Shown here piece by piece: positions 1-64,000 of a stretch of DNA of 64,000 bases (position 1 is its first letter; every line of letters begins with the position of its first letter). A program made the translations under genes and the position numbers. The notes beneath the pieces are model-generated. The model worked only from the letters and a program-made list of their open reading frames with translations. It ran no database searches and had not been told where the DNA came from. This DNA comes from an uncultured Clostridia bacterium (GTDB taxonomy: Bacteria; Bacillota; Clostridia; TANB77; CAG-465), in the NCBI GenBank assembly GCA_944386635.1, contig CALXBV010000021.1, positions 293-64,292 on the forward strand, in the 5' to 3' direction.

Positions 1-201
1 TTTTATTGTACCTTGCATCCCATATGAGAAAAATACTTTATCAATTGCTTCTTTAGATTCGCTATTTGATGAATTTGCTCCCATCTTAGGTACTATTCCT
101 TCTTTTAATATCTTATTTATAGTTGATTTATCTCTATTTGTAAAATGAAATCCTATATTTTTTCTTAGATCCTTTACATTATCCAAATTTAAATATTTCA
201 A
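1..201 (-). CDS. hypothetical protein, N-terminal part only (gene runs off the left edge)
   Basis: Own minus-strand translation: a GAGGTGA RBS is followed by TTG at 201..199, and the frame stays open to position 1 (KYLNLDNVKDLRKNIGFHFTNRDK...). No family recognised. Confidence 0.3.
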   Translation of the reverse strand, partial: MKYLNLDNVKDLRKNIGFHFTNRDKSTINKILKEGIVPKMGANSSNSESKEAIDKVFFSYGMQGTIK

Positions 202-217
202 TATATCACCTCTTAAT

Positions 218-1360
218 CTAATTACATATATCCACTAAATCATCCATAAAATTCCAATAGATACTATCTCTTCCTTGGTAATTAATAGCATTATTTCTAT
301 TACTTGTAAATACTACTATTAAATCTAGTTGTGGTACTACATAAATATATTGTCCACCAAAACCTTGTGCCCAAAAAGCGGTATAACCATTTTGTCCATA
401 TTCATCTATCCACCATTGATATCCATAATCTGCATATCCAGATGATCTATCAAATTGAATTCTTGTAGATTCTTCTATATATTCTTTAGATATAATTTGA
501 TTTCCTTCCCATTCTCCACCATTAAGGTATAATCTTCCAAATTTTGCCATATCATATGCAGTCATAGAAAAACCATTTCCACCATCGCATATTCCTTGAG
601 GATCAGTTTCACACTGTACACTGTTCATTCCAATTAAATCAAATAAGTTGGCTTTACCAAATTCATATGCTGACATTCCTGTTGCTTTTTCAAGTATTGC
701 TGCAAGCAAATGTGTACCAGCAGTTGAATAATCAAACACCTCTCCTGGAGCAGCTATACTTGGTTGATTAAGAGCAAAATCCACCCAATTATCCGAAGAA
801 CGCCATTCATACCAAATTGCATCATCACTAATATTAAGTCCTGATGTGTGAGTAAGTAGATGCCATATTGTAATATCTTTTAGATATTCATTATTAGAAT
901 TCTCTATTTGCGGAAAGTATTCTGAAATATGTACATTTACATCTTTGATATATCCCTTATCTATAGCAATTCCAATTAATGAACTTGTAATACTTTTTGA
1001 ACAAGACTGTAAAGTAAAAGTGCTATTTTTATCATACCCATCTTTATAATATTCACTTATAATATTATCATCTTTTACTATTACAGTAGAATACACCTGT
1101 GTAAAATCATATCTACTATATAATGAATTTAAAGCTGAACTGTCTAAACCATGATTTTCTGGCGTATCATATTGCCATGTCCATCCATACTCTGCTATAG
1201 AAAATGTCTCTTCTTCATTATTGTTTATTTCTATTTGTATATTTGATAAGTTTATTTCTATATCCTTTTTGTATATTAGAAATGTAGTAACTATTAATAA
1301 AAGTATTATAATTAAAATTATAAAAATAATAATATTTCTTTTTGTTAAAAATTTCTTCAT
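218..1360 (-). CDS. membrane-anchored serine hydrolase, beta-lactamase/DD-peptidase family
   Basis: 380-aa ORF with an N-terminal TM helix. S-x-x-K motif present in LQSCSKSITS. Overall beta-lactamase-related pattern (YSTAG, GGQYIYV). Confidence 0.75.
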   Translation of the reverse strand: MKKFLTKRNIIIFIILIIILLLIVTTFLIYKKDIEINLSNIQIEINNNEEETFSIAEYGWTWQYDTPENHGLDSSALNSLYSRYDFTQVYSTVIVKDDNIISEYYKDGYDKNSTFTLQSCSKSITSSLIGIAIDKGYIKDVNVHISEYFPQIENSNNEYLKDITIWHLLTHTSGLNISDDAIWYEWRSSDNWVDFALNQPSIAAPGEVFDYSTAGTHLLAAILEKATGMSAYEFGKANLFDLIGMNSVQCETDPQGICDGGNGFSMTAYDMAKFGRLYLNGGEWEGNQIISKEYIEESTRIQFDRSSGYADYGYQWWIDEYGQNGYTAFWAQGFGGQYIYVVPQLDLIVVFTSNRNNAINYQGRDSIYWNFMDDLVDICN

Positions 1361-1421
1361 ATGTATATTATATTATTTTTATATAATAAATTCAATTAAT
1401 TTCAGTATTGTGAATAAAAAT

Positions 1422-1949
1422 TCACAATACTTTATTTATTTGCCTTTTAAGTAAATCTTCAAAAATCTCTTTATGAACTTTCTCATCAATTATTATTCTT
1501 TTTATATTATCAATTATATTAGTATCATAAGTTTTACAAATTAAATTTCTATATTGAGTTATTGCATCCTGTTCTTGAATAATATTATTTTTAAGTACAT
1601 CTCTTATATCATCTATTTGATAATAAACATTACTGGCATCCCAAAAAGTACAATGATTACTAGATATATAACAAGATTTCATACCTAATTGATTTATTAT
1701 TGTTCCCAATATTTCTAAATGATGCATTTCTACAATAGATATTTTACCAATTATTTTTGCTATATCCTTATCTTTTAAATTTATATTTTGATAAACATAC
1801 TTTAAAACAGCAGTAAGTTCACTAACTTTTCCTGAAAAATCGTCTAATATTATATTGGCTAATATAATATTTTTCTTTTCTACATTTATTTTAGGATAAG
1901 AAATTTTGGCAACTTCTTCTAGTTTATTAAGCAAAAAATCATATTCCAT
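1422..1949 (-). CDS. ferritin-like protein of the Mn-catalase/CotJC family
   Basis: 175 aa. Paired E..H helices (IVEMHHLEILG and IDEKVHKEIF) plus SELTAVLKYVYQNI and QEQDAITQYRNLI align by eye with CotJC-type proteins. Confidence 0.55.
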   Translation of the reverse strand: MEYDFLLNKLEEVAKISYPKINVEKKNIILANIILDDFSGKVSELTAVLKYVYQNINLKDKDIAKIIGKISIVEMHHLEILGTIINQLGMKSCYISSNHCTFWDASNVYYQIDDIRDVLKNNIIQEQDAITQYRNLICKTYDTNIIDNIKRIIIDEKVHKEIFEDLLKRQINKVL

Positions 1950-1994
1950 ATTATCTCCCCCCTAACTAATAATATGTTAATATTTTTTATATAT

Positions 1995-2027
1995 GAAAAA
2001 AGCCTGAAAATATTAAATTTTCAAGCT
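1995..2027 (-). terminator. intrinsic terminator after the phosphoesterase pair
   Basis: On the minus strand, AGCTTGAAAA/TTTTCAGGCT form a 10-bp stem with one G-U pair, followed by a T-run. Confidence 0.55.
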
Positions 2028-2034
2028 TTTAATT

Positions 2035-2997
2035 TTACATTATAACATTTTTAGCACTAGTCACATTCTCAGTAACAAATTTAAGAACTTTTCCTTTACA
2101 AATAACAGTCTCAGAAAATTTAGCCGAAGGATAGCTAGTATTTTCATTTAAAAGACCTTTACTATCAAACACCATACCAGATGTAGAAGTTATCATAATA
2201 CCACCAAGTTCTTGTAAACAATTAACATGATAATGACCAAACTGTACGAAACGGATATTATAATTTCTGTTTTTAATAATAACATTATCCGACATATTTT
2301 CAAATTGCTGCCACATTTCTTTTTCTATTTTATAAGATTTAGTGTATGCAAGTTTACCAGTTCCATGTTGTAATCTTTTTACAACTCCTCTTATTACAAG
2401 ATTTGCTACAATTTCATTTATATGATGAAACTCTATTCCCTTTTCATTTAAGCCTCTTTGTACAAGAATAATAGGATTTATTGAATCACTTTTTTCAAAA
2501 GAAATATCCCTTTCTCCATTTATACAATAATATTTAAATTCTGGATATTTTGAAAATAAATCTATAGCAATCTGAGCCTGATCTTGTGCTGTTTTAGCTG
2601 TCAAATATAAATCTTGCTTTTTATAGCTTGGATGTCCCGCACATAAGTCACCAGATATATGAACATTTTGATAGCCACGTTCTTTTGCTAAGTCTAACAT
2701 ATATTTTAATGTACCATAGTCACAAAATGTACTACCAAAATATATATCGCTTAGCTCTAGCCATTTTTCTGTTACTTTCTCTTTACTTGCAAAAGAAATT
2801 ATTTCATAGTTTTTCTCATTAAATTTAGTTATATAATATGTTTTATTATTACTATTATACTTTATATTTCCAGTTGCTCCAATTAATTCTTCAATTTCTT
2901 CTTTTGTTAGCTCTAATTCTTTTAATGTACACTCCTTTAAGCGCATTTTAGAAAGTGCATTAGTTGCTTTTTGTGAGGTTAAAAAATCTTCTTTCAT
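2035..2997 (-). CDS. metallophosphoesterase-fold protein with degenerate catalytic motifs (paralog of the upstream gene)
   Basis: 320 aa. Motif I reads SDIY rather than DxH, and motif III reads GERD rather than GNHD/E. GD (ISGDLCAG) and GHxH (FGHYH) are retained. The N-terminal ~75 aa look HTH-like. Same length and layout as 3002..3961. Confidence 0.7.
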   Translation of the reverse strand: MKEDFLTSQKATNALSKMRLKECTLKELELTKEEIEELIGATGNIKYNSNNKTYYITKFNEKNYEIISFASKEKVTEKWLELSDIYFGSTFCDYGTLKYMLDLAKERGYQNVHISGDLCAGHPSYKKQDLYLTAKTAQDQAQIAIDLFSKYPEFKYYCINGERDISFEKSDSINPIILVQRGLNEKGIEFHHINEIVANLVIRGVVKRLQHGTGKLAYTKSYKIEKEMWQQFENMSDNVIIKNRNYNIRFVQFGHYHVNCLQELGGIMITSTSGMVFDSKGLLNENTSYPSAKFSETVICKGKVLKFVTENVTSAKNVIM

Positions 2998-3001
2998 ATA
3001 A

Positions 3002-3961
3002 CTACACCTCCTTTTGCCATGGACGATAAAATTCTATTTTTTCTCTTACTATTTTGTCGCCAACTATTGTAAGCTCTCTAAATACTCCGCCTGTTTTCCC
3101 AGTAATTCCCATACGCTTTTCTAGATCTCCATCATGTTGAAAGTTACCTGGCATAATAATAGTTACACCACTTATAGATAATGAGTATGTTGTATGAAAA
3201 TGTCCCGCTTGTATACTTCTTAAATTATAACATCTTCCACCAATATACACATCATTTAAATTACTTTCAAACACTCTAGAAAGATAAACTTGTACCTTAT
3301 ATGATGCTGCTCTTGCTGCGCCACCTTGAAGATGAATTAATCTAAAAACTATACCTGCATGTATAATGTTTCCTTCATAAGCATTTAAATAAGTAAACCT
3401 TTTTCCGCTTTTTGCCATTTTCGCCTCTAAGTATTTTATAGGGTCAAGTCCTCCCTTCATGCAAAAAGATTGGTCATGATTTCCAACAGATGTAATATAC
3501 CATAAGTCATACTTTTCAAGAATAGACATAAGTTCAGACACTTGATCAATTGCTCTATTATTCTTTAAATTATTTTCTTGTCCCCTATACACTCCAAAAC
3601 CGTCAAGTAAATCACCTGAGATGTGAACAAACTCAACGCCTCTTTTTTTTGCTTCAAGAAGAGTTTTATCTAATCCTTTTTTATCAAAATTCTTGCATCC
3701 AGCATGTAAATCTGAAATTTCCAAAAGTTTTAATTTTACCTCCTGACCTTTAGCTGGCAAATCAGATATTTTTATATAGGCCATATCACCTCGAGGAACT
3801 ATATAATATACATAGTCTTTAACTCTTGGATCATATTGATCTTTTATATTATATCCTATGTCCTTTAGATAGATAATATCTTCCATTGAAATCCCGAGTT
3901 GCTTTAACGTGAGCTGTTTATTTGTTAAATTTGCAATAAGTTTTTTGTTATATTTCTTCAT
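3002..3961 (-). CDS. metallophosphoesterase with a complete motif set, resembling the PolD small-subunit (DP1) phosphoesterase domain
   Basis: 319 aa with SDLHAG, ISGDLLDG, VGNHD and AGHFH. The strings GDLLDGFGVYRGQENNL and PGNFQ recall the DP1/B-subunit family as I remember it. N-terminal HTH-like region. Confidence 0.7.
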   Translation of the reverse strand: MKKYNKKLIANLTNKQLTLKQLGISMEDIIYLKDIGYNIKDQYDPRVKDYVYYIVPRGDMAYIKISDLPAKGQEVKLKLLEISDLHAGCKNFDKKGLDKTLLEAKKRGVEFVHISGDLLDGFGVYRGQENNLKNNRAIDQVSELMSILEKYDLWYITSVGNHDQSFCMKGGLDPIKYLEAKMAKSGKRFTYLNAYEGNIIHAGIVFRLIHLQGGAARAASYKVQVYLSRVFESNLNDVYIGGRCYNLRSIQAGHFHTTYSLSISGVTIIMPGNFQHDGDLEKRMGITGKTGGVFRELTIVGDKIVREKIEFYRPWQKEV

Positions 3962-4038
3962 AACAATCCCTCCTTAAATTTAAATTTAGGAAACCAAGCA
4001 AATATTTATTTAGCTCATATTCGTTAACAACTGACTTC

Positions 4039-4067
4039 ATTATATAGTATAAAATTTTTAGTGTCAA
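4039..4067 (-). promoter_or_regulatory. consensus sigma-A promoter for the phosphoesterase pair
   Basis: The minus strand reads TTGACA, a 17-nt spacer, then TATAAT. Both hexamers are perfect. It lies about 75 nt upstream of the ATG at 3961. Confidence 0.65.
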
Positions 4068-4185
4068 TAAATTTCTAAATATTAATTTATTTGTAATTTT
4101 TTTATAAATATAATTAAACAAAATAAAAAATGTACCATAAACATTATAACAATTCTCTAACATTTATAGTACATTCTAAATTATA

Positions 4186-4908
4186 TTACTGTATGGTACT
4201 CTCATTTTCAAATATCACCATGTCACAACAATCTTTTATCTTCTCATATTCTTCTTTACTTCTTAGTGTCCATGCGATTACATCTCTATTTTTTCTTTTT
4301 TGCTTTTGATAAAATTTTTTATCAATACTTAGATATTGGTAAGATATAAAGTTTGGTTTAGTAATAACATTAAATACCATTTTTCCTAAAACTATTTTTA
4401 AAATTCTTGATTTTACTTCTCTAATATTTTTACTAGAAATCTGTCCTCTTAATATATGTGGCGTATTCTTTTTTAACCAATAAACAATTCTTGGATCAAA
4501 AGACTGTATACTATATTTTCCATTATACTTGTTTAATATATTAATTAATTTTTCAATTAATTCCTTATATTTAACATTCGGTTTGACTTCTATTAATATT
4601 GGCACCTTTCCTGATACTAGAAGTAATACCTCCTCAAATGTTGGAATTTTATTTTCTGTTCCAAGAAGTTTTAGTTTTCTTACTTCACTTAATGTTAAAG
4701 TTGTAATATCATTTTTTATTCCAGTCATTCTCTTTAAACTATTATCGTGAAATACGACTATATATCCATCTTTTGTCATATTTACATCTATTTCAATAGC
4801 ATAACCCTTTCTTAGTGCATTTTCAAAAGCAACCATAGAATTTTCTGGTATATCTTCCTTATTAAAAATTCCTCTATGTGCTATATATTTAAAATTATTT
4901 GATTTCAT
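4186..4908 (-). CDS. glycerophosphodiester phosphodiesterase
   Basis: 240 aa with GDPD signatures HRG..ENS..AF and EIDV..TKDG..VVFHD. Confidence 0.85.
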   Translation of the reverse strand: MKSNNFKYIAHRGIFNKEDIPENSMVAFENALRKGYAIEIDVNMTKDGYIVVFHDNSLKRMTGIKNDITTLTLSEVRKLKLLGTENKIPTFEEVLLLVSGKVPILIEVKPNVKYKELIEKLINILNKYNGKYSIQSFDPRIVYWLKKNTPHILRGQISSKNIREVKSRILKIVLGKMVFNVITKPNFISYQYLSIDKKFYQKQKRKNRDVIAWTLRSKEEYEKIKDCCDMVIFENESTIQ

Positions 4909-4933
4909 ATACTACCTCTTTTCAAAATACCAC

Positions 4934-5788
4934 TTACATATTATTTATAATATCTATATATTGCTTTAAATCTAATTGTTCAGCTCTAACATTAATATCT
5001 ATATTGCATTTAGTAAATAATTGTTCTATTTCCTTTTTAGTCATATTATTAAATTTATTCGATTCTAATGAATTAATCATTTTCTTTCTTCTTTGTGCAA
5101 AAGCTTTATGTATTAATTCAAATAATAACTTTTCACTTTTAACACTATATTTTCTGTTTTTCTTTAAACATATTACAGCAGATGTAACATTAGGCTCTGG
5201 TATAAAGCTAGATTTTGGTACATCAATTTCTATTTTAGCATCACAAAAATACTCCACCATTAATGTAAGAATTCCATAATCCTTAGTATTAGTATGTGCA
5301 ACCATTCTTTGAGCTACTTCCTTTTGTACCATAACTGTTATATCTGATATATTATTTTCATCTTGTAATAATTTAAATATAATAGGTGTTGTTATATAAT
5401 ATGGTAAATTTGCAACAACTTTTACTCTTTTATATTTAGTATTTTGTTTTATCTCTATCTCATTTGCAATTTTGTCTATATCTACCTTTAAAATATCTTC
5501 ATTTAATAGCATATAATTATTATATTCTTTAAATCTATCATTTAAAATATCTATCATTTTTTTATCTATTTCAATGAGTAAAGTATAACCAGCTGAATCT
5601 AATATATATTCAGTAAGGTTACCAAGTCCTGGTCCTATCTCAACTACTAAATCTTCTATGGTTATATCAGCAGCGCGCACAATATGTTGTAATATATCAT
5701 CATCTATTAAAAAATTCTGACCATATCTTTTATTTGCTTTTATATCAAATTTATTGATTATTTTTTTTGTTTTACTTAAAGTATTCAT
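4934..5788 (-). CDS. rsmA: 16S rRNA (adenine1518/1519-N6)-dimethyltransferase
   Basis: KsgA pattern: QNFL, SAM site VEIGPGLGNLT, NLPYYITTPI. I place the start at the internal ATG at 5788, which is preceded by AAAGGA. Confidence 0.9.
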   Translation of the reverse strand: MNTLSKTKKIINKFDIKANKRYGQNFLIDDDILQHIVRAADITIEDLVVEIGPGLGNLTEYILDSAGYTLLIEIDKKMIDILNDRFKEYNNYMLLNEDILKVDIDKIANEIEIKQNTKYKRVKVVANLPYYITTPIIFKLLQDENNISDITVMVQKEVAQRMVAHTNTKDYGILTLMVEYFCDAKIEIDVPKSSFIPEPNVTSAVICLKKNRKYSVKSEKLLFELIHKAFAQRRKKMINSLESNKFNNMTKKEIEQLFTKCNIDINVRAEQLDLKQYIDIINNM

Positions 5789-5846
5789 TATTATTTTCCT
5801 TTCAAAAAACAAAAAGAATAGCATATGCTATTCTCTTTTAACATCT

Positions 5847-6914
5847 TTATATTCCACCAGTATTAATCAATCTTTCCCTAGTCGAAAGTATATTATTACT
5901 ATATGCTCTATCTATTATTCCCTGACTAAAACAATTATTATAATACCCACTTTCTCCCATATTGTATGAGTTTAGTGCATATACTATTTTAGTCTGCTCA
6001 TCTGATACTTTAGTTGCAGCAATTTGCATATACAAATTAAGCATATATGCCCCTGCTGTCATATTATCATATGGATCTAATAAATCAGTTATTCCAAGCT
6101 TAGCATTTAAATTAGAATAATTTGATATACCTATTTGACAAAGCCCATATGCATATCCTCCAGCACCAATTACACTTGCATTAAATCCACTTTCTCTATA
6201 CATAAGTGCAATAAATAATGGATAATCTATACCATATCTTTTACACAAATTATATGCATATTGTTGATATTCTACTGGTAATGATATATTATAAGCTACA
6301 AAGCCACCGTCCACAACTTGAGTACTTATGGATGTAACTACTTCACTTCTTGAAACGGTTACTTTAGTTCCTACTTCAACTACTCTATTTTGCGCTTGAG
6401 CTAATATTTCTGATCCTATTTCATCTTTTTGAATTACTTTATCTTTTGTTGATTTTACTATATAACTTATTGATTTAGATCCTTCAACACCTTCTTGCAA
6501 TACTTGTGTTGTTCCAGAATCCACTTCTTCATTATTTACTGTTTCTTCTTCAAATGGTATTGTTTGTATTTCTTCTTTTACACTAGCAATTATTGGAGAA
6601 TATGACTCTCTAATGCTCTCAACATCAAAAGTACTTTCACTAGTATCCGAAATAGCTATTGTCATTCCGTTTACTAATCTTGAATCTTTTGATGGCTCCA
6701 CTAAAGCATCTTCATCTACAAATATATTATTTTGAAATAAAAACGCTTCTACTGAGCTAGCTAAAGTTTTAATACTTTTTACATCACCATAATAATTAAA
6801 TGTTACTGTCTTAAGTTGAGTTGTTATCGCAAGTAATCCTGCTGTAGCAAATATAAGGACAAGACTTACAACTGTAAGTACCTTTCTAATTATATATGCT
6901 TTATCTTCTTCCAC
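5847..6914 (-). CDS. YabE/RpfB-like cell-wall protein (DUF348-like repeat, G5 domain, C-terminal lytic transglycosylase)
   Basis: 355 aa. N-terminal TM, a G5-like segment (VLQEGVEGSKSISYIV) and an SLT-like catalytic region (LFIALMYRESGFN). Its position next to rsmA matches many Firmicutes. Confidence 0.7.
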   Translation of the reverse strand: MEEDKAYIIRKVLTVVSLVLIFATAGLLAITTQLKTVTFNYYGDVKSIKTLASSVEAFLFQNNIFVDEDALVEPSKDSRLVNGMTIAISDTSESTFDVESIRESYSPIIASVKEEIQTIPFEEETVNNEEVDSGTTQVLQEGVEGSKSISYIVKSTKDKVIQKDEIGSEILAQAQNRVVEVGTKVTVSRSEVVTSISTQVVDGGFVAYNISLPVEYQQYAYNLCKRYGIDYPLFIALMYRESGFNASVIGAGGYAYGLCQIGISNYSNLNAKLGITDLLDPYDNMTAGAYMLNLYMQIAATKVSDEQTKIVYALNSYNMGESGYYNNCFSQGIIDRAYSNNILSTRERLINTGGI

Positions 6915-7160
6915 AAAAATTCCTCCTAAGATTATTTAACAAGCTTATTATACTATATAATATATTCTTTGTCAAATTCTTTATGCATCATATATATTAG
7001 CACAAAATATTATTACCCGATTAATTACTAATTTTCTTACAACTTTAATATACTTATATTAAGTTAATATCTATGTGATTGTTCTGTGTTTTTTATTGCA
7101 AATAAATTAAATAAATGATAAAATATTTTTAGCACATTATAATATAAGGAGGTATGTTTT

Positions 7161-7709
7161 ATGTGGATATTAATTGTAGTTATAATCATAGTAGTAATCA
7201 TATTAGCTATTATAGGAATGTATAACAATCTAGTATCTTTAAAAATGAGAGTAAAAAATGCTTGGGCACAAATTGATACACAATTAAAAAGAAGATTTGA
7301 TTTAATCCCAAACTTAGTAGAAACTGTAAAAGGATATGCAAATCATGAGCAATCAACTCTTGATGAAGTAATCAAGGCAAGAAATAGTTATGTTTCTGCA
7401 ACTAGTGTTGAAGATAAAGCTTCTGCTAATAATCAATTAAATCAAACTTTAAAAAATTTATTTGCTTTATCTGAATCATATCCTGATTTAAAAGCAAATG
7501 AGAATTTTATGGCTTTACAAACAGAGCTTTCTGGAACAGAGGATAAAATTGCATACTCTAGACAATTTTATAACGATACAGTTCAAATGTACAATACAGC
7601 AATAATGAAGTTTCCAACTAACTTAATTGCAGGAATGCTTGGATTTAAAGAAGAAGCATTTTTCCAAATCGATGAAACTGAAAAAAATCCTGTAAAAATA
7701 CAATTTTAA
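7161..7709 (+). CDS. lemA: LemA family membrane protein
   Basis: 182 aa. N-terminal TM followed by the typical LemA pattern (NAWAQIDTQLKRRFDLIPNLVETVKGY). AGGAGG RBS. Confidence 0.85.
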   Translation: MWILIVVIIIVVIILAIIGMYNNLVSLKMRVKNAWAQIDTQLKRRFDLIPNLVETVKGYANHEQSTLDEVIKARNSYVSATSVEDKASANNQLNQTLKNLFALSESYPDLKANENFMALQTELSGTEDKIAYSRQFYNDTVQMYNTAIMKFPTNLIAGMLGFKEEAFFQIDETEKNPVKIQF

Positions 7710-7726
7710 TTTAATAAGGAATATTT

Positions 7727-8620
7727 ATGATTTTAAAAGCAGTAAGAGATAACAAAATTGAATCGTATGCCATAATATTAGGTTTCTTGTTTATAGTGAC
7801 TCTAATAATATACTTTGTATGTTATTATATGAATTTAGGACCATACTCTATAATTATAGCTTTAGCTTTTTCATCAGTAAGTTGTTTAATATCATATTAT
7901 AATTGTGATAAAATGGTACTCGCTATGAATGGAGCTAGACCCGCAAATGAAGAGCAAGATAAATTACTTAGTAGTATATTAGATGGATTATGCATTTCTT
8001 CTGGACTACCTAAGCCAAAATTATATATAATAAATGATCCATCTCCTAATGCTTTTGCTACTGGTAGAAATCCACAAAATGCTGTAATTTGTTTTACTAC
8101 TGGTATAATAGAAAAAATGGATAAATATGAATTAGAAGGCGTTATGGCACATGAGTTATCCCATATTAAAAATTATGATATTTTACTGTCAACTGTAATA
8201 TCTGTTTTTGCAGGATTTGTTGTTATGGTTGCTGATTTTGTATTAAGATTTGGATTTTTTAGAAGAAGACATTCTGACGATGATAGAGAAAGTGGACCAC
8301 TAGATGCAATTATAATGATTGTAGGATTAATTTTTCTTTTACTATCCCCATTATTTACTAAACTAATTCAGCTTGCTGTATCTAGAAAAAGAGAATACTT
8401 AGCAGATGCAACAGCAGTTGAATTTACTAGAAATCCCAAAGGGTTGATATCAGCATTAAAAAAATTACAAGCTGATGAATCTAGTATGAAAAATATAAGT
8501 AATGCAACAGCTCATATGTATATAAATGAACCGGATAAAAAGAAAAGAGAAAAAACTGATATTTTTTCTACACATCCCCCATTGTCTGAACGTATTGCAA
8601 GACTTGAAAATATACATTAA
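7727..8620 (+). CDS. htpX: M48 family zinc metalloprotease HtpX
   Basis: 297 aa. HELSHIKN (HExxH), four TM segments, and NAFATG upstream of the zinc site. Confidence 0.85.
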   Translation: MILKAVRDNKIESYAIILGFLFIVTLIIYFVCYYMNLGPYSIIIALAFSSVSCLISYYNCDKMVLAMNGARPANEEQDKLLSSILDGLCISSGLPKPKLYIINDPSPNAFATGRNPQNAVICFTTGIIEKMDKYELEGVMAHELSHIKNYDILLSTVISVFAGFVVMVADFVLRFGFFRRRHSDDDRESGPLDAIIMIVGLIFLLLSPLFTKLIQLAVSRKREYLADATAVEFTRNPKGLISALKKLQADESSMKNISNATAHMYINEPDKKKREKTDIFSTHPPLSERIARLENIH

Positions 8621-8626
8621 TATAAA

Positions 8627-8668
8627 AAAACACTTTAAAAAATTTTATATTTTTAAAGTGTTTTTTAT
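8627..8668 (+). terminator. intrinsic terminator after htpX
   Basis: AACACTTTAAAA / TTTTAAAGTGTT stem followed by a T-run. Confidence 0.75.
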
Positions 8669-8732
8669 TAGTTTACTATTTAAAAACGTACTTGTATATG
8701 ATATACTTAAACTTGTAATTAAGGAGGGCAAA

Positions 8733-9191
8733 ATGAAATTAAGAGGATTTGAAGTTGCAAAAGGATTTGAAGATAAACAAATTAATCTTCCTGAAAGAAA
8801 AACTAAATACTCTGCAGGATACGATATAGAAGCTGCAGAAGATACAATTGTTACTAGTATAAAAAAACAAAGTACACCTACATTAATAAAAACAGGGCTA
8901 AAAGCATATATGCAAGATGATGAAGTGCTTCTTTTATATAATAGAAGTTCTAATCCTAAGAAAAAAGGTCTTATTATGGCAAATAGTGTTGGTGTAATAG
9001 ATAAAGATTATTATGGAAATCCAGATAATGATGGACACTTTATGTTTTCTTTCTATAATATAAAAGATGAAGATATATTAATAAAAAAAGGTGAATGCAT
9101 AGGACAAGCCATTTTTCAAAAATATCTAATAGCTGATAATGATAATGCTGAAGGTATTCGCATTGGTGGATTTGGAAGCACAACAAAATAA
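8733..9191 (+). CDS. dut: dUTP diphosphatase (trimeric dUTPase, YncF-like)
   Basis: Start moved to the ATG at 8733, behind AAGGAGGG. Motifs: SAGYDI, NSVGVIDKDYYG, C-terminal GGFGSTTK. The upstream 69 codons of the track ORF run through the htpX terminator. Confidence 0.85.
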   Translation: MKLRGFEVAKGFEDKQINLPERKTKYSAGYDIEAAEDTIVTSIKKQSTPTLIKTGLKAYMQDDEVLLLYNRSSNPKKKGLIMANSVGVIDKDYYGNPDNDGHFMFSFYNIKDEDILIKKGECIGQAIFQKYLIADNDNAEGIRIGGFGSTTK

Positions 9192-9214
9192 GAAGCAACA
9201 GCTTCTTTTTTTTT
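9191..9214 (+). terminator. intrinsic terminator after dut
   Basis: AGAAGC-AACA-GCTTCT followed by T8. Confidence 0.7.
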
Positions 9215-9284
9215 CGATTTATTTAATATTATTAACTTTTTGAAATATATATGTTATAATAAAAGAACTTAGGAGTGATATAAA

Positions 9285-9869
9285 GTGCAAGACTTATATA
9301 TATATATCAATAAGGATAATGTTGACACTTGTCTAAAATATGGAATTAAACTCTCTGAATATAGTAATAAAATTCTTAAGTTACAAAATACAGAAAAAAG
9401 AGGAATCTTGGCTTTTCTTTCACCAAAAGATTCTGATTTATATACAGATGAAAATTATGAATGCATCAGAGTAATACCAAATAGTTTAAACATAGTAATA
9501 TATAATAAAATATGTGAAGATACACCACTTATTGATAACTTTTATTGTGATATATCTGAGTATACTATTGGAGACTATGAGCTCCCAGAAGCCATTATTT
9601 GTTCATCTATTTTACAAGAAAACTTATCGGCTTATAATAAAATTTTAGACAAACCATTATTAGTACAAAATTCTCGTGAATTTTATTATGAAAAAAGCAT
9701 AAATGATATTTTAGACTCTGATAAATTCAGTAAATATGAACTATATCAAACTCTTTTAATACTTGGAGATCAAAAAAAGGTATTTGATGTAAGCAAAGAA
9801 GGAGATCTAAAGCTATATAAAGATTCTATAAGTGGCAAAACATATACCAAAAGGAGCAATTTCTATTAA
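9285..9869 (+). CDS. hypothetical protein
   Basis: 194-aa ORF. GTG start behind AGGAGTGA. Composition is not low-complexity. No family recognised. Confidence 0.55.
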   Translation: MQDLYIYINKDNVDTCLKYGIKLSEYSNKILKLQNTEKRGILAFLSPKDSDLYTDENYECIRVIPNSLNIVIYNKICEDTPLIDNFYCDISEYTIGDYELPEAIICSSILQENLSAYNKILDKPLLVQNSREFYYEKSINDILDSDKFSKYELYQTLLILGDQKKVFDVSKEGDLKLYKDSISGKTYTKRSNFY

Positions 9870-9882
9870 TTGCTCCTTTTAC
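9849..9882. terminator. hairpin shared by two convergent genes
   Basis: AAGGAGCAAT / ATTGCTCCTT is a 10-bp perfect stem spanning the stop codon at 9867..9869. The flanking A/T runs are weak. Confidence 0.45.
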
Positions 9883-9884
9883 TT

Positions 9885-11096
9885 TTATTGTATTATAAGT
9901 TCATCATATAATTCTAATATAAATCCCCTATCATATCCAATATTATCTAGCTCTTCTTGAGACAAATTATCTACTATTGCAATACTATCACTACTTTGCA
10001 ATATATTTATTGGAACTTCTACATACTCAGCACCATATACCATTAACACATAATGATATCCTTTTTCTTCATTAGTGTAAATTGCATCTATTGGAATTGC
10101 CATTCCAGAAAAAGTATTCCATACTACCTCACATGACAATTTTCTATAATCAATTATATCATCAATTTCATTATCCAATTCAAATAAAGAATAGTTATAT
10201 TCATCAGTTTGAATATTTTTTACTAAATCAGCTCTTATGCTCTTATTTTCTAAATCAGATATTCTAATATTATAGCTATCTCCTTCAATTATATATTGAT
10301 CATCGTCACTTCTTTTAGTCTTTATTAAAAAGTATACATCATAATTATCTACAATTTTTATTCCAAACTCACTATCTATAGTTCCATCATATTTAGTTAT
10401 TATATTCTCGAAATCATCCACATCATACTCTTCAATACTTGCATAATCATATATATTTTCAAGACCATCTATCTTATATGTCACAAGTCCTGAAATTGGA
10501 GCCCAAATAGTATTTGAAGATTCTTTACTCATGGAAACTAGATTCTCTCTTTGACTGACCAAATCACGTATAGCAGAGCTATCTGGTGTCGAATTAGCAA
10601 GTACTGTTATCTTTTTATATGCTAATTCATCCAACTTAGACTTATATTCTTGCATTTTAAGATATGATGTAGTATTCTGTACTTCAATAAAGTACTTTAA
10701 TATTTCATTATCTATGTTAGAAATGTCTGCAGAATAAATCGGTGGCAAATCCTTTACCAAAGTCTGAATTTGTTTATCTATTTGAGCTATTTGATTTTGA
10801 TAATCATCATAACTATCACTTTTATATGTTGCTATAGCCTCATTTTTTGAAGCTCTATTTCCTTGATCCACTATAGCAGTAACAGCTTGAGTTGTATCAT
10901 AATCTACTAAGCTTTCATTTTTTAATACATATAAATTTGTTTCTTGAGACTGTTCAATCGTTCCATTTACAACAGTATAAGTTGTTTTCTTTTTAAAGCT
11001 ATCCTTATTTAAAAATAAAATCAAAAAACAAAAAATAAGTATTATTATAATAATTGTTTTCATGTTAGACTTTAAAAAGTCAATTATTTTACTCAT
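9885..11096 (-). CDS. membrane-anchored coiled-coil protein (possibly HlyD/membrane-fusion-like)
   Basis: 403 aa. N-terminal TM, a central coiled-coil-like region and a beta-rich C-terminus (ISGLVTYKIDGLE). Family assignment is weak. Confidence 0.4.
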   Translation of the reverse strand: MSKIIDFLKSNMKTIIIIILIFCFLILFLNKDSFKKKTTYTVVNGTIEQSQETNLYVLKNESLVDYDTTQAVTAIVDQGNRASKNEAIATYKSDSYDDYQNQIAQIDKQIQTLVKDLPPIYSADISNIDNEILKYFIEVQNTTSYLKMQEYKSKLDELAYKKITVLANSTPDSSAIRDLVSQRENLVSMSKESSNTIWAPISGLVTYKIDGLENIYDYASIEEYDVDDFENIITKYDGTIDSEFGIKIVDNYDVYFLIKTKRSDDDQYIIEGDSYNIRISDLENKSIRADLVKNIQTDEYNYSLFELDNEIDDIIDYRKLSCEVVWNTFSGMAIPIDAIYTNEEKGYHYVLMVYGAEYVEVPINILQSSDSIAIVDNLSQEELDNIGYDRGFILELYDELIIQ

Positions 11097-11113
11097 ATGT
11101 ATCTCCTAGCTAT

Positions 11114-12049
11114 TTATATATAATCAATAATTTCTTTTACTAGTTCTTCTTTTTTCTTACTTCCATCTAGTTTTATAACATTTAACTTGTTATTAAACCA
11201 TGTCATTTGCCTTTTTGCATAATGTCTAGTTTGCTTTTTTAACTCATCTATTGCGTCTTGTAATGTAATCTTACCTTCAAAATATGGGAAAAACTCCTTA
11301 TATCCTATGGCTTGCATACATGTACTATCTTTAGGTAATTTCATATCATATACTTTTTTCGCTTCTTCCACTATTCCATCTTTTACCATTAAATCTACTC
11401 TAAGATTTATTCTATTATATAAATATTCTCTATCTTGTTCAATACAAAACACAATAAATTCATATTTAGGACTACTTTTCTCTAACCTATCCTTTTCTCT
11501 TCTAATATGTTCAGACTTTAAAATATTAGTTTTATGTGCCATTTCTAATGCTCTAATTACTCTTTTAACATTATTCATATGAATTTTTTGAGCAGCCTCT
11601 TTATCTATCTCAATTAGCATGTTATACAAATATTCATTTCCTTTTTTGTCAGCTATATCTTCAAGTTCTTTTCTATAATTCATATCTATCTGTTCATCTT
11701 CAAAGTTCATATCATAAACAACGGCATTAACATATAGTCCTGTCCCGCCAGCAATAATTACCTTTTTTCCTCTTTTTATAATATCTTCAATCTTATCATA
11801 GCACATACGTTTAAAATCTGCAACGCTAAATTTATCCTGAGGATTACATATGTCTATCATATGATGAGTTATTCCTTGTGCTTCCTCTTTTGTAACTTTT
11901 GCAGTACCCACGTCTAATCCTTTATATATTTGCATAGAATCAGCAGATATTATCTCAGCATTTATTTTTTTTGCAAGCTCTATTGCAAGACCTGTTTTTC
12001 CTGAAGCAGTTGGTCCTACTATACAAATTATTTTCTCCACTTTATTCAC
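11114..12049 (-). CDS. miaA: tRNA dimethylallyltransferase
   Basis: 311 aa. P-loop GPTASGKT, SADSMQIYKGLDVGTAK, and mutS-mutL-miaA synteny. Confidence 0.95.
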   Translation of the reverse strand: MNKVEKIICIVGPTASGKTGLAIELAKKINAEIISADSMQIYKGLDVGTAKVTKEEAQGITHHMIDICNPQDKFSVADFKRMCYDKIEDIIKRGKKVIIAGGTGLYVNAVVYDMNFEDEQIDMNYRKELEDIADKKGNEYLYNMLIEIDKEAAQKIHMNNVKRVIRALEMAHKTNILKSEHIRREKDRLEKSSPKYEFIVFCIEQDREYLYNRINLRVDLMVKDGIVEEAKKVYDMKLPKDSTCMQAIGYKEFFPYFEGKITLQDAIDELKKQTRHYAKRQMTWFNNKLNVIKLDGSKKKEELVKEIIDYI

Positions 12050-13999
12050 CTATTTTCTTAAAAATCTTCTTTCTATTTCATATTTGGAAATAGGATAAGC
12101 TGTTGGTCTTCCATGAGGACAAGTAAATGGATTATCTAACTTAACCATTTGATCTATAAGACTTATCTGTTCCTTTGTATCTAGCTTCATATTTCCTTTT
12201 ACTGCAGCTTTACAAGCAAGAGTTGCTAAAAATCTAAACTCTTTTTCTGATTTTTCAGTTTTGCTTGCACCCATCATCTCTTCTATAATATCTCTAAACA
12301 TTGACTTATAGTCTATATCATATCCTATATTTGGCACTCCCGATATTTTTATTGTATCATCACCAAATTCTTCAATCATAAATCCACTTTTTTCAAACAT
12401 TTCTTTATTATTTAATACAATATCCATTTCTTTTGTAGATAATTTTACAAGAATTGGTATAAGTAATAGTTGAGTTTGCCTATCTTTAGAATAATATGCT
12501 TCTTTTATTTGTTCATATAATAATCTTTCATGTGCAGCGTGTTGATCAATTATATACATTTTATCTTCTATTTGGATAATTATATATGTATCAAATACAT
12601 TTCCAATATATTTATATAATATAGGTTCTTTCTCATCTTGTAACATTTCAGGCTTTTCTTCATATGTTTCAGTTTCAAATTTTGGTTTTTCTTCTAACTC
12701 CACTTGCTGTTCTTCAGATTGAGTATCTTGTGAAATATTATCTTGCTTTTCCACATTGTCCACAACTTCATTTTCTTTCTTATTTTCTTCTAATACTTCT
12801 GCATTGATATCTCCAATCTTTTCATTTAAACTTTCTATTAAACTATTACTATTACTTTGTTCAATAGGTTTATTATATAATTTTTTAGTTGCAGCCTCAA
12901 AATCGAACTTTTTCTCTTCTTTTTGAATTACTCCATTATTAATTAAATCTTTTGATATCTGCTCAACCTTTTGCTCTTCCTTTACAATAGAAAAAGGACT
13001 TGTCTCTTTATTATTCTTCTCCAAAGCACTTCTTACAGCATGATATATTATATCAAAAACTTTAGATTCATCAGAAAATTTTACTTCTAATTTTGCTGGA
13101 TGCACGTTAACATCTATATATGCTGGATTCACCTTTAAATCACACACAATAAATGGATGTTTATTTATAGCAAATTTCTGCTCACATGCCTTATCTATTG
13201 CTGTTGATATTGTTTTATCTTTTACATATCTAGTATTTATAAATGTATACTGATGCATTCTTGTAGATCTAGAAATAGAAGGGAGTCCAATCATTCCAGT
13301 AACTCTCATATCATCCATTTCATATTCTATTGGAACTACAGCATTATATATTTCTTTTCCAAATATATCATAAATAGTATCACGTAAATTTCCTGTTCCA
13401 GAAGTCTGAATTATTGTTTTTCCGTTATTTATATATCTAAAGCTTATATAAGGATTAGATAAAGCAATTCTTGTTACGACATCTTCTATATACCCTGCTT
13501 CTGTATAATCTTTCTTTAAAAATTTAAAACGTGCAGGTACATTATAAAAAACATCTCGTATTTCAATTTGTGTACCATCAACAGCTGGCACTTCCTGTTT
13601 TTCAACTATATTTCCAGCTTCAACTCTTACTTTTGTTCCAATATCTTCATTAATATTTTTAGTAGTAAGTGTTATTTTAGATATGGCTGCAACAGATGCT
13701 AGCGCCTCACCTCTAAATCCCATTGATGTTATTCTGCTCAAATCTTCTTCTTTTCTTATTTTACTTGTAGCATGACGCTCAAAAGCTAAATCTATATCAT
13801 CAGCTTTAAACCCAGTTCCATTATCGACAATTTTAATATAGCTAACTCCGCCTTTTCGTATCTCTATACTAATAGAAGTAGCTTTTGCATCTATTGAATT
13901 TTCAACTAGCTCTTTTACTATAGATGCAGGTCTATCCACAACTTCACCAGCAGCTATTTTATTAATTGTTTGTTCATCTAATAATACAATATCTCCCAT
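12050..13999 (-). CDS. mutL: DNA mismatch repair protein MutL
   Basis: 649 aa. N-terminal GHKL ATPase (NKIAAGEVVDRPASIVKELVENSIDA, GFRGEAL) and C-terminal dimerisation domain (QHAAHERLLYE). Confidence 0.95.
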   Translation of the reverse strand: MGDIVLLDEQTINKIAAGEVVDRPASIVKELVENSIDAKATSISIEIRKGGVSYIKIVDNGTGFKADDIDLAFERHATSKIRKEEDLSRITSMGFRGEALASVAAISKITLTTKNINEDIGTKVRVEAGNIVEKQEVPAVDGTQIEIRDVFYNVPARFKFLKKDYTEAGYIEDVVTRIALSNPYISFRYINNGKTIIQTSGTGNLRDTIYDIFGKEIYNAVVPIEYEMDDMRVTGMIGLPSISRSTRMHQYTFINTRYVKDKTISTAIDKACEQKFAINKHPFIVCDLKVNPAYIDVNVHPAKLEVKFSDESKVFDIIYHAVRSALEKNNKETSPFSIVKEEQKVEQISKDLINNGVIQKEEKKFDFEAATKKLYNKPIEQSNSNSLIESLNEKIGDINAEVLEENKKENEVVDNVEKQDNISQDTQSEEQQVELEEKPKFETETYEEKPEMLQDEKEPILYKYIGNVFDTYIIIQIEDKMYIIDQHAAHERLLYEQIKEAYYSKDRQTQLLLIPILVKLSTKEMDIVLNNKEMFEKSGFMIEEFGDDTIKISGVPNIGYDIDYKSMFRDIIEEMMGASKTEKSEKEFRFLATLACKAAVKGNMKLDTKEQISLIDQMVKLDNPFTCPHGRPTAYPISKYEIERRFLRK

Positions 14000-14082
14000 A
14001 GTAATCTCCTTTTTTTCATACTAATTATACTATTTTTTTATGATTTTTACAACAGACAGAAAAAAGCACAATAAATTTGTGC

Positions 14083-16686
14083 TTAATCTAACTTTTCTTT
14101 TAATTTATACAATACTTCCAAAGCATCTTTTGGTGTTAACTCATCTAAATCAATTTTTTCAAGCATACTTGTTACTTCTGCCATTTTATAATTAAACATA
14201 TCTACTTGCACTTCTTCTGTAGTTATTTTTTTCCTTTTTTCATCAATTGTCTTTTTAGCTAAATCTACATTTTCAAGATATTTTAGAATTTCTTTTGCAC
14301 GTGATATAACGCTCTTTTTGATTCCTGCTAACTTTGCAACATATATACCATATGACTCATCTGCTCCACCAGGCTTTATTTTCCTTAAGAAAATAACGTC
14401 ATCTCCTTTTTCCTTTACTTCAACTGAATAATTTTTTACTCCGTCTATTTTCTTTTCAAGTTCAATGAGTTCATGATAATGTGTTGCAAATAATGTTTTT
14501 GCACCTATTTTTTCTTTATCTGCAATATATTCAACTGTAGCCCATGCAATTGCTAGCCCATCATATGTTGATGTACCTCTTCCTATCTCATCTAATATTA
14601 CTAAACTATTTCTTGTAGCATTCTCTAAAATATTAGACAACTCTTGCATCTCAACCATAAATGTAGATTGTCCCATAGCCAGATCATCTGATGCGCCAAT
14701 TCTTGTAAATATTCTATCAACAATAGATATCTTAGCACTATCGGCAGATACAAAGCATCCAAGCTGTGCCATATACACAATCAGTGCTACCTGTCTCATA
14801 TACGTAGATTTACCAGCCATATTAGGTCCTGTTATTATTAAGAATCTATCATTATCATTACTTAAGTATGAATCGTTTGGTATAAATTGCTCATCTTTTA
14901 ATGCTTTTTCAACAACAGCATGTCTACCGTTTTTTATATCAATAATACCATCTTCTGTAATTTCAGGTTTTACATATTTATTATTTACAGCAACTGTTGC
15001 AAATGAACATAGAACATCTAATATTGACAAAATAGATGCTGTTTTTTGTATTCTTATTACTTGCTGTGCAACTTCTTCTCTTATCTTACAAAATAAATCA
15101 TATTCAACATCAACAAGTTTTTCCTTTGCTCCAAGTATTTTTTCTTCTATCTCTTTTAACTCTTCTGTTACATACCTTTCAGCTCCTGCAAGTGTTTGCT
15201 TACGAATATATCTATCTTCTGGTACTTGGTTTTTGTATGCGTTTGTTACCTCAATATAATATCCAAATACTCTATTATATCCAATTCTTAGCCACTTTCC
15301 TTTTATTCCTGTACGTTCTTTTTCTTTAGCTTCAAGTTCCATTAGCCAATCTTGTCCTTTAGAAGAAGCTAGCCTATATTCATCTACTTGCTTACTAAAT
15401 CCATCTTTGATTATTCCGCCTTCTTTTATAGTAACACTGGCATCTTCTATAATAGCTTTATCTATAAGTGTGTATACATCTTCTAATGTATCAATTGAAC
15501 TTAAAAATTCGCTAAAATAATTATCCTTTGTTTCACTTACAATTTTTCCTAGCAATTTCTTCAAGTCAGGTAATTTCATTAGTGAATTTTTAAGCGATAT
15601 CATTTCTCTTGCATTTACACTTCCACCTACAACTTTAGATATTAATCTTTCAATATCATATACAGACTTTAGTATCTCTTGTAACTCATCTCTATATATA
15701 TTATTTTTATACAATACGTCTACTGCATCTTGTCTTTTTTTAATTTCATTTATATTTAATAATGGTGACTCTAGCCAATGTCTTAGTGCTCTTCCCCCCA
15801 TTGCAGTTACAGTCTCATCCAATACCCATAAAAGACTTCCCTTCTTGGTCTTTTCTCTGTTTGCTTCTAATATTTCAAGATTTTTACGTGTTGTAGTATC
15901 TAATTGCATATACTTTTCAATCTCATATTTCTCTATATTATTTATTTGCTCAACTGAACCTTTTTGTGTCTCTTCTATATAATTTAATAATAGAGTTGCA
16001 GCAGCATTTTCTATTTGGCTTAATTGTATATCTTTATTTGTCATTATTTTGGATAATAATTCATTTTTTGAATCATTATTATATTTAGATATATATATAT
16101 TAAAAATTTTATTAATCTCTTTTAAAAATATAGCATTTTCTTTAGTATTATCAGATAAAATTATCTCAGATGGAGCGATTCTAGAGATCTCATTTAATAT
16201 TTTTGTATTTACATCTACTCCTTTAATACTAGAAATAAAAAACTCTCCTGTTGATATGTCACAAAATGAAATTGCACACTCTTTTTTTTCCATGTATATA
16301 CATGCAATGTAATTATTTTTCTTTTCATCCAACATTGTTAAATCTGTTATAGTTCCTGGAGTCACTATTTTAACAACATCTCTTTTTACAATACCTTTTG
16401 CATAACGAGGATCTTCTAGTTGCTCACAAATAGCTACTTTATATCCTTTCTCAATAAGTTTAGGAATATATGTATTTATTGCGTGATGTGGAATTCCACA
16501 CATTGGAGCTCTCTCCTCAAGTCCACAATCTTTACCTGTTAAAGTCAACTCCAACTCTTTACTAACAGTTATAGCATCATCAAAAAACATTTCATAAAAA
16601 TCACCAAGTCTATAAAATAAAATACAATCTTTATACTTTGCTTTTGTATCCAAATAATTTTGCATCATTGGTGTAACTGTTGCCAT
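14083..16686 (-). CDS. mutS: DNA mismatch repair protein MutS
   Basis: 867 aa. TPMMQQY-like N-terminus, Walker A GPNMAGKST, DEIGRGTSTYDG. Confidence 0.95.
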   Translation of the reverse strand: MATVTPMMQNYLDTKAKYKDCILFYRLGDFYEMFFDDAITVSKELELTLTGKDCGLEERAPMCGIPHHAINTYIPKLIEKGYKVAICEQLEDPRYAKGIVKRDVVKIVTPGTITDLTMLDEKKNNYIACIYMEKKECAISFCDISTGEFFISSIKGVDVNTKILNEISRIAPSEIILSDNTKENAIFLKEINKIFNIYISKYNNDSKNELLSKIMTNKDIQLSQIENAAATLLLNYIEETQKGSVEQINNIEKYEIEKYMQLDTTTRKNLEILEANREKTKKGSLLWVLDETVTAMGGRALRHWLESPLLNINEIKKRQDAVDVLYKNNIYRDELQEILKSVYDIERLISKVVGGSVNAREMISLKNSLMKLPDLKKLLGKIVSETKDNYFSEFLSSIDTLEDVYTLIDKAIIEDASVTIKEGGIIKDGFSKQVDEYRLASSKGQDWLMELEAKEKERTGIKGKWLRIGYNRVFGYYIEVTNAYKNQVPEDRYIRKQTLAGAERYVTEELKEIEEKILGAKEKLVDVEYDLFCKIREEVAQQVIRIQKTASILSILDVLCSFATVAVNNKYVKPEITEDGIIDIKNGRHAVVEKALKDEQFIPNDSYLSNDNDRFLIITGPNMAGKSTYMRQVALIVYMAQLGCFVSADSAKISIVDRIFTRIGASDDLAMGQSTFMVEMQELSNILENATRNSLVILDEIGRGTSTYDGLAIAWATVEYIADKEKIGAKTLFATHYHELIELEKKIDGVKNYSVEVKEKGDDVIFLRKIKPGGADESYGIYVAKLAGIKKSVISRAKEILKYLENVDLAKKTIDEKRKKITTEEVQVDMFNYKMAEVTSMLEKIDLDELTPKDALEVLYKLKEKLD

Positions 16687-16756
16687 TATTTTGCCCCCTT
16701 AAAACAAATTAATTATATCAAAAAATGTAGAAAAAATCAATAAAATATAATACTCA

Positions 16757-16790
16757 GTAAAAAAGAAAGACTGAAAAATATTCAGTCTTT
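16757..16790 (-). terminator. intrinsic terminator after the small zinc-ribbon gene
   Basis: On the minus strand, AAAGACTGAA-TATTT-TTCAGTCTTT is followed by CTTTTTT. Confidence 0.7.
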
Positions 16791-16941
16791 ACGCATTATT
16801 TTTATTAGCTTTTCTTGCATCTCTGCAGGCTTTACATCTAACAGGATCTGAAAATCCTTTTTGACTATAAAACTCTTGTTCTCCAGCTGTAAAAACAAAT
16901 TCATTTTCACAGTCTTTGCAAACAATTTTTTTATCTTCCAT
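16789..16941 (-). CDS. small zinc-ribbon protein (50 aa), missing from the ORF track
   Basis: Own translation: MEDKKIVCKDCENEFVFTAGEQEFYSQKGFSDPVRCKACRDARKANKNNA. Contains CxxC...CxxC. AAGGAGG RBS and its own terminator. Confidence 0.7.
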   Translation of the reverse strand: MEDKKIVCKDCENEFVFTAGEQEFYSQKGFSDPVRCKACRDARKANKNNA

Positions 16942-17203
16942 AATTTACCTCCTTTAAGAAATTTGTTATTATACTTTTTTAAATCTTCTTTAAAATATAG
17001 TTTTCTTAAAGGATATTTAAAACTTTCTAATTAACATACACAAATTATATAACAGATATATCAAAATATCAACAATTATATTGACTACTATTGTATAATC
17101 TAAATAAATTAATTATTATTTTTAATTTTTTCATAATTTTTGTTATCTTTTATATTTTTTCTCGTTATATTAAATGTAAAGTTTATTTATGGAAGGAGGA
17201 GTT

Positions 17204-17728
17204 ATGAGTATTGAATATTTAGTGCAAAAGTATACAAATTTAATATATAAAATATGTTATGATATGCTCAATTCTTCTCCTGACGCACAAGACTTATCTC
17301 AAGAAGTATTTTTAAGTTTTTATTTACATTTAGATGAATATATAAATTTACCTGAAAAAGAGATAAAAAATATACTTTGTAAAATTGCACTTAACAAATG
17401 TAAAGACTTTCTAAAAAGCAAATCATATAAGTTAAAACTACTTACAAATGATGATAGTACAGAATTAGAGAAATATGAAGAAAATAATAATATACTTGAA
17501 GAAATAATAAAAAAGGAAGAACAAAATTATATTCAAAAAATAATAAATGGACTTAAGGAACCATACAATAATATTCTGTGTCTATATTATTTAAAAAGTT
17601 TTACCTTGGATGAAATTAGTGTTAAATTAAATATAGCAAAGCCTACTTTAAAAGTACAACTTTATAGAGGAAAAAAACTATTAAAAAATACACTTGAAAT
17701 TAATGATGGAGGTGGTTATATATCATGA
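17204..17728 (+). CDS. ECF-type RNA polymerase sigma factor
   Basis: Region 2 (AQDLSQEVFLSFY) and region 4 HTH (FTLDEISVKLNIAKPTLKVQLYRGKKLL). Start placed at the ATG at 17204, behind GGAGGAG. Confidence 0.8.
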   Translation: MSIEYLVQKYTNLIYKICYDMLNSSPDAQDLSQEVFLSFYLHLDEYINLPEKEIKNILCKIALNKCKDFLKSKSYKLKLLTNDDSTELEKYEENNNILEEIIKKEEQNYIQKIINGLKEPYNNILCLYYLKSFTLDEISVKLNIAKPTLKVQLYRGKKLLKNTLEINDGGGYIS

Positions 17729-18135
17729 AAAATTTAAAAGAAGAAAATGAACAATTAGACATACTAAATACAATTTTAAATAATGATAATGCTTTTAATA
17801 CTTATATAAACAGCATCGAAAAAGATATTGATATAAAAACACCAGATAATTTAGAAAACAACATCCTAAGCTATATAAATAATAGCAAAGCAAAAACGAT
17901 AGAAAAAACAAAGTCTAAAATTAAAAAGTTTAAGCCAATTGATATATTAAAAATTGCTGCGTGTACTATACTTTCTGTTTTATTATGGCAAACTATGTCA
18001 CTGCCACCAGAAAGTGTTATGGCTAATAATGAAGAGCCAAAAACATACTTTACCATTAACACAAGTGATTTTTATAGGAAGATAAATCAATTTATGTTTA
18101 AACAAATAAATATAGAAAGGGGAGAAAATCAATGA
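17725..18135 (+). CDS. putative anti-sigma factor (single TM)
   Basis: ATGA overlap with the sigma gene. 136 aa with one TM segment (ILKIAACTILSVLLW). Confidence 0.5.
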   Translation: MKNLKEENEQLDILNTILNNDNAFNTYINSIEKDIDIKTPDNLENNILSYINNSKAKTIEKTKSKIKKFKPIDILKIAACTILSVLLWQTMSLPPESVMANNEEPKTYFTINTSDFYRKINQFMFKQINIERGENQ

Positions 18136-18629
18136 AGAAAAATATATTTTTAACATTTTGCTTTAGTTTTATACCAGGTGCTGGTCAAATGTACCAAGGA
18201 TATATGAAAAGAGGTTTATCTATACTAATATTATTCTCTGCTTTTGCCGCAATATTCGGCACTATTTCAATTCCTCTTTTTATAATACCATTACCAGTTA
18301 TATACATCTATAGTTTCTTTGATACATTTTATATTAGAAATTCTTTTTCAAAAGAGGAAAAAATTGAAGATAAATTTATATGGAATGATATGAATTTAGA
18401 TTCAATTCAAAAATCTCTTAATATTTCTAACAATAAGAAACTTATAGGAATTATCCTTATATTTGTCGGACTATATATTATAATTTCAAATATCTTACCT
18501 CAATTATTTTATGACTTAGATTTAAAAATATTTAGTAACATATTATATACACTAAGCTCATATATAACTCCTATTGCTATTGCAGCTTTATCTATAGTTA
18601 TTGGAGTTAAATTAATAGGTAAAAAATAA
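18132..18629 (+). CDS. integral membrane protein
   Basis: 165 aa, four predicted TM segments, ATGA overlap with the upstream gene. Confidence 0.6.
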   Translation: MKKNIFLTFCFSFIPGAGQMYQGYMKRGLSILILFSAFAAIFGTISIPLFIIPLPVIYIYSFFDTFYIRNSFSKEEKIEDKFIWNDMNLDSIQKSLNISNNKKLIGIILIFVGLYIIISNILPQLFYDLDLKIFSNILYTLSSYITPIAIAALSIVIGVKLIGKK

Positions 18630-18644
18630 TAGGAGGTTAGTTCA

Positions 18645-19304
18645 ATGGAAAATAAAAAAACAAAAATAATTGGTAGAATTACTTTTGGAATTGCTTTAGT
18701 TTTATTTGGTATATCTTTAGTTGTTCAAACATTATTTACCATAGATATATTAAGATATGTATTAATGCTATGGCCACTTATAATAATATCAATCGGAATA
18801 GAAATTATATACTACTCTAATAAAAGTGATGTTGAAATAAAATATGATTTTCTAGGAATCATTCTTACAGGTCTTATAATATTCTTTGGAATAATATTTA
18901 GTTTATTTAACTATGGAATTAATAAAATATTATATAATGATGATGTAAAAGAATATCTTCAGCAATCCAGCGAAGATTATATAAATTATACTTTTGATTC
19001 TAACTTAGCAATTACAAATATGGACGAAACACCAGTTAACATTCATATAATTGAAGATTCAGAATACCATGAAACAAAAGTAGTAATAAAATATAATAAA
19101 AAAGCAAAAGAAACAGATAATATACTAGAGCTATTTGAAAATGGTGACTCTTTATATAATTATGTTGATGTAGATAATTTAGATTCTGACATAGCAACAC
19201 TAGAGATTTTAGATATTCCTAATACATTTGAAAATGTAGAAATAGTAATTCATACTAGTTCAAAAGACAACATATCTTTAAATGGCAGTTTCAATAATCT
19301 TTAA
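18645..19304 (+). CDS. integral membrane protein with a soluble C-terminal domain
   Basis: 219 aa. AGGAGG RBS, four N-terminal TM segments. Last gene of the ECF cluster. Confidence 0.6.
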   Translation: MENKKTKIIGRITFGIALVLFGISLVVQTLFTIDILRYVLMLWPLIIISIGIEIIYYSNKSDVEIKYDFLGIILTGLIIFFGIIFSLFNYGINKILYNDDVKEYLQQSSEDYINYTFDSNLAITNMDETPVNIHIIEDSEYHETKVVIKYNKKAKETDNILELFENGDSLYNYVDVDNLDSDIATLEILDIPNTFENVEIVIHTSSKDNISLNGSFNNL

Positions 19305-19342
19305 CTATACAAAAAGGTAAGCACATGCTTACCTTTTATTTT

Positions 19343-19828
19343 TTATAATATAAAATTTACTATTACCATTGTAGAAATAACAGCTGCCAAATCTCCTATT
19401 AACCCTGCTATAACAACTATTTTCATATCTTTTATCTTAACTTTGCTAGATAAAATAGATATAACATATAATGTAGTTTCAGTAGATGCCATAAGTATAG
19501 ATGCCACCATTCCAATAAAAGTATCTGGTCCAATATTTTTAAAAATATCTACTACTATTGATGTCGACGCTCCTCCAGATAAAGGTTTCATAAGTATTAA
19601 CGGTAATAAGTTCCCAGTTATTCCAAAAATAGAAATGTTCTCTAATATTTTTGTGTCATTTATAAGACCTGCTATTATAGTTATTGCAAAAATATATGGA
19701 AATATATTATATACAGTTTTTACGCCGTCTTTTGCTCCTTCTATAAATAATGAATATACATTCTTTTTTTCAAATATTCCAACTAATATAATTATTAAAA
19801 TGAATATAGGAACAATATAATTACTCAT
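19343..19828 (-). CDS. spmB: spore maturation protein B
   Basis: 161 aa. Polytopic nucleoside-recognition-type membrane protein overlapping spmA. Confidence 0.75.
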   Translation of the reverse strand: MSNYIVPIFILIIILVGIFEKKNVYSLFIEGAKDGVKTVYNIFPYIFAITIIAGLINDTKILENISIFGITGNLLPLILMKPLSGGASTSIVVDIFKNIGPDTFIGMVASILMASTETTLYVISILSSKVKIKDMKIVVIAGLIGDLAAVISTMVIVNFIL

Positions 19829-20396
19829 AAAATCTCCATAATATTTTTAATGCCACAAAAGCAATTATTAACGATATAAAAGATACACATATAACTGGTA
19901 ATATAATTTCACTTGGATTTTGTGAATTATACAATGTACGTAAAGATATCATACTAGTTGGAATTATCTGCATTGATGCTGTATTTAAAACTATAAACGT
20001 TGCCATAGATCTATTTAATCTTTTCTTATCTTTGTTACTATTTTGCAATTCTTCTATTCCTTTTAGACTATTAACTGTTGCTGCATTTCCTACTCCCATT
20101 AAATTAGAAGCTATATTTAAACTTATATATTCTTTTGCCTTATCACTTACCTCATCCTTTTTAAATAAAAAAGATACTAAACTATATAATTTTTTAGAAG
20201 CTTTACTTAAAATATTACAATTAGATAATATATTAAACATACCACTCCAAAATATTAACATACTAGCAATTACAAATATATTTTCTATTGCTCCTTTTGA
20301 ACTGTTAGAAATTGATTCAACTACAACTTCAGGACTTAAAAATATACATGAAAAAATTATACATATTATTAAAAAAGCAGACCAAATAAAAGACAT
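19821..20396 (-). CDS. spmA: spore maturation protein A
   Basis: Start placed at the ATG at 20396, behind GAGGTG (MSFIWSAFLI...). Gate-domain membrane protein. Confidence 0.75.
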   Translation of the reverse strand: MSFIWSAFLIICIIFSCIFLSPEVVVESISNSSKGAIENIFVIASMLIFWSGMFNILSNCNILSKASKKLYSLVSFLFKKDEVSDKAKEYISLNIASNLMGVGNAATVNSLKGIEELQNSNKDKKRLNRSMATFIVLNTASMQIIPTSMISLRTLYNSQNPSEIILPVICVSFISLIIAFVALKILWRFYE

Positions 20397-20688
20397 ATAA
20401 CACCTCATTAAATTATATGTGCTATACTTTGTTCTATTCAATCTTATAATTGAAAATTATTAGTTAAATATATAAAACGAAGAAAGACCTATTTTTTGAT
20501 GTTGGTATTTTTTTCCCATTTTATATCCTTGTAAAAAATAGATTTATTCTACTAAATCGTCCCAAAATATTAAGCAATATTGATATAGAAGAATTTAAAA
20601 AATCTAATAAAATCTTATTTGAAATAGCTTTAAAACATATAATTATAAATAGCAATAAAGGAAGTGAAAATCACTTCCTTTATATTTA

Positions 20689-21135
20689 TTAAGTATAATC
20701 TGAAAAATCTATTAATCTATAAGTATACGCAACTTGAATTCTATTATTATTTTCTCTTTTTTTGCTTTCTACTCCACCAGAACTAGATAAGAATTTTCTC
20801 ATTTTTTCATTTTTTTCATCACACCAAACAATTAAGCTTCTATATCCTTTATCAAATAGTTGCTTCTTAGTTTCAAAAAGGACTTCTGAATTTACTATAT
20901 CCTTATTTTTTATATTTCTTGTATAAATACCATATATTTCTGAATCGTAATCATCATCATCCACATCATCAGATCCAAAAAAAGTCGCATTGACTATATT
21001 ATTGTCTTCATTCTCATATACATATAAATATTTATCATCATTTTTCATAAATTCTTTTATTTCTTCTCTTGAAAACCCTATATTTGGTATTTCTGCTATT
21101 TTATCTATATCATTTATATTAGCTTTTCTATACAT
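20689..21135 (-). CDS. GNAT-like N-acetyltransferase (tentative)
   Basis: 148 aa. The size and the N-terminal pattern MYRKANINDIDKIAEI are typical of GNATs. Followed by a hairpin at 20657..20682. Confidence 0.45.
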   Translation of the reverse strand: MYRKANINDIDKIAEIPNIGFSREEIKEFMKNDDKYLYVYENEDNNIVNATFFGSDDVDDDDYDSEIYGIYTRNIKNKDIVNSEVLFETKKQLFDKGYRSLIVWCDEKNEKMRKFLSSSGGVESKKRENNNRIQVAYTYRLIDFSDYT

Positions 21136-21146
21136 CTTACCTCTCC

Positions 21147-21608
21147 TTAATATATTATTCCATTATTTCCTTTATATTTTTCAAAAAGTTTATTACATTC
21201 ATCATGATCTATTTGAACCATATTTATATCTAAACTGCCTTTTCCTTTAAGATAATCATATAATGCACTATCTCTAAATCCTATTTGAGCTGCATCATCT
21301 CTTGTAGCACCATAATATACTTTTTTTATATTTGCCCAAGCAATTGCACAAAAGCACATTGGACATGGTTCACAACTAGTATATAAAATATAATCTGACA
21401 AATCATATGTATTCAATACATTACATGCATTTCTTATAGCTTGTATTTCTGCATGAGCTGTAGGATCATTATTTTTTAATACTTGATTATTTCCAGTAGC
21501 TATTACATTTCCATCTTTGTCTACAACAACAGCACCAAAAGGTCCACCTTCATTATTTAGCATACCCTTTTGTGCCTTTTCATTTGCTATCTGCATATAC
21601 TTATTCAT
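21147..21608 (-). CDS. CDA-fold nucleoside/guanine deaminase
   Basis: 153 aa. Zinc site HAE...PCPMC. The N-terminus GGPFGAVVV..DG is like GuaD-type guanine deaminases. Confidence 0.75.
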   Translation of the reverse strand: MNKYMQIANEKAQKGMLNNEGGPFGAVVVDKDGNVIATGNNQVLKNNDPTAHAEIQAIRNACNVLNTYDLSDYILYTSCEPCPMCFCAIAWANIKKVYYGATRDDAAQIGFRDSALYDYLKGKGSLDINMVQIDHDECNKLFEKYKGNNGIIY

Positions 21609-21914
21609 ATTTTCCCTCTTTTTATATTTATGCTATATTCTTTATACCATTAATATCAAAAAAAATCAATTATATTTATATAAACATATTCTAAATTTCT
21701 CAACTTGTTACTATTTATTTATATTATTTATTATACAGAATAATATGATACAAAAGACATATATTATTGAATACTTTAATTATCATTATTAATTTTATAA
21801 CAATTATTGAACTAAAAAAAATACATAATAAAATTTTAATACTCCAGTAATATATAATTGAAAAATAAGCTTATGTTTGATATAATATTTATATAATTAA
21901 AGTAAAGGAGAAAA

Positions 21915-22715
21915 ATGAATTCAAATACTAAAATAGAAGAAGAAATGGTAAATTTTGCAAAAGAAAGAGCAGAAGAAATTATACAGCCATCTTCCATAAG
22001 CATCGGAAATAATATTGGTCTATTAGTCGACGGTGTTTTTGGATGGTTAGGCGCTTGGGGACAAAAGCAAAAAATAAAACAAGAAAAATACATAGAAAAT
22101 TTTAAAAACACAATTAACAAAAAAATTTCTGATATTCCAAAAGAAAACTTAAAAGAGCCTAAAATGTGTGACATAGGACCAATAATAGATGCAAGCAAAT
22201 ATTATTATGAGAATGATTATTATGTAGAAATGTTTTCCGATTTACTGCAATCAGCTTGCGATACTAATTTTATATATAAAATACATCCATCATTTGTAAA
22301 CTTTATTAAAGAATTATCACCACTAGACGCAAAACTTTTAAATTCATTCAATTATAATAAAACCTATCCAATTGCAGATATTTTAGAAATTGATAAAGAT
22401 AAAAAAATTACTCCGTTTTATAAAAGCTTATTTTATTTTTATGATATTAATAATCATTTTACTATACTTGAACATTTAAATTTGACAAATTCTTTAAATA
22501 ATTTGATCAGATTAGGATTAGTAAAAAAAAATAAAGATATATTGAAATTAAATTACAATTATGATGATTTTAAGAATCATTTTTTATACAAAATTTATGA
22601 AAATTTAAAGGAAAACCCACAAAATCAGTTAAAAATTGTAAAATATAGAATAGAATTAACTGAAACTGGTATAAACTTTTTAAACTGTTGTATTAAAAAT
22701 AAAAAAGTTTTATGA
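21915..22715 (+). CDS. Abi-alpha (DUF4393) family protein, putative abortive-infection gene
   Basis: 266 aa. The family-typical core YYVEMFSDLLQSACD....IHPSFVNFIKELSPLDAKLLN matches my memory of DUF4393 (EMFANLLA...HPSFVEIIKQLSPDEAKIL). AAGGAG RBS. Confidence 0.65.
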   Translation: MNSNTKIEEEMVNFAKERAEEIIQPSSISIGNNIGLLVDGVFGWLGAWGQKQKIKQEKYIENFKNTINKKISDIPKENLKEPKMCDIGPIIDASKYYYENDYYVEMFSDLLQSACDTNFIYKIHPSFVNFIKELSPLDAKLLNSFNYNKTYPIADILEIDKDKKITPFYKSLFYFYDINNHFTILEHLNLTNSLNNLIRLGLVKKNKDILKLNYNYDDFKNHFLYKIYENLKENPQNQLKIVKYRIELTETGINFLNCCIKNKKVL

Positions 22716-22740
22716 CCATTACTTATCATAAAACTTTTTT
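22706..22740 (+). terminator. intrinsic terminator after the Abi-alpha gene
   Basis: AGTTTTATGA / TCATAAAACT stem containing the stop codon, followed by T7. It abuts the 3' end of the tRNA on the other strand. Confidence 0.65.
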
Positions 22741-22817
<77 letters not shown>

Positions 22818-22860
22818 AATAACATAATATATTATACAACAAATATCTATATAATTCAAG

Positions 22861-23274
22861 TTATTCCTTTCTTAACTCCTTAAAAAAATCTCTTAATATT
22901 TGAGAACATTCATTATTTTCTATGTATTCAAATAAATCTTTATCATATTCATAAGTATTACTATCTAATGCACCAAAGAATACTTTTTCAACACGTGATT
23001 GTTTTATTGCTCCAAAACACATTTGACAAGGATATAGAGTAACATACATTATACATCCATCAAGTCTCCATGACTTTAATTTTTTACATGCTTTATCTAT
23101 ACATAAAATTTCCGCATGTGCTAAAACATTTTTTTTAGTTTCACGTAAGTTATGTGCTCTTGCAATTATTTTATCATCTTTTACAATGACAGCCCCAACT
23201 GGTACTTCTTTTTTAGCATATGCTTTTTTTGCTTCTTTTAATGCTTCAATCATATATTTATCCACATTATTCAC
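22861..23274 (-). CDS. tadA: tRNA-specific adenosine-34 deaminase
   Basis: 137 aa. MIEALKEAKKA, VPVGAVIV, HAEI...PCQMC. Size and motifs are typical of TadA. Confidence 0.85.
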   Translation of the reverse strand: MNNVDKYMIEALKEAKKAYAKKEVPVGAVIVKDDKIIARAHNLRETKKNVLAHAEILCIDKACKKLKSWRLDGCIMYVTLYPCQMCFGAIKQSRVEKVFFGALDSNTYEYDKDLFEYIENNECSQILRDFFKELRKE

Positions 23275-23427
23275 CTTTTTAATTATACAATATATTGAAT
23301 AAAAAATAAAGTATCATTATACTTGAATTTTAAATGAAAAATGATATAATAATAACGTATACTTATTTAGCTAGTTAATAGACTGGTAATCTCTAAGTTA
23401 TTTATCTAATGCAAAATCTTTAAAAAT

Positions 23428-23504
23428 GACTTTGTAACTCAGTTGGATAGAGTGCTTCCCTCCTAAGGAAGAAGTCGGCGGTTCAAATCCGCCCAAGGTC
23501 ACCA
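23428..23504 (+). tRNA. tRNA-Arg (anticodon CCT)
   Basis: GACTTTGTAACTCAGTTGGATAGAGTGCTTCCCTCCTAAGGAAGAAGTCGGCGGTTCAAATCCGCCCAAGGTCACCA. Anticodon stem CTTCC/GGAAG, loop CT-CCT-AA, encoded CCA. Confidence 0.9.
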
Positions 23505-23513
23505 ATTAAAAAA

Positions 23514-23552
23514 AACATAGTAAATTTAATATAAATTTACTATGTTTTTTAT
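23514..23552 (+). terminator. intrinsic terminator after tRNA-Arg(CCT)
   Basis: AACATAGTAAATTT-AATAT-AAATTTACTATGTT is a 14-bp stem followed by a T-run. Confidence 0.8.
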
Positions 23553-23677
23553 TTGTGATAATAAAAATATAACAAAAAATAAAAATAAATTAAATATCAA
23601 ATATTACTAAAACTAAATTAAAGTATATTATGATACATTAAAACATAAATAAAAAACTATTACTTAATTTTTCATAT

Positions 23678-24160
23678 TTAAACAATATATTGTTCTAAAA
23701 ATATAAGTAACCCACAAATTATATATGTTGAAATAGCTAAAATTGTCATATAAATACAAGAATATTTTTGTGAATACGGAGCTGAAAATTTTAGCCATTC
23801 ATCGAAATTCTCAACTCTTACCATACCTTTCTTATTGCACTTTGGACAAACAATTTTTTTTGCGTATTTTTTATATTTTGGATAAAAACCAATATATTTT
23901 CGTCCAGAAGAGTTTATCTCAAACATTTTAACATTTTTTATTGAATTTATAAAATAATTCTTTTGTATAAATTTGTAAGGAAAAATAAAAGTTTCTTTAC
24001 ACTCATCACAAACACATCTAAATTGAAAATTAAGATTGCAAAGCATTTTATATATTTTTTTAGCAATAATTATTAATCCTATTATAAACCATAATCCAAT
24101 TATTATAATTGATACTACTACATATGTTCTTGAATCCATAATAACACTCATCGTCCTCAC
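23678..24160 (-). CDS. membrane protein with a cytoplasmic zinc-ribbon
   Basis: 160 aa. TM segments at both ends. CVCDEC...CPKC cysteine pairs. Confidence 0.5.
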   Translation of the reverse strand: MRTMSVIMDSRTYVVVSIIIIGLWFIIGLIIIAKKIYKMLCNLNFQFRCVCDECKETFIFPYKFIQKNYFINSIKNVKMFEINSSGRKYIGFYPKYKKYAKKIVCPKCNKKGMVRVENFDEWLKFSAPYSQKYSCIYMTILAISTYIICGLLIFLEQYIV

Positions 24161-24240
24161 TTTTTTATATTATAATTTAAATTGTATTATATTAAATTAT
24201 AGCATTTAATATATTTTTATTCCATATATTTTATATAAAG

Positions 24241-24273
24241 TATGAGACTGTTTGTTTTTCAAACAGTCTCATA
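24241..24273 (-). terminator. hairpin terminator after the activase-fusion gene
   Basis: TATGAGACTGTTTG / CAAACAGTCTCATA is a 14-bp perfect stem 3 nt past the stop codon. The downstream T-tract is only moderate. Confidence 0.6.
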
Positions 24274-24275
24274 CT

Positions 24276-27200
24276 TTACTTTTTCACTTTCATTTTTTTA
24301 GTTTTTACTTTATATTTAGAAAGATTCTCTCTTATCTTCAAATTATCTTTAGCCACAGTAATAAGTAACTTGATTCTATTAATCTGATTTGTTTGACTAG
24401 CACCCGGATCGTAATCTACAGGTGATATATTTGCTTGTGGAAATTTCTTTCTTATTGTTTTTATAACACCTTTTCCAACAACATGATTTGGAAGACAAGC
24501 AAATGGTTGTACACATATTATATTTGGTATACCATTTTCTATATATTCAATCATTTCAGCTGTAAGGAACCATCCTTCACCTGTTTGATTTCCAATAGAT
24601 AACACATTTTGTACTTTATCTTCAAGTTCCCATATATCACAAGGTGGCATGTATCCTTTTTTAGATTTTGCAAGTGCTTGTTTTGCATCCTTTTCAAATC
24701 CATCTATTAAATTTATAGCTAATTTACATATTTGTGCAGCTAATTTATCCTTTTTAAGTAATTTATTATTAGTTATACTATGTGTTGCCATGTATTTTAC
24801 AAACCCCATAAAATCTGGCATTACAACTTCTGCACCCTCATTTTCTAATACATCTATAACATAATTATTTCCAAATGGATGATATTTAATTAATATCTCT
24901 CCTACAACTCCAACTCTTGGCTTTACTAGTTTTTTATTTATTTGAATATTTTCAAAATCATCTACCATTTGGTATATACCTTGTTTAAATTCTTTCATAT
25001 TACCATTAGCTATTATATCTTTTCCTTTTTCTAGCCATTTATTATATACCTTTTCAGATTCACCCTTTTTAACTTCATATGCTCTATTTTTAAGTAACAT
25101 TTTTTGTAAAAGATCACCATATACAACACCTTTAATAAGCTTTATTGCAAGAGAAGGAGTAATTTTAAATCCAGAAGTTTTTTCCATTCCTTTTACATTA
25201 AACGAAATAATAGGAATATTACTATATCCAGCATCTTTTAAAGCCTTTCTAATAAATCCAATATAATTAGTAGCTCTGCATCCTCCTCCTGTTTGAGACA
25301 TTATTAATGCTGTTTTATTTAAATCATATTTTCCAGAATCTAATGCTTCGATCATTTGTCCTGTCGTTATAATAGATGGATAACATGCATCATTATTTAC
25401 ATACTTTAATCCTGTTTCTATAGTATGTTCTGTACACTCTCTTAATAGTTCTACATTATATCCTTCTGATTTCATTGCAGCAAGTAATAATTCAAAATGT
25501 ATTGGTGCCATTTGAGGTACTAAGATTGTATATCCTTCTTCCTTCATTTCTTTTGTAAACTTAACTTTATTTATTTCATAATTTCCTAAATCAGATTCTT
25601 TTTCTATCTCTTTATTAGTATTATTCTTATTTAGCTTTTTCTGTTGTAATCTTTTGTTCATACTAGCAAGTAATGACCTAATACGTATTCTTACAGCGCC
25701 CAAATTATTTATTTCATCTATTTTTATCAAAGTATACATTTTATCATAACTTGTTAATATTTCTTCAACTTCATCCGTTGTTACAGCATCAACCCCGCAG
25801 CCAAATGAATTTAGTTGTACTAACTCAAGAAAATCATGTTTTCCAACATATTCTGCAGCAGCATATAATCTAGAATGATATACCCACTGATCTACAACTC
25901 TTATTGGCCTTCTAACCTCAGCTTTATCTGACACGCTATCTTCAGATAACACACATAATCCCAAACTAGTTATCAATGTATCTATTCCATGATTAATTTC
26001 GGGATCTACGTGATATGGACGACCAGCAAGTACAATACCTCTTAAGTTATTTTCTTTTATATAGTCTACAATTTCTTGTCCTTTTTTATGAACATCATCT
26101 CTAAATTTTTGATATTCTTTTTCTGCCTCTTTAGCTGCTTTTAAAACTTCAGATTTTTTAAAATTATATTCTTTAAATTCAGGTAATTCCATTACAACTT
26201 CTGTTAATTTTTTAGCATCAAAAGGTAAAAATGGATTAATATATTTAACATCTTTAAGCTCTTCAACATTATTTTTAATAACTTCTGAATAAGATGCAAC
26301 TATTGGACAATTGTATGAATTATCTGCTCCCTCAAATTCCTTACGAGAATTAGAAATGCATGGATAAAATATAGTTTTTATCCCCTGTTCTATTAAACTC
26401 ATAATATGACCATGTGCAAGTTTGGCAGGATAACATACTGATTCAGAAGGCATAGACTCCATTCCTTTTTCATATGTTTTTCTTGTACTTTTTTCAGAAA
26501 TTATTACTCTAAATCCTAAATTTGTAAAGAAAGTAAACCAAAATGGATAATCTTCATACATATTTAACACTCTAGGTATTCCTATTGTACCTCTTTTAGC
26601 CTCTTCTTCAGATAAAGGTTTATATGAAAATAATCTCTCATTTTTATACTTATACATATTAGGTAAATCATTTTGAGCATTTGTATTTCCAGCACCTTTT
26701 TCACATCTATTACCAGATACAAAAATCTTTCCATTTCCAAACTTATTTATTGTTAATCTACAATTATTTTCACATTTTCCACATCTTGCATGTGTAATTT
26801 TTATATCTAATTTATCTATCTCATCTGGATGTAACATTGTAGACTTATAATAATCATCTTCATTTGCTATAAATTGTTCTTTTGCAAGAAGAGCAACACC
26901 ATATGCTCCCATAAGGCCCGCTATATCTGGTCTTATTACATTTCTACCTGTTATTTTTTCAAAGCTACGTAATACAGCATCATTATAAAAAGTACCACCT
27001 TGAACAACTATATTTTTCCCAAGTTTTCTTACATCACGTATCTTCATAACTTTTTGTATAGCATTTTTTACAACGGAATAAGATAATCCACTAGATATAT
27101 CTCCAATAGTAGCTCCTTCTTTTTGAGCTTGTTTTATCCTAGAATTCATAAATACTGTACATCTAGAGCCCAAATCTACAGGCGCTTTAGATTTTATTGC

Positions 27201-28610
27201 TTCATCTACAAATTCTTCTATACTTACGCCTAAACTTTTAGCAAAAGTCTCAATAAAAGATCCGCATCCTGATGAACAAGCTTCATTTAACATAATATTA
27301 TCTATAGCATCATTTTTTACCCTAATGTATTTCATATCTTGTCCACCAATATCTATTATACTACTTACATTAGGCATAAATTCTTTAGCAGCAGTATAGT
27401 GTGCTATAGTCTCAATTTCACTAAGATCAATATTTAATGCTGTTTGTATTAATTTTTCTCCATAGCCTGTAACGCCAACATATCTTAATACAGCTGCCTT
27501 TGGAATATTAGAATACAATTTTTTAACCATAGATATTACACTTGCAAGTGGATTACCTTTATTATTCTCATATAAAGAATATAATAATGCCCCATCTTTG
27601 TCTATTGCAACTAATTTTGTAGTAGTAGAACCAGCATCTATTCCCACAAATATATCTCCTTTAGTATCTTCTAATTTTGCTCTTTTTACTTTATCTTTTT
27701 CATGACGCTCTTTAAATTCTTTATATTCTTGCTCATTAGCAAATAGTGGCTCTAAGGGTTTTGTTTCTGTATATTTTGCATCTTTAAATACTTCTAACTT
27801 TTCTTTTAACTCTTTTGTTGTAATCTCCTTTGTATCTATTGAAGCAAGAGCTGCTCCTTTTGCAACTAGTAAGTGAGCTTCTTCTGGTACTATTACCTCA
27901 TCATCTTTTAATTTCAATGTTTCTATAAATCTTTTTCTAAGTTCTGGTAAATAGTTAAGCGGACCTCCCAAAAAAGCTACTTTACCTTTTATTGGTCTGC
28001 CACAAGCAAGGCCGCTTATTGTTTGATTTACAACAGCTTGAAATATAGATGTAGCTATATCTTCTTTTCTTGCTCCTTCATTTATTAATGGTTGTACATC
28101 AGTTTTGGCAAAAACTCCACATCTTGATGCAATCGGATATATTATTTCATGTCCCTTAGATAACTCATTTAAACCTTGAGTATCTGTATTAAGAAGTGAT
28201 GCCATCTGATCTAAGAACGCACCTGTTCCTCCTGCACATGTTCCGTTCATTCTTTGTTCTATAAATTTATCAAAATATATTATTTTTGCATCTTCTCCAC
28301 CAAGTTCTATTACCACATCAGTCTGCGGAATATATTTTTCTACTGCCTTTTTACAAGCAATTACTTCTTGTATAAAAGGTATTCCGAGTACCTTAGATAT
28401 TTCTAATGCACCAGAACCTGTTAAAGACATTGTAAATGTACTATTTGGAAAATCTTTAATAAGTTTCTTTAAAACTTCATATATGGTATTTTTTGTATCT
28501 GAGTGGTGTCTAGTATAACTTGTATATAAATTCTCTAATTTATCATTCATTACTACAATTTTTACTGTTGTTGATCCAACATCTAGACCAACATGTAATG
28601 TCTTTTTCAT
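24276..28610 (-). CDS. acyl-CoA dehydratase activase-related fusion protein (two BadF/BcrA/HgdC-type ATPase modules plus a dehydratase-component-like domain)
   Basis: 1444 aa. Two acetate/sugar-kinase-fold starts (VGLDVGSTTVKIVV and VGIDAGSTTTKLVA), each followed by activase cysteine regions. The large C-terminal domain is typical of this clostridial fusion family. Confidence 0.8.
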   Translation of the reverse strand: MKKTLHVGLDVGSTTVKIVVMNDKLENLYTSYTRHHSDTKNTIYEVLKKLIKDFPNSTFTMSLTGSGALEISKVLGIPFIQEVIACKKAVEKYIPQTDVVIELGGEDAKIIYFDKFIEQRMNGTCAGGTGAFLDQMASLLNTDTQGLNELSKGHEIIYPIASRCGVFAKTDVQPLINEGARKEDIATSIFQAVVNQTISGLACGRPIKGKVAFLGGPLNYLPELRKRFIETLKLKDDEVIVPEEAHLLVAKGAALASIDTKEITTKELKEKLEVFKDAKYTETKPLEPLFANEQEYKEFKERHEKDKVKRAKLEDTKGDIFVGIDAGSTTTKLVAIDKDGALLYSLYENNKGNPLASVISMVKKLYSNIPKAAVLRYVGVTGYGEKLIQTALNIDLSEIETIAHYTAAKEFMPNVSSIIDIGGQDMKYIRVKNDAIDNIMLNEACSSGCGSFIETFAKSLGVSIEEFVDEAIKSKAPVDLGSRCTVFMNSRIKQAQKEGATIGDISSGLSYSVVKNAIQKVMKIRDVRKLGKNIVVQGGTFYNDAVLRSFEKITGRNVIRPDIAGLMGAYGVALLAKEQFIANEDDYYKSTMLHPDEIDKLDIKITHARCGKCENNCRLTINKFGNGKIFVSGNRCEKGAGNTNAQNDLPNMYKYKNERLFSYKPLSEEEAKRGTIGIPRVLNMYEDYPFWFTFFTNLGFRVIISEKSTRKTYEKGMESMPSESVCYPAKLAHGHIMSLIEQGIKTIFYPCISNSRKEFEGADNSYNCPIVASYSEVIKNNVEELKDVKYINPFLPFDAKKLTEVVMELPEFKEYNFKKSEVLKAAKEAEKEYQKFRDDVHKKGQEIVDYIKENNLRGIVLAGRPYHVDPEINHGIDTLITSLGLCVLSEDSVSDKAEVRRPIRVVDQWVYHSRLYAAAEYVGKHDFLELVQLNSFGCGVDAVTTDEVEEILTSYDKMYTLIKIDEINNLGAVRIRIRSLLASMNKRLQQKKLNKNNTNKEIEKESDLGNYEINKVKFTKEMKEEGYTILVPQMAPIHFELLLAAMKSEGYNVELLRECTEHTIETGLKYVNNDACYPSIITTGQMIEALDSGKYDLNKTALIMSQTGGGCRATNYIGFIRKALKDAGYSNIPIISFNVKGMEKTSGFKITPSLAIKLIKGVVYGDLLQKMLLKNRAYEVKKGESEKVYNKWLEKGKDIIANGNMKEFKQGIYQMVDDFENIQINKKLVKPRVGVVGEILIKYHPFGNNYVIDVLENEGAEVVMPDFMGFVKYMATHSITNNKLLKKDKLAAQICKLAINLIDGFEKDAKQALAKSKKGYMPPCDIWELEDKVQNVLSIGNQTGEGWFLTAEMIEYIENGIPNIICVQPFACLPNHVVGKGVIKTIRKKFPQANISPVDYDPGASQTNQINRIKLLITVAKDNLKIRENLSKYKVKTKKMKVKK

Positions 28611-28791
28611 ATCTATTTCACCTCAATTTATATCTTTTTTCGACATATATATTATACCATAACTTTATGAAAAGTAAATAAACAAAAATTACAGTATTGT
28701 CACATATTGAATATCATTTTATACTATGTTATAATTAATCTACATTTCAAATATTTAACTACAAAATAATTTTAGAAAAGAGGTGTTTATT

Positions 28792-29463
28792 ATGACTAAT
28801 AATAAAAATAATACTATATTAAGATTTTATTTACTAACAACAACTTTAAAAAATAAAATACGTCAAGGCTCAATATACTGGAATGTTACATCAAATAGAA
28901 GAGAAAGTATAGCTGAACATGTATATGACACTTGTATGCTTGCAATTGCAATAGACTCAGAATATGATTTAAAAATAGATATAAAAAAAGTAATAGAAAT
29001 GCTTGCTATACATGAGTTAGAAGAAATAATAATAGGTGACATTACTCCATTTGATAATGTAAGTAATGAAGAAAAGCTAAAAATAGGTAAAAAAGCTGTG
29101 CTCGATATTCTTAATGGTATGAAAAAAGAGCAAGAATATACTAAACTTACTGATGAGTTCAATTCTAGAGAAACTAAAGAAGCAAAATTCGCTTATTTAT
29201 GTGACAAGCTAGACTTTGACTTACAAATGAAACTATATTCTGACCAAGGCTATATAAATCTAGATACAAAATCTAATAGTCCAGTTTTCAGAAATAAAAG
29301 AGTACAAAATATTCTTAAAAATGGTGCAACTTCAGCTCCTGAAGTATTTTATAATTATGATGTCGATAAATATATTAATTACCCTGAATTTAAGAGATTA
29401 TTAGACTATGCATATTCTAATAATCTTAATGATTTATTAAATAATTATTTAAAAAATATATGA
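28792..29463 (+). CDS. HD-domain 5'-deoxynucleotidase (YfbR-like)
   Basis: ESIAEHVYDTCMLA ... AIHELEEIIIGDITP (H..HD/HE..D pattern). Start placed at the ATG at 28792, behind AGAGGTG. Confidence 0.7.
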   Translation: MTNNKNNTILRFYLLTTTLKNKIRQGSIYWNVTSNRRESIAEHVYDTCMLAIAIDSEYDLKIDIKKVIEMLAIHELEEIIIGDITPFDNVSNEEKLKIGKKAVLDILNGMKKEQEYTKLTDEFNSRETKEAKFAYLCDKLDFDLQMKLYSDQGYINLDTKSNSPVFRNKRVQNILKNGATSAPEVFYNYDVDKYINYPEFKRLLDYAYSNNLNDLLNNYLKNI

Positions 29464-29486
29464 GCTTGAAAAAACAAGCTCTCTTT

Positions 29487-30185
29487 TTATTTAAAAAATT
29501 CTTGTAGTCCTATATATATTCCCCAAGCAAGTTTTTCTTGATATTCTTCTTGTTCCAAATTTTTTGCCTCTTCTTCATTAGATAAAAATCCACATTCTAC
29601 TGTTACAGTTGTATTTTCTACATGATCCATTATATATATCCCTTTTAATACTAAAGGTACTCTATTATTAGGTGTTGATATTGTATTATTTAATGAATCC
29701 TGTATACATTTAGCAAGTCTTATACTTTCTTCATTTCCTTCTTGATAAAAAGTTTGCCATCCACTATAAATACTAGACGGGTACTTATTAAGATGAATTG
29801 ATATAAACGCATCAACGTCCTCTTCATTTCCTATTATCACTCTATTTTTTATATCGCTAACTTTTTTTTCTTTTAGTGTTGTAGCATCAGAAGAATATAT
29901 TCCATTTTCATCACTTCTGGTCAAGTATACTACTCCTCCACTTTGCTCAACAAGCTTTTGAAGTTTAAGAGCTATTTTTAAATTTATTGCCTCTTCAGTT
30001 GTACCATATATTCCAACTGCCCCCTCATCAGGCTTGCCGTGACCAGCATCTATTACTACAACATGAGATGTTACCGGAGTAGAATTAGTAACTACTGTTT
30101 CATGCTTATTATTTAAAAGCACTAAACTAAATACTACTATTAAACATATAAAAACTATTGTAAAAACTACTATATACTTTTTCAA
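29487..30185 (-). CDS. cwlD: N-acetylmuramoyl-L-alanine amidase, CwlD type (germination-specific)
   Basis: 232 aa. N-terminal TM, Amidase_3 motifs VIDAGHGKPDEGAVG, SIHLN and ECGFLSN. Confidence 0.8.
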   Translation of the reverse strand: MKKYIVVFTIVFICLIVVFSLVLLNNKHETVVTNSTPVTSHVVVIDAGHGKPDEGAVGIYGTTEEAINLKIALKLQKLVEQSGGVVYLTRSDENGIYSSDATTLKEKKVSDIKNRVIIGNEEDVDAFISIHLNKYPSSIYSGWQTFYQEGNEESIRLAKCIQDSLNNTISTPNNRVPLVLKGIYIMDHVENTTVTVECGFLSNEEEAKNLEQEEYQEKLAWGIYIGLQEFFK

Positions 30186-30323
30186 ATAATCACCTAATAT
30201 AATTTATGTTTAATAATATTTTTAATTACACCTAAATTAATTTAAACTTTTACTATTATATTATTGGAATATTATCTTATACTAAATAATATAATATACT
30301 ATTATATTTTAAGGAGAGTGCAT

Positions 30324-31226
30324 ATGAATAATAATTACCCAACTATCCCTTATGTGGGATATAAAGACAAAAATGTAAAAGTACCTATTACCTTTCAAGC
30401 TCAACATCAGCCTATACAGCCGGGCATGGAATACAAAATGAATCCATTACCTATATTTGAAAATCCAAATTATGTGCCAAGTGGAAAATTAAAAAATAAA
30501 GTAGTAATTATTTCTGGTGGAGATAGTGGTATTGGGAGAGCAGTAAGTGTTATGTTTGCAAAAGAAGGAGCAGATATTGTAATTAACTATTTAAATGAAC
30601 ACGAAGATGCTAATTATACTAAAGATCTTATAGAAAAATGTGGTAGAAGATGTATTCTTATTCCAGGTGACTTAAGAGATGAAAAATTATCTGAAGAAAT
30701 AGTAGATAAAACAATTGCTGTATTTGGAAAAATAGATATCTTAGTTAATAATTGTGGAGTTCAATATCCTCAAAATAGTATATTGGATATATCTAGTAAG
30801 CAATTAAAAGATACATTTGAAACTAATATTTTCACGTTTTTTTATTTGACTAAAGCAGTATTACCTCATTTAAAGGAAAATAGTAGTATTATAAATACCA
30901 CATCAATCACAGCATTTGCTGGTAAAAAAAATCTAATAGATTATTCTGCAACTAAAGGTGCAATTATGGTGTTTACCAAATCTTTAGCACTTTCGCTCGC
31001 AGATCAAAAAATTCGTGTTAATGCGGTAGCTCCTGGTCCTATATGGACTCCACTTATTCCATCATCCTTTAGTAGAGAAGAGGTAGAAATATTTGGTACA
31101 GAAACGCCTCTTAAAAGAGCAGGTCAACCATTCGAACTAGCTCCTGCATACTTATATCTTGCAAGTGATGATTCTAGATATGTAACAGGCCAAGTAATAC
31201 ATGTAAATGGTGGTACAATTGTATAA
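30324..31226 (+). CDS. SDR family oxidoreductase (YhdF/YghA-like)
   Basis: GGDSGIGRA cofactor site, YSATKGA catalytic YxxxK. Start placed at the ATG at 30324, behind AAGGAGAG. Confidence 0.8.
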   Translation: MNNNYPTIPYVGYKDKNVKVPITFQAQHQPIQPGMEYKMNPLPIFENPNYVPSGKLKNKVVIISGGDSGIGRAVSVMFAKEGADIVINYLNEHEDANYTKDLIEKCGRRCILIPGDLRDEKLSEEIVDKTIAVFGKIDILVNNCGVQYPQNSILDISSKQLKDTFETNIFTFFYLTKAVLPHLKENSSIINTTSITAFAGKKNLIDYSATKGAIMVFTKSLALSLADQKIRVNAVAPGPIWTPLIPSSFSREEVEIFGTETPLKRAGQPFELAPAYLYLASDDSRYVTGQVIHVNGGTIV

Positions 31227-31259
31227 TAGCCAAATATACTAAAATATGATATAATATAT

Positions 31260-31736
31260 TTGGTGATAAAATTGGAAGAATTAATTCAATATTTTAAGCA
31301 ATATAATTTGGATTCTAGGATAAAAACATTTTCTTCTTCTTCAGCAACAGTTGAACTTGCAGCAAAAGCTTTAAATTGCAATCCAGAAAATATTGCCAAA
31401 ACACTATCATTTGATGTAGATAATAATACCATATTAATTGTAACATCTGGAGATATGAAAATAGATAATGCAAAATTTAAGAATAAATTTAATGTAAAGC
31501 CTAAAATGCTAAAATTAGAAGAAGTTGAAGAAAAAACAGGATATCCTGTTGGTGGAGTTTGTCCATTTAATTTAAAAAATAATATAAATGTATTCTTAGA
31601 TATATCATTAAAAAGATTTCACGATATATATCCTGCATGTGGAACTCCAAATAGTGCAATATCACTTTCTATCGACGAGCTCGAAAAGTATTCTAATTTT
31701 AAAGAATGGGTAGATGTATGTAAAAAGAAGTCATAA
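31260..31736 (+). CDS. YbaK/EbsC-type aminoacyl-tRNA editing domain protein
   Basis: 158 aa. KTL..D, YPVGGVCPF. Non-ATG start (TTG/GTG). Confidence 0.7.
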   Translation: MVIKLEELIQYFKQYNLDSRIKTFSSSSATVELAAKALNCNPENIAKTLSFDVDNNTILIVTSGDMKIDNAKFKNKFNVKPKMLKLEEVEEKTGYPVGGVCPFNLKNNINVFLDISLKRFHDIYPACGTPNSAISLSIDELEKYSNFKEWVDVCKKKS

Positions 31737-31750
31737 TAAAATGACTTCTT

Positions 31751-31981
31751 TTATTTTATGTTTATATAATATTCAGTTAATAAGATATCTTGATATACAT
31801 CTAATTTTATAACAATACACGTTAATGATAAAGCTATTACTAATAAAATACAAGCTGTAACTTGCAATATTTTATTTAAATATTCTTTCCTTTTTATTAT
31901 ACTATATGTATTAAACATATTACTTGGTATAACTACTTCATCATATTTTTGCTTCAATATATCATCTATTTTTACCCTCAT
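31751..31981 (-). CDS. putative anti-sigma factor (single TM)
   Basis: Start placed at the ATG at 31981, behind GGAGGA. Overlaps the sigma gene by 20 nt. One TM segment (ILQVTACILLVIALSLTCIVI). Confidence 0.5.
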   Translation of the reverse strand: MRVKIDDILKQKYDEVVIPSNMFNTYSIIKRKEYLNKILQVTACILLVIALSLTCIVIKLDVYQDILLTEYYINIK

Positions 31982-32504
31982 AAATTTTTCCTCCATATTT
32001 TTCTTTAATCTTCATCTTTATTCTTCTTATTTTTGTTCTAATTGTATTTTCATTAATATTTAAAACTTGTCCTATTTCTGCAGTAGTGTATCCGCGAGAA
32101 AAATATAAAACAACTATTGTTCTTTCATCTTTAGATAAAAAATCTATTAAATTAAAAAAATCCATGTCACTATCTACTTCTATATATTCATCATTTACTT
32201 CAAAATAATTATCACATTCTAAGTCGTCATATGAATAAAAGTTCCTTACTTTATCTCTTAATATATTATTACAATTGTTAATTAAAACTCTAGTTATCCA
32301 TCCATTGAAAGAATCATTATTTTTTAAATTAATTATGTTTTTATATGCTTGATATATGGTTTCTTGTACAGCATCCTTAATATCGGCATCTTGATCTAAT
32401 CTACTTTTAGCAATAACATATAATTTTCTCTCATATAGTTCAATTAATTTAGCAAAGGCATCCTTATCTCCTTCTTTTGATTTTTTAATTAAATTTTCTT
32501 CCAT
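31962..32504 (-). CDS. ECF-type RNA polymerase sigma factor
   Basis: 180 aa. Region 2 (DAVQETIYQAY) and region 4 HTH (GYTTAEIGQVLNINENTIRTKIRRIK). Confidence 0.8.
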   Translation of the reverse strand: MEENLIKKSKEGDKDAFAKLIELYERKLYVIAKSRLDQDADIKDAVQETIYQAYKNIINLKNNDSFNGWITRVLINNCNNILRDKVRNFYSYDDLECDNYFEVNDEYIEVDSDMDFFNLIDFLSKDERTIVVLYFSRGYTTAEIGQVLNINENTIRTKIRRIKMKIKEKYGGKIYEGKNR

Positions 32505-32599
32505 ATTTTCCCCTCTTCTTTATTCCACAAAAATTATATCATAAAAAATAGGATTTAGGTATTTCTTTCCTAAATCCCAATAATGATTTTAGAGTAAAT

Positions 32600-33361
32600 T
32601 TATTCATTAGTAATATATGTATCTATATACTCTTGTAATGATTCGTACTCTCCAGTTTCATTATTTTTTATCTTCAATGAAGATATGTCTAGATTCTGAA
32701 CAGCAACCCTTGATTTATTTTGTTGTATATTTAGTTCTCTCAAACCATTTCCAAGTCCTATTACCTCGTATTGACCATCTGCATTTTCTTTCAAATATAC
32801 TAAATAGCTCTTTCCAGATTCTATTTCTATATCTCCAGATATTAATACATTAATGTAAGTGTTATTTAAGTCTATATCAACATTATTTTCTGAACGTAGA
32901 TATTCACGCTTTAAATTAGCTGCTTCTGGTTGATATTCTTCCCACTCAGACATTTTCATTACTCCTCCTGGTTTAGTATATTCTATAACTTGTCCTTGCT
33001 GTAAATCCCCTTGAAGTACTGTATCAATGAGCATTTTACCATCTGTCATGCCTATTAAACTACCTTCAGGATCTGCACCATCTAATGATATAACAGTAGC
33101 TAAAGCTATACAATCAGCATCCTCACCTAATTTATTTGGTGTAAATTCTTCTGTTAAACAAAGTTCAGTAACACAATCATAAGTGGATTTTTTAACATCA
33201 TCTGTAATATAACTTGTTACTTCATATGTTTGTTCTTCAACATTCGAATCCTCTTTAACCTCACCATATAGATTGTCATTTTTTATTTTGTACCCAACTA
33301 ATGCTGTAAAATACATTAGTATAGTAATACTTGCAACAACAATAACAATCTTCTTTTTCAT
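32600..33361 (-). CDS. secreted or membrane-anchored protein of unknown function
   Basis: Start placed at the ATG at 33361, behind AGGGGAGGA. Signal-anchor sequence MKKKIVIVVASITILMYFTALV. Lies directly upstream of the ECF sigma gene. Confidence 0.55.
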   Translation of the reverse strand: MKKKIVIVVASITILMYFTALVGYKIKNDNLYGEVKEDSNVEEQTYEVTSYITDDVKKSTYDCVTELCLTEEFTPNKLGEDADCIALATVISLDGADPEGSLIGMTDGKMLIDTVLQGDLQQGQVIEYTKPGGVMKMSEWEEYQPEAANLKREYLRSENNVDIDLNNTYINVLISGDIEIESGKSYLVYLKENADGQYEVIGLGNGLRELNIQQNKSRVAVQNLDISSLKIKNNETGEYESLQEYIDTYITNE

Positions 33362-33516
33362 AAGCATTCCTCCCCTTTTTAAATAACTTACATTTGATAA
33401 CATGTGAGCTAAACACAAAGCTGTATAAATCAATATTGCCAATCTTTAACTGCATCTACTATAATAGACGAATAACTTTTATATTTTGTTTCAAGGGCAA
33501 AAAAAAATCCTAAAAA

Positions 33517-34014
33517 TTACTTTTTAAGATTTTTTTCTATTATTTTGTTATTTTTTATTATAATATGTTCCAATTTATTTGGTAAATTATTTAACACATT
33601 ATTTTTTAAAAATTCAGGTTTAAAATTAGCAATACTATTAATATCTAGCCATTTAAACTCTAAATATGTATTATCCCACTCTATTTTAGTAAAATTATTA
33701 ATATTTATATTATCTTTTGTATCTAATAGATAGTAAAAACCTAACTCATGACATTTAACATTATTACTATCAAAAAAATTTTCAACTACATATAGCAATC
33801 TTTTTACATAAACATCTATACCTGTTTCCTCTTTAAATTCTCGTATAATTGCATCTATAGTATCTTCATTTAATTCAACATGTCCACCAGGTAAGCAAAA
33901 AAACTTATTATTATTTATTCTAACGCATAAAACTCTATCATTTTTTATCAATATACCTGACACTCTATATTTAAATCTATAATTTTGTTTTTCTATCTCT
34001 ATATCCATATTCAT
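33517..34014 (-). CDS. Nudix hydrolase
   Basis: 165 aa. Nudix box GGHVELNEDTIDAIIREFKEETG. Begins 10 nt after the radical SAM gene. Confidence 0.85.
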   Translation of the reverse strand: MNMDIEIEKQNYRFKYRVSGILIKNDRVLCVRINNNKFFCLPGGHVELNEDTIDAIIREFKEETGIDVYVKRLLYVVENFFDSNNVKCHELGFYYLLDTKDNININNFTKIEWDNTYLEFKWLDINSIANFKPEFLKNNVLNNLPNKLEHIIIKNNKIIEKNLKK

Positions 34015-34024
34015 TATTTTCTCA

Positions 34025-34921
34025 CTAAATTGACTTTGTATCTATATATTTAGCTGGCTTAACATTAAAATTAACAGGTTGTGATAGAGCAGCTATTATA
34101 TTTTTTCTAATATTACCATCTAGATATTTTATATCATTTTCATCAGATTGTATACACTGTTTTAGCTTTCCAGAACTTGTTACCCTCAAATGCATTTTTT
34201 TGCAAACATCACACTCTCTTATTCTACAATGTGAATGGAAAAATGTTACAGCAGTAAAACCGTTTTCATCTATACCATGATATTCTTTAAATACATCATC
34301 AAACTTAGAAATAAGTTTAAAATCTGATAATACTCTATCTTTCATCTTTAAATATTCTATATCAGTAGTTTCAGCTACTTCATTTTTTACTTCCTCTAAT
34401 ATTTTTATTCTTATTTTATTGTGTATTGCCCAATTAACTAAATTATATAAATTTTCATAATCACCATTATACACAGTAGAAATTGTAACATTAACACCTG
34501 TATTCTTTACTTTTAATATATTTTCTAAAGCTTGCTTAGAACTTATTCCAATAGGTGATTGTTTAGATACTGGAGCATCGTAGTAATCTAATCCTACCAC
34601 TACTCTATATATCCATCCCTTCTCAATCATATACATTAATTTATCTATTTCCACTATATTTGTATTTATTCCCACCTTTAAATGATATTTTTCAGCAAGC
34701 ATTTGACAGATATCATAAATTTCTTTATGAATAAGTGGCTCTCCTCCAGTAAGTCTCACTTGCTCTAAGCCCAATCCATATGAATTTTGTATTAGCTTTT
34801 CAATATCATCTTTAGATAATTGATTGATTACCTTATTACCCTCATTATGACAATATACACATTTCATATTACATCCTGATGTTATAGATATTCTATATTC
34901 ATTTTTTGGCAACTGTAACAT
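34025..34921 (-). CDS. MoaA-like radical SAM enzyme
   Basis: 298 aa. CNMKCVYC (CxxxCxxC), LTGGEPL, and a C-terminal second-cluster region HCRIRECDVCKKMHLRVTSSGKLKQC resembling the MoaA C-terminus. Confidence 0.75.
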   Translation of the reverse strand: MLQLPKNEYRISITSGCNMKCVYCHNEGNKVINQLSKDDIEKLIQNSYGLGLEQVRLTGGEPLIHKEIYDICQMLAEKYHLKVGINTNIVEIDKLMYMIEKGWIYRVVVGLDYYDAPVSKQSPIGISSKQALENILKVKNTGVNVTISTVYNGDYENLYNLVNWAIHNKIRIKILEEVKNEVAETTDIEYLKMKDRVLSDFKLISKFDDVFKEYHGIDENGFTAVTFFHSHCRIRECDVCKKMHLRVTSSGKLKQCIQSDENDIKYLDGNIRKNIIAALSQPVNFNVKPAKYIDTKSI

Positions 34922-34940
34922 TTTAATTCCCCTCTTTCTA

Positions 34941-35714
34941 TTAATATCTCTTTTTTCCCAAATCTATTCTTAAATCACTAAAATCTATATTATATTTACG
35001 AGTAGCATATTTATATAATTGCCTAATTCTTTCAATCTTATCTTCTTTTGATATTCCCTCTTCTATTGCATTAAAAAATAGTTGTATAAATTCTTTTTCG
35101 GGTATTATCTTATGTTGTGCTTTTTGTAACTTTTCATTTGTATATAACTTATATATTTTCGTTTGAGATAAATTAGAAAATCCATTTAATTTATGATAAA
35201 AATCTCTTATTCTTTCAACAGTTAAAAAATAATAACTTTCAAAATAAGGATCATTTTGTATCTTTAATTCATTTAATGCCAGTACTGCTTTATGAATTCC
35301 AGCAATTTGATATATTGCTTCATGTTTAGTATAACATGGAAGTGGTCTAGAATATTTTTCCTTTATATAACTAACCAAATCTGCTACTTTTCCACTTCTA
35401 TCAAAAATTACTTCTCCGTATCCAATTATTGATAATAATGAATCTTCACATTTCATATAATCAGAATTAGCTCTTTCATATATCTTTGATATAGTTCTTT
35501 CAAAATACTCAACTTGCATTCCATTTACATCTTTATATCCTTTTATTTGATTTGTATCTGAATCATCATTATATAATACCATTAAGTCTATATCTGAAAA
35601 CTCATTTGCAGTTTGAGTATGAAAACTACCATAAAAAACTATTCCTTCTACTTCATCATTTTTAAGATAGTTCATATCATCAATAAACTTATTTAAAGCT
35701 TCTCTATAATTCAT
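34941..35714 (-). CDS. Pol-beta-fold nucleotidyltransferase with a helical C-terminal domain (Lnu/KNTase-like)
   Basis: Start placed at the ATG at 35714, behind GAGGTG. FYGSFHTQTANEFSDIDLMV (GS...DxD). The ~150-aa helical C-terminal domain contains RIRDFYH. Confidence 0.7.
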   Translation of the reverse strand: MNYREALNKFIDDMNYLKNDEVEGIVFYGSFHTQTANEFSDIDLMVLYNDDSDTNQIKGYKDVNGMQVEYFERTISKIYERANSDYMKCEDSLLSIIGYGEVIFDRSGKVADLVSYIKEKYSRPLPCYTKHEAIYQIAGIHKAVLALNELKIQNDPYFESYYFLTVERIRDFYHKLNGFSNLSQTKIYKLYTNEKLQKAQHKIIPEKEFIQLFFNAIEEGISKEDKIERIRQLYKYATRKYNIDFSDLRIDLGKKRY

Positions 35715-35767
35715 AAAACACCTCAAAAAAAATCCAATAGAAATAAAAATTATTTCCACTGGACATA

Positions 35768-35796
35768 ATTATAACATATAATGCTATGTTTTTCAA
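35768..35796 (-). promoter_or_regulatory. sigma-A promoter of the NTase/radical-SAM/Nudix operon
   Basis: The minus strand reads TTGAAA, a 17-nt spacer ending TGT, then TATAAT (extended -10). It lies about 55 nt upstream of the ATG. Confidence 0.6.
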
Positions 35797-35835
35797 TACT
35801 GCAATAGTAATATTTTACATAAATTAATTGCATAA

Positions 35836-35994
35836 TTATTTAAGCTTTATTATTATTTTTTTATGATCTATTTTCATATCTTCAATTTCTCGCTCTTTTA
35901 GCTCTAAAGGTACATTATCTATATTCCCCGAATAAATAATATCATTATTTTGATATATATCTACATTATAACATCTTATATCTTTAATCCACAT
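35836..35994 (-). CDS. small hypothetical protein (52 aa), missing from the ORF track
   Basis: Own translation: MWIKDIRCYNVDIYQNNDIIYSGNIDNVPLELKEREIEDMKIDHKKIIIKLK. The ATG lies 8 nt after the stop of the YlbF-like gene, behind GGTGA. Confidence 0.35.
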   Translation of the reverse strand: MWIKDIRCYNVDIYQNNDIIYSGNIDNVPLELKEREIEDMKIDHKKIIIKLK

Positions 35995-36002
35995 AATATC
36001 AC

Positions 36003-36341
36003 CTAAAATTTAACTAGTTCTTCAATAGCTTCACCCATAGACTTTTGTAAATCAGCTAATATAACATTTATTTTCATTTCACATTCTAAAATTTTTCTAC
36101 AATCTTCATTTTGTATGACAATAGAATATAAATTCTCCATTTCTTGTTGTTTTTCTTTTGTTATATCTTTTCCATTTATGTAGCTAATTTGAACTTCATT
36201 TTGCTTTTCTTTGAAATCTTTTAGCATGTTATATACATTCTCATCTTTTTTTAAATCTTCTTTTAATTTTAAATACTCTTTATATTCTTGTGTTTGCTTA
36301 AATGAAGACACAAGATTGCTAATATCATCATGAAAACTCAT
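36003..36341 (-). CDS. YlbF/YmcA family regulatory protein
   Basis: The family pattern fits: FKQTQEYKEYLKLKEDLKKDENVYNMLKDFKEKQ plus a C-terminal helical region. Start placed at the second ATG, at 36341. Confidence 0.6.
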   Translation of the reverse strand: MSFHDDISNLVSSFKQTQEYKEYLKLKEDLKKDENVYNMLKDFKEKQNEVQISYINGKDITKEKQQEMENLYSIVIQNEDCRKILECEMKINVILADLQKSMGEAIEELVKF

Positions 36342-36404
36342 TAATATCATCCTTTCTTTAGGATAATATTATATATCATTTTTTTCTTTTTTTAAATGTT
36401 TTAT

Positions 36405-37097
36405 TTAAAATTCATCTAAACTAGTACAAATATCATACTGCACTTTTGTAAGCTTTTGTTTTCTTCTATTTACAAGTTCAGTTATATTTTGAATTATATT
36501 ATTCTCGTTTATACAATCATTATTAAATAATACTTTTGATTTTAATTTATTTAACTTACCAGCTATATTTTTTATTTCATTAATATTAAAACTATCATAT
36601 GCATCATACCAATCATTACATAGCTCTTTAAAATCATCCACTTTATTTAAGCACTTTTCCACACTAGAATATATTTTCTTTTTAAATTCAGTACTTGAAA
36701 TAAAATTTTTTATTCCTCCAAAGAAATCATCTATATAATTAAAAAATATATTACCATATTTTTTTCCAGCACTTACTATATCAATTCCTAAATTTATACA
36801 ATTTGTAAGTCCACCTTTAAAAGCAGTATCTATCATTTTATTGATTTCTTTTATATTATCATCTGATATTCCCATCATTTCTAAGCCTTCTCTTATACTA
36901 CTTGTAAGTGCCACATTTAATATTTGTAAAAAATCCTTTTCTTTTAATACTTTTTTTACATCAGATAAAATCTCTTTAATATGCTCATTAACGGGCATTC
37001 CTTTTATTACGTAATTTGCACCCTTATCTATAACATTTAATATTATATTTATTATCTCTTCTTTATTTTTTTCTATTTCAACTTCTGATTCTTTCAT
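36405..37097 (-). CDS. hypothetical helical protein
   Basis: 230 aa. Begins 2 nt after the ATPase gene. No TM segment and no recognised motif. Confidence 0.5.
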   Translation of the reverse strand: MKESEVEIEKNKEEIINIILNVIDKGANYVIKGMPVNEHIKEILSDVKKVLKEKDFLQILNVALTSSIREGLEMMGISDDNIKEINKMIDTAFKGGLTNCINLGIDIVSAGKKYGNIFFNYIDDFFGGIKNFISSTEFKKKIYSSVEKCLNKVDDFKELCNDWYDAYDSFNINEIKNIAGKLNKLKSKVLFNNDCINENNIIQNITELVNRRKQKLTKVQYDICTSLDEF

Positions 37098-37099
37098 TT

Positions 37100-38227
37100 T
37101 TACTCCTCCTTCATATTTACTAACTTATTTATTATTTTGTTTTTCACATTTTCAAATCTTATAACTCCTATAGATTTTAATAACCTTTTTATATTATATT
37201 TAATGTAAATCTTATTATCAGTTGATATATACTTGTCTATAAAAATACTATTTTTTATAATACCATAAAAACTGATTCCAATTTTCTTTTCTAATAAATT
37301 TATTATATCTTTTTTTCCGCAAAACATATTTGCTATAAATTTACTTTTCTTTACAACTTTTTCATCTATAAATTTTGTCTGTATATTATATTCTCTTACA
37401 GTATTATGAGAAATCTTAATACAAAAAATAATATCTACATTTATACTTTCTAATACATTATAAATGTTATTTATCATAAGTGTAGATGTATCTACTATCA
37501 CATAATCATAAAATCTTTTTAAATATAATAATATCTCTATAATAATATCAGTACATAAAGTAGATACACATTTAGAATTTAATATGTATTTAAGATTCTC
37601 ATATTTATCACTATCACTTTGATAGTCTACTATGTCCTTTAGTTCATTATTTTTAATATCTTCTATTAAGCTACTTAAAGCATAATTTTTACTACTTTTT
37701 ACATATATATCTAAACTTGGATATATAAGATCTAGATCTACAACAACCACACTTTTATATGTATTTCTAGCTATTTCTTCAGATAATATTTTACAAAATA
37801 TTGTTTTACCGGACTTTCTTAAACCAGTCACAATTATAATATTACTTTTTTCCTCTTTAGTTTTATATATTACCATTTTAGGATTATTTATATTATCTAA
37901 AATTTCATCAAAAGGAACTGTATCTCCAACTATAATATTAAATATTTCTTTAGAAAAAAGTTTTTCTTTTATATCTTTTGTTATCTCTTTTAATATTACA
38001 ATAATTCTATTTTTACTGTTCTTATCTTTTATATTACATAGATAATCTATAAAACTCATTTTACCATGAAGAGCATCTCTTGTTATTATAATAAAAGATT
38101 CATTTAAATTAATCATTTCTAATACTTGTTCCTTTGTTTTTAAAATATAAACTTCATATTTATCACAATATACATCTTTAATTCTTTTTTCTAAATATTT
38201 ACTATTGATTGCTATTATCATTTTCAT
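37100..38227 (-). CDS. P-loop ATPase with an N-terminal pseudo-receiver domain (TadZ/CpaE-like architecture)
   Basis: 375 aa. The N-terminal ~115 aa are CheY-like but lack the acidic pocket (IIAINSK rather than DD). Walker A GLRKSGKT. VVVVDLDLIYPSLD and VIVDTS strings resemble MinD/ParA-class proteins. Overlaps the upstream ORF by 26 nt. Confidence 0.6.
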   Translation of the reverse strand: MKMIIAINSKYLEKRIKDVYCDKYEVYILKTKEQVLEMINLNESFIIITRDALHGKMSFIDYLCNIKDKNSKNRIIVILKEITKDIKEKLFSKEIFNIIVGDTVPFDEILDNINNPKMVIYKTKEEKSNIIIVTGLRKSGKTIFCKILSEEIARNTYKSVVVVDLDLIYPSLDIYVKSSKNYALSSLIEDIKNNELKDIVDYQSDSDKYENLKYILNSKCVSTLCTDIIIEILLYLKRFYDYVIVDTSTLMINNIYNVLESINVDIIFCIKISHNTVREYNIQTKFIDEKVVKKSKFIANMFCGKKDIINLLEKKIGISFYGIIKNSIFIDKYISTDNKIYIKYNIKRLLKSIGVIRFENVKNKIINKLVNMKEE

Positions 38228-40439
38228 TTAAAAGTATCCTTTCGTATTCATTTGCTATTACCACAATTGGTGCTTTATTGTTTGATACAGAAAGTATAGC
38301 CTCTCCCTTTTGCAAGCAATCCACATTAAAATCTGATAAATCTATAAATTTATTTAAACTATCTGTATCTTTATATGTCATTTTAAATATCAATTTAAAA
38401 GACGAATTATTTAATATGCTCTTTGCATAAATACCATTATCATAAGTAAAAAAATCGTTAATATCTTGAGTTATAGTTATAATTGAAGCTTTTCTTTTTC
38501 TTATTGTCTTATACATATTAGATATACTTAATAATAAGTCTTTGCTTTGTGCATATTTCCACATTTCATCTATATATATAATTGTATTTTTATCATTTAA
38601 ATAATTATTTGCCAAACTATCTAAGATATAACTTATAATTTTAGCATTATTTTTTAAATACTTTGTATCGATTACATATAAGCTATTATCTAAAGATATA
38701 TTTGTTATATTAGAAAAAAATTTAATATCATTTTCTATCATATCATTTAAAATATTTTTTAAATGATAGTTATCTATAATATTTAACAGATCATTTAATG
38801 TAGGAAATTTATCATTGTCTATAAAAACATTGTCTAAATATATTAAATTATCATCTTCATTTTTAAATATTGTACTTATATCATTAGTTATATTAAATTT
38901 ATTATATATTTCTTTTAATTTAATTTTTAAATATTCTTTATACGTATTTTCAATATCACATACTTTGATTAAAAAATTTACTATTTTTTCTATCTTTTCT
39001 TGTAAATAATTACTTACATCATCTACTTTATCAATATCTTTTTTAGTTATTTGTAATATATTAAAATACTTACCACCACTTATATTCTGTCCTTCTATAT
39101 TACTACAAAGCTTTATATACTCACTCTCGATATCAAAAACTATCTGCTTCATATTCTTAAAAAAGTTTCTTATAATGTTTAACTTAACAAAATATGATTT
39201 TCCACTTCCACTGCTTCCAAATATGCACATATTAGAATTTTCATATTTATCTGCGAATATGTCTAATATACATATTTTATTGTCCATTTTAGTATATCCT
39301 ACTAATACTCCATTTATATCTATAAAATTATTACTAATATATGGAAAAATATTTGCTAAACTACTACTGGTTAAGAAAATATTATACTTATTATTTTTTT
39401 GTAAAGGTAAATTAGAAAGATAATAATTTAAATGTCTGAAATTAGTAACTTCCGAAATAAAATTTTTTGAATAAAGTTTTGCTTTAAAATTTGATACACT
39501 CTTATATAAAGCTGTTAAATCCTCTGAATAAAAAGTTAATATAATATTTACATTGAATACTTCCTGATTTTCAATTTGTATCTTTTTACGTAATTCTTTT
39601 GCCTCCCTAGATGATTGATTTATTATATCCATATTATTTTGATTAACTTTAGTAGTATGCTTTTCACTCTCAGATAGACCTATTGTATAAGTAATATCAT
39701 TTAGTACTTTATATGTATCTAATTTTTTTATATAAATAGACATATCATAATCTATATTTTTATCTATATCATTTATTAAATCTAAAAAGAAAATGTACTC
39801 TGGCAAAGAAATAATATGTAAGGATATAACATATTTGTTACCTACTATGATATATTTAAAATTAGTATTGTCAACAAAATCTGGTAAAACCTCATTTATG
39901 TCTATAATATCACCTCTTTATTAATAGTCTCATACATTAATACTTGTAATTTTTTCTTAGATACTATTCTTTTAGTTTTGCATCCAATATTATCTATACC
40001 ACGTACTATATTATCTATACTATTAATGTCATATGAAAAATCTTCTTTCAACGAGACTACTAAATAAAACTTTGTAGTATATATTTTTTCTTTTTCTAAC
40101 TGGGCTCCAATACTATAAATATAATTATTAACATGTTCCAAATACTTTTTACTTCCATTTTTATTTATATAGATTTTAAGATTGGATATATATTTTTGAA
40201 TATTAATTTTTTTATTTGATATATAAATTTGAAAATCAAAATTAAGTTCACGAAGAAATTCACTATAAAGATTTAAAATATTAGATTGAACATCTATTGA
40301 AAAATTTAAAAATGTAACTGGTTCAACTTCATAAATATACACTTTTTTTACAATGTCTTTTTCTTTAACTAGTATATATTTATCTGTTATATCTATAAGA
40401 TTAAATATTTCTTTTACATCACCATATTTTATTAGTCAT
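38202..40439 (-). pseudogene. VirB4/TrsE-like conjugation-type ATPase, reading frame broken twice
   Basis: The C-terminal 534-aa frame has Walker A GSSGSGKS, IVFDIESEY, Walker B IIYIDEMWKY and ITITQD. The N-terminal domain (YIYEVEPVTFLNFSIDVQSNILNLYSEFLRELNFDFQI) is in another frame and ends with TAG at 39902. The only RBS-plus-ATG (GGAGGGG-ATG at 40439) reads MTNKIW-stop, and the long frame opens 1 nt later. Confidence 0.6.
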
Positions 40440-40460
40440 CCCCTCCATTCTTACAACAAA

Positions 40461-40527
40461 TTTATACCATTATTTTATATAGACGTCAATAGTATTTTAT
40501 TCACATTTTGTCGCAAGTTTCGACATA
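40461..40527 (-). promoter_or_regulatory. composite promoter, copy 1 (upstream of the VirB4-like gene)
   Basis: The minus strand reads TATGTCGAAACTTGCGA (17-mer containing TGTCGAA), 21 nt, TTGACG, a 17-nt spacer ending TGG, then TATAAA. The ATG at 40439 follows 21 nt later. Confidence 0.6.
40511..40527 (+). repeat. 17-nt perfect direct repeat, copy 1 (TCGCAAGTTTCGACATA)
   Basis: Identical to 41816..41832. Its reverse complement contains the Spo0A-box consensus TGTCGAA. Confidence 0.9.
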
Positions 40528-40605
40528 CATTATTTTACTTTTATATACTAAATTATCACAAAGTAAAAAGCTGTGCATATAATTTAGTATATAGGAGATG
40601 ATAAT

Positions 40606-40770
40606 ATGAATGATAACAATAATAACAACATGAACAAAAAATTAATGGACGTATTAGGCTCTTTAGATAAAGAGAAAATAGAACAAGTAACAAGAATGGT
40701 TCAAAATATGTCTAGTGAGGATTTAAATAATATAGCAAAAATGCTAGGTGTAAATAACAAGAAAAAGTAA
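40606..40770 (+). CDS. small Asn-rich protein (54 aa), missing from the ORF track
   Basis: Own translation: MNDNNNNNMNKKLMDVLGSLDKEKIEQVTRMVQNMSSEDLNNIAKMLGVNNKKK. AGGAGA RBS. The stop lies 1 nt before the next ATG. Confidence 0.55.
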   Translation: MNDNNNNNMNKKLMDVLGSLDKEKIEQVTRMVQNMSSEDLNNIAKMLGVNNKKK

Positions 40771-40771
40771 T

Positions 40772-41155
40772 ATGAATGAAGATAATAAAGATGCATTAAA
40801 TAATCTTATCAATAGTATACAAGAAAAGATGAATAATAATGAAAGCAGTCATAAAGAGGAAAATAATACTAGTTCTTTTGATATATCTTCTATTTTAAAT
40901 GCTTTTAGTGCCAATAAAGAAGAGAATGATAATACTACTAATAGTGAAAATAACGGAACAGGTTTTGATCCTTCTATACTTTTAAAAATGCAAAAAATCA
41001 TGAGTACTATGAACGGTAATAATCCTAAAAAAGAATTACTGCTTTCTCTTAAACCTTTTCTTAGAAAATCTAGACAAGATAAAATGAATGATTATCTAAC
41101 CATTCTAAATGTTATAACTGTTTTAGAGTCTTTTAAAAACAAGGATAGTGATTAA
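40772..41155 (+). CDS. Asn/Ser-rich hypothetical protein
   Basis: 127 aa. Low-complexity N-terminal half and a structured C-terminus (LLLSLKPFLRKSRQDKMNDYLTILNVITVLE). Confidence 0.55.
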   Translation: MNEDNKDALNNLINSIQEKMNNNESSHKEENNTSSFDISSILNAFSANKEENDNTTNSENNGTGFDPSILLKMQKIMSTMNGNNPKKELLLSLKPFLRKSRQDKMNDYLTILNVITVLESFKNKDSD

Positions 41156-41156
41156 T

Positions 41157-41618
41157 ATGTATTATTCAAATTATAATCCATTTTATATGCGTAATAGAAA
41201 TTATTATAATAGAGGAATACCAAATACATTAGTTAATAATACTCAAAATAGCAAAGAAAATAGTAAAGAAGAAGAAAAAAAAGATATTGAACCGCCTCAA
41301 AGCGATACAATATCTTTCCAAAAGTTTTACAATAATAATGCTAGTCAAAATAAAGAAGTTAATGATAGCAATATTAGCGAAAATGAAACTAATACACGCA
41401 CTAATAATTCTACAACTAGAAAGAGAAATAATAGATTTTTTTCATTTGATAAAAATCAAATTAATATTCTAGGTTTCTCTTTTGAAATAGATGATCTAAT
41501 AATAATAGGAATAATTATATTATTGCTATTAGAATCAGATGAAAACTATGCACTTATTATTATATTAGGATTAATACTGCTTAATGTAAACTTAAGTGAT
41601 ATCCTTAATATTTTCTAA
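41157..41618 (+). CDS. Asn-rich protein with a C-terminal TM segment
   Basis: ATG at 41157 behind AAGGATAG. C-terminal hydrophobic stretch LIIIGIIILLLLESDENYALIIILGLILLNV. Confidence 0.5.
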   Translation: MYYSNYNPFYMRNRNYYNRGIPNTLVNNTQNSKENSKEEEKKDIEPPQSDTISFQKFYNNNASQNKEVNDSNISENETNTRTNNSTTRKRNNRFFSFDKNQINILGFSFEIDDLIIIGIIILLLLESDENYALIIILGLILLNVNLSDILNIF

Positions 41619-41741
41619 ATAGTATTTTGTAAGTAGTACATCTATCTCTTCACTAGTTTTTAATATTCGTTCATACGAACAATTTTCTTCAATTTCTTTG
41701 TCTAACCTTTGTTTTAAAATCTCGATTTCGTCAGTTATCAT
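41592..41741 (-). CDS. Spo0E-family aspartyl-phosphate phosphatase-like protein (49 aa), missing from the ORF track
   Basis: Own translation: MITDEIEILKQRLDKEIEENCSYERILKTSEEIDVLLTKYYLENIKDIT. It fits the Spo0E pattern (IE.L+..L....... S.E.D.L...Y). GAGGAGA RBS. The 3' end overlaps the convergent 156-aa ORF by 27 nt. Confidence 0.6.
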   Translation of the reverse strand: MITDEIEILKQRLDKEIEENCSYERILKTSEEIDVLLTKYYLENIKDIT

Positions 41742-41765
41742 ACATATCTCCTCTTTTTTTACATA

Positions 41766-41832
41766 TTTATACCATTTGTTAAGCCAATAGTCAACATTTT
41801 ATACTTGCTTTTTCATCGCAAGTTTCGACATA
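41766..41832 (-). promoter_or_regulatory. composite promoter, copy 2 (upstream of the Spo0E-like gene)
   Basis: Same blueprint as 40461..40527: the 17-mer, 21 nt, TTGACT, a 17-nt spacer ending TGG, then TATAAA. The ATG at 41741 follows 24 nt later. Confidence 0.6.
41816..41832 (+). repeat. 17-nt perfect direct repeat, copy 2 (TCGCAAGTTTCGACATA)
   Basis: Identical to 40511..40527. Confidence 0.9.
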
Positions 41833-41912
41833 TAAAACTATGTGGTATAAAACTAGTGTATGTAAAAAAAGTATTTAAATTTAATATATATGAAAAATAG
41901 TGTTTTTTCTTA

Positions 41913-43202
41913 CTATTTTGCTATTATTTTTGAAGATACTTGATTTTCTTTACCAAGTTTACCTAAAAATTCTTTTATATCTTCTTTAGTTATATTTTTC
42001 AAAGCTTCTATTTGATAATATACATCTGTTTTATTTAATATAGAATCTATAATTCTTCTATAACTTACATTTAAATTATCTGATGATAAGATAGCCTCGC
42101 CTATCTTTTTCTTTTTTATTGTCTCAAATAATTCTTCATCAACAGGCATATTTTTTATCTGCTCAATATACTCCAAAATATCTTTTTCCACTTCATCAAT
42201 ATTTATTGAAAGTGTTGAAATAATGACATGTGAAAATGAGTCACTACCCTCATATTGCATATCTATGCTATCGTTTACTTTGCCTGAATTATACTCTTTT
42301 TCAAAGAAATCTGATTGCTTAGAAAAATACATATCTGATATTATATTAACCATAATTTCATTTTTTAATATTTCCTTTCCATCAACTAAATCCAATTTAT
42401 ATCCTATGCAAAGTTGAGGTAAATATATATCCATCTTTTGCACTATTTCTTTTTGTTCAATTTTTTTATCTTCTTCTACTCTAAACTTTTCAATTTTATT
42501 TTTAGGTATACTATTATTCTCATATTTTTTTAAGTTTTCCTCTATTAAACTTATAGTATGTTCTACATCTACATCTCCAACTACTATAAAAAACATATTT
42601 TGAGGACTATAAAATGTATTATAACAAGTATATAGTAGCTCTTTAGTTATATGTGATATTGACTCTATTGTTCCTGCTATATCTATTCTTACCGGATTTT
42701 GATTATACATTGCACGTAAAGCATTAAAGTACACCATAAAATTAGGATCATCATCATACATACTTATTTCCTGTCCTATTATTCCTTGCTCTTTTTGTAC
42801 ATTTTCATCCGTAAAATATGGTTCTTTAATAAGTTTTACAAGCATTGCAATAGATTCATCAAATTTTTCTGAAGTTTCAAAGAAATATACTGTTTGATCA
42901 AATGATGTATATGCATTAGATGATACTCCCATTTTTGAGAATAAATCTAGTGCATTTGCTCCTTCTTTTTCAAACAATTTGTGCTCTAGGAAGTGAGCAA
43001 TACCATCTGGTACTTTTGTTCTTTTATTTGTAGTTATATCTACAAAATCATTATCTACAGAGCCATATTTTGTTCCAAACATTCCTATTTTTTTTGAAAA
43101 TCCAGGCTTTTTGCAAATATATACTTCAAGCCCATTAGACAATGTTGTAGTAAATGTGCTTTCTCCCAATTCCTGTGAAGTCATAACAGCTATTTTATTC
43201 AT
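41913..43202 (-). CDS. M16 (pitrilysin) family zinc peptidase, active subunit
   Basis: 429 aa with the inverted zinc motif HFLEHKLF (HxxEH). Confidence 0.85.
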   Translation of the reverse strand: MNKIAVMTSQELGESTFTTTLSNGLEVYICKKPGFSKKIGMFGTKYGSVDNDFVDITTNKRTKVPDGIAHFLEHKLFEKEGANALDLFSKMGVSSNAYTSFDQTVYFFETSEKFDESIAMLVKLIKEPYFTDENVQKEQGIIGQEISMYDDDPNFMVYFNALRAMYNQNPVRIDIAGTIESISHITKELLYTCYNTFYSPQNMFFIVVGDVDVEHTISLIEENLKKYENNSIPKNKIEKFRVEEDKKIEQKEIVQKMDIYLPQLCIGYKLDLVDGKEILKNEIMVNIISDMYFSKQSDFFEKEYNSGKVNDSIDMQYEGSDSFSHVIISTLSINIDEVEKDILEYIEQIKNMPVDEELFETIKKKKIGEAILSSDNLNVSYRRIIDSILNKTDVYYQIEALKNITKEDIKEFLGKLGKENQVSSKIIAK

Positions 43203-44439
43203 TTACCTCACCTCCTAATAAGAAAACTTTTTCAATTTCTACTTTGTTTGCCATATTAACAACGTCTTGCATAGTAACATTTCTTATTCCATCTCTCATT
43301 TGTTCAATTGTTATACTTTCATCTTTAAATGCTATTAAATTAGATAATTTCATTTTTGCCATAGCAACTTTTGAATCTCTCCATTCTAAAAGATCTGCAA
43401 GTAAACTATCTCTTGCACTTTTAAATTCTATATCTGTTATATTTCCTCGTCTCATATCATCTAGTTGCTTCCTTATTACTTCTAAAGCTTTTTTATAATT
43501 TTCCTTATTTATTCCAGCATATATTACTATTATATCTTTAAATCTATAATATCTTGATCTTACAGTATATGCTAAAGATTCTTTTTCTCTTACATTTTGA
43601 AACAATTTTGAAGATGGCGTAGTACCTAAAATTGCATTATATACATTTAAAGCATAAAAATCTTGAGGTGTACAATTATTTATTCTAAGTCCTAATGCCA
43701 ATACACTTTGTGTTGTGTCTTGTACTTCTTTTACTTCTTCATATTTATAGTTCTCTTGTAATTTGACATTATACTTTAAATCTTCAATTACACTAGTGTT
43801 TTTATCATGCTCGTTAAATACTTTAGATATCTTATTATCTATATTGTCATATCCATCTAAGTTTCCTGATACTATTACAGTTATACATTGATTTATCAAT
43901 TCATTATATGCTTGCTTTATATCTTTTAGCTCTAATTTTTTCACAACATCAGCTTCACCATATAAATATGTACCAAAAGGCTCACCCTTACATAACAATT
44001 CTTCTGCTCTTTGTATACCGTATTTTAATTTTTCATCTTTTCTTTCATTAATTCTTTGTAATATAAAATCTTTTTCTCTATTTATGCTATCTTGCGTCCA
44101 GTCTAAAGGATTATATATCATTTCTTCTAAGAAATCTAATATCTTATCTAATAGTTCCTCTTTACTTGGTATAAACTCTCTATTTACAAACTCTATTCTA
44201 AATTCCAAATTATATAAATCTCCAAGTTTTTCAATATTTACATCAAAATTAGCACCATATAGTGAATTTAAATATTTTTCAATATCTTTTTGTGTAGGAT
44301 ATTTATTAGAGCTTTTTGCCATTAAAGACCCAAGTACTGCATAACTTGAAAAAATCTTGTTATCATTAACTTCTAATGTAAAGTTATATGATATATAAAT
44401 GCTCTTAAATTTTTTGTCATTAATCTTATAAATTCTCAT
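43195..44439 (-). CDS. M16 family peptidase-like protein, non-catalytic partner
   Basis: 414 aa. M16 fold pattern without HxxEH. Overlaps its partner gene by 8 nt. Confidence 0.75.
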   Translation of the reverse strand: MRIYKINDKKFKSIYISYNFTLEVNDNKIFSSYAVLGSLMAKSSNKYPTQKDIEKYLNSLYGANFDVNIEKLGDLYNLEFRIEFVNREFIPSKEELLDKILDFLEEMIYNPLDWTQDSINREKDFILQRINERKDEKLKYGIQRAEELLCKGEPFGTYLYGEADVVKKLELKDIKQAYNELINQCITVIVSGNLDGYDNIDNKISKVFNEHDKNTSVIEDLKYNVKLQENYKYEEVKEVQDTTQSVLALGLRINNCTPQDFYALNVYNAILGTTPSSKLFQNVREKESLAYTVRSRYYRFKDIIVIYAGINKENYKKALEVIRKQLDDMRRGNITDIEFKSARDSLLADLLEWRDSKVAMAKMKLSNLIAFKDESITIEQMRDGIRNVTMQDVVNMANKVEIEKVFLLGGEVNE

Positions 44440-44489
44440 TTAACCTCTCCTTTACAACAAATTAAGCCAAGATTTAACTTGGCTTTTCT

Positions 44490-44933
44490 TTACATATTAG
44501 CAAGTTTTTCTTTTACTATATCACTTACTAATTTACCATCTGCTTTACCAGCAGTTTTAGGTCTTAGAATTGACATTACTTTTCCCATATCTCTCATAGA
44601 TGTAGCATTAGAATCTATTATTGCTTGTTCAACTAATTTTTCTATTTCTTCTTGTGTTAATTGCTTTGGCAAATATTTAGATAAAACTTCAATTTCTCTA
44701 TTTAAATTTTCTACAATATCTTCTCTGTTTGCATTTTCATATTCTTTTATTGATTCTTTTCTTTTTTTAACTTCTTTTGCAACAATTGCACAAATCTCAT
44801 CATCATTTAATGTTTTTTGTGTATCTTTTTCTACTTGAAGTATGGCTGCTCTTAGCATAGTGATTGCATCTTTTTTTATAGTATCCTTTTCTTTCATAGC
44901 CTCTTTTAAATCTTGTAATAATTGGTCTTTCAT
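44490..44933 (-). CDS. GatB/YqeY domain protein
   Basis: 147 aa. LKEAMKEKDTIKKDAITMLRAAI and MGKVMSILRPKTAGKADGKLVS are family-typical. Confidence 0.85.
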   Translation of the reverse strand: MKDQLLQDLKEAMKEKDTIKKDAITMLRAAILQVEKDTQKTLNDDEICAIVAKEVKKRKESIKEYENANREDIVENLNREIEVLSKYLPKQLTQEEIEKLVEQAIIDSNATSMRDMGKVMSILRPKTAGKADGKLVSDIVKEKLANM

Positions 44934-44971
44934 TTATATTATCTCCCTTCATTTAAATTATATGTATATTT

Positions 44972-46045
44972 TTAAGTATTATTTACCTTAAAATTATTAC
45001 TTATCGTACTATCTGGTTTTATATCTCTATTTTTTATCATACTAATAATCCACAACACAATAAATATTGTTGACATTCCTATTAGCAATGCTAATTTCCA
45101 AATGTCTTGTGTAATTAAAGATATAGCTATAATACATAATGTACTAGTAATGGTATACAATATTAACACTGCTTGTCTTTGTGTAAATCCGGCCTTTATT
45201 AATCTATGATGAATATGTCCCCCATCCGGTGCAAATAATGGTTTTCTTTTCACAGCTCTTCTAATCATTGCAAAAATAGTATCAAATATTGGTACACCAA
45301 GTATTAATACAGGAGCTAAATATTCAACAGTTGTATATCCTTTAGAAAATCCAAGTATTGTAACACAAGCCATAGTAAATCCTAAGAAGTTTGAACTGCA
45401 GTCTCCCATAAAAGTCTTTGCAGGATTAAAATTAAATGGTAAGAATCCAAGGCCAGCACCTGCTATTGCAGCAGTTATTACTATTGCTTCCAAGCTTGAA
45501 GATGTTGATATAAATAGCATAAGTAATGATAAAGCTGAAATTGAAGTAAGTCCTGCAGCAAGTCCGTCAAGTCCATCTATTAAATTCATAGCATTTAGTA
45601 CAGTTATTATCCATAAAAATGTAACTGGTAATGAAAATATACCTAAATTTATACTTCCAATATTCTCTATTCTCACACCAAACAAAAATACAATAAATAT
45701 TGCAGCAAATTCAAATATAGCTTTATATCTTGCTTTTAGCGTAAATATATCATCAATAATCCCCATTATAAATATCAATATTGCTCCTATTAAATAGCCA
45801 TAAAATTGAGTATTAAAAGCTATAGATTCAACATCTTTTGTAATTATATAATATACAAATAATGCAATCATAGATGAAGCAAATATAGCGATTCCACCAC
45901 ATCTAGGCATTGGCTTTGAATGAACTCTTCTACTATCTTTAGGAATATCAACAAGCCCATGCTTTTTACACATCGATATAACAAATGGGGTTAATATAAT
46001 ACAGCATACAAAAGCTATTACAACTACACTATAAACTATTGCCAT
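44972..46045 (-). CDS. polyprenyl-phosphate N-acetylhexosamine-1-phosphate transferase (GT4, TagO/WecA-like)
   Basis: 357 aa. Polytopic membrane protein. MraY/WecA motifs NLIDGLDGLA and GDCSSNFLG. Confidence 0.8.
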   Translation of the reverse strand: MAIVYSVVVIAFVCCIILTPFVISMCKKHGLVDIPKDSRRVHSKPMPRCGGIAIFASSMIALFVYYIITKDVESIAFNTQFYGYLIGAILIFIMGIIDDIFTLKARYKAIFEFAAIFIVFLFGVRIENIGSINLGIFSLPVTFLWIITVLNAMNLIDGLDGLAAGLTSISALSLLMLFISTSSSLEAIVITAAIAGAGLGFLPFNFNPAKTFMGDCSSNFLGFTMACVTILGFSKGYTTVEYLAPVLILGVPIFDTIFAMIRRAVKRKPLFAPDGGHIHHRLIKAGFTQRQAVLILYTITSTLCIIAISLITQDIWKLALLIGMSTIFIVLWIISMIKNRDIKPDSTISNNFKVNNT

Positions 46046-46496
46046 ATTCTACACCACCCTTTTGAGATGCTTCGATCTTTTGTATCTTATCTACTCTTCT
46101 TTGATGTCTTCCACCAGTAAAATCTGTTGATATAAATGTATCTACTATATCTTCTACATCTATATTTTCAAGCCTTGAACCTAAGCATAAAACATTAGCA
46201 TTATTATCTTGCCTTGTCATTTTAGCCATATATTTATTTGTGCATACAGCTGCTCTTATACCATTTACCTTGTTACAAGCTATAGATATACCAATACCAG
46301 TACCACATATAGCTATTCCTAAACATCTTTCCTTCAATACATTTTTACTTATTATATAACCTATATCTGGATAATCATCTCCTGTTTGATCATCAAAATT
46401 AGTAACATCTTTTACATCAACACTTTTTTTCTTTAAATGCTCAATTATTCTTTTTTTAAGCTCTATTCCTGTATGGTCTGATCCGATTACTATCAT
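46029..46496 (-). CDS. rpiB: ribose-5-phosphate isomerase B
   Basis: 155 aa. IGSDHTGIELKK and GIAICGTGIGISIACNK. Confidence 0.9.
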   Translation of the reverse strand: MIVIGSDHTGIELKKRIIEHLKKKSVDVKDVTNFDDQTGDDYPDIGYIISKNVLKERCLGIAICGTGIGISIACNKVNGIRAAVCTNKYMAKMTRQDNNANVLCLGSRLENIDVEDIVDTFISTDFTGGRHQRRVDKIQKIEASQKGGVEYGNSL

Positions 46497-46509
46497 ATAT
46501 ACACTTCCT

Positions 46510-46968
46510 TTATATCATTTCAAGAAGTTTATCCACACAATCAACAATTTCTTTTGCACATGATTTATATATACTTAAATTATATCCCCATGGATCATCT
46601 ATATCTATATTTTCTATATCTTTTCCTAATACATACTCTTTAAGTGTGAATACTTTTTCTTTTAATTTTGGAAAATACGCTAAAATATTATATTTATGTT
46701 GTTCTGTCATACACAATATTAAATCATAGTTTTCAATATCTATATCAAACATATTAGTTGCTCTATGATTAGTTAAATCTACACTATAATCTTTCATTGC
46801 AAGTATGGCATTTTTTGTTGAAACATCTCCACTTACAGCAGATGTACCGCATGATGACACAACTATTTCATTTTCTCTTTTTAAGTCATAAACCCTCTTT
46901 TGCATATAATGATGCGCCATTGCACTTCTACAAATGTTTCCTGTGCATACAAACATAATCTTTTTCAT
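46510..46968 (-). CDS. low-molecular-weight protein phosphatase (Tyr/Arg)
   Basis: 152 aa. P-loop CTGNICRS and a D-P loop (DDPWG). Its position upstream of rpiB matches the ywlE-ywlF arrangement. Confidence 0.85.
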   Translation of the reverse strand: MKKIMFVCTGNICRSAMAHHYMQKRVYDLKRENEIVVSSCGTSAVSGDVSTKNAILAMKDYSVDLTNHRATNMFDIDIENYDLILCMTEQHKYNILAYFPKLKEKVFTLKEYVLGKDIENIDIDDPWGYNLSIYKSCAKEIVDCVDKLLEMI

Positions 46969-47119
46969 AATGTATCCTCCAACTAAATATACAAAAATAT
47001 ATTATCACATTTAACTTTCAAAGTCAACGTTCATTAAACTTACATAATTAATCCTATTTTTTATTATATACCAAAAATCTTTATATATAAAAAAATAACC
47101 CTTAATTTTTTATTAAGAG

Positions 47120-47920
47120 TCATTTTATCATTTTTTCAAACATATTTTTACTATATGTCTTTTCATCTAAATTTAGTTTATACAATTTTTTACTATCAAT
47201 TTCTACTAGAATTTTAGATAAATTTTTAAAATCAATATCTGTTTGTTGCCCATCAACAAACATTTCGATATCATCATAATTAGACAAAATTTTAATTTCA
47301 AACTTATTACCAACTAAAGAATTAGTTATATAGTCTTTTGTCTTACTATTTTGTATTGGTGCAAATAAAGTAGCACATATTGCATTTATTCCCTGACATA
47401 ATATTGGACCACCCAAACTTTTATTATATGCTGTAGAACCTAATGGTGTTGCAAATACTATTCCAGAAGATACAATTTTTTCTTTAAAATCTATTGTATC
47501 ATTTAGTTCAAACTCAATTCTTCTATATTTCTTTCCAGATATATGAAATTCGTTAATAGCATTGTCCGTTACTACACTTCCATCAAAATATAAATACGAA
47601 ATTTTAGCAAGAGGAATATCACTTATTTTTTCACTATTTATATTATTTTCATTTTGCTTTAAATAAGTTATTATTTTATCCATTTGTGCAAATGATATAT
47701 CTTGTAAGTATCCCAAATTTCCACTATTTATTCCTAGATACAAAGGAAATGGAGAATACTTTAATTTTCTAATTGAATTTAAAAATGTACCATCACCACC
47801 AATAATTATTACTAAATCTGCAAGATCATCTACTAAATTAAATCCATTAGATAGTAGTTTACTTTTTAAAATTCTAGCGTGGATTTTACTATTATCATTA
47901 TACATAATTTTTATGTTCAT
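47120..47920 (-). CDS. nadK: NAD kinase
   Basis: GGDGTFL motif. Start placed at the ATG at 47920, behind AAGGAGGTG. Confidence 0.85.
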   Translation of the reverse strand: MNIKIMYNDNSKIHARILKSKLLSNGFNLVDDLADLVIIIGGDGTFLNSIRKLKYSPFPLYLGINSGNLGYLQDISFAQMDKIITYLKQNENNINSEKISDIPLAKISYLYFDGSVVTDNAINEFHISGKKYRRIEFELNDTIDFKEKIVSSGIVFATPLGSTAYNKSLGGPILCQGINAICATLFAPIQNSKTKDYITNSLVGNKFEIKILSNYDDIEMFVDGQQTDIDFKNLSKILVEIDSKKLYKLNLDEKTYSKNMFEKMIK

Positions 47921-48061
47921 GTATAACACCTCCTTTAATATTAATTAGTAGATTAAGTTTATATATTTACATGCATATTTTAGCATAGTTTTTGCGGCTT
48001 TTCAATATTGAATAATTTATTTTAATATGATATATTTTTATTAAAAATAGGAGGTAATATT

Positions 48062-48598
48062 ATGCTAAATAATATAAAAAAATATGAGAAAATGTCAATT
48101 GCCACATCAATACTATTAATCATATTTGCTTTATGCTTAATATTTAGACCACAAGCGTCACTTAATTTTATGGTCATTGTAATTGGTGTGTTTCTTGCAC
48201 TATCTGGTATAGTTCACATAGTATCATACTTTACTTCAGATAATGAATTTAAATCAATAAGTACAGAACTAATAGAAGGAACTATATATACGGTATTAGG
48301 ATTATTCTTAATTTTTAAACCAGCTATATTAAATGAATTCTTAGCAATTATTGTTGGTGCTTGGCTTTTGATTCAATTTATAATAAAATTTCAATTCGCC
48401 TTTAATTTAAAATCACTTAATTCACCAGCATGGTCTTTAATGCTTATAAGCTCAATTGGGCATTTAATTTTTGGATTACTTATGATATTTAATCCATTTG
48501 CATCAATAGTTACACTAACAACAATAGCTGGTATTATACTACTTATATCTGAAATATCTAATATTTTTGAATCAATTTATCTTTTATCTAGGAAATAA
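48062..48598 (+). CDS. HdeD/DUF308 family membrane protein
   Basis: 178 aa. Six TM segments in the repeated DUF308 pattern. AGGAGG RBS. Confidence 0.6.
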   Translation: MLNNIKKYEKMSIATSILLIIFALCLIFRPQASLNFMVIVIGVFLALSGIVHIVSYFTSDNEFKSISTELIEGTIYTVLGLFLIFKPAILNEFLAIIVGAWLLIQFIIKFQFAFNLKSLNSPAWSLMLISSIGHLIFGLLMIFNPFASIVTLTTIAGIILLISEISNIFESIYLLSRK

Positions 48599-48619
48599 AA
48601 AACTAGGAAGTACTTCTTC

Positions 48620-49264
48620 CTAGTTTTTTAATATACAATTTAAATCTTCAATAGCTAAGTCTATATTTCTCATTCCATTTCCAATTGGATAAAAAACAGA
48701 ATATACACTATACTCCTTTCCCTTTATATTAAGTTTAAATTCTTTTTGTCTAACAGATTTTACACATATCTTCTGACTTAAAAAAATACTGCTTACTTGA
48801 TTTCCAAAAACTACTATCTTTTTAGGGTTAACAATATTTATCTCTTCATATAATAAATCTAAATATTGTTTTAATACTTTATCTGGAAGTGACCTTGCAT
48901 CTATTTGTGTACATTTTCCAAGATTTGTTATATATACCTTTTTCTCACTTATTTTTTGATATACATACTCTGCGAAATCCTCATTCCAATCACCTGGCTT
49001 CTTGCTTTGAATATTATTAAATAGTTCTTCATCAATTACTCCTATATTATAAAATAACTTCCAAATATTCTTAGTTCCAATCCATGGAGCTCTAATACCT
49101 TTCCAATCTTTTGTTGAAGCAATATTTTTTCCTGTAGGATTCATAAATACAAAGCATACATCAGGCTTTTTTTCACATCCACCATTATATATAGAACATA
49201 AACTTGGTTCCCCATATTCTAATTGTAATTTATCATAATACTTATTTAACTCTTTTACTTTCAT
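48620..49264 (-). CDS. uracil-DNA glycosylase superfamily protein (tentative)
   Basis: 214 aa. FVFMNPTGKN resembles the UDG motif-A position and VFYPIGNG the motif-B position. Not diagnostic. Confidence 0.4.
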   Translation of the reverse strand: MKVKELNKYYDKLQLEYGEPSLCSIYNGGCEKKPDVCFVFMNPTGKNIASTKDWKGIRAPWIGTKNIWKLFYNIGVIDEELFNNIQSKKPGDWNEDFAEYVYQKISEKKVYITNLGKCTQIDARSLPDKVLKQYLDLLYEEINIVNPKKIVVFGNQVSSIFLSQKICVKSVRQKEFKLNIKGKEYSVYSVFYPIGNGMRNIDLAIEDLNCILKN

Positions 49265-49305
49265 AATGATAGTATAATATCATATAAATTTAAAAAAATA
49301 AATAG

Positions 49306-49786
49306 CTACCACTCCATTAATATTTTTTCATACCACACTTTAATAAGTTGCTTTGGAACTTTAGTTTTGGTAAGCATACTAGAATAAAGCATTTGAGGAT
49401 TAGAAAATATTAAATTTAATGGTGAGCAACCTGAAAATAGTAAGTTTCTCAATTGAAGAGATGACAAATCTCCAAAATTAAAAATTATTGGATTAATTAT
49501 AATTTTTGTACTCTCAGAAATTTTTTTACCAAGTTCAATTTTCTCAGAATCGATCATTAAATCTTCAAATGGACTATCATATAACACATCATGTAAATAT
49601 TGGTTATATATGCCGAAACTCATCCACTAAAAATCCTTCTTTATACAATCCATTATTGTTTCTTATACACATGCAATGTGCATCTGCTAAATATAGTAAA
49701 CAATTTAATTTAATAAGATTAATAGTCTGTTTTTTTTCTTGATATAAAGAAATTATATAATAAGCATCTAATAGGATATTATTCAT
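49306..49786 (-). pseudogene. Panacea/DUF4065 (SocA/GepA-like antitoxin domain) gene split by a frameshift
   Basis: The 60-aa ORF (LIKLNCLLYLADAHCMC...GLYKEGFLVDEF) and the 105-aa ORF (preceded in frame by W: WMSFGIYNQYLH) together reproduce the L.KLQKLLY...F.AW..GP..P.VY pattern. The frames overlap by 20 nt at an A5 run (49629..49633). Confidence 0.5.
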
Positions 49787-49932
49787 ACCACAATACCTCC
49801 TTAAAATAATTTATTATTTAACGTACACATATTTATTATGTAGTGATATTATATCACAAAATAAGCAAAAAAAGAAGATGATATTAACATAAATTTTTAA
49901 AAATAAATGCAATTTATCTTCTTTTTTTACTC

Positions 49933-50691
49933 TTATTCAGTTTTCTCTTTTCTTTTTTGCCTTTTATATACAAATTTACTTATTATATTATCTGGTACTA
50001 TTTTCGCAATAATTCTAAGTAATTTAATATCAATACCTGGTGTAATGTCAGTTTTTCCCATTAGCATTTTATCTACAGTATATTTTGCAACATAATCACT
50101 AGACAATGAATTCATACTAAATTTTACATTTGCAACATTATCAAAATTTGTTCTAACAGGTCCAGGATTTAGTGTTCCAACTTTAACATTAGACTTATCT
50201 TTTTTTAGCTCTTCATTTATTGATTCAGATAAAATAAACACATATGACTTTGAAGCATAGTACGCATCCATAAGTGGTCCTGGCAGATGTCCCGCTATAG
50301 ATGATACATTTAAAATATATCCACTATTCTTTTTTACCATTTCTTTTAAAAATAATTTAGTAAGCACATGAACGGCCATTACATTTGTATTAATAAGTTG
50401 TATTTCTCTGTCTAAATCTGTAGATATAAATCTACCAAAAACTCCAAATCCTGCATTATTTACAAGTATATCTACATATCCTACTCTATTAAATAACTCT
50501 ATACAATTTTCTTTTATACTAATATCCATTGGTATTACTTCAACATTTGTATCTACTTCATTTTTTAATTCTTCAAGTTTTTCTTTAGTTCTTGCAACAA
50601 CAACTAAATCATATCCTCTTTTAGCAAGTTCTTTTGCAATATCTCTTCCAATTCCAGATGAAGCTCCTGTTATTAATGCTCTTTTTGCCAT
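49933..50691 (-). CDS. SDR family oxidoreductase
   Basis: 252 aa. ITGASSGIGRD and YYASKSY. Confidence 0.85.
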   Translation of the reverse strand: MAKRALITGASSGIGRDIAKELAKRGYDLVVVARTKEKLEELKNEVDTNVEVIPMDISIKENCIELFNRVGYVDILVNNAGFGVFGRFISTDLDREIQLINTNVMAVHVLTKLFLKEMVKKNSGYILNVSSIAGHLPGPLMDAYYASKSYVFILSESINEELKKDKSNVKVGTLNPGPVRTNFDNVANVKFSMNSLSSDYVAKYTVDKMLMGKTDITPGIDIKLLRIIAKIVPDNIISKFVYKRQKRKEKTE

Positions 50692-50744
50692 TATGATACC
50701 CCCTTACTAAATAATACCAAAAATTAAATAATTGTACAAGTTTT

Positions 50745-51164
50745 TTAAACATGTTTAGCCAAAATGTCATCTATATGTTCAAGTAATCTATATATTTTAT
50801 CTTTATCTTGTTCACCTTTTAATTTACTAACTTCATCAGTTATATAATCTTTGCCGACCACTTCAATGCCAGCTATTCGTATTAAAAATACCTTTATTGT
50901 TCCTAGTTTTGTGTTATAGTATTTTCTTTTACTATCAACATTTTCATCTATTTTGTCTTTTACATCTTCCTTTACCTTACCATATGAAAGTAAATCTAAC
51001 TTTTCTTTATACTTTTTTTCAAGTAAAAATATATTTTTTTCTTTATAATTTATATCATCTTCTACAATAGCACCATCTATTAAAATTATATCCTTTACTA
51101 TTTCATTTACTTTTGAATCTTTAATATCTCTTATTTTCTCTAAAATTTCTTCTGTTTTTTCCAT
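50745..51164 (-). CDS. hypothetical protein, paralog A
   Basis: 139 aa. Shares its layout with the upstream gene (MEK.E.I...I, DI.IID.AI...D..YK.K, KY...L...Y.K, IR..G, C-terminal IDDDIL-like). Confidence 0.55.
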   Translation of the reverse strand: MEKTEEILEKIRDIKDSKVNEIVKDIILIDGAIVEDDINYKEKNIFLLEKKYKEKLDLLSYGKVKEDVKDKIDENVDSKRKYYNTKLGTIKVFLIRIAGIEVVGKDYITDEVSKLKGEQDKDKIYRLLEHIDDILAKHV

Positions 51165-51174
51165 ATAATCCCTC

Positions 51175-51639
51175 CTATATACTATTTCTTAAACATGATA
51201 ATATGTCATCATCAATATCATTTAATCTTTCATTCAATGTATTAATATCTACGACTTCGTCAGTTATGGCATATTTTTTCATATATGCGTCTATACCGTC
51301 GACTACATTCTCTTCTGCTATCTTTTTTACACACATGTATCCACTACATCTTATTATCCATTTTCTTAATATACTTAAACTATTTCGTATTATAGACTCC
51401 TCAGATAAATTACTAGAAATATATTTGCTTGTCATTAACTCTAAAGCTTTATTATACCCTATCCTCTCTAGATCAAAATTATATTTGTCTTTCATTTTAT
51501 TATATATTTTCGTTTTATACTCCACATCCGAGCTTAGGATTGCAAAATCTATTATATTAATATCTCTTATTACATCTGATATAAAATATTCAAATTTTGT
51601 TTTTACAATAAAATCATATATATATTCTACCTTTTCCAT
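51175..51639 (-). CDS. hypothetical protein, paralog B
   Basis: 154 aa. Roughly 25-30% identity by eye to 50745..51164. Confidence 0.55.
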   Translation of the reverse strand: MEKVEYIYDFIVKTKFEYFISDVIRDINIIDFAILSSDVEYKTKIYNKMKDKYNFDLERIGYNKALELMTSKYISSNLSEESIIRNSLSILRKWIIRCSGYMCVKKIAEENVVDGIDAYMKKYAITDEVVDINTLNERLNDIDDDILSCLRNSI

Positions 51640-51833
51640 ATTATCCCTCCACTTTTTTTAGAATTATACTACTAAAAATTTTCTGTGCTATATTTTAGAC
51701 AAAACTTTTACTAACAAGACATTTTAAAGTAAATTCTCCCTTTGTATTACAAAAATATTAATTTTATTTAATATTTAACATTATATTGAAAATTTTTAAA
51801 ATTTCATTATATAATTTATGTATCGGTGATATT

Positions 51834-52538
51834 ATGGAAGAAATAGATTTAAAAGAAATTTTTTATTATATTTTTAAGAAAAAAATATTTGTTATACTCT
51901 CAATAATTGTATGTGCAATTGCTGGCATACTATACACAAAATTTATGGTTACTCCTATGTACTCATCATATACTACAGTTGTATTATCTAAACCAGAAGA
52001 TTCAAATAGCATAATTGAAAGTTCAACTAATAACTCGAATTCTGGATCAATTACTCAAAACGATATAACCTTAAACCAAAAATTAGTATCAACTTACAGT
52101 GAAATAATGAAAAGTAGATCTGTTGCTGAACAAGTAATTAATGAACTTAATTTAAATATTAGTGAAAACGAATTAATGTCTAATATTTCTATATCTACTA
52201 AAGATGATACAGAAATGCTAAAAATATCTGTATCAAATAAAGATCCACAAATTGCTGCACAAATCGCAAACTCTATAACAGAAGTCTTTAAAGTAAAAAT
52301 TAGAGAAATATACAACATAGAAAATGTCACAATAATAGATAAAGCAATTGCAAGTACAACTCCATATAATGTAAACTATTTAAAAAATAGTGCTATATTT
52401 GGTATTATTGGAGGAATTGCTTGTTGTGGTATATTATTTTTAATGTTCTACTTTGATACAAGAATAAAATCTAAAGAAGAAGTTGAAGAGCTTTTAAATC
52501 TTGAAGTTCTCGCTGTTATACCAGAGATTAAAGAATAA
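51834..52538 (+). CDS. polysaccharide chain-length determinant / BY-kinase transmembrane modulator (Wzz, CpsC/YwqC-like)
   Basis: Start placed at the ATG at 51834. IDLKEIFYYIFKKK followed by a TM segment, a periplasmic coiled region, and a C-terminal TM. Confidence 0.8.
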   Translation: MEEIDLKEIFYYIFKKKIFVILSIIVCAIAGILYTKFMVTPMYSSYTTVVLSKPEDSNSIIESSTNNSNSGSITQNDITLNQKLVSTYSEIMKSRSVAEQVINELNLNISENELMSNISISTKDDTEMLKISVSNKDPQIAAQIANSITEVFKVKIREIYNIENVTIIDKAIASTTPYNVNYLKNSAIFGIIGGIACCGILFLMFYFDTRIKSKEEVEELLNLEVLAVIPEIKE

Positions 52539-52549
52539 GAGGTGATTTA

Positions 52550-53299
52550 ATGAAAAAGGATTTAATAATTCATGAAGCTCCAAAGTCCCCAGTATCTGAA
52601 GCCATAAGGACACTAAGGACTAATATTACATATAAAATGACAAAAAGTCATGATAAGGTATTTCTAATTACTAGTTCATCAATGGAAGAAGGAAAAAGCT
52701 GGGTTGTATCTAATCTTGCAATAGCCTTCACACAATCTAAACAAAAAGTATTAATAATAGATGCTGATTTAAGAAAAGGTAGACAATCAAGCATATTTTC
52801 AATAGATAATTCTTATGGATTGTCTAATGCTCTAGATAATTCAAATATAAATCTAGATAATAATAACTTAGATGAAGAAATACAAAAAGCTATATTTAAA
52901 ACTAACATAGATAATCTATATCTAATGCCATCAGGTATATTTCCTTCAAAGCCATCTGAATTACTTGAAAATAGTCAATTTGATATTATATTAAATAATT
53001 TAAAAGACAAATTCGACATTATTTTATTTGATGCTCCACCTATTAATATAGTTACAGATAGTATGATTCTTTGCAATAAAGCCGATAGTGTAATAATTGT
53101 ATGTGCTATAGGAAAAACAAAAAGAGAATCACTAATTGAAACTAAGAAAAAGATTAAAAGTATGGGTGGAAATATACTTGGTGTAATAGTAAATAAAATG
53201 CCTATGGATAAATTAAAAGAATATACTAAAGATTATACTAAATACAGTAATAATAAGATTATTAAAGTGGATAATTCAAGATTTAAAAATATTTCTTAA
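52550..53299 (+). CDS. BY-kinase catalytic subunit (CpsD/YwqD-like tyrosine-protein kinase)
   Basis: 249 aa. EAIRTLRTNI, P-loop region SSSMEEGKSWV, Walker A' VLIIDADLRK, Walker B ILFDAPP, and a Tyr-containing tail KEYTKDYTKY. Confidence 0.8.
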   Translation: MKKDLIIHEAPKSPVSEAIRTLRTNITYKMTKSHDKVFLITSSSMEEGKSWVVSNLAIAFTQSKQKVLIIDADLRKGRQSSIFSIDNSYGLSNALDNSNINLDNNNLDEEIQKAIFKTNIDNLYLMPSGIFPSKPSELLENSQFDIILNNLKDKFDIILFDAPPINIVTDSMILCNKADSVIIVCAIGKTKRESLIETKKKIKSMGGNILGVIVNKMPMDKLKEYTKDYTKYSNNKIIKVDNSRFKNIS

Positions 53300-53338
53300 A
53301 GCAGCTTTTAAAAAGCTGCTTTTTTATGTCTAATTTTG

Positions 53339-53388
53339 TTGACATTTGAAATCTACTGTGATAAATTCTTTATGTACGAATCGTACAT
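53339..53388 (+). promoter_or_regulatory. promoter plus palindromic operator of the GH13 gene
   Basis: TTGACA, 17 nt, then TAAATT. It is followed directly by the perfect inverted repeat ATGTACG-AAT-CGTACAT (53372..53388), 40 nt before the ATG. Confidence 0.5.
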
Positions 53389-53427
53389 GGTAACATTAAA
53401 TTATTATTTATGTTAGGAGGATTCGAA

Positions 53428-55284
53428 ATGATTAATGAGATCTATTGCAGTATGGACCCGAAATGTAAAGATCCTATTGGACCAGTACAAGAAGGAACAA
53501 GAGTAAGGTTTAGCATTCGTCTAGATAAAGTTAGTAAAGTTGATTCGCCTAAACTTGTTATCTTTCAAATAGATAAATGGAACAACAGGCAAACAATTGA
53601 CTTAGCCCTTACGAACATTACAGGGACTAACAATTACTATTCATGCTACTTTACACCTAAAGAGGCCGACGTATATTTTTACTACTTTACTTTGTATATC
53701 AACGGAAAATACGTTGAACTTAGAAAAGGAAAATATTCCAAGAGCTTTTTTGGCGGAAAAGAAAACGAGTGCTTTCAGCTTACCGTATTCACAAAAGACT
53801 TGACCGTACCAGATTTTATGAAGGGCGCTATCTTCTATCAAATATTTCCCGATAGGTTTTATAACTCTGGTGAACCTAAAGAGAATGTTCCTCAAGATAG
53901 AAAAATTCATAATAACTGGTATGAAAATCCCAACTATTTACCCGAAAATGGCTTAATACTAAATGATGACTATTTTGGTGGTGACCTTAAAGGAATCACT
54001 CAAAAACTTGACTATATCAAGTCGCTCCATGTAACCATCATTTATCTCAATCCTATTTTCGAGGCTCATTCAAACCATCGTTACAATACCGCAGACTATC
54101 TCAAGATTGATCCGTTACTCGGAAAAGAAGAAGACTTTGTTGAGCTTTGTCAGGAAGCAAGAAAAAGAGGCATCCGAATTATTTTGGACGGTGTCTTTAA
54201 CCATACCGGTTCTGACAGTGTCTACTTTAATAAGGAAAGAAGATATGCAACTATCGGTGCATATAATAGCCCTGATAGCAAATACTACGATTGGTATTGC
54301 TTCTACAACTATCCTGATGGGTATGATTCTTGGTGGAACTTTGATACCTTACCCAAACTCAACAAAAATTCCAGAGAATGTCTTGATTTTATCTGTCAAG
54401 TGATTAAAAAATGGATTCGCCTTGGAGCTTCTGGTTTTAGATTCGATGTAATCGATGAACTCACTAACAATATGGTATACCATATTGCAAAAACTCTTAA
54501 AAGCGAAGAAACTTTTGACTCGCAAAAAGCTACGATGATCGGCGAAGTTTGGGAAGACTTGTCTACCAAAGAAGCATACGGTGAAAGGAAACACTATCTT
54601 ACTCACAACACTCTTGATAGTGCCATGAACTACGTTTATAAAGATGCACTTTTTGATTTCTTTGAAAACAAAAATGCAGAAAATCTTTTGGACAATATTC
54701 TTCGCATTATCGAGAATTATCCGAAAAATTGCTTAGATGCCATGATGAATATTATTTCTAGCCATGACATTGAAAGAGCAATCACGCGTCTTTCTAAAGG
54801 CCCAGCAAATGGCCATGATAGATACTGGCAAGCTCAAAATGACTTCTTAAATGAACATGAGTATAGGAAGGGAAAAGAACTGTTAAAGCTTATGGCAACA
54901 ATTCAATACTTTCTTCCTGGTAATCCTTGTATTTATTATGGTGATGAAGCTGGTGTCTATGGATTTAAAGATCCTTTCAATAGAAAGACTTATCCATGGG
55001 GACGTGAAGATGTTGAACTCATCAACTTCTTCAGAGCACTCGGTTCTATAAGAACTGACGAAGCATATTTAAAAGATGCAACGTTCTTACCGGTATTGTT
55101 CTATGGTGGAATTTGTGTCTTTGCAAGAGAATCACTAGATGAAAATCAAAGGATTTACATTGGAGTAAACATTTCTAATGCTCCTTTAGATTTGAGCTTT
55201 ATTGGAGCAAAAAAAGTATTATACTCCAGTGCCAATCCTAACACTATGATTCTCAGTCCGTACACGTCTATCATTCTCAAATAA
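53428..55284 (+). CDS. GH13 alpha-glycosidase (neopullulanase/cyclomaltodextrinase-like)
   Basis: Start placed at the ATG at 53428, behind AGGAGGA. GH13 regions DGVFNH, GFRFDVIDE, EVWE and SSHD. GC content is far above the flanks. Confidence 0.85.
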   Translation: MINEIYCSMDPKCKDPIGPVQEGTRVRFSIRLDKVSKVDSPKLVIFQIDKWNNRQTIDLALTNITGTNNYYSCYFTPKEADVYFYYFTLYINGKYVELRKGKYSKSFFGGKENECFQLTVFTKDLTVPDFMKGAIFYQIFPDRFYNSGEPKENVPQDRKIHNNWYENPNYLPENGLILNDDYFGGDLKGITQKLDYIKSLHVTIIYLNPIFEAHSNHRYNTADYLKIDPLLGKEEDFVELCQEARKRGIRIILDGVFNHTGSDSVYFNKERRYATIGAYNSPDSKYYDWYCFYNYPDGYDSWWNFDTLPKLNKNSRECLDFICQVIKKWIRLGASGFRFDVIDELTNNMVYHIAKTLKSEETFDSQKATMIGEVWEDLSTKEAYGERKHYLTHNTLDSAMNYVYKDALFDFFENKNAENLLDNILRIIENYPKNCLDAMMNIISSHDIERAITRLSKGPANGHDRYWQAQNDFLNEHEYRKGKELLKLMATIQYFLPGNPCIYYGDEAGVYGFKDPFNRKTYPWGREDVELINFFRALGSIRTDEAYLKDATFLPVLFYGGICVFARESLDENQRIYIGVNISNAPLDLSFIGAKKVLYSSANPNTMILSPYTSIILK

Positions 55285-55294
55285 TTCATTTTAC

Positions 55295-55330
55295 GCACTG
55301 TAGGTTTTTCCTGCAGTGCATTTCTCTTTT
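55295..55330 (+). terminator. intrinsic terminator after the GH13 gene
   Basis: GCACTGTAGG-TTTTT-CCTGCAGTGC is a GC-rich 10-bp stem followed by ATTTCTCTTTT. Confidence 0.7.
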
Positions 55331-55376
55331 AAACACAACATTTATGTCGAATTATGTAGTTTCTTTATCTTGAATG

Positions 55377-55405
55377 TTGACTTTTATAGCAAATTGTAGT
55401 AAATT
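55377..55405 (+). promoter_or_regulatory. candidate sigma-A promoter of the histidine kinase gene
   Basis: TTGACT, 17 nt, then TAAATT, 36 nt upstream of the ATG at 55441. Confidence 0.4.
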
Positions 55406-55440
55406 AATTTTGTCAATATTTAGAAAAGAGGGATACTTTA

Positions 55441-56769
55441 ATGAACACTCAGCTCATCTCACTTATTAATATTATAAGTCAGATAATTATATTTTTTTCA
55501 TTTATTATAACTATAAGTCAATCATATACTAATAAAAAAATAAATATATCTAAAAAAATATATGTCTTTTGCTTTAGTGTTATAATATCAGTAGTAATAA
55601 ATCTTTTAGACAAAGATTTATCTTTTTTAATATATAGTATTAGCATAATTCCTTTATTTGTAGTATTTAAGTATATATTAGGACAAAAAAATATTAATTC
55701 AATATTATGCATATTATTTTTCTATATAATGATATCTTTTAGTGAAGTGTTATCCTATTTTATAGTAAAAGGCTCATTTAATGCTAGTTTATCTAGCTTT
55801 TATTTTAACCTAAAAGTATTTATAACATATATAATTTTAAAAAATTTAATATTCATTTTACTTTTAATATTATTAAATGAATATATAAAGAAAAATAACA
55901 ATATACTTCACGAAATATTAAATACTCTTACTAATAAAGAAATATTACTCCTAATAACATTATACTGTAGTATTATAATACCAGGGCTAATAAGATTCTT
56001 TTATGAAAGATCTGAATATACATTTAATTTTTTAACAATTAATATAATACAACTTGCAATTACATGTATATTATTATTTTCATATTTTAGATATATACAT
56101 TTTTATAAATTAAGTCAATCAGAACTTACACAATCAAAATTATACAATAAAACTCTTATTGAACTTGTAGAAAATTTACGTGTTTTAAAACATGATTACA
56201 ATAATATTTTGCAATCTATAAATGGATATATAGTTACTAAACAATATGATCAATTAGAAAAACACATGAAAAATTTAACTAATGAGGCTAGTAATATTTC
56301 CGTTATTGAGTCTATAAATCCTGAAATTATTAATCAGCCAGCAATTTATGGAATAGTTGGTGCAAAATATTTTACTGCTAATTCCAAAAATATAAAATTT
56401 AAATTAGATGTGTTAACAGATATAAGTAAAATAGATTTTGATTTTACTGATCTTTCAAGAGTCCTTGGAATACTACTAGACAACGCAATTGAGGCGAGTG
56501 AAAAATCAGACGATCCTAAAATATCACTATCATTTACTTACAATAAAGCTAAACAGGCAAATATTATAGAAATTAAAAATTCTATCAATCCAAACTCGAA
56601 AATTGATGTATCTAAAATATTCAATAAAGGAGTATCTAGTAAAAAAGTAAAATCAGGGCTTGGGCTTTGGGAAGTAAAGAAAATAATATCATCTAAATCT
56701 AATTCTCAAATTTATGCTAATATAGAAAATAATATATTTTGTCAAACTATAATAATAGAAAAAATATAA
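55441..56769 (+). CDS. AgrC/VirS-type (HPK10) sensor histidine kinase
   Basis: 442 aa. About six N-terminal TM segments, H-box LKHDYNNILQSINGYI, N-box LGILLDNAIEAS and G-box SGLGLWEVKKII. Confidence 0.75.
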   Translation: MNTQLISLINIISQIIIFFSFIITISQSYTNKKINISKKIYVFCFSVIISVVINLLDKDLSFLIYSISIIPLFVVFKYILGQKNINSILCILFFYIMISFSEVLSYFIVKGSFNASLSSFYFNLKVFITYIILKNLIFILLLILLNEYIKKNNNILHEILNTLTNKEILLLITLYCSIIIPGLIRFFYERSEYTFNFLTINIIQLAITCILLFSYFRYIHFYKLSQSELTQSKLYNKTLIELVENLRVLKHDYNNILQSINGYIVTKQYDQLEKHMKNLTNEASNISVIESINPEIINQPAIYGIVGAKYFTANSKNIKFKLDVLTDISKIDFDFTDLSRVLGILLDNAIEASEKSDDPKISLSFTYNKAKQANIIEIKNSINPNSKIDVSKIFNKGVSSKKVKSGLGLWEVKKIISSKSNSQIYANIENNIFCQTIIIEKI

Positions 56770-56770
56770 T

Positions 56771-56806
56771 AAAAAATCCAAATTGATTTACAATTTGGAT
56801 TTTTTT
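56771..56806. terminator. bidirectional terminator between convergent genes
   Basis: ATCCAAATTG-ATTTA-CAATTTGGAT is a 10-bp perfect stem flanked by an A-run and a T-run. Confidence 0.75.
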
Positions 56807-56808
56807 GA

Positions 56809-57597
56809 TTAACTTAAACTTTCTAATTTATTATAAAATTTTTCATTTTCTTTCACATAATCTTTGTCAACATCTTTAATATAATTATAATGTAATTTAC
56901 AATAATGTATCATATAAAAATATGCTGTTGTAATTAATTGCTCAAAGAATAAATCAAAGTTAACAATTACATTGTCTACGCTAATTGATGTGTATGAATT
57001 TGTCATATTGTTTCTATATGGATACAAGTCTATATTTTCAACAATATTATACTTATTTTTAGTAAAAATTCTTCTAAAGTTATCTCTGTTAGTATTATAC
57101 TGTTCAAAATCTTGACTCAAAAATATATTTTTTACTTTTTCTTGATTCATGTCTAAAAGACTACTACTAGTATATTTTACATCAACCGCAATTTTTACAT
57201 CATCAAGTTCAGAATAAAATATATCTAATATTGCTTTGATTCTCTCATATTCGTTTTTTATATCTTCTATAACATAATCACTTAAAGAAAAAACACATTT
57301 AAAATTTATAGCTGAAACTTCTTCACAAGCTTCAATGTACATATAAATGTCCCTTTTAGTGTAAGATATTTTATTACTTCCTATATCCCATCCACTATTT
57401 AATAGATCTTTTTGTTTTTTCCTAATATATGCCTTAAATTTTTTAAAACTCTTATCAGCTCTAATAAAAAATCTTAAACATATTTGTGAATTATTGTTTC
57501 CGTACTATATGCTTTATTTTCCTTTCATTAGATTTTGCTTGCAAATATAAATTGCTAGCCTCCATTAATCTCTTTTGACCAACCAAATAATTGTTCA
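56809..57597 (-). pseudogene. unknown-function gene interrupted by a frameshift
   Basis: GGAGG-ATG at 57597 opens a 35-codon frame ending at TAA 57491..57493. The 177-aa track ORF is open upstream to 57504 without any start codon (…FIRADKSFKKFKAYIRKKQKDLLNSGWDIGSNKISYTKRDIYMYIEAC…). The frames overlap at 57494..57504. Confidence 0.45.
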
Positions 57598-57893
57598 TAA
57601 AAAAACCTCCTATTATTAAATATTAGCTAAAATATTAACTTACAGATATTATTATATCATATAATTTACATAAAATAAAGTAATTTTATAAAATATTATT
57701 ATTTTTATAAAAATTGCAAAACTTTAATCTTCTATATCCCGCAATGCTTAAACAATCTTTTAATTTTTTACAATATATATTTTTTAGCCTATAATTTTTA
57801 TTATAATTGAAAATAGCATATTCACACGTATTACATTTATATACATATCTCATATATATATTATCTGCAAAATAAAAAAGACCAAACGGTCTT

Positions 57894-58451
57894 TTACATT
57901 TTTGATTTAACTTTATCTTCAGCATATCTCATAGCTAAAATTGTTTGTTCAAATAATTTATCTAAATCCCAGCCCAACTGTTCTGCTCCTTTTTTTATAA
58001 CATCTCTAGAACATCCAGCAGCAAATTTTTTATCCTTGAATTTCTTTTTAAGACTTGATACTTCCATATCTTTTGTACTATGTGAAGGTCTCATTTTTGC
58101 AGCTGCCCAAATAAGTCCTGTAAGTTCATCTGTAGCAAATAATATTTTTTCCATCTCATCTGTAGGCTCAACATCACTACATAAGCCATATCCATGTGAA
58201 CATACAGCATGTATTATTTTATCATCTACATTTGCATTCTTTAATAACTCAATACATTTTTTACAATGCTCATCTGGCCACATTTCATAATCTATATCAT
58301 GTAGTAATCCTACAATTGACCAAAATTCTGGATCTTCATTATATTTTTTAGCAAAATATTCCATAACATAAGAAACAGTCAATGCATGCTCTATATGAAA
58401 CGGCTCTTTATTATATTTTTTTAATAATTCATATGCTTCATTCCAAGTCAT
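57894..58451 (-). CDS. HD-domain metal-dependent phosphohydrolase
   Basis: Start placed at the ATG at 58451, behind AAGGATGA. HIEHALTV...GLLHDIDYE. Confidence 0.75.
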   Translation of the reverse strand: MTWNEAYELLKKYNKEPFHIEHALTVSYVMEYFAKKYNEDPEFWSIVGLLHDIDYEMWPDEHCKKCIELLKNANVDDKIIHAVCSHGYGLCSDVEPTDEMEKILFATDELTGLIWAAAKMRPSHSTKDMEVSSLKKKFKDKKFAAGCSRDVIKKGAEQLGWDLDKLFEQTILAMRYAEDKVKSKM

Positions 58452-58538
58452 TTTTATCATCCTTTCTTTTAATATTATAATTATATTAACATACAATGTC
58501 AAATTATAATTTATGTTTTTGATACACATAATATATAC

Positions 58539-60032
58539 ATGGATATAAATTCAAAGTCTATTTGGGAATATAATATAAATAATAGTGAATTTAAAAAACT
58601 AGATAAAGATATTTCTACTGATGTATGCATTATAGGAGGTGGAATAGCTGGAATAAACATTGCATACAAACTATATAAAAATAATATAAATTTTATATTA
58701 ATTGATAAAAATAAAATATGTAATAAAACAACAAAATATTCAACAGCAAAAATTACAGCTCAACATGGATTAATATATTATAATATAATGAAAAAATATG
58801 GTTTAACTACAGCAAAAGAATATTTAGAAGCTAATTTGAGAGCAATTGATGAATTAAAAAATATAATATCAGCTGAAAATATTGACTGCGATCTTAAAAT
58901 TTGTGATTCTATTATATTTACCAATGACGATAATAGAAAAAAAGACATAGATAATGAATATAAATGCCTAAAAAAAATGGGATATAATGACGTTGAAATA
59001 ACTACAAATAATTCAATATTACCAAATATAAAATATAGTATAAAATTTAAAAATCAAGCAAAATTTAACCCTATAAAATATGTATTTTCAATAACTAACT
59101 TGTTTAAAGAAAATATATATGAATATACAAACGCAAAGAAAATAAAAAGAAAGAATAATAAATATATAGTATATACAAAAAATAATAAAATTATTTGTAA
59201 TAAACTAATTATAGCAACTCATTTTCCTATTAAGGATATACCTGGATTTTATTTTATTAAAATGTACCAAGATACATCTTATGTAGTTACAGCAGATATT
59301 GGAAAATTAGATTTTAATGATACATACTTAAATATAGATTCACCTACCATCTCACTTAGAACTGCTAAAATAGATAGTCATAATATTCTTATTGTAGGAG
59401 GAAACAACACTAAAACTGGAGATACTGCTCTAGATAAAAAATATGATTTTCTTGAGAGTATTGCAAAACAAATTTCACCAAACTGTAAAATACTAAATAA
59501 ATGGAGTACTCAAGATTGCATGACATTAGATCAAATTCCATATATTGGTACCTTTTCTAGTTTTACCCCAAATCTTTACATAACCACAGGATTTAACAAG
59601 TGGGGATTTACTACATCTATAATTGCTTCAAACATAATTATGGATAAATTATTAAATAAAAATACAAGGTTTTATAATACTTTCCTTTCTACAAGAATGC
59701 ATCCGATAAAAAATATAAAGAAACTATATTTTAATCTTAATCAGAGTGTTCAATCAATACTAATCAATAAATTTAAAATAAAAGAAGATATATTAAAAAA
59801 TATTCCTTGTGATACAGGTAGAATATTAAAGCTAAGCAATAAAAAAGTAGGAGTATATAAAGATAAAAATGGTAAAATATTTAAAGTACATCCATATTGT
59901 TCTCACTTAAAATGTGTATTAACATTTAATGATCAAGATAAAACATGGGACTGTCCTTGTCATGGGTCCAGGTTTGATATATATGGAAATATATTAAATT
60001 CACCAGCAAACATAAATATACATATAGAATAA
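58539..60032 (+). CDS. FAD-dependent oxidoreductase fused to a C-terminal Rieske [2Fe-2S] domain
   Basis: 497 aa. Dinucleotide fold VCIIGGGIAGI and Rieske motifs CSHLKC...CPCHGSRF. Confidence 0.8.
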   Translation: MDINSKSIWEYNINNSEFKKLDKDISTDVCIIGGGIAGINIAYKLYKNNINFILIDKNKICNKTTKYSTAKITAQHGLIYYNIMKKYGLTTAKEYLEANLRAIDELKNIISAENIDCDLKICDSIIFTNDDNRKKDIDNEYKCLKKMGYNDVEITTNNSILPNIKYSIKFKNQAKFNPIKYVFSITNLFKENIYEYTNAKKIKRKNNKYIVYTKNNKIICNKLIIATHFPIKDIPGFYFIKMYQDTSYVVTADIGKLDFNDTYLNIDSPTISLRTAKIDSHNILIVGGNNTKTGDTALDKKYDFLESIAKQISPNCKILNKWSTQDCMTLDQIPYIGTFSSFTPNLYITTGFNKWGFTTSIIASNIIMDKLLNKNTRFYNTFLSTRMHPIKNIKKLYFNLNQSVQSILINKFKIKEDILKNIPCDTGRILKLSNKKVGVYKDKNGKIFKVHPYCSHLKCVLTFNDQDKTWDCPCHGSRFDIYGNILNSPANINIHIE

Positions 60033-60053
60033 GAGTTAGAAAAAGTCTAACTC

Positions 60054-61409
60054 TTATTTTATAAAATCTATTAATCTATCTGATAGTCCTATATATGTTG
60101 ATGGTTCTAGGTCTAGTAATTTTTTCTTATCTTCTATATTTATATTAAGTCCATTTATGTATTCTCTTAATATATCAATTGTAATATTTTTTCCTCTTGT
60201 AAATCTCTTTAATTGCTCATATGCATCGTTATATCCATTCTTTCTAAGTACTGTTTGTATTGCTTCTGCTAACACTTCCGGATTTTTATCCAAGTCTTCT
60301 TTTAAAACACTACTATCTATATCCATTTTTTCAAAAGCCTTTATACTTTGTACAATAGATATTAGTGTATGAGATAAACCAACACCAATATTTCTCAAAT
60401 TTGATGAATCACTTAAATCTCTTTGCATTCTTGAGACTTGCAAATTATTAGTAAAATTATCTATTACACTGTTTGCTATATGAACATTTGCCATGGAATT
60501 TTCATGATTTATTGGATTAACTTTATGTGGCATTACAGAAGAACCAACTTCTGTATTTATAACTTTCTGCTTAAAATATCTTGCACTTATATACATCCAC
60601 ATATCACTATTAAAATCTAAAGTTATGTTATTAAATAATTTTATATAACTTAAGTATTCACATAAAACATCATGTGACTCTATCTGTGTAGTTAAAGGAT
60701 TAAATTTAATACCTAAAGATTCAACAAACTCTTTATTAAACTCTATCCAATCTATATTTTCATATGCTGTTACATGAGCATTATAATTTCCTACTGCTCC
60801 ACTAAATTTTCCACAAAATTCTATTTTGGATAATTTATCTACTATATATTCCCATCTATATACAAATATAGCTAGTTCCTTTCCCACAGTAGTTGGAGTT
60901 GCTGGCTGTCCATGAGTATGAGAAAGCATTGGTACACTTCTATATTCAATTGCTTTTTCCTTAACATTATTAATTAGTTTTCTAATATTAGGTATTAATA
61001 TTTTTTCTCTACTATCTTTACACATTAAAGCGTATGCCAAATTATTAATATCTTCTGAAGTACATCCAAAGTGTACAAAGTTTTCATATTTTTCAATTCC
61101 TATTTTATCAATTTCTTCTTTTATATAATATTCTATTGCTTTTACATCATGATTTGTAATTTTTTCTATTTCTTTTACTCTGTTAGCTGCTTTTATATCA
61201 AATTTATTATATATTTTATCCACATTTTTCACTATACTATTGTCTACACTACAAATTTTACTTTGTAATATATATTTTAACCATTCAATCTCCACTCTTA
61301 CCCTATATTTTATATATGCATATTCACTAAAATATTTACTTATATTATCAGTTATATTTCTATATCTACCATCAATTGGTGATATACAAAATAGTGTATC
61401 TATATTCAT
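60054..61409 (-). CDS. purB: adenylosuccinate lyase
   Basis: 451 aa. Fumarate-lyase signature GSSVMPHKVNP. Synteny with purA. Confidence 0.95.
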   Translation of the reverse strand: MNIDTLFCISPIDGRYRNITDNISKYFSEYAYIKYRVRVEIEWLKYILQSKICSVDNSIVKNVDKIYNKFDIKAANRVKEIEKITNHDVKAIEYYIKEEIDKIGIEKYENFVHFGCTSEDINNLAYALMCKDSREKILIPNIRKLINNVKEKAIEYRSVPMLSHTHGQPATPTTVGKELAIFVYRWEYIVDKLSKIEFCGKFSGAVGNYNAHVTAYENIDWIEFNKEFVESLGIKFNPLTTQIESHDVLCEYLSYIKLFNNITLDFNSDMWMYISARYFKQKVINTEVGSSVMPHKVNPINHENSMANVHIANSVIDNFTNNLQVSRMQRDLSDSSNLRNIGVGLSHTLISIVQSIKAFEKMDIDSSVLKEDLDKNPEVLAEAIQTVLRKNGYNDAYEQLKRFTRGKNITIDILREYINGLNINIEDKKKLLDLEPSTYIGLSDRLIDFIK

Positions 61410-61419
61410 ATTAAATCTC

Positions 61420-62691
<1,272 letters not shown>

Positions 62692-62720
62692 CTATCATCT
62701 CTCCTTCTATAAAATTACAA

Positions 62721-62756
62721 GAAAAAAAGATAAGAAGGTATTTTACCTTCTTATCT
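62721..62756 (-). terminator. terminator-type hairpin inside the purA leader (candidate attenuator)
   Basis: On the minus strand, AGATAAGAAGGT-AAAAT-ACCTTCTTATCT is a 12-bp perfect stem followed by T7. It ends 30 nt upstream of the purA ATG. Confidence 0.6.
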
Positions 62757-62870
62757 TTAACGTTCAGCAAAGAAGCAAGTTTTTTATTCTTGCATTTACA
62801 ACCTAATATATATATTCTAAAATTAAGTTTTCCTTGCATTACTATATCTCCTCATAATTTTTACATAACA

Positions 62871-62899
62871 AGTATATATTAATATATCAATTTTGTCAA
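62871..62899 (-). promoter_or_regulatory. sigma-A promoter of purA-purB
   Basis: The minus strand reads TTGACA, 17 nt, then TATACT, giving a leader of about 170 nt. Confidence 0.55.
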
Positions 62900-63298
62900 T
62901 TAATTTTTTATATTTTCTTCACCATTTACATCTAATTCATCATATAAATCCTCTGTTACTTTTACACTATCATTATTTTCTAACCTTACATAATGATATG
63001 TTCTATTTCTTCCTTCAGAATTACTATCTAATTCTACATAATTATCTATCACTCTGCCTTCTTCTATATGCCATGTATCTAGTGTATTAAGACTATATTC
63101 ACATAAAAAATATAACAAAAATAAATAATACTAATAAACTACCAATTACTATATATTTATTAAGTTTTTTACCAGTCTGATTATATTTATTCTTTCCAAT
63201 AATAAGTATTATAAAAGCTACTATAACATTAATATTGTCGAAATAATAAGTACAATAATACTTGTTAATATATTATCTAGTAACATCTCTGAAACCAT
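62900..63298 (-). pseudogene. remnants of a small membrane-protein gene spread over three frames
   Basis: Fragment 1 runs from the ATG at 63298 (MVSEMLLDNILTSIIVLIISTILML-stop). Fragment 2 is in another frame (…NVIVAFIILIIGKNKYNQTGKKLNKYIVIGSLLVLFIFVIFFM-stop at 63099). Fragment 3 is the 72-aa track ORF (soluble domain). Confidence 0.3.
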
Positions 63299-63338
63299 TC
63301 GATCGGTTAATTTCCTAATAATTAACACCTCCAAATAA

Positions 63339-64000
63339 TTATTTATTATACAAAGTAGTAATACTTATCTCTGGTGGATCAAAGATTCTAATAGGTCTAG
63401 TCGAATTTCCAACTCCTCTACTTACTATCATTTTACTATTATATCTTAAATGAATACCTGCAGAAAGTCGGGTAAAAAACCAATGTTTCCTTGCAGTTGC
63501 AACTCCAATCCCAAAAATTCTTATTCCACCACCATGTAAATGTCCTGAGAAAATAAGATCAAAGCCCATTCTTGCATACACTTCAAAATCCATAGGATCA
63601 TGAGATAATAATATGTTGTAAAAACTAGTATCAATTTTACCTATAGAATCTTCATAATCTTTTTTATATGACTGTATAACTTGTTCTGTTAATTCCTTCT
63701 TAGAAGCTATATGTCTAAATCTATATGAAAGTCCATATAAATTTATTTTACTATTATCTCTTATTAGTTCTATCTTTTTATTATCTAATACTACTACACC
63801 TATATCTTGTAATTTTTCTTTAAAATCTAATAACTCTTTATTACTTAAAGCTCTTTCATGATTACCATATGTAAAATATATTTTATCTAATTGTATCTTA
63901 CTAATAAATTCTATAGCTGGTTTATAATCTCTTTTTTGCCTAATAATAAAGTCTCCTGTAATTACTATTATATCTATTTTTTCTTTACTAATTTTTTTAT
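63339..64000 (-). CDS. metallophosphoesterase (YkuE/YaeI-like), C-terminal part; gene runs off the right edge
   Basis: The frame is open from 64000 with no stop. Own translation gives …ITGDFII…YFTYGNHE…LLSHDPMDFEV…SGHLHGGG. The track shows only the last 84 aa. Confidence 0.75.
   Translation of the reverse strand, partial: KKISKEKIDIIVITGDFIIRQKRDYKPAIEFISKIQLDKIYFTYGNHERALSNKELLDFKEKLQDIGVVVLDNKKIELIRDNSKINLYGLSYRFRHIASKKELTEQVIQSYKKDYEDSIGKIDTSFYNILLSHDPMDFEVYARMGFDLIFSGHLHGGGIRIFGIGVATARKHWFFTRLSAGIHLRYNSKMIVSRGVGNSTRPIRIFDPPEISITTLYNK

Follow-up and report, generated by a model that had tools for sequence, protein, structure and literature searches.

The question raised by this locus is why two promoters of an uncultured member of the Clostridia, one in front of a gene for a small Spo0E-like protein and the other in front of an operon for a VirB4-like ATPase, share one upstream blueprint, and which protein would read it. 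The window, i.e., the whole 64-kb stretch of DNA that was analysed, contains two exact copies of a 17-mer, TCGCAAGTTTCGACATA (40511..40527 and 41816..41832), as a sequence-only reading of the locus had claimed, and no third copy at up to three mismatches. That reading had further described, on the minus strand, a gap of 21 nt between each copy and a -35 hexamer TTGAC(G/T), followed by a 17-nt spacer ending in TGG and by TATAAA, with a common 12-mer, AATGGTATAAAT, over the extended -10 and an ATG 21 nt (copy 1) or 24 nt (copy 2) from the -10. Every one of these elements was found, with exactly 21 nt at both copies, and the match to the Spo0A core box TGNCGAA that it had placed within the 17-mer is present in both copies as TGTCGAA (40525..40519 and 41830..41824, minus strand). 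The features of the locus are collected in Table 1.

Table 1. Coordinates, strand and supporting evidence for the features of the locus (positions in the 64-kb window)
Feature	Position	Strand	Evidence
15-mer operator copy 1 (TGTCGAAACTTGCGA), candidate	40511..40525	-	exact repeat; kept in orthologous TraC-like promoters, central base C/G/T
15-mer operator copy 2 (TGTCGAAACTTGCGA), candidate	41816..41830	-	exact repeat; orthologous Spo0E-like promoters invariant except for the central base
sigma-A-type promoter P1	40461..40489	-	-35 TTGACG 40489..40484; 17-nt spacer ending TGG; -10 TATAAA 40466..40461
sigma-A-type promoter P2	41766..41794	-	-35 TTGACT 41794..41789; 17-nt spacer ending TGG; -10 TATAAA 41771..41766
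Divergent promoter candidate, three small ORFs	40555..40583	+	ATCACA-17-TATAAT; promoter scan
Spo0E-like small protein gene, 49 aa	41592..41741	-	Pfam SpoOE-like, E 5.7e-5, 23.4 bits against a cut-off of 23
Three small ORFs (54, 127, 156 aa)	40606..41618	+	ORF list; no family matches
Short ORF MEGMTNKIW*	40419..40448	-	three-frame translation; includes ATG 40439; out of frame with TraC-like ORF
TraC-like N-terminal fragment of split VirB4-type ATPase	39902..40435	-	181-aa orthologues with Pfam TraC-like; weak NCBIfam VirB4_plasma match
VirB4/HerA-type P-loop ATPase, 534 aa	38202..39806	-	Pfam P-loop_TraG 37.9 bits; AAA_10 and DUF87 above cut-offs
375-aa P-loop protein of the ParA/MinD kind ("TadZ-like")	37100..38227	-	weak P-loop matches only; one orthologue with weak CbiA/AAA_31
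230-aa protein	36405..37097	-	no Pfam, NCBIfam or PADLOC match; invariably next operon gene by synteny
YlbF/YmcA-family protein gene, cluster end	36003..36350	-	Pfam Com_YlbF, 61.6 bits

Both promoters have the features of extended -10 sigma-A promoters (TTGACG or TTGACT, a 17-nt spacer and TGgTATAAA); they are near consensus and look strong enough to be used without an activator. A promoter scan of the window did not list P1 or P2 because its rule needs T as the last -10 base, which TATAAA lacks, and the omission is hence no evidence against them. A local scan counted 29 promoter-like strings in this AT-rich window against 24 expected, and such a background favors the view that the two copies are a chance match, a relic of a recent local duplication or a small dispersed repeat, with no regulatory role. 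That view, to which we attach next to no credence, is already refuted. Only 0.12 matches to the 17-mer are expected by chance in the window, with two or more in 1 of 100 shuffles. Between the conserved blocks the sequence is unrelated in the two copies, so there was no recent duplication, and conservation of the blocks extends to lineages with proteins only ~50% identical. Nor is the 17-mer a common dispersed repeat or mobile element: it has two copies in 64 kb, in 474 kb of clade DNA TTGA stands exactly 21 nt downstream of the site at 74 of 77 copies, and unrelated contexts do exist but are nearly always promoter-coupled. A megablast search of positions 38000..44000 against annotated plasmids and phages returned no match.

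Phylogenetic footprinting lends strong support to the claim that a single blueprint governs two co-regulated promoters. Six lineages were retrieved through the ATPase protein, at identities to the window's ATPase down to ~50%; the 15-mer, -35 and -10 are ~100% identical among them, compared with 34-65% for the flanks. At P2 in six unbiased orthologues the -35 and -10 are 100% identical and the spacer 65%, and at P1 the corresponding conservation is 0.94 for the -35, 0.91 for the -10 and 0.51 for the spacer. Every orthologous locus retains the 15-mer, the 21-nt gap, the -35 and the extended -10 at its two promoters; the intervening sequence diverges. Treating the 17-mer as the unit was justified for the exact repeat within the window and not across species, where 15 of its 17 bases are conserved and the first two vary. 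The functional unit is the 15-mer TGTCGAAA-N-TTGCGA, a near-palindrome in which the central base alone is variable. Its symmetry is a dyad about variable base 9 in an odd-length 7+1+7 layout, with six of the seven pairs matching when C follows and with 14 invariant positions. Partner promoters that were retrieved by protein similarity and not by motif differ only at the central base (C/G/T), or rarely by A15G or T1A; the TGTCGAA box is near-invariant in the orthologues, its only change being T1 to A in one species.

A scan for the full architecture, with one genome per species, recovered 44 stretches, 43 of them from metagenome-assembled genomes (MAGs) of low-GC uncultured Clostridia. The site in these 43 is always upstream of a Spo0E-like or TraC-like gene, even where these two genes are several kb apart, and Spo0E-like orthologues follow a matching module in ~40 MAGs. 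Within the clade the architecture is confined to two transcription units, the Spo0E-like gene and the split ATPase operon. Some species possess a perfect inverted 0A box, TTCGACA, within the 21-nt gap. Separately, a weaker copy of the 15-mer was seen upstream of an ECF sigma gene in loci L005 and L006, for which the window has no counterpart.

The assignment of one of the promoters to a Spo0E-like gene agrees with the Pfam family profile, and the encoded protein, a putative phosphatase, has SEEID where the SQELD-type motif that is the signature of the Spo0E family is expected. Downstream of the other promoter the sequence-only reading had placed an RBS and ATG 40439. This codon is not the start of the first gene of the operon; it and the in-frame ATG 40448 start a 9-codon ORF that ends at TGA 40421..40419, out of the TraC-like frame. 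The TraC-like frame has a TGA at 40438..40436 and is open right after it, and its earliest canonical start is GTG 40342; in relatives with GGG in place of GGGG, the ATG corresponding to 40439 is in frame. The ATPase itself, a protein split over two genes, scores 60-179 bits with the NCBIfam VirB4/TraC models against cut-offs of 325-1177. The label VirB4-like/TadZ-like is supported in its first half by the TraG P-loop, AAA_10 and DUF87 matches and is tentative in its second: the 375-aa protein has only weak P-loop matches, all of them sub-threshold in Pfam and NCBIfam, and no TadZ/CpaE-type assignment emerged from either. The locus is chromosomal and syntenic, with housekeeping genes on its flanks; of the other core parts of a type IV secretion or conjugation system, a coupling protein, a VirB6-like channel and a relaxase were not found among the flanking genes (Pfam) or in the orthologous loci, and PADLOC returned only weak HerA/mad8 matches for the ATPase operon. 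A search of the window and eight phage loci with Rfam detected two tRNAs only.

Between the two units, the three small ORFs run divergent from P1 and convergent to the Spo0E-like gene, which they overlap by 27 nt, and they are kept beside that gene at all orthologous loci, L138 included. The string ATCACAAAG...TGCATATAAT of their candidate promoter is conserved. It is not phase-locked to the 15-mer, however, the distance between them being anything between 5 and 30 nt, and a second role of the 15-mer at this divergent promoter was rejected. Several other identities for the 15-mer were likewise rejected. In a sigma-54 promoter TGTC and TTGC would have to be 2 nt further apart; lack of conservation of the outer ACA speaks against a Gram-positive LexA box, cre, CtsR heptads and TnrA/GlnR sites; a terminator hairpin would have a stem of just 5 bp, at copy 1 only; and in base-pairing with CTTCAAGTTCTGG of the phage RNA the hexamer in common spans the variable central base.

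The 15-mer has also been reused by clostridial phages and prophages. It occurs there in the same orientation, upstream by 10 nt at sigma-A-like promoters and by 11 nt at sigma-H-like ones (AGGAWWW-N11-12-GTAGAAT), and the 10-nt and 21-nt spacings between site and promoter are one helical turn apart. Most phage copies are promoter-coupled, and viral matches outside this set are chance-like or lie within coding sequence; BLAST of the sigma-H-type cassette against annotated phages and plasmids gave short irrelevant matches only. One phage family has a second conserved TGTCGAA 10 bp upstream of the 15-mer, which is the canonical tandem spacing. In one gut phage lineage the 15-mer is accompanied by a gene for a stand-alone Spo0A_C domain whose recognition helix is conserved, and the 15-mer lies upstream of this gene, at a distance of 1.7-4.9 kb, in all 75 loci of that lineage with enough flank. 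Among 63 further viral loci of diverse kinds that encode Spo0A_C homologues, none had the 15-mer within 6 kb, and the co-occurrence is therefore specific to one lineage. That the site is unchanged in dozens of related species and has been reused by phages argues that the 15-mer-bearing promoters represent a real, apparently undescribed regulatory switch; a full-text search of a library of open-access papers for the 15-mer and six 13-mer variants found the sequence printed in none of them.

With moderate confidence, we consider the best explanation to be a high-information Spo0A-type operator, phase-locked to the promoters, that would co-regulate both units and probably activate them. The architecture, its conservation, its confinement to the two units and its reuse in phages are observed, and we infer from them which protein binds, in which direction it regulates and where transcription starts. 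The support for Spo0A is indirect. The left half of the 15-mer is a perfect extended 0A box, i.e., the core with the usual A extension, and its right half reads TCGCAA on the opposite strand, an inverted 0A-like half-site (TGCGA in direct register). In the core box TGTCGAA, Spo0A contacts G2, C4 and G5 (PMC3485338). TGTCGAA is enriched in the window, with seven occurrences against 1.7 expected and none of 100 shuffles giving seven. Activity with both the sigma-A and the sigma-H holoenzymes is a hallmark of Spo0A, and the 15-mer stands upstream of both promoter types, a match by association only. The clade loci L138 and L147 encode, only a few kb away from the Spo0E-like module, both YabG and a full-length Spo0A (Response_reg plus Spo0A_C); spo0A was not seen in the 64-kb window or in the loci of the closest relatives, and tblastn of the window and clade loci with AbrB, SASP, SpoVS, SpoIIID, SigF and SpoVT queries found only a SASP adjoining L160.

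Several features count against Spo0A. With 14 invariant positions the site is much richer in information than the 7-bp 0A core, its right half matches a 0A box poorly in sequence, and near -64 is not a classical position for Spo0A activation at sigma-A promoters. The apparent strength of both promoters without an activator, the failure to see spo0A in the window or in the closest relatives' loci, and the restriction of the phage co-occurrence to one lineage weigh in the same direction. Spo0A dimers bind abrB DNA at tandem head-to-tail direct repeats ~10 bp apart (PDB 1LQ1); the 15-mer is instead a dyad with a free centre. A near-palindrome of this kind, with the dyad centre as its sole free position, would suit some other symmetric dimeric helix-turn-helix regulator found throughout the Clostridia, the overlap with the 0A box being coincidental or reflecting competition with Spo0A. 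The high number of invariant positions, a clade regulon of two transcription units only, the further TGTCGAA boxes of the window, which are without the right half of the 15-mer, and its absence from the other Spo0A_C-encoding viral loci point the same way. We nevertheless judge such a regulator unlikely. The conserved locus contains no candidate regulator gene by Pfam, NCBIfam or PADLOC, and the Xre-type repressors near the phage sites are too diverse for one common operator. Hosts and phages spanning 21 to 41% GC share an identical site, and therefore a very conserved factor is required. The left half is a perfect extended 0A box, with an additional TGTCGAA in tandem register in one phage family, and a purely symmetric site does not need the constant orientation to the promoter that is observed.

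It is also conceivable that Spo0A, or a stand-alone Spo0A_C paralogue, binds the 15-mer and represses both constitutively strong promoters at commitment to sporulation, so that loss of the phosphatase would produce positive feedback. The near-consensus hexamers, the 17-nt spacer and TGnTATAAA, which should work unaided, are consistent with repression, and another TGTCGAA of the window (28639..28645) sits on a predicted promoter start site, the classical repressing position. We regard repression as improbable: with its centre near -64 the site is clear of RNA polymerase, and the strict 21 nt, together with the 10-11 nt at the weaker phage promoters, fits a face-of-helix contact with the polymerase as in activation. 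In B. subtilis, moreover, sigma-H promoters with an upstream Spo0A site (spoIIA and spo0A Ps) are activated.

Activation by Spo0A would proceed as follows. The proposed 15-bp operator stands ahead of the -35 at each of the two strong extended -10 sigma-A promoters, at a constant 21 nt in phase with the helix, and its likeliest binder would be phosphorylated Spo0A as a dimer. Once accumulated, Spo0A~P would occupy both sites, with the centre at about -64, and act on RNA polymerase, upstream activation being the most likely outcome. The Spo0E-like Spo0A~P phosphatase would be turned on, imposing negative feedback on Spo0A activity, and the split VirB4-like ATPase operon would be turned on by the same Spo0A~P event. 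More tentatively, and with a little less than even confidence, we propose that TGTCGAAA-N-TTGCGA is an unrecognised high-affinity dyad operator to which DNA-binding domains of the Spo0A family would bind. It would act as a portable "onset of sporulation" switch, joined in phase-locked positions to sigma-A or sigma-H promoters, in three settings. The first would be the deeply conserved chromosomal pair of an uncultured gut Clostridia clade, in which a gene for a Spo0A~P phosphatase is paired with a split VirB4-like ATPase machine that has been domesticated. The second would be the accessory-gene cassettes of clostridial prophages. In the third, gut phages with a receiver-less Spo0A could fire the switch without the host phosphorylation signal, and the products that it may drive there, next to the lysogeny module, are a small structured RNA and a peptide of 41-47 aa.

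If the binder is Spo0A, the 15-mer would represent a second recognition mode, much more specific than the 7-bp 0A box, and would close a direct feedback loop from Spo0A to a Spo0E-like protein in the Clostridia, where the control of Spo0A activity is poorly defined. It would also link a chromosomal VirB4-like ATPase system to the sporulation decision and offer a concrete DNA target for the truncated spo0A genes of human-gut phages. If the binder is not Spo0A, a very conserved clostridial regulator is still to be found. The 15-mer coupled to a sigma-H or sigma-A promoter may serve as a cassette marking genes under stationary-phase or sporulation control in uncultured Firmicutes and their phages.

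The closest known sites are the 0A boxes of B. subtilis and Clostridioides difficile, with core TGTCGAA, at the abrB, spoIIG, spoIIE, spoIIA and spo0A promoters. The 15-mer resembles them in its left half, in its association with both sigma types in phages, in the extra 0A-like boxes at some of its promoters, and in the encoding of Spo0A by two members of its clade, L138 and L147. It differs in that those boxes are a 7-mer or a tandem direct pair, whereas the 15-mer spans 15 bp with an inverted, imperfect half and a free centre, and is nearly invariant over dozens of species. At spoIIG and spoIIE the Spo0A boxes overlap the -35; the 15-mer, by contrast, stands at a fixed 10-11 or 21 nt from it, with no overlap.

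The spo0E gene of B. subtilis is repressed by AbrB, and hence depends indirectly on Spo0A~P. The arrangement proposed here is similar in that feedback arises from placing a Spo0A~P phosphatase gene under the Spo0A pathway. Unlike in B. subtilis, an operator ahead of the promoter, shared with an ATPase operon unrelated to the phosphatase gene, would provide a direct link. For C. difficile, the paper on Spo0E contains nothing on the control of the spo0E promoter.

Class I activator sites, such as those of CRP at -61.5 or -72.5, offer another parallel, for the 15-mer would likewise be an upstream dimer site on a fixed face of the helix that tolerates a shift of one turn (10-11 nt as against 21 nt). 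The protein family would be a different one, and the 7+1+7 palindrome is of odd length with conserved asymmetry and orientation.

Finally, human-gut phages carry truncated spo0A homologues (Schwartz et al. 2023, mBio, PMC10294663), and the phage lineage with the 15-mer encodes exactly such a receiver-less Spo0A_C protein. The sections of that report that describe these genes name no DNA target; the 15-mer upstream of the gene is a candidate for one, in a single lineage.

The sequence-only reading had proposed that two minus-strand promoters share one layout, namely a 17-mer with a Spo0A binding box (0A box, core TGTCGAA), 21 nt, a -35 element, a 17-nt spacer with TGG, a -10 element, and an ATG, and this was borne out on the minus strand between 40300 and 42000 (table). 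The 17-mer, TATGTCGAAACTTGCGA, has a chance expectation of 0.12 in the window, where no third copy was found with three mismatches allowed. A recent duplication as the origin of the two copies is rejected because their 21-nt gap sequences are unrelated. The sole reason that both promoters, P1 of the TraC-like/VirB4-like operon and P2 of the Spo0E-like gene, were missed by a consensus promoter scan is its demand for T as the final -10 base.

Features of the two promoters, of the locus in minus-strand reading order, and of phage loci (L-numbers are fetched relative, phage, or metagenome loci)
Feature	Position	Strand	Remark
17-mer, copy 1 (P1)	40527..40511	minus	read from 40300..42000
17-mer, copy 2 (P2)	41832..41816	minus	read from 40300..42000
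Gap, 17-mer to -35		minus	21 nt at copies 1 and 2
-35, copy 1	40489..40484	minus	TTGACG
-35, copy 2	41794..41789	minus	TTGACT
Spacer		minus	17 nt, TGG at end, both copies
-10, copy 1	40466..40461	minus	TATAAA
-10, copy 2	41771..41766	minus	TATAAA
ATG past -10		minus	copy 1, 21 nt; copy 2, 24 nt
M16 peptidase	41913..43202		first in order
Spo0E-like gene	41592..41741	minus	behind P2; 49 aa; Pfam 23.4 bits, cut-off 23
Three small ORFs	40606..41618	plus	no family; between Spo0E-like gene and P1
TraC-like ORF	39902..40435	minus	behind P1
VirB4/HerA-type ATPase	38202..39806	minus
P-loop protein			375 aa; after ATPase
Protein without known family			230 aa; after P-loop protein
YlbF/YmcA-family gene			last in order
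Sigma-H-like cassette loci			L015, L026, L093, L125, L175-L185, low-GC members of L186-L207
Phage stand-alone Spo0A_C gene	L036:1477-1863	minus
Phage stand-alone Spo0A_C gene	L074:1343-1723	minus
Phage stand-alone Spo0A_C gene	L104:6584-6886	plus
Phage stand-alone Spo0A_C genes	L208-L287

Comparison loci were fetched through homologs of the ATPase and so were not selected by motif; they fall into identity tiers of 85, 72, 52, and about 50%, and synteny is identical throughout. Fifteen bases of the proposed 17-mer are conserved in them and its first two are not. At P1 and P2 this 15-mer, TGTCGAAACTTGCGA, varies in its central base alone (the most distant lineages have G there at the TraC-side promoter), and the 21-nt gap length is preserved at both promoters. 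The -35 and -10 elements do not vary at P2 and vary little at P1 (TTGACG/T, TATAAA/G). At P2 the mean pairwise identity is 1.00 for each of the 15-mer, the -35, and the -10; at P1 the three values are, in this order, 0.96, 0.94, and 0.91. Flanks, gap, and spacer have 0.34-0.65.

A breadth scan of GTDB for TGTCGAAASTTGCGA-N21-TTGAC, with one genome per species, matched 44 stretches, 43 of them from uncultured Clostridia MAGs of 20-28% GC, for example 'Clostridium sp. CAG:465' and MAGs from rabbit, ruminant, and human gut. The downstream gene in each of the 43 is Spo0E-like (49-71 aa) or TraC-like, and the pairing of the two with this architecture persists even when several kb of contig separate the units. 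Partner promoters, found by tblastn rather than by motif, have C, G, or T at position 9, and A15G and T1A are rare. Clade DNA totaling 474 kb holds 77 sites (at most one mismatch, center free), and TTGA follows exactly 21 nt downstream in 74. The site is thus a near-palindrome, TCGAAA-N-TTGCGA, with a left TG extension and a free dyad center; its asymmetry (A6 against C) and its orientation toward the promoter are conserved. The sole match outside the low-GC clade, in a Clostridia MAG of 41% GC (L160 1881..3155), has the complete architecture (15-mer, 21 nt, TTGACT, 17 nt, TATAAT) before a gene for a secreted DUF4474 protein, which adjoins a small acid-soluble spore protein gene.

The window is a chromosome segment of 25% GC with housekeeping genes (mutS, mutL, miaA, ksgA, two M16 peptidases, YqeY, and others). 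No match to the locus was found in plasmid and phage collections, and no further type IV secretion parts were found at the locus. The small ORFs are rich in Asn, and the last has a hydrophobic C-terminal segment. Their divergent promoter region (40555..40605, plus strand) and its orthologs contain the conserved string ATCACAAAG...TGCATATAAT, and the ribosome-binding region TATAGGAGATGATAATATG is conserved as well. The distance from the 15-mer to this divergent promoter is not conserved (5-30 nt), and therefore the 15-mer at P1 is dedicated to the TraC-side promoter. The minus-strand Spo0E-like gene and a plus-strand 156-aa ORF converge with a 27-nt overlap (41592..41618) that leaves no room for terminators; since orthologous loci retain the overlap, convergent transcription could cause interference. 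Elsewhere in the window, two cytidine/tRNA-type deaminase genes, an Abi_alpha (abortive infection) gene, and two tRNA-Arg genes on opposite strands are grouped at 21147..23504 and may form a small inserted island.

The ATG at 40439, previously taken as the start of the P1 operon, is out of frame with the TraC-like ORF. In most relatives this ORF begins at the ATG within aaATGGAGGGA; the G-run is GGG in relatives and GGGG in the window and in L003, a locus of the 85% identity tier by ATPase, and the longer run shifts both the ancestral ATG (40448) and the ATG at 40439 out of frame. These two open a 9-codon ORF (40419..40448, minus strand), and a TGA stands at 40438..40436 in the main frame. There is no canonical in-frame start near the conserved N-terminus of the window's TraC-like ORF; the first is GTG 40342, which falls within the conserved N-terminal region. 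Translation is possible from a non-canonical start, by frameshifting, or from GTG 40342.

Viral contigs scanned for the bare 15-mer gave at least 120 matches. Most of those listed are not noise; high-GC singles and a group within a small Cys-rich ORF resemble chance. Among the matches listed, the 15-mer is preserved amid diverged flanks in related gut phage families of 36-41% GC, where it is followed by 10 nt, TTGAAA/TTGAAT/TTGATT, 17-18 nt, and a TATAAT-like -10. In L011-L130 (e.g., L012, L014, L036, L074, and L088) the exact 15-mer and the sigma-A-like promoter 10 nt downstream of it lie between tail/lysis genes and the lysogeny module, and the promoter drives an RNA-like element composed of a 5' hairpin, conserved CTTCAAGTTCTGG, and another hairpin that has nine compensatory pairs; the element has no Rfam match, and a 41-47 aa ORF follows it. 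Low-GC prophage and metagenome contigs have the 15-mer, 11 nt, AGGAWWW, 11-12 nt, and GTAGAAT, which matches the sigma-H consensus RNAGGAWWW-N11-12-RNNGAATWW. This cassette precedes diverse accessory genes, mostly without a Pfam family (one chemotaxis receptor, one with a YabA-like region), and occurs twice in each of L093 and L175. The orientation of the 15-mer to the promoter is always identical, and spacings of 10-11 and 21 nt lie one helical turn apart, which together point to a DNA-bound factor that contacts RNA polymerase and is active with two of its holoenzymes, as Spo0A is known to be.

A tblastn search of all fetched DNA used B. subtilis Spo0A as query, validated by Pfam. Two clade MAG loci with the Spo0E-like module, L138 and L147, encode, at a distance of 2-5 kb from the module, full-length Spo0A (Response_reg plus Spo0A_C, the C-terminal DNA-binding domain), whose gene is preceded by that for sporulation protease YabG. 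In L138 (1397..4707), a more distant clade member, and in L147 the module is not beside the VirB4-like operon; yabG and spo0A directly adjoin the Spo0E-like gene and the same trio of small convergent ORFs. An inverted extended 0A box lies within TGCGCTATTTCGACA, upstream of the clade spo0A (L138). In the window, plain TGTCGAA is enriched (7 found, 1.7 expected), with boxes at 10587, 28639, 53012, 55345, and 63236. That at 28639..28645 lies on a predicted start site right after a TGgTATAAT -10, upstream of a 1444-aa ORF; that at 55345..55351 is followed 25 nt later by TTGACT, before a histidine kinase gene (55441..56769, SPOB_a + HATPase_c_5) next to which no response regulator is evident.

Genes for a stand-alone Spo0A_C protein (117 bits in Pfam) are also present in the 36-41% GC phage families; the recognition helix of the protein is conserved, and its E213, R214, R217, and I220 are invariant. 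Truncated phage spo0A genes are already known (PMC10294663), and the text consulted from that paper names no DNA target for them. Reciprocal testing gave mixed results. Through the phage protein 80 loci were fetched, and all 75 with sufficient upstream flank have one 15-mer, on the same strand, 1.7-4.9 kb upstream, versus 0/63 within 6 kb in other, diverse Spo0A_C-encoding viral loci. One 15-mer-bearing phage family has no Spo0A_C nearby. The co-occurrence is thus confined to a single lineage; it is at odds with a private phage operator and fits a host factor, which the phage protein may mimic. Neighboring Xre-type repressors are too diverse to be the common binder of one operator.

The best reading is that a Spo0A~P dimer would bind the 15-mer and stimulate P1 and P2. 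One protomer would sit on the perfect box TGTCGAAA and the second on the inverted half TCGCAA, and from a dimer center near -64 (start assumed 7 nt past the -10) the two sigma-A promoters would be stimulated. The predicted outputs are the Spo0E-like putative phosphatase, which would exert negative feedback on Spo0A~P, and the split VirB4-like ATPase operon. Repression instead of activation is a real possibility, since both promoters appear strong. It is also possible that a symmetric regulator other than Spo0A binds the 15-mer, which holds far more information than the 0A box and differs in geometry from the tandem Spo0A dimer of PDB 1LQ1, the solved structure nearest to the clade Spo0A protein. 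One phage family carries an extra conserved TGTCGAA whose TG lies 10 bp upstream, which is the canonical tandem 0A-box spacing. In the literature searched, there appears to be no description of the composite operator of 15 bp, of the way it is phase-locked to sigma-A and sigma-H promoters, of the two-unit regulon in an uncultured clade, or of the reuse of the 15-mer by phages, including those with truncated spo0A; the core 0A box and promoters under Spo0A control are already known.
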